A stretch of DNA of 1,549 nucleotides. It comes from a plasmid. The notes under the pieces are model-generated. The model saw only the letters and a program-made list of their open reading frames with translations. It was not told the origin of the DNA and ran no database searches. The DNA is taken from assembly GCF_988243305.1 (NCBI RefSeq), contig NZ_OZ547142.1; one strand, given 5' to 3'. This document shows positions 1 to 1,549 of the stretch, piece after piece. The first letter of the stretch is position 1, and the number at the start of each line of letters is the position of its first letter. The position numbers were made by a program, and so were the translations under genes.

Positions 1-196
1 CACTGGTCAACAAAGACGGTGATATTCAGCGCCGAATCATGGCCATGTTTTCAAATTGAGCTAGCGGCAGGCGGACAATCAGGGGCTACGTGTTAACGTT
101 CTGACCATGATTGTCTATCCTGCATTGCTCTTTTGCCGCCTCAAAATCCTTTGCGTGTTTTTGCTCCCCGTTCTCCAGAAAAAACCGAGCCGCCAC

Positions 197-250
197 GGTT
201 CCGGCAGCGCCTTGAGCGCTACCGGAAACCGTCTGGGGAGAACCCCAGAC
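197..250 (+). other. Two adjacent GC-rich hairpins in the non-coding region
   Basis: Hairpin A: TTCCGGCAGCGC (199-210) pairs with GCGCTACCGGAA (216-227), 11/12 with a C205/A221 mismatch, loop 211-215. Hairpin B: GTCTGGGG (231-238) pairs perfectly with CCCCAGAC (243-250), loop AGAA. Confidence 0.5.
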
Positions 251-326
251 CCCCATCGCTGCAACACCGACGGTCTACGACCACCTACCAACCGCATGGC
301 TGCCTGTTCCGTGCAAATGGGCTTTG

Positions 327-350
327 CAGGGGGCTGGCGCGGTTCCTGGC
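327..350 (+). other. Candidate ColE1-type origin motif (G-run plus GGTTCCTGGC), i.e. possible RNA primer to DNA transition region
   Basis: CAGGGGGCTGGCGCGGTTCCTGGC shares CAGGGGG and the 10-mer GGTTCCTGGC with the pMB1 ori region (...GTCAGGGGGGCGGAGCC...ACGGTTCCTGGCC...) in the same orientation as the two stronger matches downstream. Spacing differs from pBR322, so this is tentative. Confidence 0.25.
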
Positions 351-524
351 GACCTGAAAGCCCCTGGTTAGGGGTATCGGCGCGCTTGACCTCCTGAGAG
401 CCTCTGTAAGCGTTTTTCGCGCCTTCCATGCCCTGGCGGGCATCTAAAACCCGTTTCGTGCGTCTGAGAGCTTTTGAGCGCGTTTGAGGGGCTATCTGGC
501 GACTCATCCCCAAAAGAACAACAC

Positions 525-558
525 CGGGATCACAGACAACATGCGAGAGGTGATCCCG
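525..558. other. Hairpin (9-bp stem, 16-nt loop) abutting the conserved backbone segment
   Basis: CGGGATCAC (525-533) pairs perfectly with GTGATCCCG (550-558). Confidence 0.5.
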
Positions 559-626
559 CTCGCCGCAAGTCGATGACCGAGCGTAGCGAGCGAATCGACG
601 AGGAAGCGGAAGAGAACCGGAAGCCA
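551..626 (+). other. Conserved ColE1-family origin-distal backbone segment (region where pMB1-type plasmids carry primosome assembly sites)
   Basis: TGATCCCGCTCGCCGCAAGTCGATGACCGAGCGTAGCGAGCGAATCGACGAGGAAGCGGAAGAGAACC aligns by eye at about 75% identity to the reverse complement of the pUC/pBR322 stretch ...CTTCCGCTTCCTCGCTCACTGACTCGCTGCGCTCGGTCGTTCGGCTGCGGCGAGCGGTATCAG... That orientation is RNAII-sense. Confidence 0.55.
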
Positions 627-680
627 CATTGAGCACTTACGCACTGATGCGGGGTGTCGGGGTGAAGCCCTGACCAAGTG

Positions 681-727
681 GTAATCGTATCGGCGTGCAT
701 GCGCGGTTATACGATTACACATCCTGT
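681..727 (+). other. Perfect 10-bp inverted repeat followed by a CATCCTG|T motif (IncP/MOBP-type nic consensus YATCCTG|Y); candidate relaxase recognition site
   Basis: GTAATCGTAT (681-690) and ATACGATTAC (709-718) are perfectly complementary, with an 18-nt spacer containing GCATGC. CATCCTGT at 720-727 begins 2 nt after the proximal arm, putting the putative nick (726/727) 8 nt from the repeat. An 8-mer of this kind can occur by chance. Confidence 0.3.
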
Positions 728-839
728 CCCGATTTCTGAGGCGTTTTAACGGTGAACGGACGGCAAAAACACGATGGAGCTGTTGAACGTGAAAACCACG
801 AAATCTGGCAAAAATCACGGCTGGCGAGGCTTGCATAGG

Positions 840-902
840 TGTAAGCCAGTATACACTCCGCTATCGCTACGTGACTGGGTCAGGGCTTCGCCCCGACACC
901 CC
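840..902 (-). other. ColE1/pMB1-type bom (oriT) nic region homolog; predicted nick on the minus strand
   Basis: The + strand GCCAGTATACACTCCGCTATCGCTACGTGACTGGGTCAGGGCTTCGCCCCGACACCCC (845-902) is near-identical to the pBR322 bom segment as I remember it (GCCAGTATACACTCCGCTATCGCTACGTGACTGGGTCATGGCTGCGCCCCGACACCC). The complementary strand carries ACTGG|CTTA, which I recall as the ColE1 nic sequence; this places the nick between the complements of 846 and 845. Confidence 0.6.
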
Positions 903-904
903 CA

Positions 905-933
905 AAGGGCGTTGCGTGCAACGCAACGCCCTT
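905..933. other. Perfect hairpin / 29-bp near-palindrome (13-bp stem, 3-nt loop) at the module junction
   Basis: AAGGGCGTTGCGT (905-917) pairs base-for-base with ACGCAACGCCCTT (921-933), loop GCA 918-920. No U-tract follows on either strand (GCCTAGAATAG on +; TGGGGGTG on -), so it is not a canonical intrinsic terminator. Confidence 0.6.
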
Positions 934-935
934 GC

Positions 936-997
936 CTAGAATAGATCTTTTACGCCGATTTGTAAGTGGTTGTTTTTTTAGTGTGTTTTTTATTTAC
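936..997. other. AT-rich tract with T-runs between the GC-rich backbone and the operator sites
   Basis: Sequence GATCTTTTACGCCGATTTGTAAGTGGTTGTTTTTTTAGTGTGTTTTTTATTTACC has T7 and T6 runs. Composition changes abruptly here relative to upstream. Confidence 0.5.
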
Positions 998-998
998 C

Positions 999-1046
999 TG
1001 TCGCATCCTGGATGACACAACGTTGTCGCATCCAGGATGCGACAAC
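999..1046. promoter_or_regulatory. Two tandem palindromic operator-like sites (25-bp period) immediately upstream of the -35 region
   Basis: Copy 1 (999-1021, TGTCGCATCCTGGATGACACAAC) and copy 2 (1024-1046, TGTCGCATCCAGGATGCGACAAC) match at 20/23 positions. Copy 2 lies in a perfect 25-bp palindrome (1022-1046, 12+1+12, centre A1034). Copy 1 is an imperfect palindrome around T1009. Core of each is CATCC-N-GGATG. Confidence 0.55.
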
Positions 1047-1048
1047 AC

Positions 1049-1063
1049 GCAACAAGGTGTTGC
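1049..1063. other. Short hairpin (6-bp stem, 3-nt loop) overlapping the putative -35 hexamer
   Basis: GCAACA (1049-1054) / AGG loop / TGTTGC (1058-1063), perfectly complementary arms. Confidence 0.4.
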
Positions 1064-1089
1064 ACAGATGTGTCATGATGGCTTAGATT
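1060..1089 (+). promoter_or_regulatory. Putative sigma70-type promoter for the rep-like ORF
   Basis: TTGCAC at 1060-1065 (5/6 to TTGACA), 18-bp spacer, TAGATT at 1084-1089 (4/6 to TATAAT). Position is appropriate, about 45 bp upstream of the ATG. Hexamer assignment is by eye only. Confidence 0.3.
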
Positions 1090-1117
1090 TGAACCAACGT
1101 TAGTGCATGGGATTTTC

Positions 1118-1124
1118 AGAGGGA
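1118..1124 (+). promoter_or_regulatory. Shine-Dalgarno sequence for the 1132 ORF
   Basis: AGAGGGA contains GAGG at 1119-1122, 9 nt upstream of the ATG at 1132. Confidence 0.6.
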
Positions 1125-1131
1125 AAAAATC

Positions 1132-1549
1132 ATGTTTATTGATTCAGAAAAACGACTGAAACAACTTTCAGATGAGGCAAAGAAAAACACCGAGGATCTC
1201 GAAGAAGCAAAGAAAAATTCAAGGTTTACACAGGTATCCCCAAAAGGTTGGGAACGTGTTCGAGAGCTGCTGAAGGATAGCCAAGGCATATCAGCACTGA
1301 AGCTGTACTCATTTTTAGCGGAGCATATCGATCCTACGTGTGGCGCTGTCGTTGCGGATCAGCAATTCCTAGCTGAAAAACTTGGAGTTAGCAGAAGCAC
1401 AATTATTCGGTGGCTCAATTACTTAGAATCAAAAAATGCATTAGTTAGAATCCCCGTTGCTGGTAAGGTTTGTGCGTATGCCCTCGATCCACATGAAGTC
1501 TGGAAGGGATACAACACTACGAAAAACCATGCAGCGTTTGTCACTAAAA
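1132..1549 (+). CDS. Partial ORF (3' end beyond window) encoding a winged-helix DNA-binding protein with RepL-like replication-initiator architecture
   Basis: ATG at 1132 is the first start after an in-frame TGA at 1090-1092 and is preceded by AGAGGGA at 1118-1124. 139 codons read without a stop to the window end, which is presumably why it is absent from the ORF track. Translation begins MFIDSEKRLKQLSDEAKKNTEDLEEAKKNSRFTQ (charged, K/E-rich) and continues ...ISALKLYSFLAEHIDPTCGAVVADQQFLAEKLGVSRSTIIRWLNYLESKNALVRIPVAGKVCAYALDPHEVWKGY. The helix-turn-helix followed by G-x-hydrophobic-x-A-L-(N/D)-P-x-E pattern matches my recollection of staphylococcal pSN2-type RepL (Pfam RepL family). Family assignment is from memory, not a search. 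Confidence 0.6.
   Translation, partial: MFIDSEKRLKQLSDEAKKNTEDLEEAKKNSRFTQVSPKGWERVRELLKDSQGISALKLYSFLAEHIDPTCGAVVADQQFLAEKLGVSRSTIIRWLNYLESKNALVRIPVAGKVCAYALDPHEVWKGYNTTKNHAAFVTK

Follow-up and report, generated by a model that had tools for sequence, protein, structure and literature searches.

The window, i.e., the whole stretch of DNA that was analysed (1,549 nucleotides), was found to be a circular rotation of the cryptic E. coli plasmid pKL1 (NC_002145), with 99.2% identity, and dozens of public circular records of 1549 bp matched it end to end, also as rotations, with identities of 99.5–99.7%. It is a 1549-bp circle with one gene, collinear with pKL1, which is the arrangement of the pKL1/Col(MG828) family, and its replicon type was Col(MG828). 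Since the circle is closed, nothing lies outside the window. The first-pass annotation had considered that the window might be the 3' half of one replicon together with the 5' start of another, with the 5' part of RNAII and the rest of a rep-like gene missing; the contig edges proved instead to be those of a whole circle, in which the open reading frame (ORF) starting at 1132 runs through 1549 into 1–59 and ends at base 59. The public 1549-bp records carry the same 477-nt CDS annotation. The features of the circle are the following.

1132–1549, plus strand: repA, codons 1–139 and the first base of codon 140 (ORF and translation; the gene crosses the circle junction).
1–59, plus strand: 3' end of repA, with the rest of codon 140, codons 141–158 and the stop codon (circular translation, 158 amino acids).
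73–127, plus strand: IncX4-type (R6K-like) oriT-like site, in which TATCCTG/C (116–123) comes directly after the 11-bp inverted repeat GGACAATCAGG/CCATGATTGTC (from IncX4 similarity).
186–650, unstranded: GC-rich conserved non-coding block, 80–94% identical in about 460 small plasmids.
556–652, plus strand: segment in common with ColE1/pMB1, at the ssiA/n'-pas position, with GAAGCGG at 603 (74.7% identity to ColE1 1309–1405).
650–735, plus strand: IncI-complex (K/Z-type, R64-like) oriT-like site, with outer repeat GGGGTGTCGGGGTGAAGCCCTGACC, inner inverted repeat 681–718 and nick motif CATCCTG/T at 720–727 (from IncK2/Z similarity).
833–906, minus strand: ColE1-type bom/oriT (nic region), oriented opposite to the I-complex site (93.2% identity over 74 bp to ColE1 1455–1526).
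905–933, unstranded: perfect 13-bp stem with a 3-nt loop, between the transfer and replication regions (inverted repeat I7, 100% complementary).
935–998, unstranded: AT-rich stretch, GC content down to 44–47%, with an IHF-like site at 963–975 (minus strand, one mismatch; IHF consensus scan).
999–1046, unstranded: putative RepA operator/origin repeats, two 23-nt units in a near-perfect palindrome, each centred on CCWGG (repeats D1, I3 and I9).
1060–1124, plus strand: candidate repA promoter with TTGCAC at 1060–1065 and TAGATT at 1084–1089, and Shine-Dalgarno sequence AGAGGGA at 1118–1124 (by eye; a weak candidate).

Twelve single-base differences separate the window from the pKL1 record, all of them non-coding. 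Among them is a paired T/A swap at 1009 and 1034, which are the CCWGG centres of the operator repeats, and four of the twelve are located in the 905–933 hairpin (three in the loop at 918–920 and one in the stem at 928). The plasmid was present in 323 of 5,426 complete E. coli genomes (about 6%), and the family was found across many genera. It is already known and common, and its discovery value is small; pKL1 of E. coli KL4 has reportedly been available as a sequence since 1997, with studies of RepA biochemistry, in work ascribed to Burian et al. 1997, 1999 and 2003.

An initiator gene had been proposed about 230 bp past the backbone, and the ORF start at 1132 does lie 226 bp after bom. The product, RepA, was identical in 158 of 158 residues to pKL1 RepA (WP_000469298.1), so that its designation as an initiator stood; its designation as RepL-type was reduced to a weak profile match. 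When the protein encoded by the ORF at 1132 was checked against Pfam profiles, the significant family was HTH_36 (PF13730; E=3.5e-8), which also matched 11 of 13 relatives, whereas RepL (PF05732) remained below threshold with 17.0 bits (E=0.0043, model positions 54–128 of 164). Nearly all of the 120 listed close RepA homologues carried PF13730, not PF05732. Among 13 family members the RepL profile was detected in 12 at E<=0.1 and in two at E<=0.001; for a relative with 45% identity RepL was the top Pfam match (E=4e-4) and also the name given by PGAP. The PHROG match of RepA was "replication initiation protein" (E=1.2e-6), and searches of NCBIfam with RepA and four relatives gave nothing above any curated cut-off. 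An AlphaFold model of moderate quality (mean pLDDT 71, built from a 13-sequence alignment) showed a winged helix, with pLDDT values of 78–93 over residues ~41–120; a PDB sequence search and Foldseek with the model yielded no specific initiator structure, only generic winged helices of the MarR/ArsR/GntR kind. From its identity to pKL1 RepA, the protein of this copy would be a winged-helix initiator and autorepressor.

The operator that had been suggested before the rep gene was recovered as the palindrome at 999–1046, which as single-stranded DNA folds with −20.4 kcal/mol (z = −7.5). Each relative possesses its own distinct repeat pair of 21–29 bp before its own rep gene. PMC3832669 places the oriV of pKL1 upstream of repA, with an IHF box, RepA-binding sites and a 16-bp perfect inverted repeat, and reports replication to be RepA-dependent; the mechanism of initiation and autorepression by RepA has reportedly been shown by experiment for pKL1. 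Both a palindrome and an IHF-like site upstream of repA, a feature of the pKL1 family, are present in the window. The putative operator at 999–1046 is the counterpart of the 16-bp perfect inverted repeat published for pKL1, and the stretch 935–998 is presumed to be the unwinding part of the RepA-dependent origin. A consensus sigma-70 promoter was not found at the threshold of the scanner. RepA would bind to the repeats at 999–1046, just upstream of its own promoter, would start replication at the adjoining AT-rich region with the IHF site, and would repress repA.

The proposed mosaic make-up was confirmed: the GC content is 58–63% at 150–675 versus 39–46% in the rep module, and each of the two parts has its own set of relatives. 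The approximately 1 kb outside repA is devoid of a conserved protein-coding gene, and no mob gene is present on the plasmid. ORFs 107–397 (plus strand), 133–357 (plus strand) and 115–636 (minus strand) were discarded as genes, due to frameshifts and in-frame stops in relatives. PGAP has assigned the label "replication protein" to the 41-codon ORF 504–629 (minus strand), the same label as in ColE1, which is a mislabel; this mini-ORF, and the "hypothetical protein" annotated in non-conserved frames, are unlikely genes.

The suggestion of a phage-plasmid was not supported, since the circle has one gene and the full-length "phage" matches are mislabelled copies of the plasmid. Neither phage structural or lysogeny genes nor homology to phage genomes were detected in the window or by a search of a phage collection. 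Two unannotated records of 1.4–1.6 kb in this collection were the pKL1-type plasmid itself, a 1.9-kb record had the non-coding backbone in common with the window, and the other matches comprised a pBR322-type vector, further records of 1.5–5.3 kb, and short stretches resembling oriT or vector DNA. A phiX174 match at 547–614 was due to a pBR322-type vector record and is not phiX DNA. Public annotation of the pKL1-type plasmid is misleading, with some copies deposited as phages.

The non-coding block 186–650 is accompanied in the small plasmids mentioned above by initiators which are 25–45% identical or unrelated; parts of the block recur in IncX1, in IncX4 (there before pir) and in a Shigella plasmid of 5.2 kb (there before rep). 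We infer a cis-acting role for the block, as a priming or origin-proximal module. It ends in the segment 556–652, which by its position would be the ssiA/n'-pas primosome assembly signal (for the role of ssiA in ColE1, see PMC3167613), and it probably would aid complementary-strand priming, the weakest step of the proposed mechanism. The same block could be regarded as the real functional core, for example an origin dependent on host factors or a gene for a regulatory RNA, with the RepA-proximal repeats being merely an operator. Its conservation next to such divergent initiators would fit, as would several stable hairpins and its location: in unchanged orientation it always precedes an initiator gene, pir of IncX4 among them. 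However, the oriV of pKL1 is beside repA according to PMC3832669, the block matched no Rfam family, and a consensus fold of 186–470 from seven homologues showed weak covariation (5 of 61 pairs, with an unfavourable covariation term). A terminator-like site at 208–189 is not kept in relatives, and the block is GC-rich, unlike an unwinding element. This alternative is considered unlikely, and a RepA-dependent origin next to repA is preferred.

Three sites resemble origins of transfer. The IncX4-type site at 73–127 has two counterparts in an IncX4 plasmid, inverted copies with identities of 85% and 93%; one of these copies is situated directly upstream of ddp1/taxA and taxC, and the pair flanks the IncX replication region. 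About 97 conjugative records contain a site of this type, mostly in two copies each. R6K is likewise said to have two oriTs, a result attributed to Avila et al. 1996. The sequence TATCCTG/C at 116–123 is a MOBP nick motif, and the hairpin fold of 73–127 had z = −3.2; in L007 the repeat has another sequence with the pairing retained, and the nick motif is unchanged. Since the identity to the IncX4 oriT copies is only 85%, recognition of the site by TaxC/TaxA is uncertain. The I-complex site at 650–735 (fold z = −3.1) is 97.7% identical over 86 bp to an intergenic site of an IncK2/Z plasmid, which immediately precedes the nikA-like mobA and the relaxase gene, and this K/Z-type variant was found on 126 conjugative records. 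Sister plasmids have other inner repeats with compensating arms, and lineages with identical RepA carry differing I-complex variants, each of which matches a distinct NikA/NikB set; the IncI1-type variant of pJJ1886_1 was found adjoining IncI1 NikA/NikB. The third site is the ColE1-type bom, whose earlier identification proved correct at 833–906. Its outer repeat 874–902 forms with 651–679 a 29-nt inverted repeat (I1, 93%), and about 1,900 plasmid records, mostly mobilizable, have only the bom stretch in common with the window.

The nick motif YATCCTGY occurs twice in the window versus 0.14 expected occurrences, each time directly 3' of a hairpin, and the motifs are fixed across diverged relatives, while the inverted repeats vary with compensation. 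Relaxases from co-resident plasmids would most likely nick and transfer the plasmid at the three oriT look-alikes (IncX4-type, IncI-complex K/Z-type and ColE1-type), and these sites probably allow it to ride on larger conjugative plasmids. The label "mobilizable" given by MOB-suite denotes oriT similarity only. On the other hand, the oriT-like sequences might be inert scars of recombination with ColE1, IncI-complex and IncX plasmids, with spread being vertical or by transformation or transduction only; this would agree with the lack of a mob gene, with the typing of some family members as "non-mobilizable", and with copies in phage-particle sequence sets, which are compatible with transduction. 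Such an explanation is improbable in view of the invariant nick motifs beside compensating repeats, of the I-complex variants which match separate NikA/NikB sets in lineages with identical RepA, and of the presence of the family in many genera. Moreover, a plasmid 99.7% identical to pJJ1886-1 reached MG1655 alongside an IncI1 plasmid, both appearing together in the transconjugants (PMC4382111). Use of the sites by relaxases of helper plasmids is thus preferred.

A ColE1-type RNA-primed origin, as claimed in the first-pass annotation, was not borne out: there was no RNAI and no homology to RNAII, and similarity to ColE1 was limited to 556–652 and 833–906. Searching both strands for RNAI (Rfam RF00106) with permissive filters and a limit of E<=1 produced no match to this family and only one chance lncRNA match. 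The region 60–555, compared with the ColE1 RNAII region, gave a local-alignment score of 12.0, which equals the shuffle mean of 12.0, and blastn (word size 7) against ColE1 found nothing upstream of 556; an alignment of the upstream region to ColE1-type origins fails for 60–555, an outcome that the first-pass annotation had itself named as refuting its reading. A BLAST search for distant relatives of 60–556 retrieved about 820 records, not the ~1,900 bom-bearing ColE1-type plasmids. Homology to ColE1 begins at 556, about +115 nt beyond the RNA/DNA switch of ColE1, and the match in a pBR322-type vector record is situated ~50 bp past the annotated rep_origin. Judged from these alignments, the ColE1-like DNA is bom plus a stretch just downstream of the origin, the origin itself being absent; bom and DNA just past the ColE1 origin should not be equated with a ColE1 replicon. 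A dual replicon, in which a RepL-type replicon would be joined to a functional ColE1-type RNAII/RNAI origin and the 5' part of RNAII would lie outside the window, could invoke bom and the adjacent 97-bp ColE1-like stretch in ColE1 order and orientation as well as the PGAP label on ORF 504–629, but it has practically no chance given the closed circle with nothing outside, the RNAI and RNAII results, the start of homology past the switch, the ~1,900 plasmids without a match to 60–556, and the fact that a 550-nt RNAII, placed by homology, would begin inside repA; at the sequence level this model is refuted.

Very probably, the window represents one complete pKL1-type circle, i.e., a single RepA-dependent replicon without RNAII/RNAI, with three putative oriT look-alikes which are probably used in trans, and with a block 186–650, ending in the segment at the ssiA position, which probably aids priming. 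A wider reading, slightly more open to doubt than to belief and put forward tentatively, would see in the approximately 1 kb of "junk" three stacked oriT mimics, each specific for a helper (IncX4, IncK/Z/B/O, ColE1), together with a portable block for priming; the I-complex specificity cassette (K/Z here, IncI1 in pJJ1886_1) would be swapped among lineages whose RepA is identical, and 186–650 would act in cis as a hitherto undescribed module for replication or establishment. If true, hitch-hiking on several helpers, beyond copy number alone, could explain the persistence and spread of cryptic plasmids. A one-gene plasmid with three oriT types, whose lineages exchange specificity, would offer a testable reason for the success of a "cryptic" plasmid, which should be of modest interest for plasmid ecology.

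The closest counterparts are pKL1 and its twins, namely pO26-S1, pCE10D and a plasmid of 1549 bp from O104:H4 2011C-3493, which agree with the window in length, gene order, RepA and replicon type Col(MG828), at 99.2–99.7% nucleotide identity. Plasmid pJJ1886_1 (NC_022661, 1552 bp) has the same RepA accession and architecture and is 94% identical overall; its IncX4-type site is identical to that of the window and its ColE1-type bom is 97.6% identical, whereas its I-complex oriT has an inner inverted repeat of the IncI1 type, in contrast to the K/Z type of the window, with a site-wide identity of 79%. ColE1/pMB1 (pBR322) have bom/nic (93%) and the post-origin stretch (75%) in common with the window, in the same order and orientation; the window differs by being without RNAII, RNAI and rop, by its dependence on RepA, and by an I-complex oriT and spacer inserted between the shared segments. 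Plasmid pBuzz (Moran and Hall 2019), for which mobilisation by a B/O plasmid has been shown, and the relaxase-less oriT plasmids (pOriT; Ares-Arroyo et al. 2022) are, like the window, very small, without a relaxase gene and equipped with inversely oriented oriT copies from conjugative plasmids. Compared by description, pBuzz is taken as an analogue and not as a relative: it is a 1982-bp rolling-circle plasmid with two oriT copies of one complex, whereas the window combines a palindromic operator and a winged-helix RepA with three types of oriT.

When all of the window was compared by megablast with 72,556 plasmid records, 332 of them covered 80% or more of its length; the best thirty matches were 99.5–99.7% identical, and nearly all of these were circular records of exactly 1549 bp. 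Positions 219–1549 corresponded to positions 1–1330 of the cryptic E. coli plasmid pKL1 (NC_002145) and positions 1–218 to pKL1 1331–1549, with 99.2–99.5% identity, which is a simple rotation of one circle. Due to this rotation and the circular twins of 1549 bp, the window represents one whole plasmid and not part of a longer contig; the molecule, which had been thought truncated, closes as a circle, with the rep ORF wrapping past the edge. Among its twins are pO26-S1, the plasmid of CE10 and a 1549-bp plasmid from the O104:H4 outbreak strain. Matching records were typed in PLSDB as replicon Col(MG828) and "mobilizable", and of the 5,426 complete genomes of E. coli, 323 carry the rep gene, nearly always on a plasmid. 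The window is a known and common plasmid, with 12 nucleotide differences from pKL1, all of them non-coding.

The first-pass annotation had proposed a ColE1-type RNA-primed origin, fused with its bom site to a second, RepL-type replicon. In sensitive blastn, ColE1 (NC_001371) matched the window only at 556–652 (74.7%; ColE1 1309–1405) and at 833–906 (93.2%; ColE1 1455–1526), the latter being a genuine ColE1-type bom. Pairwise alignment showed that the homology starts abruptly at CCGCTCGCCGCA, about 115 nt past the ColE1 RNA/DNA switch sequence, and that identity upstream of this point is at chance level; on the record of a vector of the pBR322 type, this ColE1-like stretch is found about 50 bp past the annotated rep_origin. 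Local alignment of window 60–555 with the ColE1 RNAII region gave a score of 12.0, equal to the shuffle mean (12.0), and 66 of 100 shuffles scored as well. RNAI was not found in the window with Rfam (E ≤ 1). A distant-mode search with 60–556 recovered about 820 records, mostly plasmids of 1.4–4 kb and IncX plasmids, and did not recover the approximately 1,900 ColE1-type plasmids which share the bom. The upstream region did not align to ColE1-type origins, the outcome which the first-pass annotation had itself named as a refutation. These comparisons show that a ColE1-type origin is absent, and the plasmid is not a dual replicon. Since the homology is limited to 556–652 and 833–906, and RNAII and RNAI are absent, the ColE1-like DNA is a transfer site plus a stretch at the position of the ColE1 ssiA/n'-pas primosome assembly signal (for its general role see PMC3167613), with ssiA being assigned by position only.

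Two small proteins are annotated in public records, a 41-aa "replication protein" at 504–629 (minus strand) and a 96-aa "hypothetical protein" at 107–397 (plus strand). The former label was apparently transferred from a comparable mini-ORF of the ColE1 annotation, and none of the four relatives has the 96-aa frame intact; both ORFs are probably annotation artefacts.

The region 186–650 is a GC-rich, non-coding block, 80–94% identical across some 460 small plasmids, the initiators of which share only 25–45% identity or are unrelated. It is always located upstream of an initiator gene, in the same orientation, and parts of it recur in IncX1, in IncX4 (ahead of pir) and in a Shigella plasmid of 5.2 kb (ahead of rep). 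Counterparts in five compared plasmids are as follows:

L007, 2852–3468
L008, 27–461
L010, 10470–10684
L011, 3698–4251
L012, 2516–2880

Long ORFs of the block are not conserved in the relatives; hairpins are present, with weak covariation. A priming or establishment module is our best guess for its role.

The ORF at 1132 continues into bases 1–59 on the circle, and its product of 158 aa is identical to RepA of pKL1. According to two reports (PMC3832669, PMC3526173), repA is the sole gene of pKL1, and oriV, upstream of it, holds RepA-binding sites, a box for IHF and a perfect inverted repeat of 16 bp. The expectation of a Rep gene with its own operator was borne out (a palindrome at 999–1046 stands in front of the gene); as to its family, the significant Pfam match was HTH_36 (E = 3.5e-8), compared to 17 bits and E = 0.004 for RepL (model positions 54–128). 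NCBIfam gave no match above cut-off, and PHROGs returned "replication initiation protein" (E = 1.2e-6). RepL was reached at E ≤ 0.1 by 12 of 13 aligned relatives, by two of them at E ≤ 0.001, and was the best Pfam match (E = 4e-4) of a 45%-identical relative, which PGAP names RepL. The weak score of RepA itself, together with the matches among its relatives, points to a distant kinship with RepL, for which "RepL-like" is a fair description, rather than to demonstrated membership. The AlphaFold model (mean pLDDT 71, confident over residues ~41–120) predicts a generic winged helix with a long N-terminal helix; no specific solved structural relative of the model was found.

Immediately upstream of repA are these features:

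905–933, perfect hairpin with 13-bp stem and 3-nt loop
935–998, AT-richer stretch containing one IHF-like site (963–975)
999–1046, two 23-nt repeats forming a near-perfect palindrome

The palindrome, as single-stranded DNA, has a folding energy of −20.4 kcal/mol (z = −7.5). Each of four diverged relatives possesses its own repeat pair or palindrome of 21–29 bp just upstream of its rep gene, different in sequence each time, a pattern which would be expected if the repeats were binding sites of the respective initiator. Both half centres (1009 and 1034) are Dcm-type CCWGG sites, whose central W is T/A in the window and A/T in pKL1 and pJJ1886_1; the swap is paired, and the palindrome is preserved. 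The hairpin at 905–933 stands where the transfer region meets the replication region. It is no obvious terminator, because a T-run is absent; of the 12 differences from pKL1 it holds four, at three loop bases and one stem base.

Three different oriT-like sites were found on this one-gene plasmid:

73–127, IncX4-type, 11-bp inverted repeat followed directly by TATCCTG|C
650–735, IncI-complex K/Z-type, ending in CATCCTG|T
833–906, opposite strand, ColE1-type (bom), by similarity to ColE1

An IncX4 plasmid has two inverted copies of the first, with identities of 85% and 93%, one of them lying directly upstream of ddp1/taxA and taxC, and the element occurs in about 97 conjugative records. The second is 97.7% identical to an intergenic site of an IncK2/Z plasmid, directly upstream of nikA-like and relaxase genes; its outer repeat and that of the bom form an inverted repeat of 29 nt. 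In the window there are two occurrences of the MOBP-type nick motif YATCCTGY (0.14 expected), both directly 3' of a hairpin (fold z about −3); nicks are predicted after G122 and G726 of the plus strand and, on the minus strand, within 833–870. When four diverged small plasmids were aligned with the window, the nick motifs proved invariant and the repeats showed compensating variation; each plasmid had a different inner repeat in the IncI-complex site.

GC content is 58–63% over 150–675 versus 39–46% over the rep module, which supports a mosaic origin, but another mosaic than the one first suggested. A phage-plasmid had also been considered; the plasmid is not one. Two records without annotation, OR844798.1 (1626 bp) and OR844749.1 (1423 bp), bear the names of Escherichia phages and match the plasmid with 99.1% identity over 92–100% of its length; probably they are mislabelled or represent plasmid DNA recovered with phage preparations. 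If this DNA were truly packaged, it would hint at transduction.

Among related plasmids, p99COLEC-3 (1506 bp) has an insertion of about 50 bases following the equivalent of window ~140; it includes GCAGGATAG (reverse complement of CTATCCTGC) and a TGACGTCA-type palindrome, and may be an additional nick-motif site in inverted orientation. NC_004833.1 (1488 bp, "Corynebacterium renale") has stretches 100% identical to the IncX4-type site of pKL1-type plasmids and to the IncI-complex site of pJJ1886_1, which points to an enterobacterial plasmid or an incorrect host assignment.

The plasmid pJJ1886_1 (NC_022661, 1552 bp) has the same RepA and is 94% identical overall, but only 79% across the IncI-complex site, the main difference being the inner inverted repeat (window 681–718, pJJ1886_1 31–70). 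Its variant, of the IncI1 type, matches 1,245 conjugative records, e.g., beside "IncI1-type NikA/NikB", and the K/Z variant of the window matches 126, beside a different NikA; this looks like the exchange of an oriT specificity cassette between lineages with identical RepA. A plasmid 99.7% identical to pJJ1886-1 was present in some MG1655 transconjugants following mating with an IncI1 donor (PMC4382111), which is indirect support for working oriT sites. Surveys of plasmids with only an oriT are available, and some plasmids with several oriTs have been noted (PMC10123127); mildly new points are only the putative layout with three oriTs and the apparent swapping of variants between lineages. A tested analogue is pBuzz.

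Follow-up and report, generated by a model that had tools for sequence, protein, structure and literature searches.

The stretch of DNA analysed here (the window, 1,549 nucleotides) is a complete 1549-bp Escherichia coli plasmid of the Col(MG828)/pKL1 type. Circular 1549-bp plasmids of E. coli and Klebsiella, which are also typed Col(MG828), match it from end to end with 99.5-99.7% identity. Its sole convincing gene encodes a helix-turn-helix Rep protein of 158 amino acids. This protein belongs to HTH_36 in Pfam, the match to RepL being weak, and falls into a cluster of 1164 members, one of which has been named 'RepA plasmid replication protein' by a source. The features of the window are as follows.

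1132..1549, then 1..59, strand +: rep gene, spanning the circular junction (the last 59 nt, stop codon included, lie at 1..59)
346..353, strand +: left copy of CTGGCGAC, a deletion end-point seen in the relatives L060 and L065
394..415, strand +: repeat copy 1, CTGAGAGCCTCTGTAAGCGTTT, with the left 8-mer CTGAGAGC at 394-401 and the right 13-mer TCTGTAAGCGTTT at 403-415
396..655 (approximate), strand +: non-coding origin-accessory cassette, common to IncX4 and other plasmids
402..423, strand +: most conserved core of the upstream block of the cassette, CTCTGTAAGCGTTTTTCGCGCC, kept in IncX4, IncX1 and Arsenophonus plasmids
428..443, unstranded: hairpin (dyad) A, ATGCCC-TGGC-GGGCAT, with an invariant stem and a loop that is free to vary
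460..488, strand +: micro-tandem array with a 10-bp period, containing copy 2 (TRF: 2.9 copies, 78% matches, score 37)
464..485, strand +: repeat copy 2, quoted as CTGAGAGCTTTTGAGCGCGTTT, where most relatives read CTGAGAGCTTCTGAGCGCGTTT
496..503, strand +: right copy of CTGGCGAC, the other deletion end-point in L060 and L065
526..557, unstranded: hairpin B, GGGATCAC...GTGATCCC, partly kept via compensatory changes in relatives
556..609, strand +: long conserved hairpin with CCGCT paired to the AGCGG of GAAGCGG, homologous to ColE1 n'-pas/ssiA
842..906, strand +: ColE1-type oriT (bom/nic) segment, 95% identical to ColE1 1462-1526, outside the cassette
940..1046, unstranded: A+T-rich stretch (~940-998) with an IHF-like site (963-975), followed by four RepA-operator repeats TGTCGCATCCWGGATG (999-1044)

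The last of these regions, 940-1046, is probably the Rep-dependent oriV together with the operator. The sequence TGTCGCATCCWGGATG has four occurrences at 999-1044 and none elsewhere in the window, and the best direct repeat of the window (19/22) is located at 999-1046. Plasmid pKL1 is said to originate from E. coli KL4 and to have been studied by Burian et al. in 1997-2003. The size of pKL1 is given as 1549 bp (PMC12839544), and its oriV is described as located upstream of rep and as containing an IHF box, Rep-binding sites and a perfect inverted repeat of 16 bp (PMC3832669). As far as these accounts extend, pKL1 and the window plasmid agree in size and in replicon type Col(MG828), and their origins are alike in that each precedes rep and contains an inverted repeat and an IHF box; the window agrees with the oriV described because its A+T-rich stretch holds the sole IHF-like site and is followed by the four TGTCGCATCCWGGATG repeats. 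The GC content is 55-66% in the block 150-700 versus 37-50% in rep and the operator, a contrast that is consistent with a mosaic origin.

Several other elements were observed along the window. A 29-nt inverted repeat (651-679 / 874-902, 93% complementary) joins two oriT-related segments, and positions 650-735 match (83-92%) the mobA-mobC intergenic region that, in large plasmids typed IncFIB/IncI-gamma/K1, adjoins a MOBP relaxase gene. Two different oriT-like sites, inverted relative to each other, may therefore be present in the window plasmid. Directly after the ColE1-type oriT segment, at 905-933, there is a perfect hairpin with a 13-bp stem (AAGGGCGTTGCGT gca ACGCAACGCCCTT), which stands where ColE1 has the sequence following nic. 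Another hairpin, GACAATCAGGG...CCATGATTGTC (74-115), is located just past the rep stop codon and is probably a portable terminator; it is also present in IncX4 plasmids, there after the gene downstream of the initiator and in the opposite orientation (L002 6371-6431). The minus strand contains a good intrinsic-terminator-like site at 208..189, with TCGGTTTTTT after it and, before it, a perfect hairpin of 8 bp (232-251) and a further small hairpin (about 268-278). The minus-strand elements at 180-251 look like the 3' portion of a small RNA whose transcription would run towards rep; no promoter for it was found.

The 22-bp direct repeat, from which the analysis started, is a less substantial feature than the operator repeats. 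The preliminary description had placed its copies at 394-415 and 454-475, 60 bp apart, with 16 of 22 positions identical. Copy 1 is indeed at that position, but copy 2 lies at 464-485, the start-to-start spacing is 70 bp and the copies agree at 17 of 22 positions. The shared 8-mer CTGAGAGC has exactly two occurrences in the window (394 and 464), both on the + strand. Beyond the 22 nt the repeat does not extend, the sequences flanking copies 1 and 2 being unrelated. When the window was shuffled 200 times with its dinucleotide composition preserved, 22% of the shuffles contained an ungapped direct match of 17 or more in 22 nt, which places the repeat no higher than chance; with the match confined to within 200 bp, the proportion was 5.5% of 200 shuffles.

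Conservation of the repeat was followed in three sets of homologs. The first consists of 14 aligned loci from a plasmid collection. The second comprises 25 unique sequences from genome contigs, and its conservation estimate is biased because the retrieval pattern lay inside the repeat region. For the third, a pattern from 541-567, outside the repeat region, was used to avoid this bias, and it yielded 56 unique sequences from metagenome contigs. The results of all three sets are concordant; since most homologs are at least 90% identical, the conservation partly reflects recent common descent. The 8-mer CTGAGAGC is not kept in copy 1, and copy 2 is an indel-polymorphic micro-tandem. In the third set, copy 1 begins with CTGAGAGC in 22 of the 50 full-length unique homologs, other versions of this 8-mer among homologs being CTGAAACC, CTGAAACG, CTGAGACT, (T/C)AGAAAGC, CTGACCCC and CTGTACAC. 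Positions 398, 400 and 401 show the lowest conservation of the region (~46-60%), and the two copies agree at 14 to 18 of the 22 positions (third set). Only the right halves are conserved in both copies, TCTGTAAGCGTTT in copy 1 and TCTGAGCGCGTTT in copy 2, and these halves (TCTG-N3-GCGTTT) are kept as far as IncX4. One 10-nt unit of the micro-tandem is absent from L003, L006, L019 and L035, which include IncX1 and one IncX4 lineage, and from 5 of the 56 unique metagenome sequences. The copy-1 part is found alone in L004/L008 (homologous to 254-432), and the copy-2 part alone in L005 (homologous from 454).

A natural deletion of 151 bp, with its end-points in the two copies of CTGGCGAC, removes the entire repeat region in L060 and also occurs in L065. 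L060 is a 5,609-bp circular plasmid that keeps a 99.4%-identical Rep and its operator despite the deletion. Because it also has a second, Rep_3-type replicon, the deletion is no proof that the region is dispensable. In the assembly, L060 is a 5,609-bp unit repeated in a contig of 12,785 nt, and it is cointegrate-like, as is L065. In both, the Rep and operator of the pKL1 type are accompanied by a second initiator (Rep_3), three pas-like segments and a duplicated 192-294 segment, and both illustrate cassette-driven recombination among small plasmids.

From these results it can be stated with high confidence that the 22-mers are neither iterons or Rep sites nor conserved as a pair. As a repeat, they are a near-chance resemblance that deserves little weight, and their annotation as iterons or as an origin is unwarranted. 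The preliminary description had also assigned the repeat to a putative origin-proximal region; this holds insofar as the repeat is part of the origin-accessory cassette, but the Rep-binding origin is elsewhere, at 999-1046.

The cassette at about 396-655 is the unit that is shared among plasmids, and in small plasmids the shared block reaches left to about 184. Its upstream block contains the core and hairpin A. The loop of hairpin A has at least eight different sequences among homologs, and the stem survives one base-pair loss (L019) and one base-pair gain (L004). Hairpins A and B are separated by CCCGTTTCGTGCG and the micro-tandem (460-488). The core and hairpin A are still present in IncX1, Arsenophonus and IncFII_repA-type plasmids, where overall identity is 72-84% and the flanks are wholly diverged, and mosaic break-points are located within the upstream block at 396, 432 and 454. 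The fold of 370-640 is no more stable than that of shuffled sequences on either strand (z about +1), so that the local hairpins alone are meaningful.

The open reading frames over this region, 107-397 (+), 115-636 (-) and 285-443 (-), are unsupported, because homologs carry frame-breaking indels of 1, 2, 10 and ~60 nt and because homology break-points cut the frames. Some records annotate 107-397 (+) and 504-629 (-) as 'hypothetical protein' or 'replication protein'; both frames are very probably spurious. No known RNA family (Rfam) or promoter was found in the cassette, and no sigma-70-like promoter on either strand. DnaA boxes (TTWTNCACA) and IHF sites (WATCAANNNNTTR) are absent from 390-660; matches to these consensus sequences occur in the window at 963-975, 1058 and 1224 only, a number at or below chance.

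The right part of the cassette can be assigned to a known class of elements. Homology to the ColE1-type site covers about 524-655 of the window (69-72% by blastn), and 556-652 matches ColE1 1309-1405. With the cassette profile, nhmmer gave E values of 3.9e-18 for ColE1 and 1.8e-21 for L011, and the homology to ColE1-type plasmids is confined to the part from about 524 rightwards, up to about 655. In ColE1, the homolog of 556-652 is situated after the origin and the DnaA box TGTGGATAA and before oriT. The n'-pas/ssiA of ColE1 is exposed by Pol I extension and recruits PriA (PMC3167613), and the homolog of 556-652 is taken to be this documented ssiA because the position in ColE1 coincides (PMC3167613). 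The segment 556-609 forms a hairpin of about 55 nt, for which RNAalifold gives 16 pairs with an invariant CCGCT/AGCGG stem; compensatory double changes are found in 4 of the 16 pairs across lineages, ColE1 included. Judged by sequence and predicted fold, 524-655 is a homolog of the phiX174-type primosome assembly site (ssiA).

The part that contains the repeat is different in this respect. The segment 394-485 is not homologous to a characterised pas, the profile match to ColE1 beginning at about 524, and no homology to ColE1-type plasmids was detected upstream of that point. When 396-523 was aligned with the whole of ColE1 by Smith-Waterman, the score fell short of the shuffle mean, and no homology of the segment was detected to ColE1, to R6K or to an Rfam family. 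The window likewise gives no Rfam match, at E up to 1, to a ColE1-type RNA II/RNA I origin.

Tandem units upstream of a pas are also found in other plasmids. In vectors of the pMB1 type (pBR322/pUC), the 11-bp unit GGCCTTTTGCT stands twice in tandem between the origin and the pas, whereas it occurs once at this place in ColE1 (cf. L009 1215-1245). This duplication parallels the polymorphic 10-bp unit at the corresponding distance upstream of the pas in the cassette. Such tandem units may reflect slippage-prone DNA near replication start regions.

The cassette is distributed independently of the Rep type. It lies in DNA that carries no annotation, and the neighbouring rep genes belong to the HTH_36/RepL-like, RepL, Rep_3 (two kinds), IncFII_repA and RPA families; its hosts are small cryptic plasmids, IncX4, IncX1, one plasmid typed IncN and one Arsenophonus plasmid. 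Where iterons are visible (IncX4, L017, L018 and L016), the order is always cassette with its pas end proximal, 70-200 bp of A+T-rich DNA, 4-6 iterons and rep, with DnaA boxes at the iterons in some. The window shows this order as well, except that two oriT-related segments are interposed. In each of the seven independent contexts (7/7), the cassette and rep share a strand. Among 5426 complete E. coli genomes, 600 contain it, and 740 of its 747 places are on plasmids. Near-identical copies of the plasmid are also present in assemblies labelled Streptomyces, Mycobacterium, Flagellimonas, Clostridium, Halobacillus and others; these contigs (L021-L030, L036-L041) are about 0.4-1.7 kb long, some with low coverage, and they look like laboratory or sequencing carry-over rather than evidence of true hosts.

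Some related plasmids show additional elements. The IncX4 initiator is preceded by 1.4 kb of non-coding DNA that has a clear structure and lacks annotation. Extra co-oriented elements of about 40 nt are found upstream of the cassette in IncX4 (L002 3430-3469 and 3619-3658) and also in L005, L007 and L019, with a consensus of about CTAAAACGCkCTGwAwCGCry-TCTrAGCGnTTTTT. Single R6K-type iteron-like sequences (AAACATGAGAA...) occur at L002 3838 and 3953; the iterons of IncX4 itself differ from these. In R6K (L042), an isolated 26-nt element resembling hairpin A, TCGCCTTCTATGCCCTCGCGGGCATC, is located at 2035-2060, about 3 kb left of the gamma origin and at the end of a small annotated ORF (nhmmer E 0.0024 in a small search).

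Taken together, the reading preferred here, with a probability of roughly 60%, is that the 22-bp repeat is incidental and lies in a Rep-independent priming module that uses the host primosome. The shared 8-mer would have two separate sources: in copy 1, a hypervariable tetranucleotide would by chance read GAGC in this lineage, and on the side of copy 2 the match would stem from a slippage-type 10-bp tandem duplication. The true feature would be the cassette of about 396-655, composed of the core, hairpin A, the micro-tandem, hairpin B and the ColE1-type primosome assembly site. This cassette appears to be portable among plasmids with unrelated initiators, on the A+T-rich side of the iterons and on the rep strand. 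Opening of the origin and unwinding of the flanking DNA would make the + strand of the cassette single-stranded; the host PriA would then recognise the hairpin at 556-609 and assemble PriB, DnaT, DnaB/DnaC and DnaG. In this way the helicase would be loaded and DNA synthesis primed independently of the plasmid's own Rep, with no need for plasmid-specific contacts, much as in ColE1 and with the priming signals beside oriR of R1/R100. The upstream block holding the repeat would be an accessory part of the module.

The steps of this proposal differ in strength. The homology of the cassette, the conservation of its sequence and structure, its context, its orientation and its occurrence beside unrelated Rep families are direct observations. 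The cassette probably helps the host priming machinery to start DNA synthesis. Its dependence on PriA would follow from the homology to ColE1 ssiA, and any role of 396-523 is a guess, since nothing homologous to this segment was detected in ColE1, R6K or the Rfam families.

Known elements that could have accounted for the upstream block were also considered and rejected. A resemblance between copy 1 and the enhancer of the R6K gamma origin (GCTTTGAGAGGCTCTAAGGGCTT) did not hold: blastn against the R6K record gave E = 0.39 on the opposite strand, and nhmmer gave no match there. A likeness to ColE1 ssiB, TCTGT(A/G)AGCG-N18-GCCCGTCAGGGC on the ColE1 minus strand beyond oriT (1545-1585), is not significant and was rejected because the local alignment of 396-523 with the whole of ColE1 scores below the shuffle mean. 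For primase start sites, the + strand of 390-490 has 4 CTG versus 0 CAG, with P ~0.06 for the difference and 0.17 for the CTG count. A G4-type primase-dependent ssi was also set aside, as no G4 match was found in the phage collection and the CTG nearest to hairpin A is 21 nt 3' of it.

Among the alternatives to an incidental repeat, the one that survives best is that both copies are genuine recognition sites, in which a motif of about TCTG-N3-GCGTTT is bound or used by a host factor, for example a priming or loading protein. In its favour, the right half of each copy is conserved in small plasmids as well as in IncX4, and the related motifs TCTGAGCGnTTTT, often after CTGTAaCGCaTT, are found 2-3 times per IncX locus versus about 0.07 expected (an estimate), all on the rep strand and in non-coding DNA. 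However, the motif was defined post hoc from the pair itself, which makes the enrichment statistic circular, and IncX1, Arsenophonus, L004 and L005 keep one recognisable copy or neither. The CTG strand bias expected for primase start sites is not significant, the DnaA and IHF consensus sequences are absent from the region, and we know of no factor with the consensus TCTG-N3-GCGTTT. This explanation is possible but unlikely.

A more far-reaching suggestion, and an unlikely one, is that 396-523, with its core, hairpin A and the TCTG-N3-GCGTTT motifs of the repeat, could be an undescribed Rep-independent initiation signal that is exchanged among at least five initiator families. If so, the segment would be a new single-strand initiation or leading-strand start element alongside the adjacent PriA-type pas, and in Rep-dependent plasmids it would replace the role of the RNA II primer region of ColE1. 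The conserved upstream block of the cassette may deserve an experiment.

It is quite unlikely that the region functions in a transcript, with hairpin A followed by TTTAAA acting as a weak terminator or RNA structure and the repeat halves being part of the RNA. The GC-rich invariant stem of hairpin A, its variable loop and the short T/A run that follows would suit such a function; the U1/U2 elements of IncX4 end in T-runs, and a good minus-strand terminator is present at 208..189. Against this, neither strand yielded a promoter-like site, terminator prediction did not pick out hairpin A, there is no Rfam match, and the fold of 370-640 does not exceed the stability of shuffles on either strand.

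The possibility that 396-523 is functionless and hitch-hikes with the pas, the repeat and its conservation being neutral, is very unlikely, even though most homologs are closely related, the natural 151-bp deletion removes the upstream block, and the break-points 396, 432 and 454 lie inside this block. Neutral DNA would have to account for a core and hairpin A that persist in IncX1, Arsenophonus and IncFII_repA-type plasmids despite diverged flanks, and for a hairpin stem that has survived both a paired deletion and a paired insertion.

The reading as an iteron-like pair to which the plasmid's RepA binds deserves next to no credence: the repeat does have a typical iteron length of 22 bp and lies in non-coding DNA of a Rep-encoding plasmid, but there are only two copies, 77% identical and 70 bp apart in DNA of 57% GC; the sequence is found next to five Rep families that are unrelated and have different iterons of their own; the RepA operator repeats are at 999-1046, their units at 999-1044 having no counterpart in 394-485, where loose 9-mer matches are at chance; and the pKL1 oriV is reported upstream of rep in the available text of PMC3832669.

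The preferred reading, an incidental repeat within a host-primosome priming module, has consequences for annotation. The cassette of about 260 bp adjoins the origins of the very common small Col(MG828) plasmids and of the clinically important IncX4 and IncX1 plasmids, IncX4 being a vehicle of mcr-1. In the records it is unannotated or, in some, mis-annotated as 'hypothetical protein' or 'replication protein' ORFs, and its recognition would improve plasmid annotation. The cassette would also explain the mosaic break-points and the recombination between small and large plasmids, and it points to PriA-dependent priming by the host as a shared dependency of unrelated replicons.

Compared with known systems, the 22-mers resemble the true iterons of R6K/IncX and Rep_3 plasmids in being direct repeats of about 22 bp in non-coding DNA near rep. 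The true iterons of the compared plasmids are present in 4-7 tandem copies (4-6 in L002, L017 and L018) with 21-22-bp spacing, are Rep-specific and lie beside an A+T-rich stretch; unlike these, the 22-mers of the window occur in unchanged form beside unrelated Rep families and are not maintained as a pair. The ssiA of ColE1/pMB1 and the window segment of about 524-655 have the motif GAGGAAGCGGAAG in common, their hairpin is conserved, and they agree in strand orientation and in order relative to the ColE1-type oriT. Where the window has 394-485, in contrast, ColE1 has the RNA II / RNA-DNA switch region, with no detectable similarity; ColE1 uses the RNA II primer, whereas the window plasmid depends on a Rep protein and has no RNA I/II match. 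R6K itself is without the cassette, and no sequence homology of the cassette to phage G4 was found. Masai, Arai and Nomura reportedly described, in 1989-1991, the ssi signals of F, R6K and ColE2, and a G-site and pas downstream of oriR in R1/R100. The signals of the R1/R100 type are like the putative priming signal of the cassette in that they provide host-dependent priming a few hundred bp from the Rep-binding origin, have a fixed orientation and are usable with different initiators. The cassette is a new and widely distributed example of the pas/ssi regions that flank plasmid origins.

Follow-up and report, generated by a model that had tools for sequence, protein, structure and literature searches.

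An ssiA-type cassette, a candidate primosome assembly site, in a 1549-bp RepA plasmid and the lineage-specific hairpin that overlaps it

Introduction

Why does a plasmid that carries almost nothing beyond repA and a borrowed oriT also carry a block of DNA that is conserved with pBR322, and does the perfect hairpin that runs into this block form part of the same signal? The plasmid belongs to a 1.5-kb family that ranks with the commonest cryptic plasmids found in E. coli, Shigella and Klebsiella; the O104:H4 outbreak strain carries a member of it. A preliminary description had placed hairpin and block together, in the position where pMB1 plasmids have PriA-dependent primosome assembly sites (pas). 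We consider it probable, at roughly 0.65, that positions 556-609 of the + strand, with a homology that fades near 650, represent an orthologue of ssiA and a portable primosome assembly site of the PriA type, and that the hairpin at 525-558 is not part of it.

Plasmid and replicon

The window, by which we mean the whole stretch of DNA that was analysed (1549 bp), was found by megablast to be an entire circular plasmid of the pKL1/pG-EA11/pO26-S1 type, Col(MG828). The same search returned 332 plasmid records that spanned at least 80% of the plasmid, many of them exactly 1549 bp long, with identities of 99.5-99.7%. The records came from E. coli, Shigella and Klebsiella as hosts, and MOB-suite typed these plasmids as Col(MG828) and "mobilizable". 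pKL1, which is itself 1549 bp long, is a member of the same family (PMC12839544), as is the pG plasmid of the O104:H4 strain, which was described as "cryptic, only encode repA" (PMC3486847). The sole real gene was repA, which encodes a 158-aa HTH initiator on the + strand and runs from 1132 to 1549 and across the circle junction into 1-59; because the gene wraps this junction, its open reading frame seems truncated at either end of the window.

A scan of the whole plasmid with Rfam found no RNA I, returning one chance lncRNA match only, and the initiator was of the RepA/HTH kind; the plasmid is therefore not a ColE1/pMB1 replicon. Alignment to ColE1 (NC_001371) gave no origin homology 5' of position 556, and an RNA II/RNase H/Pol I origin was not found by this comparison. 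No DnaA box lay near the pBR322-conserved cassette, as one does in pBR322; two sites with one mismatch were present elsewhere in the plasmid, a number below chance expectation. A sigma-70 promoter scan of the whole plasmid yielded no promoter-like site. The origin of pKL1 was reported to lie upstream of repA (PMC3832669), and the region so described corresponds to about 350-500 nt right of the cassette in the window.

A ColE1-type bom/oriT nic region was present at 841-903 (+ strand), ~97% identical, with 2 mismatches, to ColE1 1462-1522. As the plasmid encodes no relaxase, mobilisation would need one in trans. We take the ColE1 nic site to be cut between TGG and CTTA (about 2254 in pBR322), from which it follows that the transferred strand would be the minus strand of the window and that the cassette would not lie on the strand entering the recipient. 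The pMB1-like position named in the preliminary description held only as synteny with this bom, because the host plasmid, with its RepA/HTH initiator and no RNA I, is not pMB1-like.

Several further repeats were recorded on this side of the plasmid. A 29-nt inverted repeat (651-679 and 874-902, 93% complementary) encloses 194 nt that ColE1 lacks, and its 651-679 arm repeats the right end of bom in inverted orientation (GGGGTGTCGGGG.GAAGCCCTGACC). The insert between cassette and bom also holds a near-perfect palindrome at 681-718 (GTAATCGTAT...ATACGATTAC), with 19-nt arms, no spacer and a perfect outer 10 bp, and bins 651-750 were also divergent between the Col(MG828) lineages (77-78%). Right after bom, 905-933 can pair without mismatches into a 13-bp stem around a 3-nt loop (AAGGGCGTTGCGT GCA ACGCAACGCCCTT); it may be a single-strand signal or an element resembling a terminator. 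Upstream of repA, past an A+T-rich tract at 940-1000, the stretch from 999 to 1046 contained overlapping repeats, TGTCGCATCC[T/A]GGATG occurring twice, and a perfect 12-bp inverted repeat (1022-1033/1035-1046); the repeats at 999-1046 probably correspond to the operator/origin sites of RepA that were described in pKL1.

Homology of the cassette to ColE1 ssiA

The block that had been described as conserved with pBR322 was real, and aligned with ColE1 as well as with pBR322 (the pBR322 sequence used was a contaminant contig, L059, of a deposited assembly). Its core at 556-609 on the + strand, referred to here as the cassette, aligned base for base with ColE1 (NC_001371, L002) 1309-1362. It has the form CCGCTCGCCGCA-V1-GACCGAGCG-T-AGCGAG-V2-CGAGGAAGCGG, which alignment and covariation mark as an ssiA-type cassette and a candidate n'-pas. 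The homology began abruptly at CCGCTCGCC (556 in the window, 1309 in ColE1), continued through CGAGGAAGCGGAA and CTTACGCA and faded near 650 (~1400 in ColE1). Across 552-651, identity to ColE1/pBR322 was ~75-80%, and the cassette ends were invariant. CGAGGAAGCGGAA was fixed by the pattern of our homologue search, yet it was identical in independently found matches too.

The purine-rich sequence that was said to be retained is indeed there, read from the sequence as GAGGAAGCGGAAGAG at 600-614 (+), and includes the 3' arm of the basal stem of the cassette at 605-609. The 3' flank at 615-650 (+), with CTTACGCA at 636-643, was still homologous to ColE1/pBR322. A near-repeat, GAAGCGGAAG at 603-612 and GAACCGGAAG at 614-623, lay around the 3' edge of the cassette.

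In plasmids with a ColE1-type origin, extension by Pol I exposes n'-pas/ssiA, a lagging-strand site downstream of the origin; pUC-type origins keep ssiA, while ssiB is located farther downstream, and n'-pas has a DnaA box in its vicinity (PMC3167613; PMC3640518). Counting 555 nt from the RNA II start of ColE1 (position 641) placed the ColE1 origin near 1196, and the cassette therefore corresponds to +113 to +166 of that origin. The ColE1 copy was situated 29 nt past the DnaA box TGTGGATAA, on the RNA II-sense strand, and the + strand of the cassette corresponded to this RNA II-sense (displaced, L) strand, which is the strand of ssiA. The order and orientation of cassette followed by bom were common to ColE1 and this plasmid. 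We take the L-strand factor Y site of pBR322 to lie at about 2350-2420, and pUC presumably keeps pBR322 only up to the HaeII/SapI site (~2350-2352), which is GAAGAGCGCC at the end of the block. The alignment to ColE1, the distance from the origin, the strand, the published placement of ssiA and the presumed pUC boundary together indicated that the block is probably the homologue of the ssiA of ColE1/pBR322 (= rriA, pas-BL, the phiX174-type n'-pas).

Conserved structure of the cassette

One genome per species was scanned with a pattern, which yielded 120 loci. These scan loci, together with the window and plasmid loci (ColE1, IncX4, Col(MG828)), gave 53 distinct true homologues, which were aligned (alignment A3); the set includes pBR322 and pUC (both as assembly contaminants), p15A types, Yersinia pestis, Pantoea, Pectobacterium, Shimwellia and Kluyvera. 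Many of the matches in Streptomyces, Cutibacterium, Corynebacterium, Moraxella and MAGs were contamination of deposited assemblies by pUC, pBR322, p15A or small enterobacterial plasmids; among loci L007-L126, L059 was pBR322, and L016 and L017 were pUC-lac junctions.

RNAalifold on the alignment of 53 predicted one long irregular hairpin, and an explicit model of our own agreed with it. In the explicit model 80% of the cells were paired, compared with 22-36% when the partners were slid, and the covariation score was 0.142, against 0.079 for shuffles (0/500 reached the observed score) and at most 0.076 with slid partners. The basal stem pairs its 5' arm CCGCT (556-560, +) with AGCGG at 605-609, within the AAGCGG motif, and its columns (5-9/56-60) were 98.9% paired; as the arm is essentially invariant, this stem gives no covariation information. 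In the middle helix of the A3 covariation model, the 5' arm GTCGAT (569-574, +) pairs with the 3' arm ATCGAC (594-599, +). Middle-helix pairs 19:49, 20:48 and 21:47 showed several standard pair types, and in ColE1/pBR322 types two of the middle-helix pairs are replaced by tandem G.A. Pair 24:45 was CG in 42 of the 53 homologues, TA in 11 and broken in none.

The tip, GCGTAGC at 581-587 (+), would form a mini-hairpin with a G-C pair, a C-G pair, a sheared G.A and one free base. Its closing pair (31:38) was GC in 38 homologues and AT in the other 15, with none broken, and the motif RCG-N(1-2)-AGY with a complementary closing pair was found in 51/53; N was T, C, G or TT, and almost no variation was seen at the sheared G and A. 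Mini-hairpins of the type GCGNAGC/GCGNNAGC, with two closing pairs, a sheared G.A and one or two free loop bases, have a Tm of 70-76 C and are found in phage complementary-strand origins (PMC13037366).

Compensatory changes were present in two helices among the 53 homologues, as in a conserved single-stranded DNA stem-loop. The folding energy of the cassette in the nearest-neighbour model was no better than that of shuffles (z = -0.4 to -1.3), and for this reason the structural claim rests on covariation. A competing helix, GCTCGC/GYGAGY, was 99.7% paired in the alignment, with one-sided G-C/G-T changes only, and the 3' half of the cassette owes part of its conservation to the search pattern, which fixed some of that half. 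The GNA tip, the tandem G.A and the G.T pairs stabilise the + strand only and are destabilising mismatches on the complement, which argues for the + strand as the functional strand. As modelled, the conserved features of the hairpin make sense only on single-stranded DNA of the + strand.

The window and pMUB-MIN10-3 were 94% identical overall, and bin 551-600 was the most divergent between them, with 69% identity and 16 differences. Both of these Col(MG828) versions retained the helices and a GNA or GNNA tip despite this low identity, which suggested structural constraint or cassette exchange, not decay.

Distribution of the cassette and the upstream module

At least 5000 plasmid records matched window 500-660. 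The cassette was found behind unrelated left flanks in ColE1, p15A, pPCP1, Pantoea, Pectobacterium and an iteron plasmid, and in one contig (L025) the right side of the window followed a different left flank, indicating that the cassette acts as a mobile unit whose 5' edge is sharp.

A second module, at 399-524 (+), was common to IncX4/IncX1, Arsenophonus and Sodalis plasmids, was always positioned 5' of the cassette and contained a conserved hairpin, ATGCCC-N4-GGGCAT, at 428-443; this hairpin element may be a second single-strand signal. The element at 399-452, GCCTCTGTAAGCGTTTTTCGCGCCTTCC-ATGCCC-N4-GGGCAT, matched IncX1, IncX4, Arsenophonus and Sodalis, as well as R6K over 25 nt only. This strongly conserved element was located at 2396-2450 of L005 and, for R6K (L255), at 23067-23091; the loop of its hairpin varied, and one relative had a compensated extra pair (ATGCCGC/GCGGCAT). 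An imperfect direct repeat, CTGAGAGCCTCTGTAAGCGTTT (394-415) and CTGAGAGCTTTTGAGCGCGTTT (464-485), 77% identical and 70 nt apart, was also noted in the upstream module. R6K had no cassette, just the 25-nt match to the upstream hairpin; its ssi sites were reportedly mapped by Nomura in 1991.

Homology to IncX4 spanned window 399-615, and the IncX4 cassette was situated ~213 nt from pi-type iterons and DnaA boxes. The arrangement of upstream element and cassette recurred in IncX1, Arsenophonus, Sodalis and an E. coli RepA plasmid. The Arsenophonus copy was found upstream of a "replication initiator protein A", and the cassettes of Arsenophonus and Sodalis had a longer interior with compensating arms, CTTTGG/CCAAAG. 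In NZ_CP055208 (L249), a 2.35-kb MOBV plasmid, four iterons with 22-nt spacing ran directly into the cassette (900-1050). The first bases of that cassette were replaced (CTTTTCGCCGCAG...), and a palindromic operator and an HTH rep gene were positioned 190 nt on. In the IncX1 plasmid pN17S323-2 (L251, ~1700-1760) the cassette had been deprived of its 3' half, GGAAGCGGAA included; in this natural deletion allele the cassette was fused to a flank resembling window 625-665.

The recurrence of the two parts, and the cassette that comes straight after iterons, led us to read the cassette as a portable site of the PriA type. The pairing of the two parts accompanied the Rep-dependent origins of plasmids unrelated to one another, namely those of Col(MG828), IncX1/X4, Arsenophonus/Sodalis rep_cluster_1971 and the E. 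coli RepA plasmid, and wherever rep was annotated the polarity of the module was that of the rep gene. A bolder extension, which we offer tentatively and regard as possible rather than probable, is that 399-615 might be a two-part priming module, in which the hairpin GCCTCTGTAAGCG...ATGCCC-N4-GGGCAT and the cassette would let initiator-protein plasmids recruit the PriA restart primosome, with the GNA mini-hairpin as the SSB-excluding nucleus of n'-pas recognition.

The same distribution bears on a different history, in which the cassette came in with a ColE1-type segment, "ssiA to bom", that was captured for mobilisation, and persists by linkage only, with no role in replication. We consider this unlikely, even though cassette and bom stand in ColE1 order and orientation on a plasmid without a ColE1-type origin, and the 3'-half deletion in IncX1 indicates that the cassette can be lost. 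The cassette occurs without bom beside the iterons of IncX4, the rep genes of Arsenophonus and Sodalis and the iterons of the 2.35-kb plasmid, and both Col(MG828) lineages keep interiors that are foldable and very different; together, these observations suggested that selection acts on the cassette itself.

The hairpin at 525-558

The hairpin with a 9-bp stem reported in the preliminary description exists. At 525-558 (+), the arms CGGGATCAC (525-533) and GTGATCCCG (550-558) were 100% complementary and flank a 16-nt loop, and the single-stranded DNA fold had an energy of -8.6 kcal/mol (z = -2.6; 1 of 200 shuffles equalled it). Perfect inverted repeats of at least 9 bp with a loop of 3-20 nt arose at a rate of 0.13 per dinucleotide shuffle, with a probability of at least one of ~0.10. 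Five such loci are present in the window, and taken by itself the hairpin therefore exceeds chance only modestly. The hairpin was said to abut the block, with which it is contiguous, but the two do more than touch: they overlap by 3 nt, CCG (556-558) being common to the right arm of the hairpin and the first three bases of the cassette.

A hairpin that belonged to the site was expected to be conserved, and this expectation failed. The hairpin was absent from ColE1, pBR322 and p15A. A metagenome scan with the hairpin loop, ~90% of whose matches were chance, recovered ~15 true variants; the ~15 true left-flank variants comprised Col(MG828) sublineages, IncX4, a Shigella 5.2-kb plasmid and metagenomes. 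The stem was perfect (9/9) only in the window/pO26-S1 type, had 8/9 pairs in L106 and 4-7/9 pairs in 12 others, and the broken stems mostly showed a central 2x2 mismatch. Compensatory double changes, by which a conserved stem would be recognised, were found in none of the ~15 variants. The pMUB version was not predicted to fold into this hairpin, the loop CGACAACATGCGAGAG was better conserved than the stem among the ~15 variants, and each of the two arms was found elsewhere with partners that do not match. Most likely, 525-558 is a quasipalindrome that was perfected in one lineage, through template switching or recombination of existing arm variants. It is outside the conserved cassette, and at most it competes with the basal stem for CCG, that is, for three of the five basal pairs.

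These results also weigh on the idea of a single, larger PAS made up of hairpin and block, in which 525-558 would function as a second stem-loop. Sites of the phiX174 type are multi-hairpin structures, and the hairpin is contiguous with the cassette and folds well by thermodynamic measures. A functional second stem-loop is nevertheless improbable for a structure that is missing from ColE1, pBR322 and p15A, is perfect in one lineage only, lacks compensatory double changes in 15 variants and, when fully formed, takes 3/5 of the basal pairs of the cassette itself. The reading of the locus as a pas thus survived for the block, through the homology to ColE1 +113 to +166, the strand and the published placement of ssiA, and was lost for the hairpin.

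Proposed function

With the hairpin set aside, we return to the cassette as a portable PriA-type assembly site. Once the + strand is exposed as a single strand, the cassette would fold into an irregular hairpin of ~54 nt, consisting of the basal stem CCGCT/AGCGG, an internal loop, a middle helix of 5-6 bp and the GCG-N-AGC tip. Such a hairpin would be expected to resist coating by SSB and could be recognised by PriA, after which PriB, DnaT and DnaB-DnaC would assemble and DnaG would prime synthesis on the + strand. The cassette is homologous to ssiA, lies on the same strand, has a conserved structure and has spread as a module next to many kinds of origin. From the literature on ColE1/pBR322, we infer by analogy that PriA may recognise it; in a plasmid driven by RepA, its role would then be PriA-dependent loading on the + strand. 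No functional assay of this plasmid was found in the literature searched. The route by which the site is exposed in ColE1 does not apply here, because the plasmid has no RNA I/RNA II and no origin of the Pol I type. If the fork moves leftward from the reported origin, the + strand would be the leading-strand template. Depending on the direction of the fork, the site could act in lagging-strand priming, in a leading-strand start or in fork restart.

A double-stranded site for protein binding or a relaxosome accessory site, or an RNA element, is very improbable. An oriT is nearby, and the invariant ends CCGCT...AGCGG form a dyad, as would suit a duplex site; the covariation of the interior, however, points to pairing within one strand, the GNA mini-hairpin as well as the G.A and G.T features are specific to DNA and to one strand, and the window held no promoter-like site and no Rfam match other than the chance one mentioned above. 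The minus-strand CDS for a 41-aa "replication protein" annotated at 504-629 in CP098967 and other records was rejected as an almost certainly false gene prediction in conserved non-coding DNA, as its product belongs to no NCBIfam or Pfam family, 1-nt and 2-nt indels among the homologues break the frame, the variation is pairwise-compensatory and not codon-like, and the block is non-coding in ColE1 and pBR322.

The identity of the cassette explains this bogus annotation, as well as the matches of the window to thousands of unrelated plasmids, and it offers a way to test how the PriA pathway might be used by a RepA plasmid. The covariation further gives a structure model for the classical pBR322 pas-BL, including its GNA tip, which could guide work on PriA-DNA interaction.

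Comparison with known systems

The pHW126-like plasmids (pIGRK, pIGMS31), which are likened here by description only, are small enterobacterial plasmids with a Rep(HTH) protein and an accessory ssi-like palindrome. Their ssi is non-essential, and its deletion leads to higher copy number and to multimers; by analogy, it is a plausible model for the role that the cassette may have in a Rep plasmid. Because the order of elements is different, no equivalence of the 2.35-kb plasmid L249 with pIGRK is claimed.

The tip of the cassette has the same motif as the mini-hairpins GCGNAGC/GCGNNAGC of phages G4, St-1 and alpha3 (Kimoto and Hirao 2026, PMC13037366). It reads GCGTAGC in the window, GCGCAGC in pBR322, GCGGAGC in IncX4 and GCGTTAGC in others, the last being the octamer of St-1/alpha3. 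The phage sites are primase-only (G4-type) signals, whereas in the cassette the motif sits at the tip of a longer hairpin that belongs to the PriA-type family, and, unlike the phage motif, the homologues of the cassette also commonly show an A-T closing-pair variant, ACG-N-AGT.

The pBR322 pas-BH, or ColE1 rriB (ssiB), is the H-strand site beyond bom and is of the same functional class as the cassette; pas-BH presumably carries AAGCGG as well. The window had no ssiB homologue, as its homology to ColE1 ended at 903 and no second AAGCGG was found on either strand.

ColE1 rriA/ssiA (pas-BL) has the same invariant CCGCTCGCCGCA...CGAGGAAGCGGAA ends as the cassette, the same GACCGAGCG-N-AGCGAG core and the same downstream CTTACGCA; relative to the bom that follows, it occupies the same strand, and its predicted hairpin architecture is the same. 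It differs in being preceded by an RNA II/Pol I origin and a DnaA box, neither of which is found before the cassette of the window, and in its middle helix, which has tandem G.A where the window has the arms GTCGAT/ATCGAC. Compared with ColE1, the window also has ~190 nt, including the inverted partial copy of bom, inserted between cassette and bom. Set beside ColE1 rriA/ssiA, the cassette is a further instance of an element that is already known, an ordinary and well-explained feature with which current understanding is not overturned.

Follow-up and report, generated by a model that had tools for sequence, protein, structure and literature searches.

The closest described relatives of the arrangement reported here are small plasmids that carry oriTs without a relaxase gene of their own. 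One of them, pBuzz (MF156267), is a rolling-circle plasmid of 1,982 bp with two inversely oriented oriTs, and its mobilisation by a B/O plasmid has been reported (Moran and Hall 2019, cited in PMC9282650 and PMC11389934). Others are pEC156, pKPN2 and pSe-Kan, which are ColE1-type plasmids devoid of mob genes that combine an F-type with an R64-type oriT (PMC4743918, PMC9282650). In pEC156, both the F-type and the R64-type oriT are functional, and an R64-type site of about 93 bp works with R64drd11 (PMC4743918). A survey of E. coli plasmids defines an R64-like and a ColE1-like family of oriTs for plasmids that lack a relaxase, and about 12% of its oriT-bearing plasmids have multiple oriTs (PMC10123127).

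In the present study, we describe a plasmid of the same kind as pBuzz and pEC156: it is small, carries no relaxase gene and has at least two recognisable oriTs. We assign a probability of about 0.8 to the reading that its two different oriTs face each other, an I-complex (R64-like) site on the plus strand and a ColE1-type site on the minus strand, and that both would be used in trans by helper plasmids. As such, the arrangement is a known kind of hitch-hiking layout. The ColE1/pMB1 bom is the oriT of the MbeA/MobA family of HEN relaxases, and the R64 oriT with its NikA-NikB pair is reportedly known from the work of Furuya and Komano.

Like pBuzz, our plasmid is tiny, cryptic and relaxase-less, and in both cases a relaxase acting in trans has been proposed. 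It differs from pBuzz in combining an I-complex oriT and a ColE1-type bom, on a replicon of the Col(MG828) type, and in that its mobilisation is predicted from sequence. A pBuzz-like plasmid among our comparison sequences has the same geometry, that is, facing oriTs whose nick regions lie inside and whose outer ends are formed by the same 25-nt arm block, but both of its oriTs are of I-complex type (variants a and b, see below) and its replicon is a rolling-circle one of the ColpVC type. With pEC156 and its relatives our plasmid shares the presence of two heterologous oriTs on one small relaxase-less molecule; in those plasmids, however, the partner site is F-type rather than ColE1-type, and there is no tight convergent pair with a common arm block.

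The window, by which we mean the whole stretch of 1,549 bp that was analysed, is a complete circular plasmid, equal to whole records such as pO26-S1 and pKL1. A megablast search returned 332 plasmid records covering at least 80% of the window, among them pO26-S1 (NC_011266), a plasmid of strain CE10 (NC_017650) and NC_002145, which we take to be pKL1. The majority of these records are exactly 1,549 bp long and typed as Col(MG828). The plasmid is of the Col(MG828)/pKL1 type, with repA as its sole gene. Since the window is cut inside repA (junction 1549/1), tools blind to circularity miss the RepA ORF. Neither a relaxase gene nor mbe/mob ORFs were found by annotation and an ORF check of the whole 1,549 bp, and no match to RNAI or to any other Rfam family was obtained anywhere in the window. 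The ORFs that run across positions 504-944 were rejected as coding sequences because the variants of the cassette described below differ by indels. MOB-suite typing lists Col(MG828)-type plasmids as mobilizable, with a few family members called non-mobilizable. About 85 nt upstream of repA, at 999-1046, there are two near-identical 23-nt units (TGTCGCATCC[T/A]GGATG...) with nested palindromes, which look like a RepA operator or an iteron region. The features of the window are listed in table 1.

Table 1. Features of the 1,549-bp window; a slash within a sequence marks a predicted nick.
Feature	Position	Strand	Sequence and remarks
ColE1-derived flank	547-650	+	GAGGAAGCGGAAGAG at 600-614; colinear with the ColE1 ori-to-bom spacer; aligns with ColE1 and a ColE1-like plasmid
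Left arm, distal hairpin block of the I-type oriT	651-679	+	GGGGTGTCGGGGTGAAGCCCTGACCAAGT; own hairpin GTCGGGG and CCCTGAC
Imperfect 19-nt inverted repeat	681-718 (681-699 and 700-718)	+	GTAATCGTATCGGCGTGCA and TGCGCGGTTATACGATTAC; folds as a hairpin; variant a
I-type nick region	719-731	+	ACATCCTG/TCCCG; invariant across native and tiny-plasmid I-type sites
Spacer between the nick sites	732-841		Family-specific DNA
ColE1-type nic region	842-873	-	CAGTCACGTAGCGATAGCGGAGTGTATACTGG/CTTA on the minus strand; identical to ColE1 (NC_001371) and a ColE1-like mbe plasmid
Right arm, distal hairpin block of the ColE1-type oriT	874-902	-	GGGGTGTCGGGGCGAAGCCCTGACCCAGT; hairpin GTCGGGGC-GAA-GCCCTGAC
Perfect 13-bp hairpin	905-933		AAGGGCGTTGCGT and ACGCAACGCCCTT; abuts the right arm
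repA	1132-1549, then 1-59 across the junction		158-aa helix-turn-helix RepA; only annotated gene

Positions 650-735 match large conjugative plasmids. All the matches examined are intergenic and lie immediately upstream of a gene for a 110-aa accessory protein followed by that of a relaxase of about 900 aa, a pair that some records annotate as IncI1-type NikA and NikB; the plasmids are MPF_I and MOBP. Alignment with the native sites delimits an I-complex oriT unit composed of the arm block, the 19-nt inverted repeat and ACATCCTGTCCCG. The left arm aligns with the block found immediately upstream of nikA in four native I-complex plasmids, one of which is also identical to the window in TACACATCCTGTCCCG (716-731), and ACATCCTGTCCCG is invariant in the four native sites beside nikA/nikB. 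Because the aligned unit matches native sites upstream of nikA/nikB, the extra DNA of our plasmid is a second oriT, of a different family from the ColE1-type bom and on the opposite strand. The 19-nt repeat would be the binding site of a NikA-type accessory protein, and we predict the nick between G726 and T727 of the plus strand, 8 nt past the repeat, by analogy with R64 and RP4, where NikB-type relaxases cut at this position.

The site resembles the R64/I-complex oriTs in its arm hairpin, in a repeat of 17-19 nt, in the 8-nt gap and in the motif ACATCCTG/T, with 88-92% identity to native sites adjacent to nikA/nikB. The nick region, the inverted repeat 8 nt from the predicted nick and the distal small repeat of the I-complex type are all present. 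It differs from them in that nikA and nikB are missing in cis, there being no adjoining nikA-nikB operon, and in being embedded in ColE1-derived DNA. As repA is the sole gene of the plasmid, the I-type site is an orphan copy and not a native I-complex oriT. Its closest counterpart is found on a plasmid typed as IncI-gamma/K, rather than on the two plasmids with IncI1-type NikA/NikB.

On the minus strand, the ColE1-type bom consists of the arm hairpin (902-874) followed by the nic region ...GTATACTGG/CTTA (873-842), with a nick that we predict, by analogy with ColE1, between C846 and G845. Positions 842-903 show zero mismatches to a ColE1-like plasmid with genes for Rop, MobC, MbeB and MbeD (60/60 from arm to nic), and the stretch from the arm to the nic motif GGAGTGTATACTGG/CTTA is identical to ColE1 (NC_001371) in 58 of 60 positions. 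A preliminary description of this DNA had noted a resemblance to the pMB1-type bom near 845-902 and had assigned the right arm to it. The resemblance survives real alignment (842-902, 60/60 against the ColE1-like plasmid), and the right arm does belong to a pMB1/ColE1-type bom.

The ori-side flank is also shared with ColE1, where the GAGGAAGCGGAAGAG block reads GAGGAAGCGGAAAAG. The distance from this block to nic is 98 nt in both ColE1 and the ColE1-like plasmid versus 231 nt in the window, so that the extra DNA first estimated from intervals of about 95 and 195 nt is real; the 133 extra nucleotides contain the second oriT, ori-proximal to nic. The flank marks the place at which the I-type oriT plus spacer take the position of about 90 nt of ColE1-type sequence. 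Unlike ColE1/pMB1, however, our plasmid has neither the accompanying mbe/mob genes nor an RNAI/RNAII replicon, its replicon being Col(MG828); what it has in common with the ColE1 type is the identity of the bom and its flank. About 100 nt of ColE1 ori-to-bom spacer (547-650) thus lie on a Rep-type replicon, not on an RNAI/RNAII one. The region of ColE1 that matches 547-650 contains a primosome assembly site.

The hairpin at 905-933 is found in most members of the plasmid family, one of them with a copy of partly different sequence followed by a T-run, and it is absent in five members. Its absence from these five led us to reject it as a required oriT element; it is probably a terminator of the minus strand, located outside the oriT.

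The two arms were first noticed as a 25-nt inverted duplication (651-675 and 878-902), and this observation held up. A repeat search returned arms at 651-679 and 874-902 that are 29 nt long, 93% complementary and 194 nt apart. Direct comparison gave 27/29 complementary positions, with mismatches at T663 and A676, and 24/25 in the 25-nt core. The separated-arm score (+1/-2) was 23, whereas 40 dinucleotide-preserving shuffles reached 13 at most; this score was used instead of a test on the longest exact inverted match, which we discarded because it is confounded by local palindromes. The inverted repeat is therefore real and far above chance. It is also correct that ColE1-type plasmids lack a second inverted copy, ColE1 having a single arm.

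The left arm, nevertheless, is not an inverted copy of the bom sequence, as had been proposed. It corresponds to the native distal hairpin block of a heterologous I-complex oriT, a block which in native conjugative plasmids is found directly upstream of nikA/nikB. Native sites of both kinds, the ColE1-type bom as well as the I-complex oriT, contain the arm block GGGGTGTCGGGGCGAAGCCCTGACC, and in both families it occupies the end furthest from the nick. We interpret the inverted repeat, on the basis of these alignments, as two heterologous oriTs placed head to head and not as a duplication within the plasmid; the arms are complementary because two homologous arm modules face each other.

Nor is the arrangement a rearrangement peculiar to the window, since it is the standard layout across a family of about 500 records of tiny plasmids. 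Positions 736-841 were found only in about 512 tiny (1.3-1.9 kb) Col(MG828) plasmids, with 82-100% identity, and at least 80% of window positions 640-910 are present in 328 of 5,426 complete E. coli genomes (about 6%). The convergent order arm, I-type nick, ColE1-type nic, arm was conserved in 13 of 15 diverged members sampled. The remaining two have one site each, ColE1-type in one and I-type in the other, and the existence of such single-site members indicates that the two oriTs are separable units.

Some further records deserve mention. A fragment of a ColE1-like Salmonella plasmid (L018, 2500-2935) also contains both kinds of site, the ColE1-type bom and the I-type oriT being divergent here and about 290 bp apart; the arm of its I-type site is degenerate (CCGGGTGTCGGGTGGACCCTGACC). 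Two records labelled as 'Escherichia phage', OR844749.1 (1,423 bp) and OR844798.1 (1,626 bp), match arm plus hairpin over the full length with 94% identity at two places each, and appear to be members of the tiny-plasmid family filed as phage. Contigs of 0.4-2.3 kb containing the tiny plasmid with both oriTs were also found in assemblies labelled as Streptococcus, Flagellimonas, Clostridium, Bradyrhizobium, Micromonospora, Pseudomonas, Rhizobium, Acinetobacter and Halobacillus (eleven contigs and others), some of the short fragments having coverage near 1. Contamination or carry-over, rather than true host range, is the most likely explanation for contigs of this kind in assemblies of foreign genera. 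In the accessible literature, we found no description of a pair of ColE1-type and I-type oriTs, or of oriTs in general, in pKL1/Col(MG828) plasmids, and the arm sequence was not found printed in the literature searched.

If both sites are functional, NikA/NikB, which would nick at 726/727, and the transfer apparatus would both come from an I-complex conjugative plasmid, while nicking at 846/845 would require a ColE1-type MbeA/MbeC relaxosome together with any conjugative plasmid that mobilises ColE1. The strand transferred would depend on the helper, opposite strands being used in the two cases: as each strand has one of the nicks and both nicks point towards the spacer, either strand would be exportable. 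From either oriT, the spacer (732-841) would be the first DNA to enter the recipient. Each arm hairpin would enter last, serving its own oriT in termination and recircularisation; the 8-bp repeat of the R64 oriT reportedly plays a role in termination. The choice among I-complex helpers would be set by the variable inverted repeat. Function is not assured by similarity, because pKPN2, with its R64-like oriT, was reported not to be mobilised by R64drd11 (PMC4743918).

The I-type inverted repeat occurs in three variants (a, b and c) and one hybrid among the fourteen family members aligned, in which the arm and the nick region are constant. All three variants are self-complementary, and each has its own match among the native I-complex plasmids. 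Variant a, that of the window, matches pEC2_4, with four differences from its closest native counterpart in the loop region; variant b is identical to the site of a Shigella sonnei plasmid; and variant c shares about 92% identity with IncI1-type plasmids. The hybrid (L015) joins a c-type distal arm to a b-type proximal arm, so that the hairpin is broken and the nick-proximal repeat is retained. The cognate NikA proteins diverge mainly in their N-terminal half and are nearly identical in their C-terminal half. This pattern fits an inverted repeat that determines the specificity for the accessory protein, as a cassette of about 40 nt that may have been exchanged between conserved anchors.

The constancy of the arm raises the question of whether this block has a role of its own, independent of any relaxase, either as the site of a shared host or transfer factor or as a homology anchor for the exchange of the cassettes of about 40 nt. 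The arm is constant while the inverted repeat and the N-terminal halves of NikA vary, it is common to oriTs with unrelated-looking nic regions, and the boundaries of the cassettes, including the hybrid one, coincide with the arm and the nick region.

The arm block also extends beyond this plasmid family. A scan of species-representative genomes for exact GGTGTCGGGGNNAAGCCCTGACC returned 61 loci, including the tiny-plasmid copies; for the pattern, which has 21 fixed bases, about 0.1 to 1 chance occurrences are expected in the collection scanned. In Dickeya, Yersinia, Hafnia, Citrobacter, Erwinia, Rahnella and Morganella, the arm precedes other motifs composed of a repeat and a nick-like sequence, which are thus oriT-like. 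In Pseudoxanthomonas it precedes a motif ending in TAAGTGCGC, presumably MOBQ-like, and in Rubrivivax it adjoins an ORF weakly similar to MobA/MbpA accessory proteins, with scores below the curated cut-offs. Exact copies of the 23-nt arm core are intergenic in Phycisphaerae, Clostridia/Ruminococcus, Methylobacterium and Elstera, where they lie beside ordinary genes, for example frr, rpsI and a clpB-like gene. At the chromosomal loci, eighteen in number, a second and variable hairpin usually follows the arm, and the arm often lies 3-4 nt after another hairpin, one that ends in CCYTTGG; positions 933-874 of the window, read on the minus strand, have the same hairpin-then-arm arrangement as these distant copies. 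No conjugation genes were seen near the chromosomal copies. At the gathering threshold, Rfam gave no match in 13 distant loci except for an unrelated FMN riboswitch, and permissive thresholds returned only noise. A dense REP-like repeat was rejected, as no further copies (with up to 5 mismatches) were present in about 200 kb of distant contigs.

These data would agree with a 25-nt arm (GGTGTCGGGGCRAAGCCCTGACC core) that is a sequence-conserved hairpin module tied to no single relaxase family (it accompanies I-type, ColE1-type, MOBQ-like and other nick motifs), read by a shared factor or belonging to a self-moving element, and serving in plasmids as a homology anchor for cassette swaps. We regard this idea as tentative and rather doubtful, as the recombination is deduced from few sequences only and the binding factor is hypothetical. 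It is compatible with, and not opposed to, the explanation by two helper-dependent oriTs.

One or both oriTs could instead be non-functional relics of a ColE1-like ancestor, or of a recombinant, that lost its mob genes, kept by inertia. Positions 547-650 and 842-903 are indeed colinear with ColE1-type ori-to-bom DNA despite the Rep-dependent replicon, and, in the E. coli plasmid survey, small oriT-only plasmids are reported to have arisen from mobilizable ones by loss of the relaxase (PMC10123127). Decay, however, is difficult to reconcile with the conservation of the two sites. The 60 nt of the ColE1-type site are nearly invariant, while the adjoining spacer has diverged to 82-90% identity, with 82% as the lowest value. 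On the I-type side, the nick region and the arm are invariant, and the repeat between them was replaced at least twice by self-complementary variants that match helper plasmids. Conserved anchors combined with replaced, yet still self-complementary, repeats point to ongoing selection and not to decay, and we therefore consider relics an unlikely explanation.

The preliminary description had further suggested that the arms act jointly, as the outcome of an inverted duplication or insertion that forms a cruciform, offers the relaxosome a symmetric site or delimits a segment which is invertible or has recombined. Apart from the 27/29 complementarity, there are two observations in line with it. 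When the 276-nt region is folded as a single strand, the minimum-energy structure pairs arm with arm (z = -7.65), and an Escherichia albertii plasmid (L010) has an identical G-to-A substitution in the loop (CAAAG) of its two arms (1145-1169 and 1374-1398). Gene conversion between the arms may account for this substitution, the only sign of concerted arm change among the plasmids examined. When folded separately, each arm forms its own 8-bp hairpin with a GAA loop. Across about 20 plasmids, a T/C polymorphism of the I-type arm has no counterpart in the ColE1-type arm, and the mismatch of A676 with C is a fixed, family-specific difference between I-type and ColE1-type sites. As polymorphisms of one arm are unmatched in the other, arm-to-arm complementarity does not seem to be under selection. 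A synthetic query with the interior flipped was matched in one piece by none of 2,111 matching plasmid records, a figure to be read with the caution that assemblies could miss a low-frequency inversion, and no recombinase or invertase ORF was found in the plasmid. The left arm is contiguous with a complete I-type oriT that is native upstream of nikA, the family includes single-site members, the invertible segment is contradicted by these records, and conjugative nicking between the arms would leave one arm at either end of the strand that is transferred. We therefore consider it very improbable that the arms function jointly. A miniature inverted-repeat transposable element, for example one derived from Tn3, was rejected as well, because the flanks GATGC (646-650) and CAAAG (903-907) differ, and it is further disfavoured by the occurrence of single arms alone in native oriTs.

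The two facing oriTs are the only obvious cargo of this plasmid besides repA, and they would permit it to ride two classes of helper plasmids. The family offers a picture of helper tracking, in which one backbone carries three interchangeable I-complex specificity cassettes. As about 6% of the complete E. coli genomes carry this gene-poor plasmid of 1.5 kb, the value of the present result lies in its annotation and little in discovery. The arm hairpin, common to oriT families and distant chromosomes, is the one thread that may lead somewhere new. If it is indeed a module in its own right, the arm would be read by a host factor, by a coupling protein or in a common step of single-strand DNA processing.

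Follow-up and report, generated by a model that had tools for sequence, protein, structure and literature searches.

Using the complete sequence of a circular plasmid of 1549 bp and of the pKL1 / Col(MG828) type (the window, i.e., the whole stretch of DNA analyzed), we find that positions 648-735 probably constitute an orphan transfer origin (oriT) that belongs to the IncI complex, of the R64 type that is served by NikA and NikB (MOBP1), on a plasmid that encodes only RepA. We put the probability of this reading at about 80%.

Dozens of plasmids, each of 1549 bp and found in E. coli, Klebsiella or E. fergusonii, match the window end to end at 99.5-99.7% identity, and 332 near-full-length copies of the pKL1 type are present in PLSDB, where pKL1 is already typed as "mobilizable" (MOB-suite). 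pKL1 itself (NC_002145.1) is 100% identical to the window over 640-760. The sole annotated gene is repA, the product of which is a 158-aa helix-turn-helix protein. The remaining open reading frames of the window gave no NCBIfam match, and the plasmid therefore contains neither a relaxase gene nor a gene for a relaxosome accessory protein, i.e., with an oriT present and no relaxase encoded, it is an orphan-oriT plasmid (pOriT). Open reading frames of 173 aa, 110 aa and 96 aa overlap the oriT region; without a family match, these were taken as spurious. An Rfam scan of the whole window (E<=1) returned one meaningless lncRNA match and nothing else, and a scan of 600-1200 returned no promoters or terminators. 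The oriV of pKL1 is reportedly located directly upstream of repA and contains Rep-binding sites (PMC3832669); this reported position next to repA corresponds to approximately 940-1130 in the window, apart from the site at 681-735. Upstream of repA we also observe a perfect 13-nt hairpin (AAGGGCGTTGCGT / ACGCAACGCCCTT, in 905-933), then an AT-rich stretch, and after this two 23-nt palindromic repeats (999-1021 and 1024-1046). The hairpin at 905-933, the AT-rich stretch and the 23-nt repeats (940-1046) presumably represent oriV and the RepA operator. The gene and the parts of the I-type site are as follows:

Start 1132, crossing the window end to position 59: repA, annotated gene
648-735, plus strand: whole I-complex (R64-type) orphan oriT homologue, identified by blastn and by alignment with the R64 oriT
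651-679, plus strand: distal conserved module, GGGGTGTCGGGGTGAAGCCCTGACCAAGT, also the left arm of a 29-nt long inverted repeat
656-662 / 668-674, plus strand: short hairpin in the distal module, GTCGGGG / CCCTGAC
681-697, plus strand: distal arm of the 17-nt inverted repeat, GTAATCGTATCGGCGTG, of which the first 10 nt pair perfectly
702-718, plus strand: nick-proximal arm, CGCGGTTATACGATTAC, equivalent to the "repeat A" of R64 and the predicted NikA-binding site
719-731, plus strand: nick region, ACATCCTG|TCCCG, with the predicted cut at G726|T727

An earlier note on this DNA had described a perfect inverted repeat with a YATCCTG|Y motif next to it, in a MOBP1 (RP4-type) layout with the proximal arm 8 nt from the nick; the repeat, the motif and the layout are all present. 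The 10-nt arms GTAATCGTAT (681-690) and ATACGATTAC (709-718) are perfect complements. They are the outermost 10 positions of a longer, imperfect repeat of 17 nt (681-697 / 702-718), in which 12 positions form Watson-Crick pairs, 2 form G-T pairs and 3 are mismatched. The motif, CATCCTGT (CATCCTG|T), occupies 720-727, and with the proximal arm ending at 718, this leaves 8 nt to the predicted cut. A cut at 726|727 is predicted from the MOBP consensus YATCCTG|Y together with nicking work on R64, which we take to place it between G726 and T727. As single-stranded DNA, 645-735 folds as two hairpins (z-score -3.0). In R64, the nick-proximal repeat arm is the NikA-binding site according to work cited in PMC4743918. 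Related CATCCTGG cores, also pointed out by the earlier note, do occur inside both repA operator repeats (1004-1011, plus strand; 1032-1039, minus strand), but they lie outside the oriT homology and are without the final pyrimidine and the following TCCCG, and we found no link between these operator cores and transfer.

A sensitive blastn search with 640-760 returned approximately 3570 plasmids, of which 1905 are typed as conjugative. These conjugative matches (approximately 1900, MOBP/MPF_I) align to 650-735 of the window at 75-91% identity, and matches outside the pKL1 family have E-values down to 1e-28. The seven conjugative matches that we inspected belong to types IncI-gamma/K1, IncK2/Z and IncI1/B/O and all contain a MOBP relaxase and MPF_I; in 7 of 7, the match is located approximately 14 nt upstream of the start of nikA (alias mobA), which is followed by nikB. 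In R64 itself, the window aligns over approximately 90 nt with the sequence between genes that directly precedes nikA, and this sequence is the R64 oriT (PMC4743918). Identity over the oriT region is 81% with R64 (80.7% over 88 nt) and 91% with an IncK2/Z plasmid. The elements occur in a common order, i.e., the distal module GGGGTGTCGGGG..AAGCCCTGACCA with its short hairpin, the 17-nt inverted repeat, an 8-nt spacer and CACATCCTG|TCCCG, so that homology to the region upstream of nikA-nikB, the nick region and the 17-nt repeat with 8-nt spacing, by which an I-complex oriT is recognized, are all found here. The proposal that a second oriT is present, on the opposite strand to the ColE1-type bom and of a different family, is borne out by this alignment of approximately 90 nt with I-complex oriTs.

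To describe conservation, we aligned 17 I-type oriTs, comprising the window, small plasmids (five with the transfer-site block of the window, two of these with the same RepA, and three others) and conjugative plasmids (seven). Across these 17 sequences, the nick region CACATCCTGTCC does not vary; it is the same as in R64, and the base that follows is C in 14 and T in 3. The distal module is near-invariant in 17 of 17, and its hairpin (656-674) is 99% paired, with no variation across the alignment. Across the 17 sequences, 96.6% of cells in the repeat are paired, and five of the seven outermost pairs tested of the long repeat contain compensatory changes. None of 500 shuffles reached the observed covariation score, a count that is not a probability, since the aligned sequences are related; in slid controls, where partner columns were moved by 1-3 positions, pairing falls to 31-45%. 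Constraint on the repeat is nevertheless clear from these slid controls, and also from the occurrence of several different types of arm. Repeat and motif are thus conserved in related plasmids, which is the check that the earlier note had set for its own refutation.

Comparison of the repeat arms points to a particular class of helper. The proximal arm CGCGGTTATACGATTAC and the nick region are identical over 32 nt to those of the IncK2/Z plasmid pLH10-b-1-A, whereas only 12 of 17 positions of the arm equal those of the R64 arm, GACGGTATTACAATTGC. Between NikA proteins of different arm classes, the C-terminal halves are conserved and the N-terminal DNA-binding halves are divergent, with the NikA proteins of R64 and pLH10 being 65% identical overall. 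Because the stretch of arm plus nick region is identical to that of an IncK2/Z plasmid and, through its arm, differs from that of R64, we predict that an I-complex plasmid of the K/Z class would be the best helper, rather than R64 itself or an IncP plasmid. The distal arm is weaker than in the conjugative plasmids, with 12 of 17 Watson-Crick pairs in the window vs 15-16.

Sister plasmids differ in this same repeat. We examined four other plasmids of approximately 1.4-1.55 kb, all with the transfer-site block of the window, and all three oriT-like segments (I-type, ColE1-type and IncX4-type) are present in all four, two of which have the same RepA. Identity to the window is 94-100% for their IncX4-type and ColE1-type segments but only 79-92% for their I-type segments. 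One sister plasmid, pMRSN480738_1.6 (1551 bp), encodes an identical RepA protein and differs from the window in 57 aligned columns, all of them within 534-840, with 100% identity outside this region. The differing positions group in two places, the primosome-assembly-like (pas-like) element and the arms of the I-type repeat, with most of them in the repeat and none in the nick region, and the proximal arm of this plasmid, GACGGTATTACATTTGC, equals R64 at 16 of 17 positions. Such an R64-like arm is present in two plasmids with a RepA protein identical to that of the window. The occurrence of a K/Z-like or an I1-like arm with the same RepA looks like allele replacement by recombination and suggests that oriT alleles are swapped. 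Plasmids of 1462 bp and 1433 bp have the transfer-site block in common with the window and a repA region that could not be aligned with it.

Other parts of the plasmid are also found in other plasmids. The non-coding block 73-642, which contains the IncX4-type oriT, a 178-nt element and the pas-like element, is present at 81% identity in a 4.2-kb RepL plasmid (NZ_CP023652.1, 1080-1697). From this and from the 1462-bp and 1433-bp plasmids, the block seems to be a module that is passed from one replicon to another. The 178-nt element (255-432) is sharply bounded and is approximately 81% identical to three direct copies (7681-7855, 26189-26366 and 27045-27222) in NZ_CP045715.1, a 34-kb plasmid bearing a type IV secretion system (T4SS), where two of the copies flank ccdAB; the element is also present in the 4.2-kb RepL plasmid. 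Comparison with the R64 leading region, made to test for a single-strand promoter or ssi element, revealed no similarity; the 178-nt element also gave no Rfam match, and it folds no better than shuffles (z approximately -0.8, both strands). In the Salmonella plasmid pSSSE-03_b_RI (Col(MP18), 2257 bp), two inverse I-type oriTs are present (766-852, plus strand; 1184-1264, minus strand) that differ in arm class, one being pLH10-like (K2/Z) and the other having GGGAATGTC/GACATTCCC arms, in an arrangement that resembles the published pBuzz.

The I-type site lies next to a ColE1-type bom, which is encoded on the opposite strand, and the features on this side are the following:

841-902, minus strand: ColE1-type bom/oriT, 98% identical to ColE1 1462-1521 over 60 nt
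841-850, minus strand: predicted ColE1-type nick ACTGG|CTTA, with the cut between 846 and 845
874-902, minus strand: right arm of the 29-nt long inverted repeat, which is the distal module of the ColE1-type oriT
556-614, no strand assigned: primosome-assembly-like element with AAGCGGAAGAG, 83% identical to ColE1 1309-1367

The ColE1-type ACTGG|CTTA that had been placed about 120 bp away on the opposite strand is located exactly so, with its cut on the minus strand 120 nt from position 726. Approximately 4400 mobilizable plasmids match 841-902, and the ColE1 bom is recognizable here with its nic sequence included. The ColE1 bom and the I-type oriT have a module in common, GGGTGTCGGGG.GAAGCCCTGACC.AGT (also GGGTGTCGGGG..AGCCCTGACC.AGT), and the opposed orientation of the two oriTs turns its copies into the 29-nt inverted repeat (651-679 / 874-902, 93% complementary), with both predicted nick sites located between the arms and facing each other. 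In R64, the distal module has been linked to termination. Likeness between the ColE1 bom and the I-type oriT is limited to this distal module; the former contains no counterpart of the repeat and nick region at 681-731 and is nicked at ACTGG|CTTA. Homology to each parent oriT stops within approximately 10 nt past its nick. For mobilization by way of the site at 841-902, a ColE1-like plasmid in the same cell would have to supply Mbe proteins, as is known for vectors that are bom+ and mob-. The element at 556-614, which we label pas-like on the assumption that it corresponds to the n'-pas sites of ColE1/pBR322, may be a primosome-assembly-type signal that primes complementary-strand synthesis; ColE1 1309-1367 is on the same side of the ColE1 bom as 556-614 is in the window. 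The overlapping region 447-611 is 79.5% identical to 10875-11039 of the IncX4 plasmid pSH696_34, upstream of the rep gene of that plasmid.

A third site, which the earlier note had not remarked on, is present on the plus strand, beginning 14 nt past the repA stop:

73-133, plus strand: IncX4-type orphan oriT homologue, 85% identical to both oriT copies of pSH696_34
74-84 / 105-115 and 116-123, plus strand: inverted repeat GACAATCAGGG / CCATGATTGTC, then directly the putative nick motif TATCCTG|C

The two oriT copies of pSH696_34 are inverted, one located 87 nt upstream of the relaxase operon, ddp1-taxC (with ddp1 as taxA), and the other near rep, and a two-oriT arrangement has been described for IncX plasmids (PMC3402527). 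The segment 73-133 is homologous to these duplicated, inversely oriented IncX oriTs, and as a single strand it folds with a z-score of -4.8. It resembles the IncX (R6K-type, TaxA/TaxC) oriTs in its 85% identity, which includes 23 nt (CCATGATTGTCTATCCTGCATTG), and differs from the IncX arrangement in that the window contains one copy, without taxA/taxC and without the long inverted repeat. By analogy, this site would need TaxA and TaxC. The IncX4-type and I-type sites are unrelated but for the ATCCTG core, with 18 of 65 nick-anchored positions identical.

For the I-type site, analogy with R64, pEC156 and pBuzz suggests how transfer would proceed. In a donor containing an I-complex conjugative plasmid, the ribbon-helix-helix protein NikA of the helper would bind the arm at 702-718 and recruit the relaxase NikB, which would cut the plus strand at G726|T727 and stay on the 5' end. 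The type IV secretion system of the helper would then export the plus strand 5' to 3', with the oriV-repA side entering first and the inverted repeats at 681-718 and 656-674 entering last, where they may aid termination and recircularization. Taken together, the three orphan oriTs would give several independent routes of mobilization, and the plasmid can probably hitch rides with several helper plasmids. We also propose, tentatively and as something that we consider possible but short of probable, that the pKL1 family consists of triple-oriT hitchhikers (IncX4/I-complex/ColE1, 1.5 kb, no mob gene), in which the NikA-binding repeat recombines and the nick region stays fixed, so that the repeat matches the NikA class of circulating helpers, i.e., a specificity switch that tracks the helper.

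Several other explanations of 681-735 were weighed against an I-complex oriT. The earlier note had allowed that the 8-mer could be a coincidence, in which case motif and palindrome would co-occur by chance in the bom region. An 8-mer is short, and its chance expectation is approximately 0.2 in the earlier note and 0.14 by our calculation; YATCCTGY was seen twice in the window, the second being TATCCTGC at 116-123, and 2 of 200 shuffles reach two. It is the homology of approximately 90 nt, found in thousands of plasmids including approximately 1900 conjugative ones, and not the motif statistics, that excludes chance; with the covariation of the repeat, coincidence is already refuted, and we assign it a negligible probability. 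The same note had called the nic IncP-like, and the YATCCTG|Y core with a repeat 8 nt upstream would fit an IncP (RP4/RK2-type) oriT recognized by TraJ and TraI, which resembles the window in its ATCCTG nick core and in an inverted repeat approximately 8 nt 5' of the nick. Our RP4 oriT query, which was authenticated at 100% identity against IncP-1 records, has only ATCCTG-CCCG in common with the window; the best local alignment is 10 nt (6-9 nt core), a score equalled by 152 of 300 shuffles, and no similarity to the RP4 oriT was found beyond the core, i.e., in the TraJ-binding repeat arm. Every conjugative match inspected was an MPF_I I-complex plasmid. Alignment with the authenticated RP4 oriT, being no better than with shuffles, rules out IncP membership, and we regard this reading as very improbable; the different accessory-protein arms imply a different helper, and mobilization by an IncP helper is expected to be negative. 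R64 NikB and RP4 TraI reportedly both fall in the MOBP1 relaxase clade, and the MOBP class and layout are thus correct, even though the helper type is that of the I-complex and not IncP. The hairpin might alternatively have another function, as a component of the ColE1-type bom or as a pKL1 signal for single-strand priming or for replication, as its position between the arms of the 29-nt repeat framing the bom region and the pas-like element nearby could indicate. We judge this highly unlikely, since ColE1 is without a counterpart of 681-735, the pKL1 oriV is reported upstream of repA (approximately 940-1130; PMC3832669), and the same sequence adjoins nikA in conjugative plasmids.

A more serious alternative is that past recombination with an I-complex plasmid left the I-type site behind as a relic that is decaying and has lost both nicking and transfer. 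In favour of this, the distal arm is degenerate and nikA is absent in cis, and there is a precedent in pKPN2, a plasmid with an R64-like oriT that was reported not to be mobilized by R64drd11 (PMC4743918), so that similarity alone is no guarantee of function. Set against this, there is no damage to the nick region or to the proximal arm, both of which are the same as in a living IncK2/Z plasmid, the arms change in a compensatory way across the family while the nick region is invariant, and in two plasmids that encode the identical RepA a different allele is found that is just as intact. Such a combination of intact nick region and arm, compensatory change and an alternative intact allele argues for selection rather than decay, and we consider a relic unlikely and an I-complex oriT to be the better description of 648-735.

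The pKL1 / Col(MG828) plasmids rank with the smallest and most common of E. coli and are often just typed as cryptic. If it is shown that they contain intact oriTs for three relaxase families, this would explain the wide spread of a plasmid with one gene and would provide testable predictions as to the helper by which each allele is moved. The alternative I-type alleles present on plasmids with the same RepA offer a natural experiment on the evolution of specificity between oriT and accessory protein. Neither the I-type nor the IncX4-type site of pKL1/Col(MG828) was described in the open-access literature that we searched, and earlier mention of the R64-like site in the pKL1 papers of 1997-2003 is possible.

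Compared with the I-complex oriTs (R64/ColIb-P9; IncI1, Igamma, K, B/O, Z; NikA+NikB relaxosome), the window has the same architecture of approximately 90 nt and the same GGGGTGTCGGGG...CCCTGACC module. In the conjugative plasmids of this complex, the oriT is immediately upstream of nikA, whereas the window contains neither nikA nor nikB in cis, and it differs from R64 in having a proximal arm of the K2/Z class and a more degenerate distal arm. Orphan and multiple oriTs on small plasmids are already established, and our result refines and extends this known biology. For example, pEC156 contains an oriT-F and an R64-like orphan oriT and is mobilized by F and R64drd11, with transfer abolished when both oriTs are deleted (PMC4743918); pBuzz contains two inverse I-complex oriTs and is mobilized by a B/O plasmid (PMC9282650); and the pCERC7/NTP16 group contains an oriT plus nikA (PMC11389934). 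Like these, the window is a small plasmid without a relaxase that would borrow the relaxase of a helper, often via more than one oriT, but pEC156, pBuzz and pCERC7 are ColE1-type or rolling-circle replicons, whereas the replicon here is that of pKL1 RepA. The combination of oriTs also differs, being I-complex, ColE1 and IncX4 and, unlike in pCERC7, without nikA, and mobilization of the plasmid is predicted from homology.

Follow-up and report, generated by a model that had tools for sequence, protein, structure and literature searches.

Organization of the plasmid

The window, by which we mean the whole stretch of 1549 nucleotides analyzed here, is a complete circular plasmid of the Col(MG828)/pKL1 type; over its full length, it is 99.5–99.7% identical to many 1549-bp plasmids of E. 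coli, Klebsiella, and E. fergusonii typed as Col(MG828). Its only consistently annotated gene encodes a helix-turn-helix RepA (Pfam HTH_36), which starts at 1132 and wraps round the circle to about position 59. Half-site repeats of TGTCGCATCC occur near repA at 999–1046, and the sole IHF-like match in the window lies at 963–975; both fit the reported placement of the pKL1 oriV upstream of repA, with several Rep-binding sites and an IHF box (PMC3832669). pKL1 itself (NC_002145.1) is among the plasmids that match the linker described below, at 99.2%, and the cryptic pKL1/Col(MG828) plasmids of E. coli, of about 1.5 kb, resemble the window in size, in linker, and in possession of a single helix-turn-helix RepA, with no material difference.

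Much of the plasmid belongs to a module of approximately 800 bp (window 100–905) that is shared, at 84–100% identity, by plasmids with very different rep genes and rep-upstream regions. The best-conserved DNA of the plasmid, window 201–550, has no Pfam or Rfam match and no consistent annotation. Comparison with CP058086 is instructive: this plasmid is 98–100% identical to the window over 201–550 and 1251–1500, but only 62–88% identical over 551–600, 651–850, and 1051–1250. Such a pattern points to mosaic plasmids, among which the oriT segment and the rep-upstream segment would have been exchanged by recombination.

A database search with window 640–910 splits this region into three parts: 650–735, a middle stretch, and 842–901. 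The first has its matches in large conjugative plasmids of the I-complex; in the IncK2/Z plasmid pSCU-116-1, the match is of 91.9% over 86 bp, in intergenic DNA directly adjoining a nikA-like gene (annotated as mobA) and a relaxase gene. As in the oriTs of R64 and the I-complex plasmids, it carries an outer small hairpin (GTCGGGG..CCCTGAC) and a 17–19-bp inverted repeat, here of 19 nt at 681–718, that ends 8 nt before ATCCTG/T (slashes denote nicks or junctions throughout); the nick core, ACATCCTG/T at 719–727, thus conforms to the YATCCTG/Y of this oriT type. From the nick regions of R64 and RP4, we take the nick to fall at 726/727 on the + strand, after ATCCTG. Two differences from I-complex plasmids are apparent, however: neither nikA nor nikB is present in cis, and similarity to these plasmids is lost on the 3′ side of the nick after position ~742.

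The third part, 842–901, has thousands of matches in small plasmids at 91–100% identity, including one of 100% over 60 bp to the ColE1-like plasmid L006, a carrier of RNAI and rop. Read on the – strand, this ColE1-type oriT runs ...GTATACTGGCTTAC and ends in ...GTATACTGG/CTTAC, with two hairpins adjoining nic in the predicted fold. Presumably the nick lies at 846/845 on the – strand, on the assumption that ColE1 nic, CTGG/CTTA, is cleaved at the same place here. The expected hairpins are recovered for both oriTs, with folding z-scores of –2.48 (I-type) and –1.44 (ColE1-type). The arms of a 29-nt inverted repeat bound this double oriT; the original prediction of a repeat-bounded segment was sound, and the arms are 93% complementary. 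Neither oriT is accompanied by a relaxase gene on this plasmid.

We infer both the nick positions and the polarity of transfer from sequence. Because the two oriTs face each other and transfer runs 5′ to 3′ from the nick, the 119-nt linker between them would lead from both nicks, and would be the first DNA to leave from either one. The features of the region are collected in Table 1.

Table 1 Features of the double oriT region and positions in the 1549-bp window
Feature	Positions	Strand	Remarks
Putative ssi/primosome-assembly-like element, ColE1 type	556–614		contains GAGGAAGCGGAAGAG
I-complex (R64-like, MOBP) oriT cassette	651–742	+	assigned by homology and by hairpin and inverted-repeat layout
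Left arm of 29-nt inverted repeat	651–679		outer element of the I-type oriT
Linker between the facing (inferred) nick sites	727–845		119 nt
Motif copy 1, AAAAACACG	765–773	+	inside GGCAAAAACACG, 762–773
Motif copy 2, AAAACCACG	792–800	+	inside GAAAACCACG, 791–800; least conserved copy
Motif copy 3, AAAATCACG	811–819	+	inside GGCAAAAATCACGG, 807–820
ColE1-type (MOBHEN/MOBP5) oriT/bom	832–902	–	assigned by homology; – strand reads GGGTGTCGGGGCGAAGCCCTGACCCAGTCACGTAGCGATAGCGGAGTGTATACTGG/CTTAC
Right arm of 29-nt inverted repeat	874–902		outer element of the ColE1-type oriT

Several further observations concern the oriTs themselves. An outer element common to both, GGGTGTCGGGG, occurs at 651–662 and, in inverted orientation, at 891–902. 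It closely resembles the CloDF13 nic, GGGTG/GTCGGG (PMC5935869), and in principle either arm might itself be nicked. The inferred ColE1-type nick is also flanked by a short, conserved inverted repeat, GGCTT...AAGCC at 828–847, and no other stem recurs when the linker alignment is folded. At the position of the NikA-type inverted repeat (window 676–720; 1066–1160 in L058, which is CP058086; 1060–1150 in the relative L061), the family carries three very different versions, GGTAATCGTATCGG..., GGCAAACGGAATATCG..., and GGGGAATGTCTGAG..., which are only 75–81% alike; the oriT to which each is 92–95% identical belongs to a separate set of 80–120-kb conjugative plasmids. This variety looks as if helper specificity were being exchanged while the scaffold stays fixed. 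Elsewhere in the plasmid, window 73–133 contains an inverted repeat (74–84/105–115) followed directly by TATCCTG/C, a perfect IncP-type nick core; the segment is conserved across the family and matches intergenic DNA of IncX4 conjugative plasmids at 85%, in two places per plasmid, making it a candidate third oriT.

Origin of the linker

Relatives without the I-type oriT illustrate how the present arrangement may have come about. In two plasmids with RepL-type replication genes, L064 (pER24y-8ksm) and L065, window ~655–742 is missing as one block of about 88 bp, although the linker and the ColE1-type nic are both present. The empty-site junction reads CTGATGCGGGG/CGTTTTAGCGGTGAACGG..., that is, ...CACTGATGCGGGG/CGTTTTAGCGGTGAACGGACTGCAAAAACATG... 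(CTGATGCGGGG/CGTTTTAGCGG), and is found at 700–716 in L064 and at 115–131 in L065. Since the block is absent as a unit, and since homology to I-complex plasmids stops at its boundaries, the I-type oriT is best understood as a cassette of ~88 bp in a pre-existing stretch of DNA. It behaves as a discrete unit within a ColE1-type ssi–nic linker, although precise loss of the cassette in L064 and L065 would be an alternative account of the same junctions.

The other end of that stretch would be the element at 556–614, which is 82% identical to L006 1348–1406. In L006, this segment sits roughly 80–140 nt past the oriV, a position estimated from RNAI at 714–814 and the usual RNA II length of ~555 nt, and 95 nt before the nic homology. 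An ssi adjacent to oriV is a known feature of ColE1-like plasmids (PMC5935869). Taken together, 556–614 and the linker may represent the ancestral ssi–linker–nic arrangement of the ColE1 type, with a putative role in priming for the former; its predicted fold is unremarkable (z-scores of –0.9 and –0.65). Thousands of plasmids contain homologues of window 540–640, ColE1-like plasmids (just past oriV) and IncI2 plasmids (in intergenic DNA) among them, and window 396–611 matches intergenic DNA of IncX4 plasmids near the rep gene. The stretch shared within 396–614 contains AAGCGG, consistent with a primosome assembly site of the PriA type or an ssi site.

What fills the space between ssi and nic differs among plasmids. 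In the ColE1-like plasmids L006 and L007, the I-type oriT is elsewhere, beyond rop, and the ssi–nic linker is pMB1-like and unrelated in sequence to that of the pKL1 family. Comparison of the window's linker with I-complex leading DNA and with the pMB1-type ssi–nic linker, by blastn and by eye, detected no homology. Given that similarity to I-complex plasmids ceases after ~742, the region that carries the motif is not part of the I-complex oriT; rather, it lies in the pKL1 family's own version of the variable ColE1 ssi-to-nic linker.

The motif cluster and its conservation

The original prediction described three AAAA-N-CACG direct repeats between an IncP-like motif and a ColE1-type nic, and the sequences and positions it gave are exact. 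Their placement also holds, with all three copies between ATCCTG (721–726) and the ColE1-type nic region (842–850), but the supposed IncP-like core turns out to belong to the I-complex/R64-type oriT described above. Scanning the whole window with the pattern AAAANCACG returned these three matches on the + strand, and a fourth, inverted, on the – strand at 154–162: four matches where 0.06 are expected, a number reached in 0 of 200 shuffles. As the pattern was picked after inspection of the sequence, a look-elsewhere test was run that asks for any 9-mer with one wildcard in three non-overlapping same-strand copies within 60 nt. By this measure, the window scores three copies, through the AAAA-N-CACG motif, and was matched by one in 1000 dinucleotide-preserving shuffles. 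The cluster is real and non-random within the plasmid sequence. Its copies lie on one strand and span 57 bp, with irregular start-to-start spacings of 27 and 19 nt, and the third is 26–34 nt from the inferred ColE1-type nick.

The fourth match merits separate comment. GCAAAAACACG, at window 152–162 on the – strand, is the exact 11-nt inverted counterpart of copy 1. This inverted copy is kept in most relatives regardless of the state of copy 1, with no co-variation, and we reject a link between the two on the ground of that independent conservation; the resemblance is probably coincidental.

Conservation was judged across plasmid records and 48 metagenome contigs, which together yielded 24 distinct linker sequences; the metagenome search pattern was anchored on both nick cores rather than on the motif. 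Matches to the linker came from 512 plasmid records, almost all of 1.3–1.9 kb, and on this evidence it is restricted to the pKL1/Col(MG828) family of small plasmids, where it is common to plasmids with different rep genes. Only 96 of the 512 carry a linker at least 95% identical to that of the window. Within the shared module, 751–800 is among the most variable parts, at 58–90% identity in whole-plasmid comparisons; the same alignments give 84–100% for 201–550 and 92–100% for 851–900.

The motif fares poorly in this comparison. All three copies are present in just three of the 24 variants; 15 have one copy, and three have none. Copy 1 reads AAAAACACG in three variants, AAAAACATG in nine, AAAAACGTG in six, and AAAACCATG in five, and is partly deleted in one, so that its CACG is usually replaced by CATG or CGTG while its A-tract is retained. 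Copy 2 is equally often AAAACCACG and GAGAGCGCG (eight variants each), and otherwise GAGAGCGTG (four), GAGAGCGAG (two), AAAACCTCG (one), or GAGAGCATG (one). Copy 3 is the only one to be mostly conserved, as AAAATCACG in 19 variants, with AAAATCACA in three and AAAATCATG in two. The A-tracts of copies 1 and 3 persist in all 24 variants, and that of copy 2 is lost in 15. The conserved parts of the linker are accordingly the A-tract of copy 1 (GGCAAAA) and the copy 3 block (CAAAATCA..GCT). Averaged over the 27 motif columns, the majority fraction is 0.898, against 0.935 over the other 84 linker columns, figures of limited statistical power because the variants, drawn from close and mosaic relatives within a young family, are not independent samples. 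The distance between the search anchors is 110–111 nt in 22 of 24 variants, within the 95–120 nt that the metagenome pattern permitted. Two natural variants are shorter by 8 or 12 bp between copies 1 and 2.

These data bear most directly on the proposal that the copies bind a relaxosome accessory protein supplied by a helper, whether NikA-like or MbeC/MobC-like, or else a host factor. Chance would very rarely place three same-strand copies within 57 bp, the copies are located in an oriT region, and copy 3 is conserved, all of which would suit a binding site. Yet a reading of the three copies as a functional set fails, because so few variants keep them all and the motif columns are less conserved than the remainder of the linker. 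The original prediction had named conservation in related oriT regions as the check on its binding-site suggestion; that comparison finds the motif not conserved, and the suggestion did not survive it. Moreover, the motif is absent beside nic in the I-complex helper L008 and in the linker of the ColE1-like L006, its spacing is irregular, and neither the IHF consensus (WATCAANNNNTTR) nor the DnaA consensus (TTWTNCACA) occurs within one mismatch in 727–846. NikA is known to bind at repeat A, which lies on the trailing side (PMC4743918). We consider binding at the copies very unlikely.

Predicted curvature of the linker

The second suggestion of the original prediction was an A-tract bending locus. 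Four A- or T-tracts lie in or near the motif: T4 at 747–750, A5 at 765–769, A4 at 792–795, and A5 at 810–814. We estimated curvature with a wedge model using Bolshoy-type parameters, and its values are indicative only. On this footing, predicted curvature peaks at ~46 degrees per 30 bp at 750–755, between the T4 tract and the first A-tract, and reaches ~30 degrees across 785–820, relative to a plasmid mean of 18 ± 11. The peak, of 39–60 degrees, is retained in 24 of 24 variants.

Might the A-tracts then give the DNA between the nicks an intrinsic bend, or make it easy to bend, in a way that aids the assembly of one or both relaxosomes? The retention of the peak and of A-tracts 1 and 3, and curvature above the plasmid mean, would be in keeping with such a role, for which RP4 offers a precedent: its TraK protein binds an intrinsically bent region beside nic. 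The RP4 oriT thus resembles the present linker in having A-tract DNA beside nic, on the leading side, and could serve as a model for a bend-assisted relaxosome. We know of no TraK-like partner in I-complex or ColE1 systems, however, and the predicted bend of the pKL1-type linker, as distinct from that of RP4, is modest and unphased. The peak falls outside the motif cluster and is independent of both the CACG parts and copy 2. Other segments of the plasmid (151–200, 451–500, and 1501–1549) attain 45–56 degrees in the same model, and a control of phased A-tracts attains 81 degrees. Measured between tract starts (765, 792, and 810), the spacings are 27 and 18 bp (27 and 19 when counted between motif copies), which are not multiples of 10.5 bp, and the two conserved tracts are 45 bp apart, or ~4.3 turns, and so out of phase; in the deletion variants, this distance is altered to 33–37 bp. 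Finally, the known recognition elements of both oriT types are on the other side of each nick. An assembly-promoting bend is therefore unlikely in our estimation. With regard to the bending suggestion, A-tracts 1 and 3 are conserved, but the tracts are not helically phased, and the predicted curvature is moderate, with its peak outside the cluster. Such bend as the model predicts in the linker would be modest and motif-independent, and differs from the feature originally described.

Other possible functions of the linker

Were the linker to enter the recipient ahead of all other DNA, it might fold as single-stranded DNA into a priming or promoter signal, with the repeats as stems. Leading regions of conjugative plasmids do carry such single-stranded priming and promoter signals, and, from the presumed polarity of transfer, the linker would lead from both nicks. 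Its folding was assessed for single sequences and by alifold, with RNA and DNA parameters. The single-stranded fold is no better than those of shuffles, with z-scores of –0.32 and +0.93 for the two strands and of –0.5 and +0.9 in a second run, and alifold on both strands of the 24 variants found no consensus structure, with a covariance term about zero or unfavorable. The repeats, moreover, are direct rather than inverted, and the plasmid already has an ssi-like element of ColE1 type at 556–614. The prospect of a single-stranded signal here is remote.

A part in replication is scarcely plausible either. The copies could be imagined as RepA iterons, or as another part of the pKL1 origin, given that this oriV was reported upstream of repA with several Rep-binding sites. 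But the linker is common to plasmids with unrelated or highly diverged rep genes and rep-upstream regions; relatives that are 82–100% identical to the window over 801–900 are only 10–50% identical over 901–1549. The obvious repeats near repA are the TGTCGCATCC half-sites, and the one IHF-like match also lies well apart from the linker, at the positions given above.

Nor does the region appear to encode a protein, a reading to which we assign next to no chance. Two open reading frames do occur in the window here, at 774–944 on the + strand and 504–836 on the – strand. Neither has a Pfam domain, no record examined annotates either across the motif region, and relatives fail to preserve their starts or frames, on which grounds we reject coding by either: the ATG at 774 is lost in pJJ1886-type variants (ACGTGCAGG), an 8-bp deletion in a Shigella flexneri relative shifts the frame, and the – strand start (CAT at 834–836) is CAG in most relatives. 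Scanned against Rfam at E ≤ 1, the whole window gave only a spurious match to a eukaryotic long noncoding RNA, elsewhere in the plasmid. No sigma-70-like promoter was found in the window, and a manual check of both linker strands likewise found none.

Comparison with known plasmids

More than one oriT was present in about 12% of the oriT-bearing E. coli plasmids of one survey (PMC10123127). A close parallel is pBuzz, a cryptic plasmid of 1982 bp with two inversely oriented oriTs that is reported to be mobilized by a B/O plasmid (Moran & Hall 2019, cited in PMC9282650 and PMC11389934). pBuzz resembles the pKL1-type plasmid in being tiny and relaxase-less, with two opposite oriTs from I-complex-type conjugative plasmids, and in being mobilized in trans; it differs in using rolling-circle replication and in having two related copies of oriT. 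The pKL1-type plasmid, unlike pBuzz, has oriTs of two families (I-complex and ColE1-type) that face each other across 119 nt, and replicates by way of a helix-turn-helix RepA.

A second parallel is the ColE1-type plasmid pEC156, whose oriTs are of R64 type and F type; by way of the R64-like one, ~93 bp long and without nikAB, the plasmid was experimentally mobilized by R64 (PMC4743918). By analogy, it may serve as a precedent for function of the 651–742 cassette. In pEC156, however, the partner oriT is F-type, the two oriTs are not convergent, and there is no equivalent of the linker or the motif. As for ColE1 and pMB1 themselves, their bom has a nic and inverted-repeat region that is 91–100% identical to that of the window, and a homologous ssi-like element in the same relative order. 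The pKL1-type linker differs from theirs in being unrelated in sequence and interrupted by the I-type cassette, and an Rfam scan finds no ColE1 RNAI/RNAII origin in the pKL1-type plasmid. In the searchable literature, we found neither a description of the pKL1 oriT linker or motif nor an experiment on the linker. The architecture of the window is nonetheless known in kind, and nothing in it departs from known kinds.

Interpretation

In our assessment, with a probability of roughly 0.7, the three copies are a real quasi-repeat of a pKL1 sub-lineage, in a fast-evolving linker that is probably non-specific, and not a set of functional sites. The plasmid encodes only RepA, and its transfer would depend on helper plasmids acting at oriTs in cis. 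Linker 727–845 is the family's version of the variable stretch between a priming site (ssi/pas) and the bom nick, with an I-complex oriT cassette of ~88 bp inside the ssi–nic stretch, pointing toward the ColE1-type nic. Recognition by relaxases and accessory proteins would take place on the trailing side of each nick, at the inverted repeats in 651–726 and 847–902; with the recognition elements on these outer sides, the sequence of the linker would be largely free to drift. Similarity among the copies would have been produced by local mutation, possibly templated. Copy 2 differs from its commonest alternative, GGAGAGCGCG, at four alternating positions out of ten, and we speculate that it grew alike to copies 1 and 3 through a clustered, possibly templated, change. 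Most likely, the motif is not a real feature in the sense of a functional element, an absence of function that we infer from the comparisons above.

Some findings sit uneasily with a linker that is spacer alone. The cluster is statistically unusual in the plasmid sequence, and so some local process or selection must have produced it. In addition, copy 3 and A-tracts 1 and 3 are largely or wholly kept, the length of the linker is near-constant, and its curvature in the wedge model exceeds the plasmid mean. It is conceivable, if quite improbable, that a bend or host-factor site shared by both relaxosomes is made up of both GGCAAAA A-tracts and the copy 3 block AAAATCACGGCTG, set within a linker of near-constant length. 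Were such a shared architectural locus to exist, one short spacer would tune mobilization by two unrelated helper families, and the pKL1 lineage would have strengthened the locus by gaining extra CACG copies through templated mutation.

Under the quasi-repeat reading that we favor, the lesson is that a local repeat may be statistically striking, and lie in an oriT region, without being a functional site; here, some 500 relatives place the repeat in one sub-lineage. A by-product of the analysis is a map of a 1.5-kb plasmid with a single gene, repA, in which a Rep/ori module is joined to a portable module of ColE1-type priming site and bom, with the I-complex oriT as a cassette inside the latter. 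This layout fits the notion of oriT-only "hitcher" plasmids that exploit several helpers. For mobilization of these very common E. coli plasmids, the bases likely to matter are those at 651–726 and 847–902, and those of the linker between them are likely to be spacer.

Follow-up and report, generated by a model that had tools for sequence, protein, structure and literature searches.

A GC step in a pKL1-type plasmid as the probable joint between a transfer-site cassette and a RepA/oriV replicon

Overall organization of the plasmid

The window, that is, the whole 1549-bp stretch of DNA analysed here, is a complete circular plasmid and comprises (i) a GC-rich non-coding cassette with two putative transfer origins and (ii) a replicon module with a palindrome, an AT-rich tract, operator repeats, a leader of ~85 nt and repA (Table 1). 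More than 300 PLSDB records of ~1549 bp match the window end to end at 99.5-99.7% identity. pKL1 of E. coli KL4 (NC_002145.1), a natural plasmid of 1549 bp (PMC12839544), shares with the window not only its length but also the order of the elements, RepA and the perfect 16-bp inverted repeat upstream of it; a gapped comparison of the two plasmids discloses 12 differing positions, all of them non-coding, with identical RepA proteins; a small number of them are base changes or indels located in the cassette. In pKL1, oriV is located upstream of rep; it has been described as containing several Rep-binding sites along with an IHF box and an inverted repeat of 16 bp that matches perfectly (PMC3832669). 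With a RepA-type initiator and an oriV carrying the 16-bp repeat, both recognised from the sequence, the window belongs to the family of small RepA/oriV plasmids of which pKL1 is the prototype.

At least 80% of the plasmid is held by 290 of 5426 complete E. coli genomes and some part of it by 1320, with 26 of the 2181 matching places being chromosomal. As for the cassette, window 60-540 is covered to at least 80% by ~480 records. In addition, a record labelled Corynebacterium renale (NC_004833.1, 1488 bp) shows 100% identity over 115 nt to the oriT allele of pJJ1886_1 (L003), and both Staphylococcus and Corynebacterium are also listed as hosts of matching plasmid records; these Gram-positive-labelled records are probably E. 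coli contaminants or mis-assignments.

Table 1. Coordinates of the features in the 1549-bp window
Feature	Position	Strand	Remarks
repA, 3' part	1-59	+	reads through the arbitrary position 1 of the circle; stop codon at 57-59
Cassette	58-906	none	GC 0.573; ~850 bp; non-coding, portable; carries cis-acting DNA-processing sites
Stretch shared with an IncX4 plasmid	396-611	none	79% identity to pE110019_33 (L012 6001-6216), ~650 bp upstream of its rep gene
ColE1 pas-like stretch	542-622	none	78% identity to ColE1-type plasmid L009 1020-1100, 80 nt before the L009 oriT
R64 / I-complex (IncI, IncK) type oriT, predicted	650-735	+	97.7% identity to IncK2/Z plasmid NZ_CP075634.1 (L011); without relaxase
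Conserved ~27-nt block, left copy	651-679	+	GGGGTGTCGGGGTGAAGCCCTGACC; outer repeat; kept in all five aligned oriT sequences
Inverted repeat with 19-bp arms	681-718	+	repeat A equivalent; predicted NikA-binding arm beside the nick
Nick region	719-731	+	ACATCCTG/TCCCG; predicted nick 726/727, 8 nt past the repeat
ColE1 bom-type oriT, predicted	842-908	-	98.5% identity to L009 1181-1246, including GTATACTGG/CTTA
Conserved ~27-nt block, right copy	878-905	-	outer edge is the cassette end
Palindrome	905-933	none	perfect 13-bp stem, 3-nt loop; GC 0.62; first element of the replicon side
Replicon module	907-1549 plus 1-57		GC 0.43
AT-rich tract of oriV	937-996	none	GC 0.27; conserved in the divergent pABU lineage
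RepA operator/oriV repeats	999-1046	none	including perfect 16-bp inverted repeat 999-1014 / 1029-1044
repA, 5' part	1132-1549	+	codons 1-139 and first base of codon 140

The replicon module

The only consistently annotated gene is repA, a 477-nt HTH coding sequence of 158 aa with a GC content of 0.43 and a GC3 of 0.40, annotated in L001, L002 and L019; its product matches Pfam HTH_36 at 1.5e-8 and, weakly, RepL. The same protein (WP_000469298.1) is carried by pKL1, pO26-S1 and pJJ1886_1. The promoter scan gave no sigma-70 consensus site for repA.

Upstream of the gene, the sequence TGTCGCATCCTGGATG at 999-1014 is exactly complementary to 1029-1044, in agreement with the 16-bp inverted repeat described for pKL1 (PMC3832669). 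Positions 1009, 1016 and 1034 were noted here: the two CATCC-N-GGATG operator palindromes have their centre bases swapped in comparison with pKL1 (T/A at 1009, A/T at 1034); pJJ1886_1 displays the pKL1 arrangement at these operator centres, another flip at the centre of a palindrome. The search for an IHF box returned one match to WATCAANNNNTTR with one mismatch, located in the AT-rich tract (963-975, minus strand), at least one such match being found in 137 of 200 shuffles.

The palindrome at 905-933 is a candidate for a RepA site or for a structural boundary of oriV. Among the relatives it occurs with the loop in both orientations and with a compensatory C-G/T-A change in the stem: the loop (918-920) reads GCA in the window and p9-09-02E and its reverse complement, TGC, in pKL1, pO26-S1 and L001, whereas the stem pair 910:928 is C-G in the window and pO26-S1, T-A in p9-09-02E and a C.A mismatch in pKL1, L001 and L003, so that the stem is perfect in the window but not in pKL1. 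No exact match to window 880-960 was found among 338 records. These variants look like the outcome of quasi-palindrome template switching or of selection for symmetry. The palindrome was also considered as an intrinsic terminator and rejected, the scanner not calling it and no T-run following it on either strand.

The heptamer ACGCAAC occurs three times, at 911-917 (minus strand), 921-927 (plus strand) and 1047-1053 (plus strand), that is, in the arms of the palindrome and just past the operator repeat. Three copies were reached in only 2 of 200 shuffles, and the heptamer is a possible RepA half-site, which would connect the palindrome with oriV. In the pABU lineage, whose RepA is 78% identical, another palindrome is found at this position and unrelated repeats stand in place of the operator repeats, a pattern that would fit a co-evolving initiator-operator pair within a conserved origin architecture.

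The transfer-site cassette

A protein-coding role for the cassette was considered and rejected. The ORFs at 107-397 (plus strand), 115-636 (minus strand) and 504-836 (minus strand) returned no match in the Pfam search, and single-base indels at 179, 568, 583, 702, 742 and 764 in close relatives (90-98% identical) frameshift every annotated cassette ORF. The public annotations 'hypothetical protein', 'replication protein' and 'rep protein', at 107-397 (plus strand), 504-629 (minus strand) and 115-636 (minus strand), are probably spurious.

The stretch 650-735 resembles the oriT of R64 and the I-complex. Its counterpart in NZ_CP075634.1, a conjugative plasmid, is located ~15 nt upstream of the mobA(nikA)-relaxase genes, and the stretch also aligns with nikA-proximal DNA of IncI-gamma/K1 plasmids (L020, L021), where the genes are annotated as IncI1-type NikA and NikB; in all three helper plasmids the match ends ~15 nt before nikA. 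The nick region ACATCCTGTCCCG is invariant in the window, in L003 and in the three helper plasmids. The position of the nick, 726/727, is our placement from the R64/RP4 literature; according to Furuya and Komano, repeat A reportedly lies 8 nt from the nick in R64-type oriTs. The nick region, the repeat A equivalent at 8 nt and the homologue upstream of nikA-nikB would together identify 650-735 as an R64 / I-complex type oriT, presumably a functional one. As single-stranded DNA, 645-740 folds with a z of -3.05 against shuffles. The window and the R64 / I-complex oriT of the nikA-nikB leader have in common the outer block, the invariant nick region CACATCCTGTCCCG and an inverted repeat whose end is 8 nt short of the predicted nick, but the I-complex oriT adjoins nikA/nikB and the window copy is detached from both.

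The cassette is itself mosaic, the stretches 558-607 (pas-like) and 658-757 (R64-type oriT) each occurring as two alleles ~75% identical. The two-allele stretches sit inside an otherwise 90-98% identical cassette (L003-L006). The arms of the inverted repeat at 681-718 co-vary with the helper lineage, the window corresponding arm for arm to IncK2/Z and the L003 allele to IncI-gamma/K1, with the nick region unchanged; the two oriT alleles suggest that helper specificity could be switched by allele replacement. A reading of 681-718 as a cer/Xer multimer-resolution site was discarded, because the 15-nt spacing of the arms is unfit and the stretch proved to correspond to the I-complex oriT.

The second putative transfer origin, at 842-908, aligns with a segment of L009, a ColE1-type plasmid encoding Rop, MobC, MbeB and MbeD, that sits between the pas-like stretch and rop/mobC in that plasmid. 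In line with the ColE1 literature, the minus strand is predicted to be nicked within GTATACTGG/CTTA, between 846 and 845. L009, L018, L005 and L008 all retain the motif GTATACTGGCTTA of the window, and ~1800 plasmids of ColE1 size share with the window only 842-908. Its homology to the oriT of a ColE1-type mob plasmid, nick motif included, would qualify the stretch as a bom site, likewise presumed to be functional. The single-stranded folding of 830-936 yields z values of -4.5 to -5.3 against shuffles, with the palindrome supplying much of the signal. The two oriTs converge, and on the nicked strand one copy of the ~27-nt block comes ahead of each; 651-679 and 878-905 therefore form an inverted repeat, one being the inverted duplicate of the other.

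Only the bom-type stretch and 542-622, a putative primosome assembly site in view of the pBR322/ColE1 sequence, align to L009. The likeness to the bom region of ColE1/pMB1 extends over 67 nt (98.5%, including GTATACTGGCTTA), with the pas-like stretch upstream in the same order; the spacing between the two differs, comprising ~220 nt in the window, where the R64-type oriT is located inside, and 80 nt in L009. On the other hand, ColE1/pMB1-type plasmids have an RNAI/RNAII origin, rop and mob genes, and the window lacks all of these: a scan of the window against Rfam at E<=1 returned no RNAI nor any other family, the sole match being a chance one to UCA1 (E 0.22). The ColE1 likeness is one of transfer, possibly of priming, and not of a ColE1 replicon. 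The term 'ColE1-like' used in the first-pass annotation is accordingly apt for the transfer origin and the pas-like stretch and inapt for the replicon, with neither RNAI nor rop present.

No relaxase gene is encoded among the ORFs of the window, as judged also by Pfam. With two recognisable oriTs and repA as the only supported gene, the window would by its sequence fall into the pOriT class, the relaxase-less plasmids mobilised by way of a borrowed oriT that were described, together with the R64-like and ColE1-like oriT families, in a survey of E. coli plasmids (Ares-Arroyo et al., PMC10123127). According to this survey, multiple oriTs are present in ~12% of the plasmids that carry any. The absence of mob genes and the presence of two oriTs on a very small plasmid are also features of pEC156, whose F-type and R64-type oriTs are both functional (PMC4743918). 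Nevertheless, pEC156 is a ColE1 replicon, whereas the window combines RepA/oriV with convergent R64-type and ColE1-type oriTs and, unlike pEC156, displays the same 27-nt block before each oriT.

The stretch shared with pE110019_33 (396-611) possibly has a role in priming. The overlapping segment 390-530 was considered as a structured single-strand initiation signal and rejected, its ssDNA fold being no better than those of shuffles (z +1.0). A hairpin-forming element of 55-60 nt (GACAATCAGGG...CCATGATTGTC) lies at 73-133, at the left end of the cassette; two inverted copies of it flank the replication region of the IncX4 plasmid (L012 476-530 and 8372-8432), and window 60-185 (plus strand) folds as ssDNA with a z of -2.9. 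In addition, several cassette segments (window 52-136, 192-240, 547-650 and 651-767) are found in rearranged form beside a copy of IS26 at positions 1657-3309 of the IncF plasmid p2005FS026 (L013, 150 kb); they appear to be a captured and scrambled small plasmid of the pKL1-cassette family.

The compositional break and the homology joints

The first-pass annotation had flagged an abrupt compositional break at 890-960, citing G+C counts of 40/60 at 181-240 and 24/60 at 1141-1200; the counts are exact, and a likelihood scan placed the best single change point after base 936, with the positions within 2 LLR units (916-959) lying inside the flagged range. The GC content is 0.568 to the left of this point and 0.423 to the right, and the LLR of 15.8 compares with values from 500 shuffles that average 2.5 and never exceed 8.7. 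A uniformly heterogeneous replicon, which would have made the break unremarkable, is not what was found, because each half by itself shows only a weak further GC break (LLR 3.8 and 3.5, respectively). Since the window is the whole circle, a circular fit with two breakpoints was also run, giving a GC-rich arc at 185-936 (0.590, against 0.435 elsewhere) with an LLR of 18.7 versus a maximum of 9.5 in 40 shuffles.

The relatives define the joints more sharply than composition does. Pairwise mapping places them at 57/58 and 906±2, the former being a second joint that exists because the window is circular. Four plasmids, namely (i) L005, of 1506 bp and encoding a 146-aa protein, (ii) L007, a Shigella plasmid of 1778 bp, (iii) L008, of 1843 bp and encoding a RepL-family protein, and (iv) pMG828-1 (L023), have window 55/58-905/907 in common (84-97% identity) and can no longer be aligned just beyond it. 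At the right joint the relatives all read ...CCCCGACACCCCAAA and then differ; at the left joint the common sequence opens with GAGCCAGCGGCAGG, right at the stop codon of repA.

A comparison of 3-mer composition among all splits of the circle of the same size gave the largest contrast with a start at 56-66 and an end at ~903-913 (L1 distance 0.44, median 0.315), and this best split, in keeping with the k-mer analysis proposed with the first-pass annotation, coincides with the homology boundaries 57/58 and 906/907. The GC-optimal left boundary (185) is 127 nt off the homology boundary at 58, and composition alone therefore does not trace the module exactly. On the right side, homology breaks off ~30 nt before the GC change point is reached, because the GC-rich 29-nt palindrome sits on the replicon side of the joint. 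The proposal that the switch coincides with the end of ColE1-like homology stands in so far as that homology ends here, L009 matching 842-908 at 98.5% and diverging completely thereafter; the joint itself, however, is at 906 and not at the GC minimum, with the GC step ~30 nt rightward.

Separate histories of the cassette and the initiator

The identities of the cassette and of the initiator are strongly incongruent. Compared to the window, (i) L008 has a cassette with 97.2% nucleotide identity and an initiator with 42% amino acid identity to RepA; (ii) pMG828-1 shows 91.8% and 45%, respectively; (iii) L005 shows 83.8% and 30%, the latter over 54 residues; and (iv) L010 carries a partial cassette (85%) and an initiator with no detectable similarity. 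Conversely, RepA homologues occur without the cassette, as in L015 (67% amino acid identity) and L016 (66%, with a MobV relaxase in place of the cassette), or with only a part of it, as in L014 and L018 (72-74%), where the ColE1-type oriT alone is present and ends at 902-908; a 1306-bp plasmid with a RepA homologue lacks the cassette. This distribution, with cassettes of 84-97% identity across plasmids having divergent or undetectably similar initiators, and RepA homologues with the cassette missing or partial, bears out the earlier suggestion that modules of different evolutionary origin have been joined.

pGZM7k (L017, NZ_CP129290.1, 3146 bp) is a natural heterodimer that combines a 1506-type and a pKL1-type plasmid in the order 146-aa initiator, cassette, pKL1 oriV-repA, cassette. 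Its initiator modules are kept apart by two copies of the cassette, with identities to the window of 99.2% and ~94%; from this structure it follows that plasmids of this sort recombine by way of the cassette that they share.

The incongruence bears directly on an explanation in which the plasmid is a single co-evolved replicon, the GC step reflecting function only and not separate evolutionary origins. Functional constraints do contribute to the GC contrast: the stretch with the lowest GC content, 937-996 (0.27), is an AT tract of the origin type, and the GC3 of repA is 0.40. Moreover, the initiators of L008 and L023 are distant RepA homologues (42-45%), so that the rep modules are divergent members of one superfamily and not wholly unrelated, and part of the pattern could come from rapid rep divergence beside a conserved cassette. 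Nevertheless, the cassettes are 92-97% identical where the initiators are 42-45% identical, the flanks are unalignable right after the fixed joints, and RepA homologues occur with no cassette at all. The single-replicon explanation is largely refuted by this incongruence, and we consider it improbable.

Origin of the GC step

The GC step is best explained as the physical joint of two modules of pKL1, a transfer-site cassette and a RepA/oriV replicon, a reading to which we assign a probability of about 0.88. The cassette would let a plasmid too small to encode transfer proteins be mobilised by a co-resident relaxosome of the IncI/IncK or ColE1 type, and since no relaxase is encoded, it would work only with NikA/NikB or ColE1-type Mob proteins borrowed from co-residents. 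The replicon module would supply RepA-dependent replication, and the two may have been joined through recombination of co-resident small plasmids. The compositional step would be a by-product of a GC-rich array of hairpin sites set beside an AT-rich origin: the GC content of the cassette is raised by its many GC-rich hairpin-forming repeats, inherited from enterobacterial transfer regions, and the origin tract and the low GC3 of repA make the replicon AT-rich.

Beyond the existence of a joint, the cassette could be a discrete mobile unit without genes, bounded at 57/58 and 906, which some site-directed mechanism transfers from one small replicon to another, unrelated one. Candidate mechanisms would be the action of a relaxase or a switch of template at the conserved block of 27 nt. 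The constancy of the joints and the location of this block at the right end are suggestive of such an actively mobile module. The outer edge of the block coincides with the right joint, and its sequence is similar to that of the CloDF13 nic site, GGGTG/GTCGGG; however, the joint is ~10 nt from the CloDF13-like GGGTG/TCGGGG motif (PMC5935869), and no recombination site was identified at the left joint. Site-directed movement of the cassette seems to us doubtful.

A quite different explanation inverts the roles of the modules, the GC-rich arc being a true ColE1-like, RNA-primed replicon and the side of the HTH protein an acquired regulator or accessory module. MOB-suite does give the replicon label Col(MG828) to plasmids that share the cassette only, and the ColE1 pas-like stretch lies inside the cassette. 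However, RNAI and all other Rfam families are missing at E<=1, as is rop; every cassette-bearing plasmid examined has an initiator-like gene; the 1306-bp plasmid has a RepA homologue and no cassette; and the oriV of pKL1, with its Rep-binding sites, was placed upstream of rep (PMC3832669). This inverted assignment is very unlikely. Finally, a chance fluctuation, for which only the small size of the window could be invoked, is already refuted by the excess of both LLR values over their shuffled maxima (15.8 versus 8.7 and 18.7 versus 9.5) and by the coincidence of the break with independent homology joints, and its probability is negligible.

Implications for plasmid typing and mobility

The MOB-suite/PlasmidFinder label Col(MG828) appears to follow the non-coding cassette and not the initiator. 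It is given to plasmids with other initiators (L005, L008, L010 and L023), including the name-giving pMG828-1, and is not given to RepA homologues that lack the cassette (L014-L016); from these comparisons of sequence and label, the Col(MG828) marker would have to lie within 184-736. Because the label appears to follow the cassette, replicon-based epidemiology could lump together plasmids with different replication systems, and if the cassette is a mobile module, the Col(MG828) type would track the cassette and not any replication function.

Both the plasmid and the phenomenon, that is, modular small plasmids and relaxase-less oriT plasmids, are already known, pKL1 reportedly having been studied since the 1990s. 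There is little new in mechanism, and the practical value of the finding is modest but real: the mobility of the common pKL1-type plasmids probably depends on a co-resident helper of the IncI/IncK or ColE1 type.

Follow-up and report, generated by a model that had tools for sequence, protein, structure and literature searches.

What is a perfect 13-bp stem-loop doing between the transfer origin and the replication origin of a plasmid of 1549 bp? The stretch of DNA analyzed here (the window, 1549 bp) is a complete circular plasmid of the pKL1 / Col(MG828) type, and the stem-loop at its positions 905-933 is unannotated: the entry beneath the match is 'none' in every record. The passages that mention pKL1 at second hand in PMC3832669 name an IHF box and a 16-bp inverted repeat only, and do not describe the hairpin. 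The plasmid has been known since the 1990s, and for biology at large a small stem-loop in it that carries no annotation is of little consequence. Should it serve to prime or to insulate, it would rank among the very few functional parts of a replicon that is close to minimal, and would be useful for the design of minimal vectors.

The plasmid and the position of the stem-loop

The window is matched end to end, at 100% coverage and 99.2-99.7% identity, by many 1549-bp plasmids of E. coli, Klebsiella, and Shigella. The near-identical full-length relatives include pO26-S1, and pKL1 (NC_002145), also of 1549 bp, is of the same family. The relatives are typed Col(MG828), the MOB-suite replicon type, and all are classed as 'mobilizable'. 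Near-identity over the full length and an identical RepA, by which the family is recognized, are both found in the window, which as a whole is a member of the pKL1 / Col(MG828) family. pKL1 and the Col(MG828) mini-plasmids (pO26-S1 and many unnamed ones of 1546-1553 bp) are like the window in RepA, in the order of the elements, and in the position of the hairpin. In the hairpin itself, however, pKL1 differs from the window: its allele is imperfect, with a C.A mispair and the loop TGC, whereas the window has G928 and the inverted loop.

The sole gene, repA, is on the plus strand and crosses the end of the circular record (1132-1549 and 1-59, with the stop codon at 57-59). Its product of 158 amino acids is 100% identical to RepA in hundreds of pKL1-type records and has an HTH_36 domain together with a sub-threshold match to RepL. 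Rightward from the hairpin come an A+T rich origin stretch (936-998, GC 0.35) carrying an IHF-like box on the minus strand (963-975, AAACAACCACTTA, one mismatch to WATCAANNNNTTR), then two 23-nt repeats or 16-bp perfect inverted repeat found by a repeat search (999-1046, TGTCGCATCCTGGATG...), a candidate repA promoter on the plus strand (1061-1089, TGCACA-17-TAGATT, a consensus match only), and repA. Where the pKL1 oriV is mentioned in PMC3832669, an IHF box and this same 16-bp inverted repeat are noted in it, and it is said to hold Rep binding sites. It is to the repeats at 999-1046 that RepA would be expected to bind. A difference between the window and close relatives is at position 1034, the central base of the 12-bp palindrome at 1022-1046, which is A or T depending on the relative.

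To the left of the hairpin lies a ColE1/pMB1-type oriT (bom) on the minus strand (833-903), which is conserved in about 1900 ColE1-type plasmids. The matches to these plasmids start at 833 or 842 and end at 901-908, none extending beyond, so that the hairpin begins 1-5 bp past the end of the homology and is outside the conserved oriT block. GC content drops from 0.68 at 870-929 to 0.35 at 930-1019. The first-pass annotation had placed the hairpin at the boundary of ColE1-like homology and at a boundary between modules, and both placements hold. The backbone shared with sibling mini-plasmids that have other RepL-like replication modules (58-902) and the oriT homology run out together at a junction at 902-908 (...GACACCCC AAA GG), where A904-A906, read on the minus strand, are the TTT next to the stem. 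In siblings of 1.4-1.9 kb (L013, L014, L015, and L022), 58-902 is present at about 84-91% identity, and different small RepL-like genes follow, their replication modules joining the backbone right after ...GACACCCC(AAA); same-backbone plasmids thus carry different replication modules from about 902-908 on. In ColE1-type plasmids, the end of oriT is followed by unrelated sequence and then by rop. The RepA replication module opens with the hairpin, which has the distal end of the ColE1-type oriT on one side and the A+T rich origin on the other. That it is part of this module, rather than a scar left between two modules, follows from a diverged RepA module, described below, in which a compensated version of it is retained.

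The nick of the ColE1-type oriT we take to lie in ...GTATACTGG|CTTA on the minus strand (845/846), the strand being presumed from general oriT organization. With T840, which is private to the window, a small hairpin that spans this expected nick site, GGCTTGCA-TAGG-TGTAAGCC (828-835 / 840-847), gains a closing A-T pair. The idea that the right arm of the stem-loop is a remnant of the pMB1 motif GCCAACACCC, and the left arm its inverted duplication, was considered and is without support: MAFFT did not align the motif to the arm, and there was no intermediate arrangement among 91 loci. The pMB1 sequence used for this comparison is matched in several plasmids at 100% identity over 189 nt.

The stem-loop consists of a left arm at 905-917 (AAGGGCGTTGCGT), a loop GCA at 918-920, and a right arm at 921-933 (ACGCAACGCCCTT). 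The arms are 100% complementary over 13 pairs, as first described. The 29-mer is predicted to fold with -22.2 kcal/mol as RNA (z = -5.4 to -5.6 relative to shuffles) and -16.6 kcal/mol as DNA. A perfect stem of at least 13 bp with a loop of 3-8 nt occurred in 1 of 1000 dinucleotide shuffles of the window, and the analytic expectation is 1.4e-4. The hairpin is not a known Rfam RNA family: a search of Rfam 15 with E up to 10 returned a sole match, to tpke11, which is due to chance (15.7 bits against a gathering score of 43, E = 4).

Alleles of the stem-loop and their origin

A sensitive search with the 43-mer at 898-940 found variants of the hairpin in 332 PLSDB records. The 60 matches listed are small plasmids of 1.4-5.2 kb, and among them the hairpin or its variants occur in no other plasmid context; the records that were fetched are typed Col(MG828) and have the hairpin always at one position. 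In this search, the stem-loop is found in all ~330 pKL1-type plasmids and nowhere else. No pKL1-type plasmid lacking it was seen, the ~330 records with the hairpin comparing with ~329 that have RepA at 99% identity or more. Recurrence of the 29-mer at module boundaries, which had been proposed as a check, was not observed, since it is confined to pKL1-type plasmids and to a single fixed position in them.

The alleles were compared in the fetched plasmids, 40 metagenome contigs, and 25 genome contigs. Most often the hairpin is a quasipalindrome, AAGGGCGTTGCGT-TGC-(A/G)CGCAACACCCTT, with a C.A and often also a T.G mispair. The commonest allele, AAGGGCGTTGCGT-TGC-GCGCAACACCCTT, has both mispairs, and the pKL1 allele, ...TGC-ACGCAACACCCTT, has C.A alone. 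About 99% of the PLSDB records have one or both of the mispairs, as do 48 of 54 allele observations, 44 of which are of the two commonest stem forms. A perfect stem with the loop TGC, as in L002 and L005, is rare (about 1% of the family). L004 has a T-A pair and an inverted loop (AAGGGTGTTGCGT-GCA-ACGCAACACCCTT), and further variants are found in L048, L011, and L071. The allele of the window, a perfect C-G stem with the loop GCA, is in no other record: it is absent from the 332 PLSDB records, from 295 E. coli RefSeq genomes, and from the 40 metagenome contigs. A single PLSDB record scoring 99% or more is a 20-nt partial match at the start of the record. In the 295 E. coli genomes, which have full-length matches, the best identity is 98.4%, equivalent to the loop difference alone. 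Between the window and its nearest relative, L005, there are five differences, and the loop (918-920) accounts for three of them. An error in the source assembly or in sequencing (deletion of one T and insertion of one A, 3 nt apart) may be behind the loop difference. Perfection is a property of the window copy and not of the family element, because most relatives have one or two mispairs and the opposite loop orientation.

The window allele is probably a private, derived product of template switching during replication. The nascent plus strand, having copied the left arm, would switch to the complementary arm and copy the loop and the left arm backwards, which would yield the left arm, GCA, and a perfect complement of the left arm. 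The product so predicted from the common allele is exactly the window sequence, and the sequence of L004 is exactly that expected if the pKL1 allele underwent the mirror event on the other strand. The common allele is probably ancestral, as judged by allele frequency and the nearest relatives. Homogenization of arms and inversion of the spacer by intermolecular template switching have been described for arms longer than 9 bp (PMC8604942). The hairpin resembles the quasipalindrome hotspots of the Ripley model in E. coli and yeast (PMC7202029, PMC8604942) in having an imperfect common form, rare alleles that are templated, and arms longer than 9 bp. An imperfect inverted repeat is indeed the common state here, and the derived alleles of the window and L004 are templated by the other arm, including the inversion of the spacer. 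The published events, however, were seen in reporters, whereas those at the hairpin are read from natural plasmid alleles. Corrections to C-G (L002/L005, L009/L030, and the window) and to T-A (L004, L048, L011, and L071) are on differing flanking backgrounds and may have arisen independently. This pattern of alleles is indirect evidence that the arms interact during replication. The window hairpin is a clean natural case of arm homogenization and loop inversion in a quasipalindrome, and it is a lesson that a hairpin seen as 'perfect' in a single sequence can owe this to a private allele.

The fold can be followed further in L010, a 1565-bp plasmid with the same backbone. Its RepA is 81% identical in alignment (78% by tblastn for records of the L010 lineage), and the DNA of its replication module is about 73-80% identical to the window. 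At the same spot is a hairpin, AAAGTGTTCCGC-TTT-GCGCAACACTTT, with 11 of 12 pairs formed, which differs from that of the window by compensatory changes and a symmetric 1-bp deletion. The hairpins of L071 and L011 are intermediate between the two. Among 11 distinct alleles, 4 of the 13 pairs have changed on both sides (G-C to A-U twice, C-G to U-A, and U-A to C-G via U.G); 95% of the cells are paired, a value equaled in 1 of 500 shuffles, and sliding the partner abolishes pairing. The inner core, GTTGCG...CGCAAC, is the best-conserved part. The two-sided changes, the pairing retained in L010, and the lack of any hairpin-less pKL1-type plasmid argue for conservation of the fold rather than of the duplex sequence. 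Changes that look compensatory can, however, be produced without selection by template switching itself, and a caveat on constraint is that the commonest alleles are imperfect.

Possible roles of the stem-loop

We tentatively read the hairpin as a weak terminator or insulator that acts on the minus strand, between the replication module and oriT, although the odds for this reading are less than even. The hairpin would act as a folded single strand, most probably the minus strand, and not as a recognition sequence in duplex DNA. Its action would be that of a weak factor-independent terminator or insulator, stopping leftward transcription that leaves the rep/origin module before it reaches oriT and the RNA I/RNA II-like region of the backbone. 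Termination would be expected to be partial, since the fixed oriT sequence close by leaves a T run of no more than 3-6 nt after the stem.

The minus-strand RNA of the common alleles is predicted to be more stable by 2.3-3.5 kcal/mol, a G.U pair replacing C.A. As a pointer to the strand this is a weak hint, because the two polymorphic mispairs are wobble-compatible on opposite strands. After the stem, the plus strand reads GCCTAGAATAG (GCCUAGAA immediately 3') and has no U-tract; the minus strand reads TTTGGGGG (UUUGGGGG immediately 3'), with TTT only, then GGGGG. The first-pass annotation had rejected a terminator for lack of a U-tract. This was right for the plus strand, which has none and on which no terminator was called. 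For the minus strand the dismissal was premature, as the stem is followed there by three T in the window, four in about a quarter of the relatives, and six in L010.

The GC-rich stem of 11-13 bp, the short loop, the minus-strand T run of 3-6, and the position at a module border are all features of rho-independent terminators, and the stem of the window (13 bp, loop of 3, -22.2 kcal/mol) is as stable as such terminators demand. However, the U-tract of the window is too short, neither strand having about 5 or more U in the 8 nt directly 3' of the stem. Nor did a scan for terminators in the window call the hairpin on either strand, and the same was true when terminator and promoter scans covered both the window and L010. 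An upstream promoter is also missing: to the right of the hairpin the promoter scan gave nothing convincing on the minus strand, where the sole candidate (966->938) would start transcription inside the hairpin. The hairpin thus resembles a degenerate intrinsic terminator and appears to behave like a quasipalindrome hotspot.

ColE1/pMB1-type plasmids offer a parallel. At the equivalent position rop is transcribed toward oriT and is followed by another stem-loop (GCTTGTCTG...CAGACAAGC), which lies outside the same oriT and is also without a T run. However, the rop-bom stem-loop is unrelated in sequence, has a 17-nt loop, and is about 30 bp further from oriT; it also follows a gene (rop), whereas the hairpin of the window precedes a replication origin.

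It is nearly as likely as the terminator or insulator, though still only a possibility, that the hairpin is a neutral, self-homogenizing quasipalindrome. By this account it would have no function: frequent template switching between the arms would re-homogenize the stem at the oriT/Rep junction, and there would be little pressure to shed 29 bp from a 1.5-kb high-copy plasmid. Consistent with neutrality, the commonest alleles are the imperfect ones and 'corrected' perfect alleles amount to about 1%. Several corrections, apparently independent, have gone both ways (C.A to C-G or to T-A) and the loop has flipped twice, as at a mutational hotspot (PMC8604942, PMC7202029), and three other types of Rep module on the same backbone do without a hairpin (L013, L014, and L015/L022 have none beside oriT). 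What neutrality does not readily account for is that a hairpin-less pKL1-type plasmid is not found among some 330, and that the L010 module, at only about 73-80% DNA identity, yet retains 11 of 12 pairs and a deletion that is symmetric. Against it also is the recurrence of hairpins directly after oriT in four unrelated types of module. An example is the unrelated module of L033, which starts with a hairpin and has a run of eight T (T8) on the minus strand, a hint in favor of the terminator reading. In the modules of L018, L020, and L021, the hairpin has no adjacent T run on either strand, which counts against that reading, as does the lack of any hairpin beside oriT in L013, L014, and L015/L022.

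A less likely reading, which we regard as doubtful, is that of a signal in single-stranded DNA, namely a site for priming or primosome assembly (ssi/pas-like) on the minus strand, the one expected to be transferred from the ColE1-type oriT. The hairpin, together with the small adjacent one distal to oriT, would lie 60-90 nt from the 3' end of the transferred strand, and the site would serve either to make the complementary strand in the recipient or to start the lagging strand at the RepA origin. Lagging-strand origins matter for mobilizable plasmids, as the pMV158 sso literature attests. That structure rather than sequence is conserved would suit such a signal, as would the better folding of the common alleles on the minus strand, which holds with DNA parameters too, and the direct abutment on oriT. 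The plasmids L017, L018, and L079 also have, in the same interval, hairpins with covarying stems and a conserved loop. The backbone at 553-615, however, may already hold such a region, as by eye it resembles the primosome-assembly (pas) region of ColE1 in pBR322. A hairpin of 29 nt is also below the size of the ssi signals known to us, and the strand that is nicked is itself only presumed.

A more specific proposal, which we consider improbable, is that a strand-specific signal in single-stranded DNA couples conjugative transfer to replication, as a minimal site at which the transferred strand is primed or processed, set by design between a ColE1-type oriT and RepL-like origins. The unrelated sibling hairpins (L010, the L018 group, and the L033 type) would then be versions of a 'connector' by which Rep modules plug into the oriT backbone.

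In the more distant RepA plasmids (62-74% identity; L018 at 921-1060, L020, L021, L017, and L079), a different hairpin lies 200-350 bp upstream of rep; it has a conserved loop (GCTCACTnCGnGA) and covarying stems. The hairpin with the GCTCACTnCGnGA loop is followed by a long second one (GGGCATTTTGA...TCAAAATGCCC), a candidate structured element (perhaps ssi-like).

The palindrome might instead be read in duplex form, possibly extruded as a cruciform, by a dimeric protein (RepA or a host factor) within an IHF-bent origin complex, which we judge to be quite unlikely. The center of the palindrome (919) and the RepA repeats (999-1046) are roughly symmetric, about 50 bp on each side of the IHF-like box at 963-975; the inner core is the best-conserved part, and in L010 RepA diverges together with the hairpin. 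However, there is no similarity to the presumed RepA-binding inverted repeat TGTCGCATCCWGGATG (PMC3832669), the compensatory substitutions in the outer stem and the symmetric deletion alter the duplex sequence and its spacing but not the fold, and the sequence and orientation of the loop vary freely. As an operator or iteron for RepA the hairpin was rejected: it is unlike the repeat TGTCGCATCCWGGATG, and the repeat finder puts it in no shared family with 999-1046. The hairpin of L010 is equally unrelated to the L010 iterons.

Very unlikely, in our estimate, is a barrier on the plus strand that would stop read-through from the backbone, or repA transcripts circling the plasmid, before the origin and the repA promoter. 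No terminator-like site was found on the plus strand anywhere in the plasmid, and on the path of plus-strand transcription the hairpin is the strongest stem-loop before the origin. The U-tract, however, is absent from the plus strand in every lineage, and the plus-strand RNA of the common alleles has a C.A mismatch in mid-stem.

The recombination junction, one of the readings that the first-pass annotation preferred to a terminator, be it a site-specific site (Xer or resolvase) or a reusable module-joining motif, can be all but dismissed: it is favored by the position at a module boundary, but among the PLSDB matches listed the motif is at no other junction and in no other plasmid family, sibling modules join the same backbone point without a hairpin, and the hairpin is unlike dif, cer, and psi (best matches within 886-955 of 12/28, 14/30, and 15/28, respectively, no better than elsewhere in the plasmid). 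Xer sites are likewise short elements on small plasmids, but their 11-bp XerC and XerD arms around a 6-8-bp center are absent from the hairpin.

The two-oriT backbone and wider occurrences of the module

A second oriT of the IncI/R64 type is indicated by sequence matches at 650-748, on the plus strand and in the opposite orientation to the first; the function of such sites in small plasmids is the subject of PMC4743918. A 29-nt inverted repeat (651-679 / 874-902) is common to both oriTs and comprises their distal element GGGGTGTCGGGG.GAAGCCCTGACC. Because the two oriTs are in opposite orientation, either strand could be mobilized, according to which helper is present. In an IncI-gamma/K1 conjugative plasmid, the match to 650-742 is 15 bp from mobA/nikA and the relaxase, and in L012 the oriT match adjoins nikA.

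The non-coding backbone (58-902) looks like a degenerate ColE1-type replicon. On its minus strand, 172-300 is predicted to form three stem-loops like those of RNA I (-65 kcal/mol, z = -3.8), although the Rfam RNA I model gave no match to the backbone. The only canonical terminator of the plasmid is on the minus strand at 208-180, and a candidate RNA II-like promoter is at 93-121 on the plus strand. Comparison with the siblings points to one shared two-oriT chassis into which alternative Rep modules fit, the joints being at 58 and at about 902-908. L013 and L014 encode a protein of 143-146 amino acids that escapes tblastn with RepA and whose HTH_36 and RepL matches are sub-threshold. The comparison sketches how plasmids of 1.2-1.8 kb are built, from a two-oriT backbone and interchangeable RepL-like modules outside the ColE1-type oriT, and the shared chassis bears on the spread of plasmids that have no relaxase and rely on oriT only.

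Two metagenome contigs of 10-11 kb (L030, 3960-5406, and L035, 5714-7164) contain a pKL1-like segment that runs, in window coordinates, from 833-838 through the Rep module to about 738. These segments are bounded by the nick regions of both oriTs and flanked by ColE1-like sequence; they are either oriT-mediated cointegrates or assembly chimeras formed via the shared oriT repeats. RepA at 100% identity, on many contigs of pKL1 size (L067-L078, L081, and L085; NC_004833), also turns up in assemblies not labeled E. coli (Flagellimonas, Streptococcus, Corynebacterium, Micromonospora, Bradyrhizobium, Clostridium, Pseudomonas, and others). These are almost certainly contamination with an E. coli plasmid and do not reflect a true host range. 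A RepA profile search of viral contigs gave one locus, which was uninformative. Partial homologs of RepA are found in large plasmids, both of 70-105 kb (H207-H210) and of 171-320 kb in Proteus and Vibrio (H217-H219), covering residues 44-157 at about 74% identity or 97-157 at 80%. Their annotation goes no further than an HTH domain, and they may be remnants of integrated mini-replicons.

What the first reader, a model, noticed from the sequence alone, without database searches (positions are those of the whole stretch)
999..1063. Tandem palindromic operators plus a -35-overlapping hairpin upstream of the rep-like gene
Two 23-bp sites at 25-bp spacing, each with a CATCC-N-GGATG dyad, and copy 2 inside a perfect 25-bp palindrome. 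Iterons are usually asymmetric direct repeats, so this looks like binding sites for a dimeric HTH protein. The obvious candidate is the wHTH protein encoded immediately downstream (autoregulation or an origin-binding site), but an unseen repressor would fit equally well.
Basis: seen in the sequence. Interest (0 to 1): 0.55.

Follow-up and report, generated by a model that had tools for sequence, protein, structure and literature searches.

The report
RepA binding sites of plasmid pKL1
The two tandem palindromes are real and very probably bind the plasmid's own replication protein RepA, but the window is the long-studied 1,549-bp E. coli plasmid pKL1, so this is a known origin/operator and not a discovery.

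Summary
Sites 999-1021 and 1024-1046 are a 20/23 direct repeat at 25-bp spacing, and 1022-1046 is a perfect 12+1+12 palindrome. Neither occurs in any of 1000 dinucleotide shuffles.

The window is not an anonymous locus. It is a complete circular plasmid, 99.2% identical to pKL1 (NC_002145.1, replicon type Col(MG828)), and it encodes the identical 158-aa RepA, whose gene runs across the record ends. Papers held here report that pKL1's oriV lies upstream of rep and contains an IHF box, several Rep binding sites and a perfect 16-bp inverted repeat, which matches 999-1014/1029-1044. They also report copy-number control by Rep autoregulation alone.

My comparison of 13 Rep lineages (92-42% identity) shows the same layout in most of them: hairpin, IHF-like box, AT-rich tract, two tandem dyads at 24-26 bp, promoter, rep. 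The dyad arms differ between lineages and follow RepA's predicted recognition helix, not overall relatedness. This excludes a host repressor.

RepA models as a single winged helix resembling dimeric ArsR/MarR/TubR proteins. It has no Rep_3 or HUH nuclease domain.

Novelty: already known. Still open: theta versus rolling-circle replication, and the role of a conserved AACGTT between the dyads.

The parts
905..933 (.). Strong hairpin (13-bp perfect stem, 3-nt loop) at the upstream edge of the origin region. It could be an ssi/sso-like or terminator-like element.
   Evidence: It is the longest perfect palindrome in the plasmid, at -17.2 kcal/mol with z = -6.4. Relatives L004, L005, L008 and L012 keep an 11-12 bp hairpin at the same place with a different sequence.
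940..998 (.). AT-rich tract directly upstream of dyad 1 and a candidate unwinding region. It contains the IHF-like box.
   Evidence: GC is 28% in 940-999, against 55-67% in the flanking windows.
963..975 (-). IHF-like box (WATCAANNNNTTR with 1 mismatch; TAAGTGGTTGTTT on the + strand).
   Evidence: Alone it is not significant (1 match, 1.2 expected). The same motif lies on the same strand 25-40 bp upstream of dyad 1 in 11 of 13 lineages, often as a perfect TAAGTTATTGATT. An IHF box is reported in the pKL1 oriV.
999..1021 (.). Dyad unit 1. The left half-site TGTCGCATCC is perfect and the right half-site is degenerate (GGATGACACA). The centre base is 1009.
   Evidence: (D1). The right arm is the variable part in nature: 1012 is A or G, and 1015-1016 is AC, AA or CG.
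1019..1024 (.). AACGTT junction between the two dyads, at the centre of the 46-bp large palindrome.
   Evidence: I2. It is conserved at this junction in 5 lineages with 4 different arm sequences. The window has 3 copies against 0.56 expected.
1022..1046 (.). Dyad unit 2, a perfect 25-bp palindrome. Core TGTCGCATCC-A-GGATGCGACA is at 1024-1044 and the centre base is 1034.
   Evidence: I18. It is invariant except for the centre base in 45 natural variants.
1047..1076 (.). Degenerate half-site-like sequences that run into the promoter. They include IR GCAACA-AGG-TGTTGC (1049-1063) and TGTGTCAT (1069-1076).
   Evidence: Of 14 plasmid-wide matches to TGTCGCAT with up to 2 mismatches, 8 lie in 999-1076. 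In relatives the promoter spacer carries the lineage's own arm sequence, such as GAGCTA in L005/L006 and GTCCTA in L007.
1061..1089 (+). Putative repA promoter: -35 TGCACA at 1061-1066, 17-nt spacer, -10 TAGATT at 1084-1089.
   Evidence: It is the only candidate with at least 8/12 matches between the dyads and the start codon. Similar pairs lie at similar distances in L005, L006, L007, L012 and L014. This is inference, not mapping; the default scan found none.
1090..1108 (.). A 19-nt copy (74%) of the inter-dyad junction, with a second AACGTT at 1096-1101, lying between the -10 and the ribosome-binding site.
   Evidence: (D4).
1132..1549 (+). repA, first 139 codons. The gene continues across the ends of the circular record.
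   Evidence: The protein is identical to WP_000469298.1 of pKL1.
1..59 (+). repA, last 19 codons plus the TGA stop at 57-59.
   Evidence: tblastn on the doubled window gives 158/158 residues at 1132-1605.

Best explanation
Region 999-1046 is the high-affinity binding region for RepA, the only protein of plasmid pKL1, which is both initiator and autorepressor. The region lies inside the combined replication origin and repA control region.

Four 10-bp half-sites (TGTCGCATCC) alternate in orientation and form two dyads 25 bp apart. Each dyad fits one dimer of a single-domain winged-helix protein. Upstream lie an IHF-like box and a 28%-GC tract. Downstream, weaker half-site-like sequences run through the -35 and spacer of the repA promoter.

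The likely working is as follows. At low concentration RepA fills the two strong dyads and, together with IHF bending, opens or marks the adjacent AT-rich DNA for initiation. At higher concentration RepA oligomerises (hexamers are reported) and spreads onto the weak promoter sites. This shuts off its own transcription and sets copy number without iterons or antisense RNA.

Shown here: the sites exist, are far beyond chance, are conserved in position, and change sequence together with the Rep recognition helix. Taken from the literature: RepA binds sites in the oriV, autoregulates and hexamerises. Inferred: which site serves initiation and which serves repression, the stoichiometry, and the promoter position.
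For: Identity with pKL1 is 99.2% over 1549 bp, with the same RepA accession.

Literature: the oriV upstream of rep has an IHF box, several Rep binding sites and a perfect 16-bp IR. That IR matches 999-1014/1029-1044 exactly. A review describes a Rep-only autoregulatory copy control.

Statistics: 0 of 1000 shuffles for the palindrome and for the repeat. Half-site matches cluster in 999-1076.

Family: tandem dyads with a 24-26 bp period lie 90-170 bp upstream of rep in pKL1, L004-L008, L012 and L013, and by eye in L009-L011.

Specificity covariation: L005 and L006 share helix SRSTIKRWLNY and arm TAGCTCAC although they are only 69% identical elsewhere. pKL1 is 79% identical to L005 but has a different helix residue (I92) and a different arm. 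L009 and L011 are 87% identical but differ in both helix and arm. L010 and L013 share R-N in the helix and arm GGAAAC.

Protein: a single wHTH core at residues 37-117 behind a long N-terminal helix. The top PDB folds are TubR, CodY, ArsR/SmtB and MarR. Pfam gives HTH_36.

An IHF-like box is conserved in position in 11 of 13 lineages, next to an AT-rich tract.
Against: I could not read the primary footprinting papers (Burian et al. 1997, 1999, 2003). That the published RepA sites coincide with 999-1046 therefore rests on one citing paper and on my own match of its '16-bp IR'.

The strong dyads end 15 bp upstream of the putative -35, so repression by direct occlusion needs the weaker sites or oligomerisation. 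The promoter is only a consensus guess.

pKL1 and L005 differ by a single helix residue yet have very different arms, so the helix cannot be the only specificity determinant.

The structure model has moderate confidence (pLDDT 70) and comes from a 13-sequence alignment.
Confidence: 0.85

Rival explanations
1. The dyads are only an operator. RepA dimers bind them to repress repA transcription, and the site where replication starts is elsewhere on the plasmid.
For: Palindromic sites bound by dimeric wHTH proteins are typical of repressors (fold matches). The sites lie next to the only promoter candidate. In the related pIGMS31 system, Rep binds the promoter-proximal inverted repeats most strongly.
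Against: The citing literature places the Rep binding sites within the oriV. The dyads lie upstream of the -35 and do not cover it. They adjoin an IHF-like box and an AT-rich tract that are conserved in position. In 1240-1335-bp relatives there is little other conserved non-coding architecture.
Confidence: 0.2
2. The 46-bp palindrome is a double-strand origin of a rolling-circle or hybrid replicon. It extrudes as a hairpin or cruciform, and RepA, a distant RepL/pHW126-type protein, nicks or melts it at the AACGTT apex.
For: As a single strand the region folds into one long hairpin with ACGT at its tip (-20.4 kcal/mol, z = -6.8). AACGTT is kept at this junction in 5 lineages with different arms. 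The Pfam link to RepL is weak. pHW126 and pIGMS31 Reps, also wHTH proteins without HUH motifs, show relaxase activity and mixed RC/theta intermediates.
Against: No HUH, Rep_1, Rep_2 or Rep_trans domain was found. AACGTT is absent from 5 lineages. In L005-L008 the units are true direct repeats whose internal asymmetry breaks the long hairpin. The two dyad centre bases, which would pair in the long hairpin, are not held complementary in nature: A/A is about as common as A/T. pIGMS31 Rep also nicked pUC18 non-specifically.
Confidence: 0.1
3. The dyads bind a host-encoded or otherwise unseen regulator, not RepA.
Against: E. coli plasmids of this family carry at least four different arm sequences: TGTCGCATCC, TAGCTCAC, TGACAC and GGAAAC. 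The arms follow the plasmid's own Rep helix. The smallest relatives encode essentially only Rep. The literature reports RepA binding in this region.
Confidence: 0.03

Closest known systems
pKL1 of E. coli KL4 (NC_002145.1; Burian et al. 1997 Plasmid, 1999 J Mol Biol 294:49, 2003 Biochemistry 42:10282)
   Same: It is the same plasmid: 1549 bp, 12 differences, identical RepA. The reported oriV upstream of rep has an IHF box, several Rep binding sites and a perfect 16-bp IR, and control is by Rep autoregulation only.
   Different: Three of the 12 differences lie in the dyads. Relative to pKL1, 1009 changes A to T, 1016 changes A to C, and 1034 changes T to A. The two strong left half-sites and all of dyad 2 apart from its centre base are unchanged.
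pHW126-like replicons (pHW126, pIGRK, pIGMS31)
   Same: These are small gammaproteobacterial plasmids with a wHTH Rep lacking HUH motifs that is both initiator and autorepressor. The order of elements is the same: palindrome (ssi), short conserved region, repeated Rep sites that act as incompatibility determinants, inverted repeats at the promoter, then rep. They are distantly linked to RepL.
   Different: They have four 20-bp direct repeats at 22-bp spacing, not two 25-bp palindromic units. Their Reps are longer and their G+C very low. I could not test direct sequence homology of the Reps because the records are not in the searchable collections.
Iteron-type theta replicons (pSC101, R6K gamma ori, pPS10, F)
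   Same: The Rep is both initiator and autorepressor. An IHF site and an AT-rich tract lie beside the Rep sites. Inverted, partial Rep sites at the rep promoter serve repression (established knowledge; R6K parallel drawn).
   Different: The Rep has a single winged helix, not the two-domain Rep_3 fold. There are only two units, and each is a dyad. No DnaA box was found. A review classes pKL1 as lacking iterons.
RepL / pSN2-family plasmids of Firmicutes (PF05732)
   Same: There is weak profile similarity over the wHTH core (E = 0.004 for pKL1 RepA; 4 of 13 relatives at or below 1e-3). Relatives at 42-45% identity are annotated RepL by NCBI.
   Different: The match is below a confident threshold, the hosts differ, and the replication mode of the pSN2 family is itself unresolved.

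Membership tests
pKL1 / Col(MG828) replicon | Near-identical nucleotide sequence and size | tested here: met
   1549 bp in both, with 12 differences after rotation. PLSDB types the matching records as Col(MG828).
pKL1 / Col(MG828) replicon | The same RepA protein | tested here: met
   158/158 residues are identical, and pKL1, pO26-S1 and L003 all carry accession WP_000469298.1.
pKL1 / Col(MG828) replicon | An oriV upstream of rep with an IHF box and a perfect 16-bp inverted repeat, as described in the literature | tested here: met
   999-1014 and 1029-1044 are perfectly complementary 16-mers in both the window and pKL1. The IHF-like box is at 963-975 with 1 mismatch.
pKL1 / Col(MG828) replicon | RepA physically binds these sites | not testable with these tools
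   This rests on the literature and on covariation. The primary papers are not held.
Iteron-type theta replicon (Rep_3 initiators) | Initiator with the Rep_3 / two winged-helix-domain fold | tested here: not met
   No Rep_3 hit in any of the 13 family members. The model has one wHTH core. The best PDB folds are single-domain dimeric repressors.
Iteron-type theta replicon (Rep_3 initiators) | Three or more asymmetric direct repeats of 17-22 bp | tested here: not met
   There are two units of 25 bp, each a dyad.
Iteron-type theta replicon (Rep_3 initiators) | A DnaA box beside the repeats | tested here: not met
   TTWTNCACA with up to 1 mismatch gives 2 hits against 3.1 expected, and neither is upstream of the dyads.
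pHW126-like replicons | Four 20-bp direct repeats at 22-bp spacing in the minimal origin | tested here: not met
   The layout is two palindromic 25-bp units.
pHW126-like replicons | Rep homologous to the pHW126, pIGRK and pIGMS31 Reps | not tested
   Records AY543071, AY543072 and FN429030 are not in the collections. The only link is the weak RepL similarity that both groups share.
RepL family (PF05732) | A significant match to the RepL profile | tested here: inconclusive
   The i-Evalue is 0.0043 at 17 bits for pKL1 RepA. Four of 13 relatives score at or below 1e-3 and 7 of 13 at or below 0.1. No NCBIfam model matched.
HUH / Rep_trans rolling-circle initiators | A nuclease domain with HUH and catalytic Tyr motifs, or a Rep_trans domain | tested here: not met
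   There are no Rep_1, Rep_2 or Rep_trans hits. The pBuzz-type Rep is unrelated, with BLASTP E = 4.5.

The most novel reading that the evidence does not exclude
The tandem dyads are more than protein landing pads. They would form a palindromic origin that extrudes, with the conserved AACGTT at its apex as the point where a nuclease-motif-free winged-helix initiator of the RepL / pHW126 / pKL1 supergroup nicks or melts DNA. This would give these 1.2-3 kb plasmids a hybrid replication mode that is neither classical theta nor classical rolling circle.
Probability: 0.08. Interest if true: 0.55.

Novelty: already known. Interest (0 to 1): 0.15.

Why it matters
The finding has little standalone weight, because it rediscovers the RepA-binding origin/operator of pKL1, which was dissected experimentally between 1997 and 2003.

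The family-wide comparison may still be useful. At least eight arm specificities pair with distinct Rep recognition helices on otherwise similar 1.2-3 kb plasmids. This could explain how several Col(MG828)-typed plasmids coexist in one cell, and it shows that this replicon type lumps together separate specificity groups. It also offers a compact natural set of orthogonal initiator/origin pairs.

The replication mode of this wHTH-initiator supergroup, theta or rolling circle, remains unsettled.

Tried and rejected
1. pBuzz lead. The two inverted oriT-like arms made me suspect a pBuzz-type rolling-circle plasmid. The pBuzz-like pSZECL_a encodes an unrelated 329-aa Rep of replicon type ColpVC, so I rejected this.

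2. Compensatory flip of the dyad centres. The window has T/A at 1009/1034 and pKL1 has A/T, which keeps the 16-nt arms complementary. A metagenome scan returned 40 loci. Among them A/A is about as common as A/T, so the two centres are not constrained to pair. Rejected.

3. Recurrent flipping of the palindrome centre. Sites 1012 and 1034 have the most four-gamete conflicts (6 of 18), but other sites have 4-5. Inconclusive.

4. Known RNA elements. Rfam shows nothing relevant.

5. A DnaA box. None found.

6. Standard promoter and terminator scan of 850-1200. No hits. The promoter I give comes from a laxer scan.

7. Sequence search of the PDB with the family profile. Only noise, with E above 0.4.

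8. Primary pKL1 papers and the pBuzz paper. Not held.

9. pIGRK, pIGMS31 and pHW126 records. Not in the collections, so I could not test direct homology to that family.

10. Two literature searches were swamped by irrelevant hits, including the yeast kinesin Pkl1.

Full report
**What the window is.** The 1549 bases are a complete circular plasmid, not a fragment. Megablast against plasmid records returns 332 records that cover at least 80% of the window, many of exactly 1549 bp and 99.5-99.7% identical, typed Col(MG828) and 'mobilizable'. After rotation (window position 1 = pKL1 position 1331) the window differs from E. coli plasmid pKL1, NC_002145.1, at 12 positions.

The ORF that starts at 1132 does not end at the window edge. 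It continues across the circle to a TGA at 57-59 and encodes 158 aa. This protein is identical to pKL1 RepA, WP_000469298.1.

**The observation.**
- 999-1021 and 1024-1046 are a 20/23 direct repeat at 25-bp spacing.
- 1022-1046 is a perfect 12+1+12 palindrome.
- Both units contain CATCC-W-GGATG.
- Because a direct repeat of palindromes is itself palindromic, 999-1044 is also one large near-palindrome centred on AACGTT at 1019-1024.

The simplest description is four 10-bp half-sites TGTCGCATCC in alternating orientation. Three are perfect and one (1010-1019) has 2 mismatches. In 1000 dinucleotide-preserving shuffles of the plasmid, none reached a 12-bp perfect stem and none reached a 20/23 tandem match.

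The '-35-overlapping hairpin' (GCAACA-AGG-TGTTGC, 1049-1063) exists but is marginal, at -5.0 kcal/mol with 11 of 200 shuffles as good. Its arms look like degenerate copies of the half-site core: TGTTGC against TGTCGC. Of the 14 plasmid-wide matches to TGTCGCAT with up to 2 mismatches, 8 lie in 999-1076.

**What the literature says.** The primary pKL1 papers are not in the held library, but citing papers are informative.
[quoted passage not shown] The only such repeat is 999-1014/1029-1044, which is the outer part of the finding.
- A 2025 review cites the 1999 pKL1 paper for a 'Rep-only' copy-control mechanism. In it, small plasmids without iterons or antisense RNA rely on Rep autoregulation, and excess Rep binds origin elements non-productively.
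- The title of the 2003 paper, as cited, reports hexamerisation of RepA.

From my own memory, unverified, the 1999 paper also distinguished RepA binding domains in this region.

**Independent evidence from relatives.** tblastn with RepA finds 587 plasmid records with a graded series of homologues. A protein-database search finds 692 clusters, essentially all on contigs of 1-4 kb. I fetched 13 lineages from 92% down to 42% Rep identity, from Escherichia, Salmonella, Klebsiella, Citrobacter, Serratia, Providencia and Shigella, and extracted the 330 bp upstream of each rep gene.

The architecture recurs: a hairpin, an IHF-like box, an AT-rich tract, two tandem dyad units, a promoter-like pair, then rep. 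An automatic search finds tandem units with a period of 25-26 bp, each containing a dyad, 90-170 bp upstream of rep in pKL1, L004-L008, L012 and L013. L009-L011 show the same layout by eye with a 24-26 bp period, and L014/L015 have a related nested palindrome.

The arm sequence differs by lineage:

| Lineage | Arm |
|---|---|
| pKL1, L004 | TGTCGCATCC |
| L005, L006 | TAGCTCAC |
| L007 | GGACAC |
| L008 | TGACAC |
| L009 | GAGACA |
| L010, L013 | GGAAAC |
| L011 | GGAAGC |
| L012 | GTAAAC |

**Covariation with the protein.** In the Rep alignment the predicted recognition helix (residues 87-97, SRSTIIRWLNY) holds the most variable positions of an otherwise well-conserved core. Arm identity follows this helix and not overall relatedness.
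- L005 and L006 are only 69% identical outside the helix, yet they share the helix and the arm.
- pKL1 is 79% identical to L005 but differs at I92 (K in L005) and has a different arm.
- L009 and L011 are 87% identical but differ in both helix (6 of 11 residues shared) and arm.
- L010 and L013 are 64% identical but share R-N in the helix and arm GGAAAC.

This is the pattern expected when a protein and its own binding site evolve together. A host repressor cannot explain it, because several of these specificities occur in E. coli itself. One wildlife E. coli isolate carries two Col(MG828) replicons at once, which fits distinct specificity groups being compatible.

**The protein.** Pfam gives HTH_36 (3.5e-8) and a string of weak wHTH families, including RepL at 0.004. 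No Rep_3, Rep_1, Rep_2 or Rep_trans domain appears in any of the 13 members. The AlphaFold model (pLDDT 70, from 13 sequences) has a long N-terminal helix (3-31), a winged-helix core (37-117, recognition helix 88-100, two-strand wing) and a poorly defined C-terminus. Foldseek against the PDB returns TubR, the CodY DNA-binding domain, ArsR/SmtB and MarR proteins, with E about 5e-3 and probabilities of 0.99-1.00 for most of the top-ranked hits. All are dimeric proteins that read palindromes, which suits one dimer per dyad.

**Surroundings.**
- The IHF consensus matches once in the window (963-975, 1 mismatch). This is unremarkable alone, but the same motif lies on the same strand upstream of dyad 1 in 11 of 13 lineages, often as a perfect TAAGTTATTGATT.
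- 940-999 is 28% G+C.
- No DnaA box is present and there is no Rfam match.
- The only promoter candidate between the dyads and the start codon is TGCACA (1061-1066), 17 nt, TAGATT (1084-1089). Comparable pairs lie at similar distances in relatives, but the standard scan finds none.

The strong dyads therefore end 15 bp upstream of the -35, and only the degenerate sites overlap the promoter. This geometry fits a two-stage model. The strong sites fill first and serve the origin. The weak promoter sites fill when RepA oligomerises and serve repression. That assignment is inference.

**Hairpin or protein site?** As single-stranded DNA either strand folds into one long hairpin, with 999-1014 pairing with 1029-1044 and ACGT at the tip (-20.4 kcal/mol, z = -6.8). 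The window and pKL1 differ at both dyad centres (T/A against A/T), which keeps that stem perfect, so I tested whether the two centres are held complementary. A metagenome scan with those positions left free returned 40 loci. About 18 of them are A/A and about 22 are A/T. There is no such constraint, and the centres are simply A or T, never G or C.

In L005-L008 the internal asymmetry of the units is kept in direct orientation, which also argues against a conserved long hairpin. What remains unexplained is that AACGTT lies exactly at the inter-dyad junction in five lineages with four different arms. A second, junction-like copy sits between the -10 and the ribosome-binding site (D4).

**Comparison with known systems.** The element is the pKL1 origin/operator itself. 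Among systems studied by experiment, the nearest in design are the pHW126-like plasmids. They have a wHTH Rep without HUH motifs that both initiates and autorepresses, and an origin ordered as ssi palindrome, conserved region, four iteron-like repeats, promoter inverted repeats, rep. Their replication mode is disputed between rolling circle and theta.

pKL1 differs in having two palindromic 25-bp units where they have four 20-bp direct repeats. I could not test direct Rep homology. Classical iteron replicons share the logic (initiator that is also autorepressor, IHF site, AT-rich tract) but fail on the Rep fold, on repeat number and asymmetry, and on the DnaA box. The RepL link is weak.

**Verdict.** The added value here is the family-wide demonstration that dyad arms and the Rep recognition helix change together. 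Interest is low (0.15). The most novel reading still open is a palindromic origin nicked or melted at AACGTT by a nuclease-motif-free wHTH initiator, and I rate it at about 8%.

Noticed in passing
window 651-679 and 874-902: A 29-nt inverted repeat (93% complementary) lies 194 nt apart. Each arm resembles the ColE1/pBR322 bom (oriT) region; that resemblance is my own recognition and was not tested with a tool. MOB-suite types the plasmid as mobilizable although it has no relaxase gene. Two inversely oriented oriT copies is the layout reported for pBuzz, whose Rep is nevertheless unrelated.
   Followed up: partly
window 905-933: This is the strongest hairpin of the plasmid (13-bp perfect stem, -17.2 kcal/mol, z = -6.4). 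Relatives L004, L005, L008 and L012 keep an 11-12 bp hairpin at the same place with a different sequence, followed by a TAGAnAAGA-like motif. It could be an ssi/sso-like or terminator-like part of the origin region.
   Followed up: partly
window 1019-1024 and 1096-1101; L004, L008, L009, L012 upstream regions: AACGTT lies exactly between the two dyads in five lineages whose arms differ. A 19-nt junction-like copy with a second AACGTT lies between the -10 and the ribosome-binding site. The window has 3 copies against 0.56 expected. The function is unknown.
   Followed up: partly
window 1009 and 1034 (dyad centres); L018-L057: The centre base of each dyad is polymorphic A/T in natural variants and never G/C. 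Position 1034 is A in about 18 and T in about 22 of 40 metagenome loci. All four combinations with the 1012 A/G polymorphism occur. This could be neutral variation, recombination, or recurrent flipping of the palindrome centre. The four-gamete test was inconclusive.
   Followed up: yes
L016 2486-2866 (pVR50A, 70.5 kb IncF plasmid); hits H76-H78 and H86-H89: Truncated copies of a pKL1-family rep (residues 44-157, 74% identity) sit in large IncF plasmids near strAB and IS26. Shorter fragments occur in Vibrio, Proteus and Arsenophonus megaplasmids. They look like remnants of cointegration of tiny plasmids into large ones.
   Followed up: no
window 107-397 (+) and 504-629 (-): Some GenBank records annotate a 96-aa 'hypothetical protein' and a 41-aa 'replication protein' at these positions, while most records annotate only RepA. 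Both lie in the ColE1-like part of the plasmid and are probably not genes. I did not examine them.
   Followed up: no
L018, L022, L055 (metagenome contigs): Several metagenome contigs contain the dyad region three times, at spacings of about 1550 bp (L018, L055) or 5609 bp (L022). These are plasmid multimers or assembly read-through of circles, and the 5.6-kb period suggests a larger plasmid with the same replicon.
   Followed up: no

Follow-up and report, generated by a model that had tools for sequence, protein, structure and literature searches.

The 1,549-nt stretch of DNA analysed here (the window) is a copy of the Escherichia coli cryptic plasmid pKL1, which is already known. The open reading frame that runs to the last base of the window consists of codons 1-139 of repA, the only gene of this pKL1-type plasmid, whose replication is highly likely to be initiated by RepA at upstream operators with an IHF site, and with the N-terminus of RepA probably taking part in specificity. 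As stated, this finding adds little, since pKL1 and RepA were described and biochemically studied decades ago. A single result may be new: the operators of related plasmids covary with the N-terminal module of RepA.

Plasmid identity and gene content

We found 2,256 PLSDB records that match the window by megablast. The best 20 of these 2,256 records cover positions 1-1549 at 99.5-99.7% identity and are nearly all circular and 1,549 bp long. Most of the matches listed are split in two pieces because the records begin at another base, and MOB-suite types the replicon of these plasmids as Col(MG828). Since the matches run end to end, the window is a whole small plasmid opened in its own gene; the PLSDB matches and the translation of the circularised window agree on a complete circle of 1,549 bp linearised within repA. 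Hence, the feature is the RepA of a pKL1/Col(MG828) plasmid, a one-gene circle of about 1.5 kb.

Relative to pKL1 (NC_002145), with which it agrees in length and layout, the window has 12 nucleotide differences, all of them non-coding. Three of the 12 (positions 1009, 1016 and 1034) are within the operator repeats, and at these three positions other modern 1,549-bp records share the bases of the window. The same 1.5-kb plasmid recurs in hundreds of sequenced genomes of E. coli, Shigella and Klebsiella, the O104:H4 outbreak strain among them. For the outbreak strains of O104:H4, the 1,549-bp pG plasmids have been described as cryptic, with repA as the sole encoded gene (PMC3486847), and pKL1 (1,549 bp) is used as an example of a small natural plasmid in PMC12839544.

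The first-pass annotation had proposed a RepL-like plasmid replication initiator that starts at the ATG at 1132. Our translation equals the peptide that it quoted, and the frame is open to the last base; instead of being cut off by a contig end, the gene runs on across the junction of 1549 and 1 and ends with a TGA at 57-59. The annotation had also named, as grounds for giving up its reading, an end of the frame shortly after the window in surroundings foreign to replication; the gene does end 59 nt on, but in a full replication context. The same 477-nt coding sequence is unbroken in the annotation of the PLSDB records. RepA has 158 aa (17.96 kDa, pI 9.2) and is 100% identical over 158 aa to pKL1 RepA (WP_000469298.1), which bears out the initiator reading; the suggestion of an unusual replicon, in the sense of an unknown one, falls away because the replicon is pKL1. 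The NCBI product name for RepA is 'HTH domain-containing protein'. According to the primary pKL1 papers, RepA is reportedly both initiator and autorepressor. The coordinates of the features are collected in Table 1.

Table 1. Features of the 1,549-bp plasmid, in window coordinates
Feature	Position	Strand	Basis or remark
repA, rest of codon 140 to codon 158 and stop	1..59	+	circularised translation
Second segment with ColE1 homology, colinear with the bom match	556..614	+	83% over 60 nt, ColE1-like plasmid L005, 2348-2406
IncI/IncK-type oriT-like sequence, including ACATCCTGTCCCG	650..735	+	92% over 86 nt to a stretch beside nikA of an IncK2/Z plasmid
ColE1-type bom/oriT-like sequence, including GTGTATACTGGCTTA	842..902	-	98% over 60 nt to a 6.6-kb ColE1-like plasmid
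G+C-rich hairpin, 13-bp perfect stem, 3-nt loop	905..933	.	inverted repeat I9; upstream border of control region
A+T-rich tract, 30% G+C	936..998	.	G+C content; directly upstream of the repeats
IHF-like site AAACAACCACTTA, 1 mismatch	963-975	-	pattern match, within the A+T-rich tract
Operator/origin repeat 1, imperfect palindrome TGTCGCA-TCCTGGA-TGACACA	999..1019	.	repeat families D1, I3; half-site search
Operator/origin repeat 2, perfect palindrome GTTGTCGCATCC-A-GGATGCGACAAC	1022..1046	.	inverted repeat I13; half-site searches
Putative repA promoter, -35 TTGCAC 1060-1065, -10 TAGATT 1084-1089	1060..1089	+	by eye; weak
Shine-Dalgarno-like GAGGG	1119..1123	+	8 nt upstream of ATG 1132, read from sequence
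repA codons 1-139 and first base of codon 140	1132..1549	+	translation; identity to WP_000469298.1
Hypervariable N-terminal module, predicted single charged alpha-helix, codons 3-26	1138..1209	+	AlphaFold2
Winged helix-turn-helix core, codons 37-118	1240..1485	+	predicted recognition helix 88-100, wing 104-118

Hence, repA is the only supported gene of the 1,549-bp replicon. Open reading frames at 107-397 (plus strand), 504-836 (minus) and 115-636 (minus) had no Pfam matches, and we rejected them as genes on that ground and because their region is missing in small relatives. Positions 60-650 are 58% G+C, hold no supported gene and are missing from relatives of 1,230-1,306 bp. The first-pass annotation had recommended a look at the neighbourhood for phage structural or partition genes, and none was found on the complete 1,549-bp replicon, where the other open reading frames have no family matches.

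By sequence identity to nick regions, the remainder of the plasmid appears to carry both a ColE1-type and an IncI-type oriT. The counterpart of 842-902 in the ColE1-like plasmid is an interval on the ori side of rop, and 842-902 is matched by thousands of mobilizable plasmids. The two oriT-like sites have a 29-nt block in common, which accounts for the long inverted repeat 651-679/874-902. Hence, the typing of the plasmid as 'mobilizable' and its thousands of partial database matches are due to the two oriT-like sites.

Fold and family of RepA

RepA passed the Pfam family HTH_36 (PF13730) with 35.1 bits over residues 54-101 (cut-off 25) and missed RepL (PF05732) with 18.0 bits (E 0.0022; gathering cut-off 20.3), and no NCBIfam model for RepL (replication/maintenance protein RepL) was among its matches at E <= 10. 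S. aureus RepL scores 242 bits against PF05732. The profile check that the first-pass annotation had recommended hence upheld the winged helix but not RepL membership.

RepA belongs to a family of 692 clusters (90% identity, E <= 0.001), almost all on contigs of 1-4 kb, with 351 representatives at 50% identity. HTH_36 was matched by 42 of 48 diverse members and PF05732, at E <= 0.01, by 33 of the 48, and seven of ten distant homologues passed the PF05732 cut-off (20.4-33.9 bits). When the RepA family was aligned by hhalign with five plasmid RepL proteins, we found a probability of 97.5% (E 8e-12) over 100 columns; RepA 29-137 pairs with S. aureus RepL 35-134, and the motifs on either side of the helix-turn-helix are included. 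The similarity of the profiles extends beyond the helix-turn-helix itself, as for members of one RepL superfamily. Judged by these profiles, RepA is a remote homologue of Firmicute RepL, though it fails the curated membership test, so 'RepL-like' stands as a statement of remote homology only. The tie between RepA and the RepL superfamily could improve the annotation of Col(MG828) replicons, which are now labelled only by the generic product name.

AlphaFold2, run on an alignment of 48 sequences, gave a model of RepA with a mean pLDDT of 85.8, in which helix 3-26 is followed by a winged helix (helices 37-47, 50-64, 77-84 and 88-100; strands 72-76, 104-110 and 113-118) and by three short C-terminal helices. 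The model agrees with the first-pass annotation in placing a winged-helix core after the N-terminal segment. PDB searches with the single RepA sequence and with a profile returned only generic HTH regulators (E >= 0.01). RepA is, as modelled, a single winged-helix domain without a nuclease domain.

The N-terminal segment is charged, as had been noticed, with 8 K/R and 8 D/E in residues 1-32 (50%), and blocks of helix 3-26 are predicted with pLDDT 77-92. We found a charged N-terminal segment in all members of the RepA family, down to about 30% identity; it is poorly conserved, with indels, whereas residues 34-158 are highly conserved. Across the family, the N-termini are 40-54% charged, with a net charge near zero and about four strongly hydrophobic residues. 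By a simple in-house score of heptad a/d occupancy by strongly hydrophobic residues, taken in the best register, RepA reached 0.43 and the 23 family N-termini 0.12-0.43, compared with 0.80 for the GCN4 zipper. The RepA N-terminus does not have the hydrophobic a/d positions over at least 3-4 heptads that mark a coiled coil, and we take it to be a charged helix rather than a canonical coiled coil, whereas the first-pass annotation had called it likely coiled. Nor does it make RepA longer than RepL: the RepL of S. aureus plasmid p9b (WP_000664727.1) also has 158 aa and a single winged helix at the same position. Hence, nothing has been added to the N-terminus of RepA.

Operators and the N-terminal module

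Between 85 and 135 nt upstream of the ATG are two tandem 25-bp repeats, which consist of 7-bp arms TGTCGCA around a 7-bp spacer. Repeat 2 is placed 25 bp after repeat 1 and contains an inverted repeat of 12+12 nt with 100% complementarity, and exact TGTCGCA arms occur three times within 46 bp. Hairpins analogous to the one at 905-933 occur in relatives. The IHF pattern search was not above chance within the window alone; relatives carry the perfect IHF consensus AATCAATAACTTA at the same position, and the IHF-like site gains weight only because of this conserved position. A search of the window for DnaA boxes was at chance level, with no box standing out. The region has a theta-type layout: the two tandem palindromes span 999-1046, next to a tract of 30% G+C (936-998) with an IHF-type site whose position is conserved across relatives.

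Upstream of repA, a scan of the window for sigma-70 consensus promoters found none. The putative promoter of Table 1 has a counterpart in the relative L012 (TTTACG/TATATT), and an operator-like TGTTGCA at 1058-1064 overlaps its putative -35. PMC3832669, which cites Burian et al., locates the oriV of pKL1 on the upstream side of rep; it also lists an IHF box, several sites bound by Rep and a perfect inverted repeat of 16 bp.

Relatives were collected from PLSDB, from contigs of database homologues and from one metagenome scan, which used a degenerate pattern for the invariant PVAGKVCAYALDPHEVWKGY segment and gave 70 loci. The pooled loci of the relatives comprise 87 gene copies and 23 distinct variants. 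The hairpin, the AT/IHF tract and the two-repeat layout were present in 11 of the 11 relatives whose upstream regions were inspected, and two tandem repeats at about -122 to -137 were found by script in 22 of the 23 variants and by eye in the other (L034). What the whole family has in common is limited to rep and about 230 nt on its upstream side, and relatives of 1,230-1,306 bp have only rep in common with the window at the DNA level.

We found that the arms of the repeats differ widely between variants (Table 2). Their inner 'CA' is almost invariant, and the first copy of the palindrome is imperfect in several lineages.

Table 2. Operator arms among the variants
Arm	Variants
TGTCGCA	window, L028
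TGTTGCA	L021, L022, L023, L049, L099
TGTAGCA	L055
TAGCTCA	L012, L024
CACGACA	L030, L077
TACGACA	L047
(A)TGACA	L026, L015
(C)GGACA	L013, L039, L069
TGAGACA	L034
GCGGAAG	L071

The inner arm bases follow the start of the recognition helix of RepA. Where residues 88-89 are R-S or R-T, the inner arm bases are GCA or TCA, and where they are T-R, I-R or R-R, the inner arm bases are GACA or GGAA; this rule had no exception in about 18 variants. The covariation may go back to no more than one or two evolutionary events. The outer arm bases, in contrast, do not follow the recognition helix. L018 shares its recognition helix with the window, residue for residue, but its arms are TAGCTCA and those of the window TGTCGCA; L017, whose RepA is identical to that of the window from residue 70 to the end, also has TAGCTCA arms. 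Across about 23 variants, RepA residues 70-158 are nearly invariant while the operators differ between plasmids.

The relative L017 is a mosaic of natural origin: 178 consecutive informative sites, from -154 to codon ~82, follow the L012 type, and the sequence from codon 83 on and into the 3' flank follows the window type. Within the swapped block, the amino acids that distinguish the two types are all in residues 1-69. In this mosaic, the operator type goes with the N-terminal ~80 codons. Since the same recognition helix occurs with unlike arms, either the operator determinant is in the N-terminal part of RepA or the N-terminus hitch-hikes with the operator.

Across the 23 variants, no convincing code was found by which residues of the N-termini would specify the outer arm bases. 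Both lineages with TAGCTCA-type arms have proteins that begin MY(I/L)G(T/S)E, which is the only hint of such a code. Judged by these comparisons of sequence, the N-terminal module (residues 1 to ~69) probably has a part in the specificity for origin and operator, and through it in incompatibility, and may have one in oligomerisation as well.

Mode of initiation and known systems

In the mechanism that we propose, RepA dimers would use the recognition helix to bind the palindromes and would repress the repA promoter, tentatively the one at 1060-1089, where TGTTGCA lies over the -35. At the origin, a higher-order assembly of RepA, together with bending by IHF, would open the adjacent A+T-rich tract, after which the host helicase, primase and polymerase would be recruited. 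The N-terminal module would tune specificity, oligomerisation or both. Origin recognition could be in two parts, a reading that we put forward tentatively and short of calling it probable: the recognition helix would read the inner CA (GCA/GACA), and the N-terminal module, mainly helix 3-26 and the extreme N-terminus, the outer 4-5 bases. If so, operator, promoter and the first ~80 codons would form a swappable cassette for specificity and incompatibility. Such a cassette would explain the coexistence of many distinct pKL1-type mini-plasmids in Enterobacterales, and would offer a very small, tractable system in which to study change of origin specificity and escape from incompatibility.

The N-terminal helix might instead be purely an element of oligomerisation, for example of the reported hexamer, with its link to the operator due to hitch-hiking of adjacent codons by recombination; we regard this, too, as a real possibility that falls somewhat below an even chance. 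Hexamerization of pKL1 RepA is named in the title of a paper (Burian 2003) cited in PMC3832669, and helix 3-26 is predicted with good confidence. The block swapped in L017 is contiguous, from -154 to codon ~82, and does not narrow the determinant below residues 1-69, which suits hitch-hiking, as does the failure to read a residue-to-base code. Against a role in oligomerisation alone, the helix is without the heptad pattern of hydrophobic residues (a/d 0.12-0.43 versus 0.80 for GCN4) and is hypervariable while the rest of RepA is nearly invariant, which would be unusual for a self-association surface. Moreover, unrelated arms occur despite identical recognition helices, which points to a determinant within residues 1-69.

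The other alternatives concern the replicon as a whole. The pSN2/RepL plasmid group is traditionally classed with plasmids that generate single strands, and RepA, as a remote homologue of Firmicute RepL, might initiate rolling-circle replication, with the palindromes as a nick site or as hairpins, which the perfect palindromes in the origin could extrude. We consider this improbable: RepA has none of the marks of an HUH initiator (His-hydrophobic-His, catalytic Tyr, nuclease fold), as it has no H-x-H motif, with histidines only at 65, 121 and 133, and is predicted to fold as a simple winged helix, without a nuclease domain. The imperfect first palindrome of several lineages fits graded binding of protein better than a hairpin, and an A+T-rich tract, an IHF site and repeated sites are the layout typical of theta origins. 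Still less probable is that RepA is only a transcriptional regulator, as its NCBI product name could suggest, and that the plasmid replicates from a ColE1-like RNA-primed origin in its G+C-rich half. ColE1-homologous segments are present at 556-614 and 842-902, and one record has a 41-aa 'replication protein' annotated on the minus strand, at window positions 504-629. However, the ColE1 matches are bom/oriT and a short flanking piece rather than an origin, the small open reading frames have no family matches, and relatives of 1,230-1,306 bp do without this half. Rfam at E <= 1 found no RNAI or other family in the window; the search of the window and pKL1 gave only two chance-level matches and no plasmid RNA. 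The literature describes these plasmids as RepA replicons (PMC3832669, PMC3486847).

The first-pass annotation had linked the frame to the RepL of P1, so that the window might be a fragment of a phage-plasmid with a P1-type lytic initiator. We give this almost no credence. The weak RepL similarity (18 bits) is in its favour, as is the occurrence, in the replication module of Vibrio phage 1.233.A, of a homologue (44% identity) that adjoins a primase/helicase gene. However, the 1,549-bp window closes to a complete circle and has one supported gene, and the matching E. coli 'phage' records are 1.4-1.9 kb, the size of plasmids; for this window, the full-length plasmid matches refute a phage-plasmid fragment. 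In addition, P1 RepL matches no Pfam family, PF05732 included, and hhalign gave only 15% probability over 59 columns between P1 RepL and the RepA family. P1 RepL is an unrelated protein that shares the name. The preferred reading is initiation by RepA at its operators and the IHF site.

Firmicute RepL resembles RepA in build. The motifs that flank the winged helix correspond (NF.K.Y in RepA and F.QVY in Firmicute RepL; NP..L.rG.D.K..Y and NP.EVWkG...K..A.F, respectively), although pairwise identity is only 24% over 78 residues. The first ~30 residues cannot be aligned, being a charged helix in RepA and a Y-K-G...ETGE.I.VD segment in RepL, and the hosts are Enterobacterales for RepA and Firmicutes for RepL. 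P1 RepL has 281 aa, with oriL inside repL, and matches no Pfam family; P1 RepL and the RepA family are alike only in name and in a generic helix-turn-helix resemblance. Hence, phage P1 RepL should not be counted as a relative of Firmicute RepL.

The winged-helix region of RepA (39-116) resembles PHROG 270 'replication initiation protein' (lambda O type; E 1.2e-6) and PHROG 186 (DnaD-like loaders; E 1.9e-4), and in Vibrio phage 1.233.A the RepA homologue occupies the initiator slot, upstream of the primase/helicase gene. Phage winged-helix initiators carry additional C-terminal domains and reach 300-380 aa, while RepA amounts to the DNA-binding module by itself, and the repeats are upstream of the gene in the pKL1 type but inside the gene in phage initiators of the lambda O type. 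In lambda O, the N-terminal part covaries with its own origin repeats.

The iteron initiators of the Rep_3 type (pi, RepE and RepA of pPS10) are winged-helix proteins that repress themselves at an inverted repeat, with an AT-rich tract and an IHF site adjoining. RepA of pKL1 would function similarly, with autorepression at an inverted repeat near an AT-rich/IHF region. RepA had no Rep_3 match in Pfam, and the architecture differs: RepA has one winged-helix domain and two tandem palindromes, whereas the Rep_3 type has two domains and arrays of direct iterons.

RepA relatives and the N-terminal helix

We found a RepA homologue in Vibrio phage 1.233.A (36.8 kb), with 44% identity over residues 5-144, and its gene occupies the initiator slot, immediately upstream of a primase/helicase gene. 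Because the annotated start of this gene (position 7052 of L100, the locus collected from the phage) falls inside the tblastn match that opens at 7001, the annotated version may lack its N-terminus. In addition, three 'Escherichia phage' deposits in the phage collection encode a pKL1-type RepA, two of the three at 100% identity; these plasmid-sized records look like small-plasmid contigs that were filed as phages.

The N-terminal coding region of repA holds a 17-nt direct repeat (GAWGARGCAAAGAAAAA), with the copies 30 nt apart. Since the two copies encode DEAKKN and EEAKKN, the charged helix seems to have undergone an internal duplication here. The RepA homologue P0005 (89% identity) agrees with the window RepA save for a short stretch of the N-terminal helix, residues 19-37, which in P0005 is KEKHRGSRRSKEEFKVYTGI and appears out of frame, with the frame restored afterwards. 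This stretch suggests that the N-terminal helix segment tolerates drastic change.

Repeated and embedded replicons

In metagenome contigs, we found head-to-tail repeats of pKL1-type rep, with periods of 1,549, 1,552 and 5,609 bp, and rep also lies within 7-13-kb contigs, beside other DNA; so the pKL1-type replicon also serves larger plasmids or multimers.

Positions of features in the window, unless another sequence is named
Feature	Position	Strand	Remark
96-aa 'hypothetical protein'	107-397	+	annotated in some records
41-aa 'replication protein'	504-629	-	annotated in some records
ColE1-homologous stretch	556-614
Transfer-origin-like sequence, IncI/IncK type	650-735	+	adjoins nikA in matching plasmid
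Transfer-origin-like sequence, ColE1 bom type	842-902	-
Inverted repeat	651-679 / 874-902
Differences from pKL1 reference, upstream hairpin	918-920, 928
Differences from pKL1 reference, operator repeats	1009, 1016, 1034
17-nt direct repeat	1171-1187, 1201-1217
RepA homologue, Vibrio phage 1.233.A	L100 7001-7453 = MG592597.1 27081-27533		tblastn match
'Escherichia phage' records	OR844798.1; OR844749.1; OX638291.1		1,626; 1,423; 1,949 bp
rep copies, locus L061	935, 6544, 12153
rep copies, locus L088	1381, 2933, 4485
rep copies, locus L031	2562, 4111
Further loci with repeated or embedded rep	L040, L044-L046, L095

Variable positions and small ORFs

Of the 12 window differences from the 1990s pKL1 reference, the operator repeats account for three and the hairpin upstream of them for four, seven in all, and at the three operator positions modern 1,549-bp records carry the window base. 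The differences may stem from genuine variation or from errors made when the old reference was sequenced. Neither small ORF had a Pfam match, and their region is missing in the smallest relatives; both are probably annotation artefacts of the G+C-rich stretch.

Transfer-origin-like sequences and ColE1 homology

The IncI/IncK-type and bom-type sequences share a 29-nt block and are oppositely oriented. Because one plasmid carries these two different transfer-origin-like sequences, two kinds of helper may mobilise this 1.5-kb plasmid, which has no mob gene. Colinear with the bom match is a 60-nt stretch with 83% identity to a ColE1-like plasmid, and about 130 extra bases, the IncI-type oriT among them, separate the two matches. 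In ColE1-type plasmids, the corresponding interval contains a primosome assembly site.
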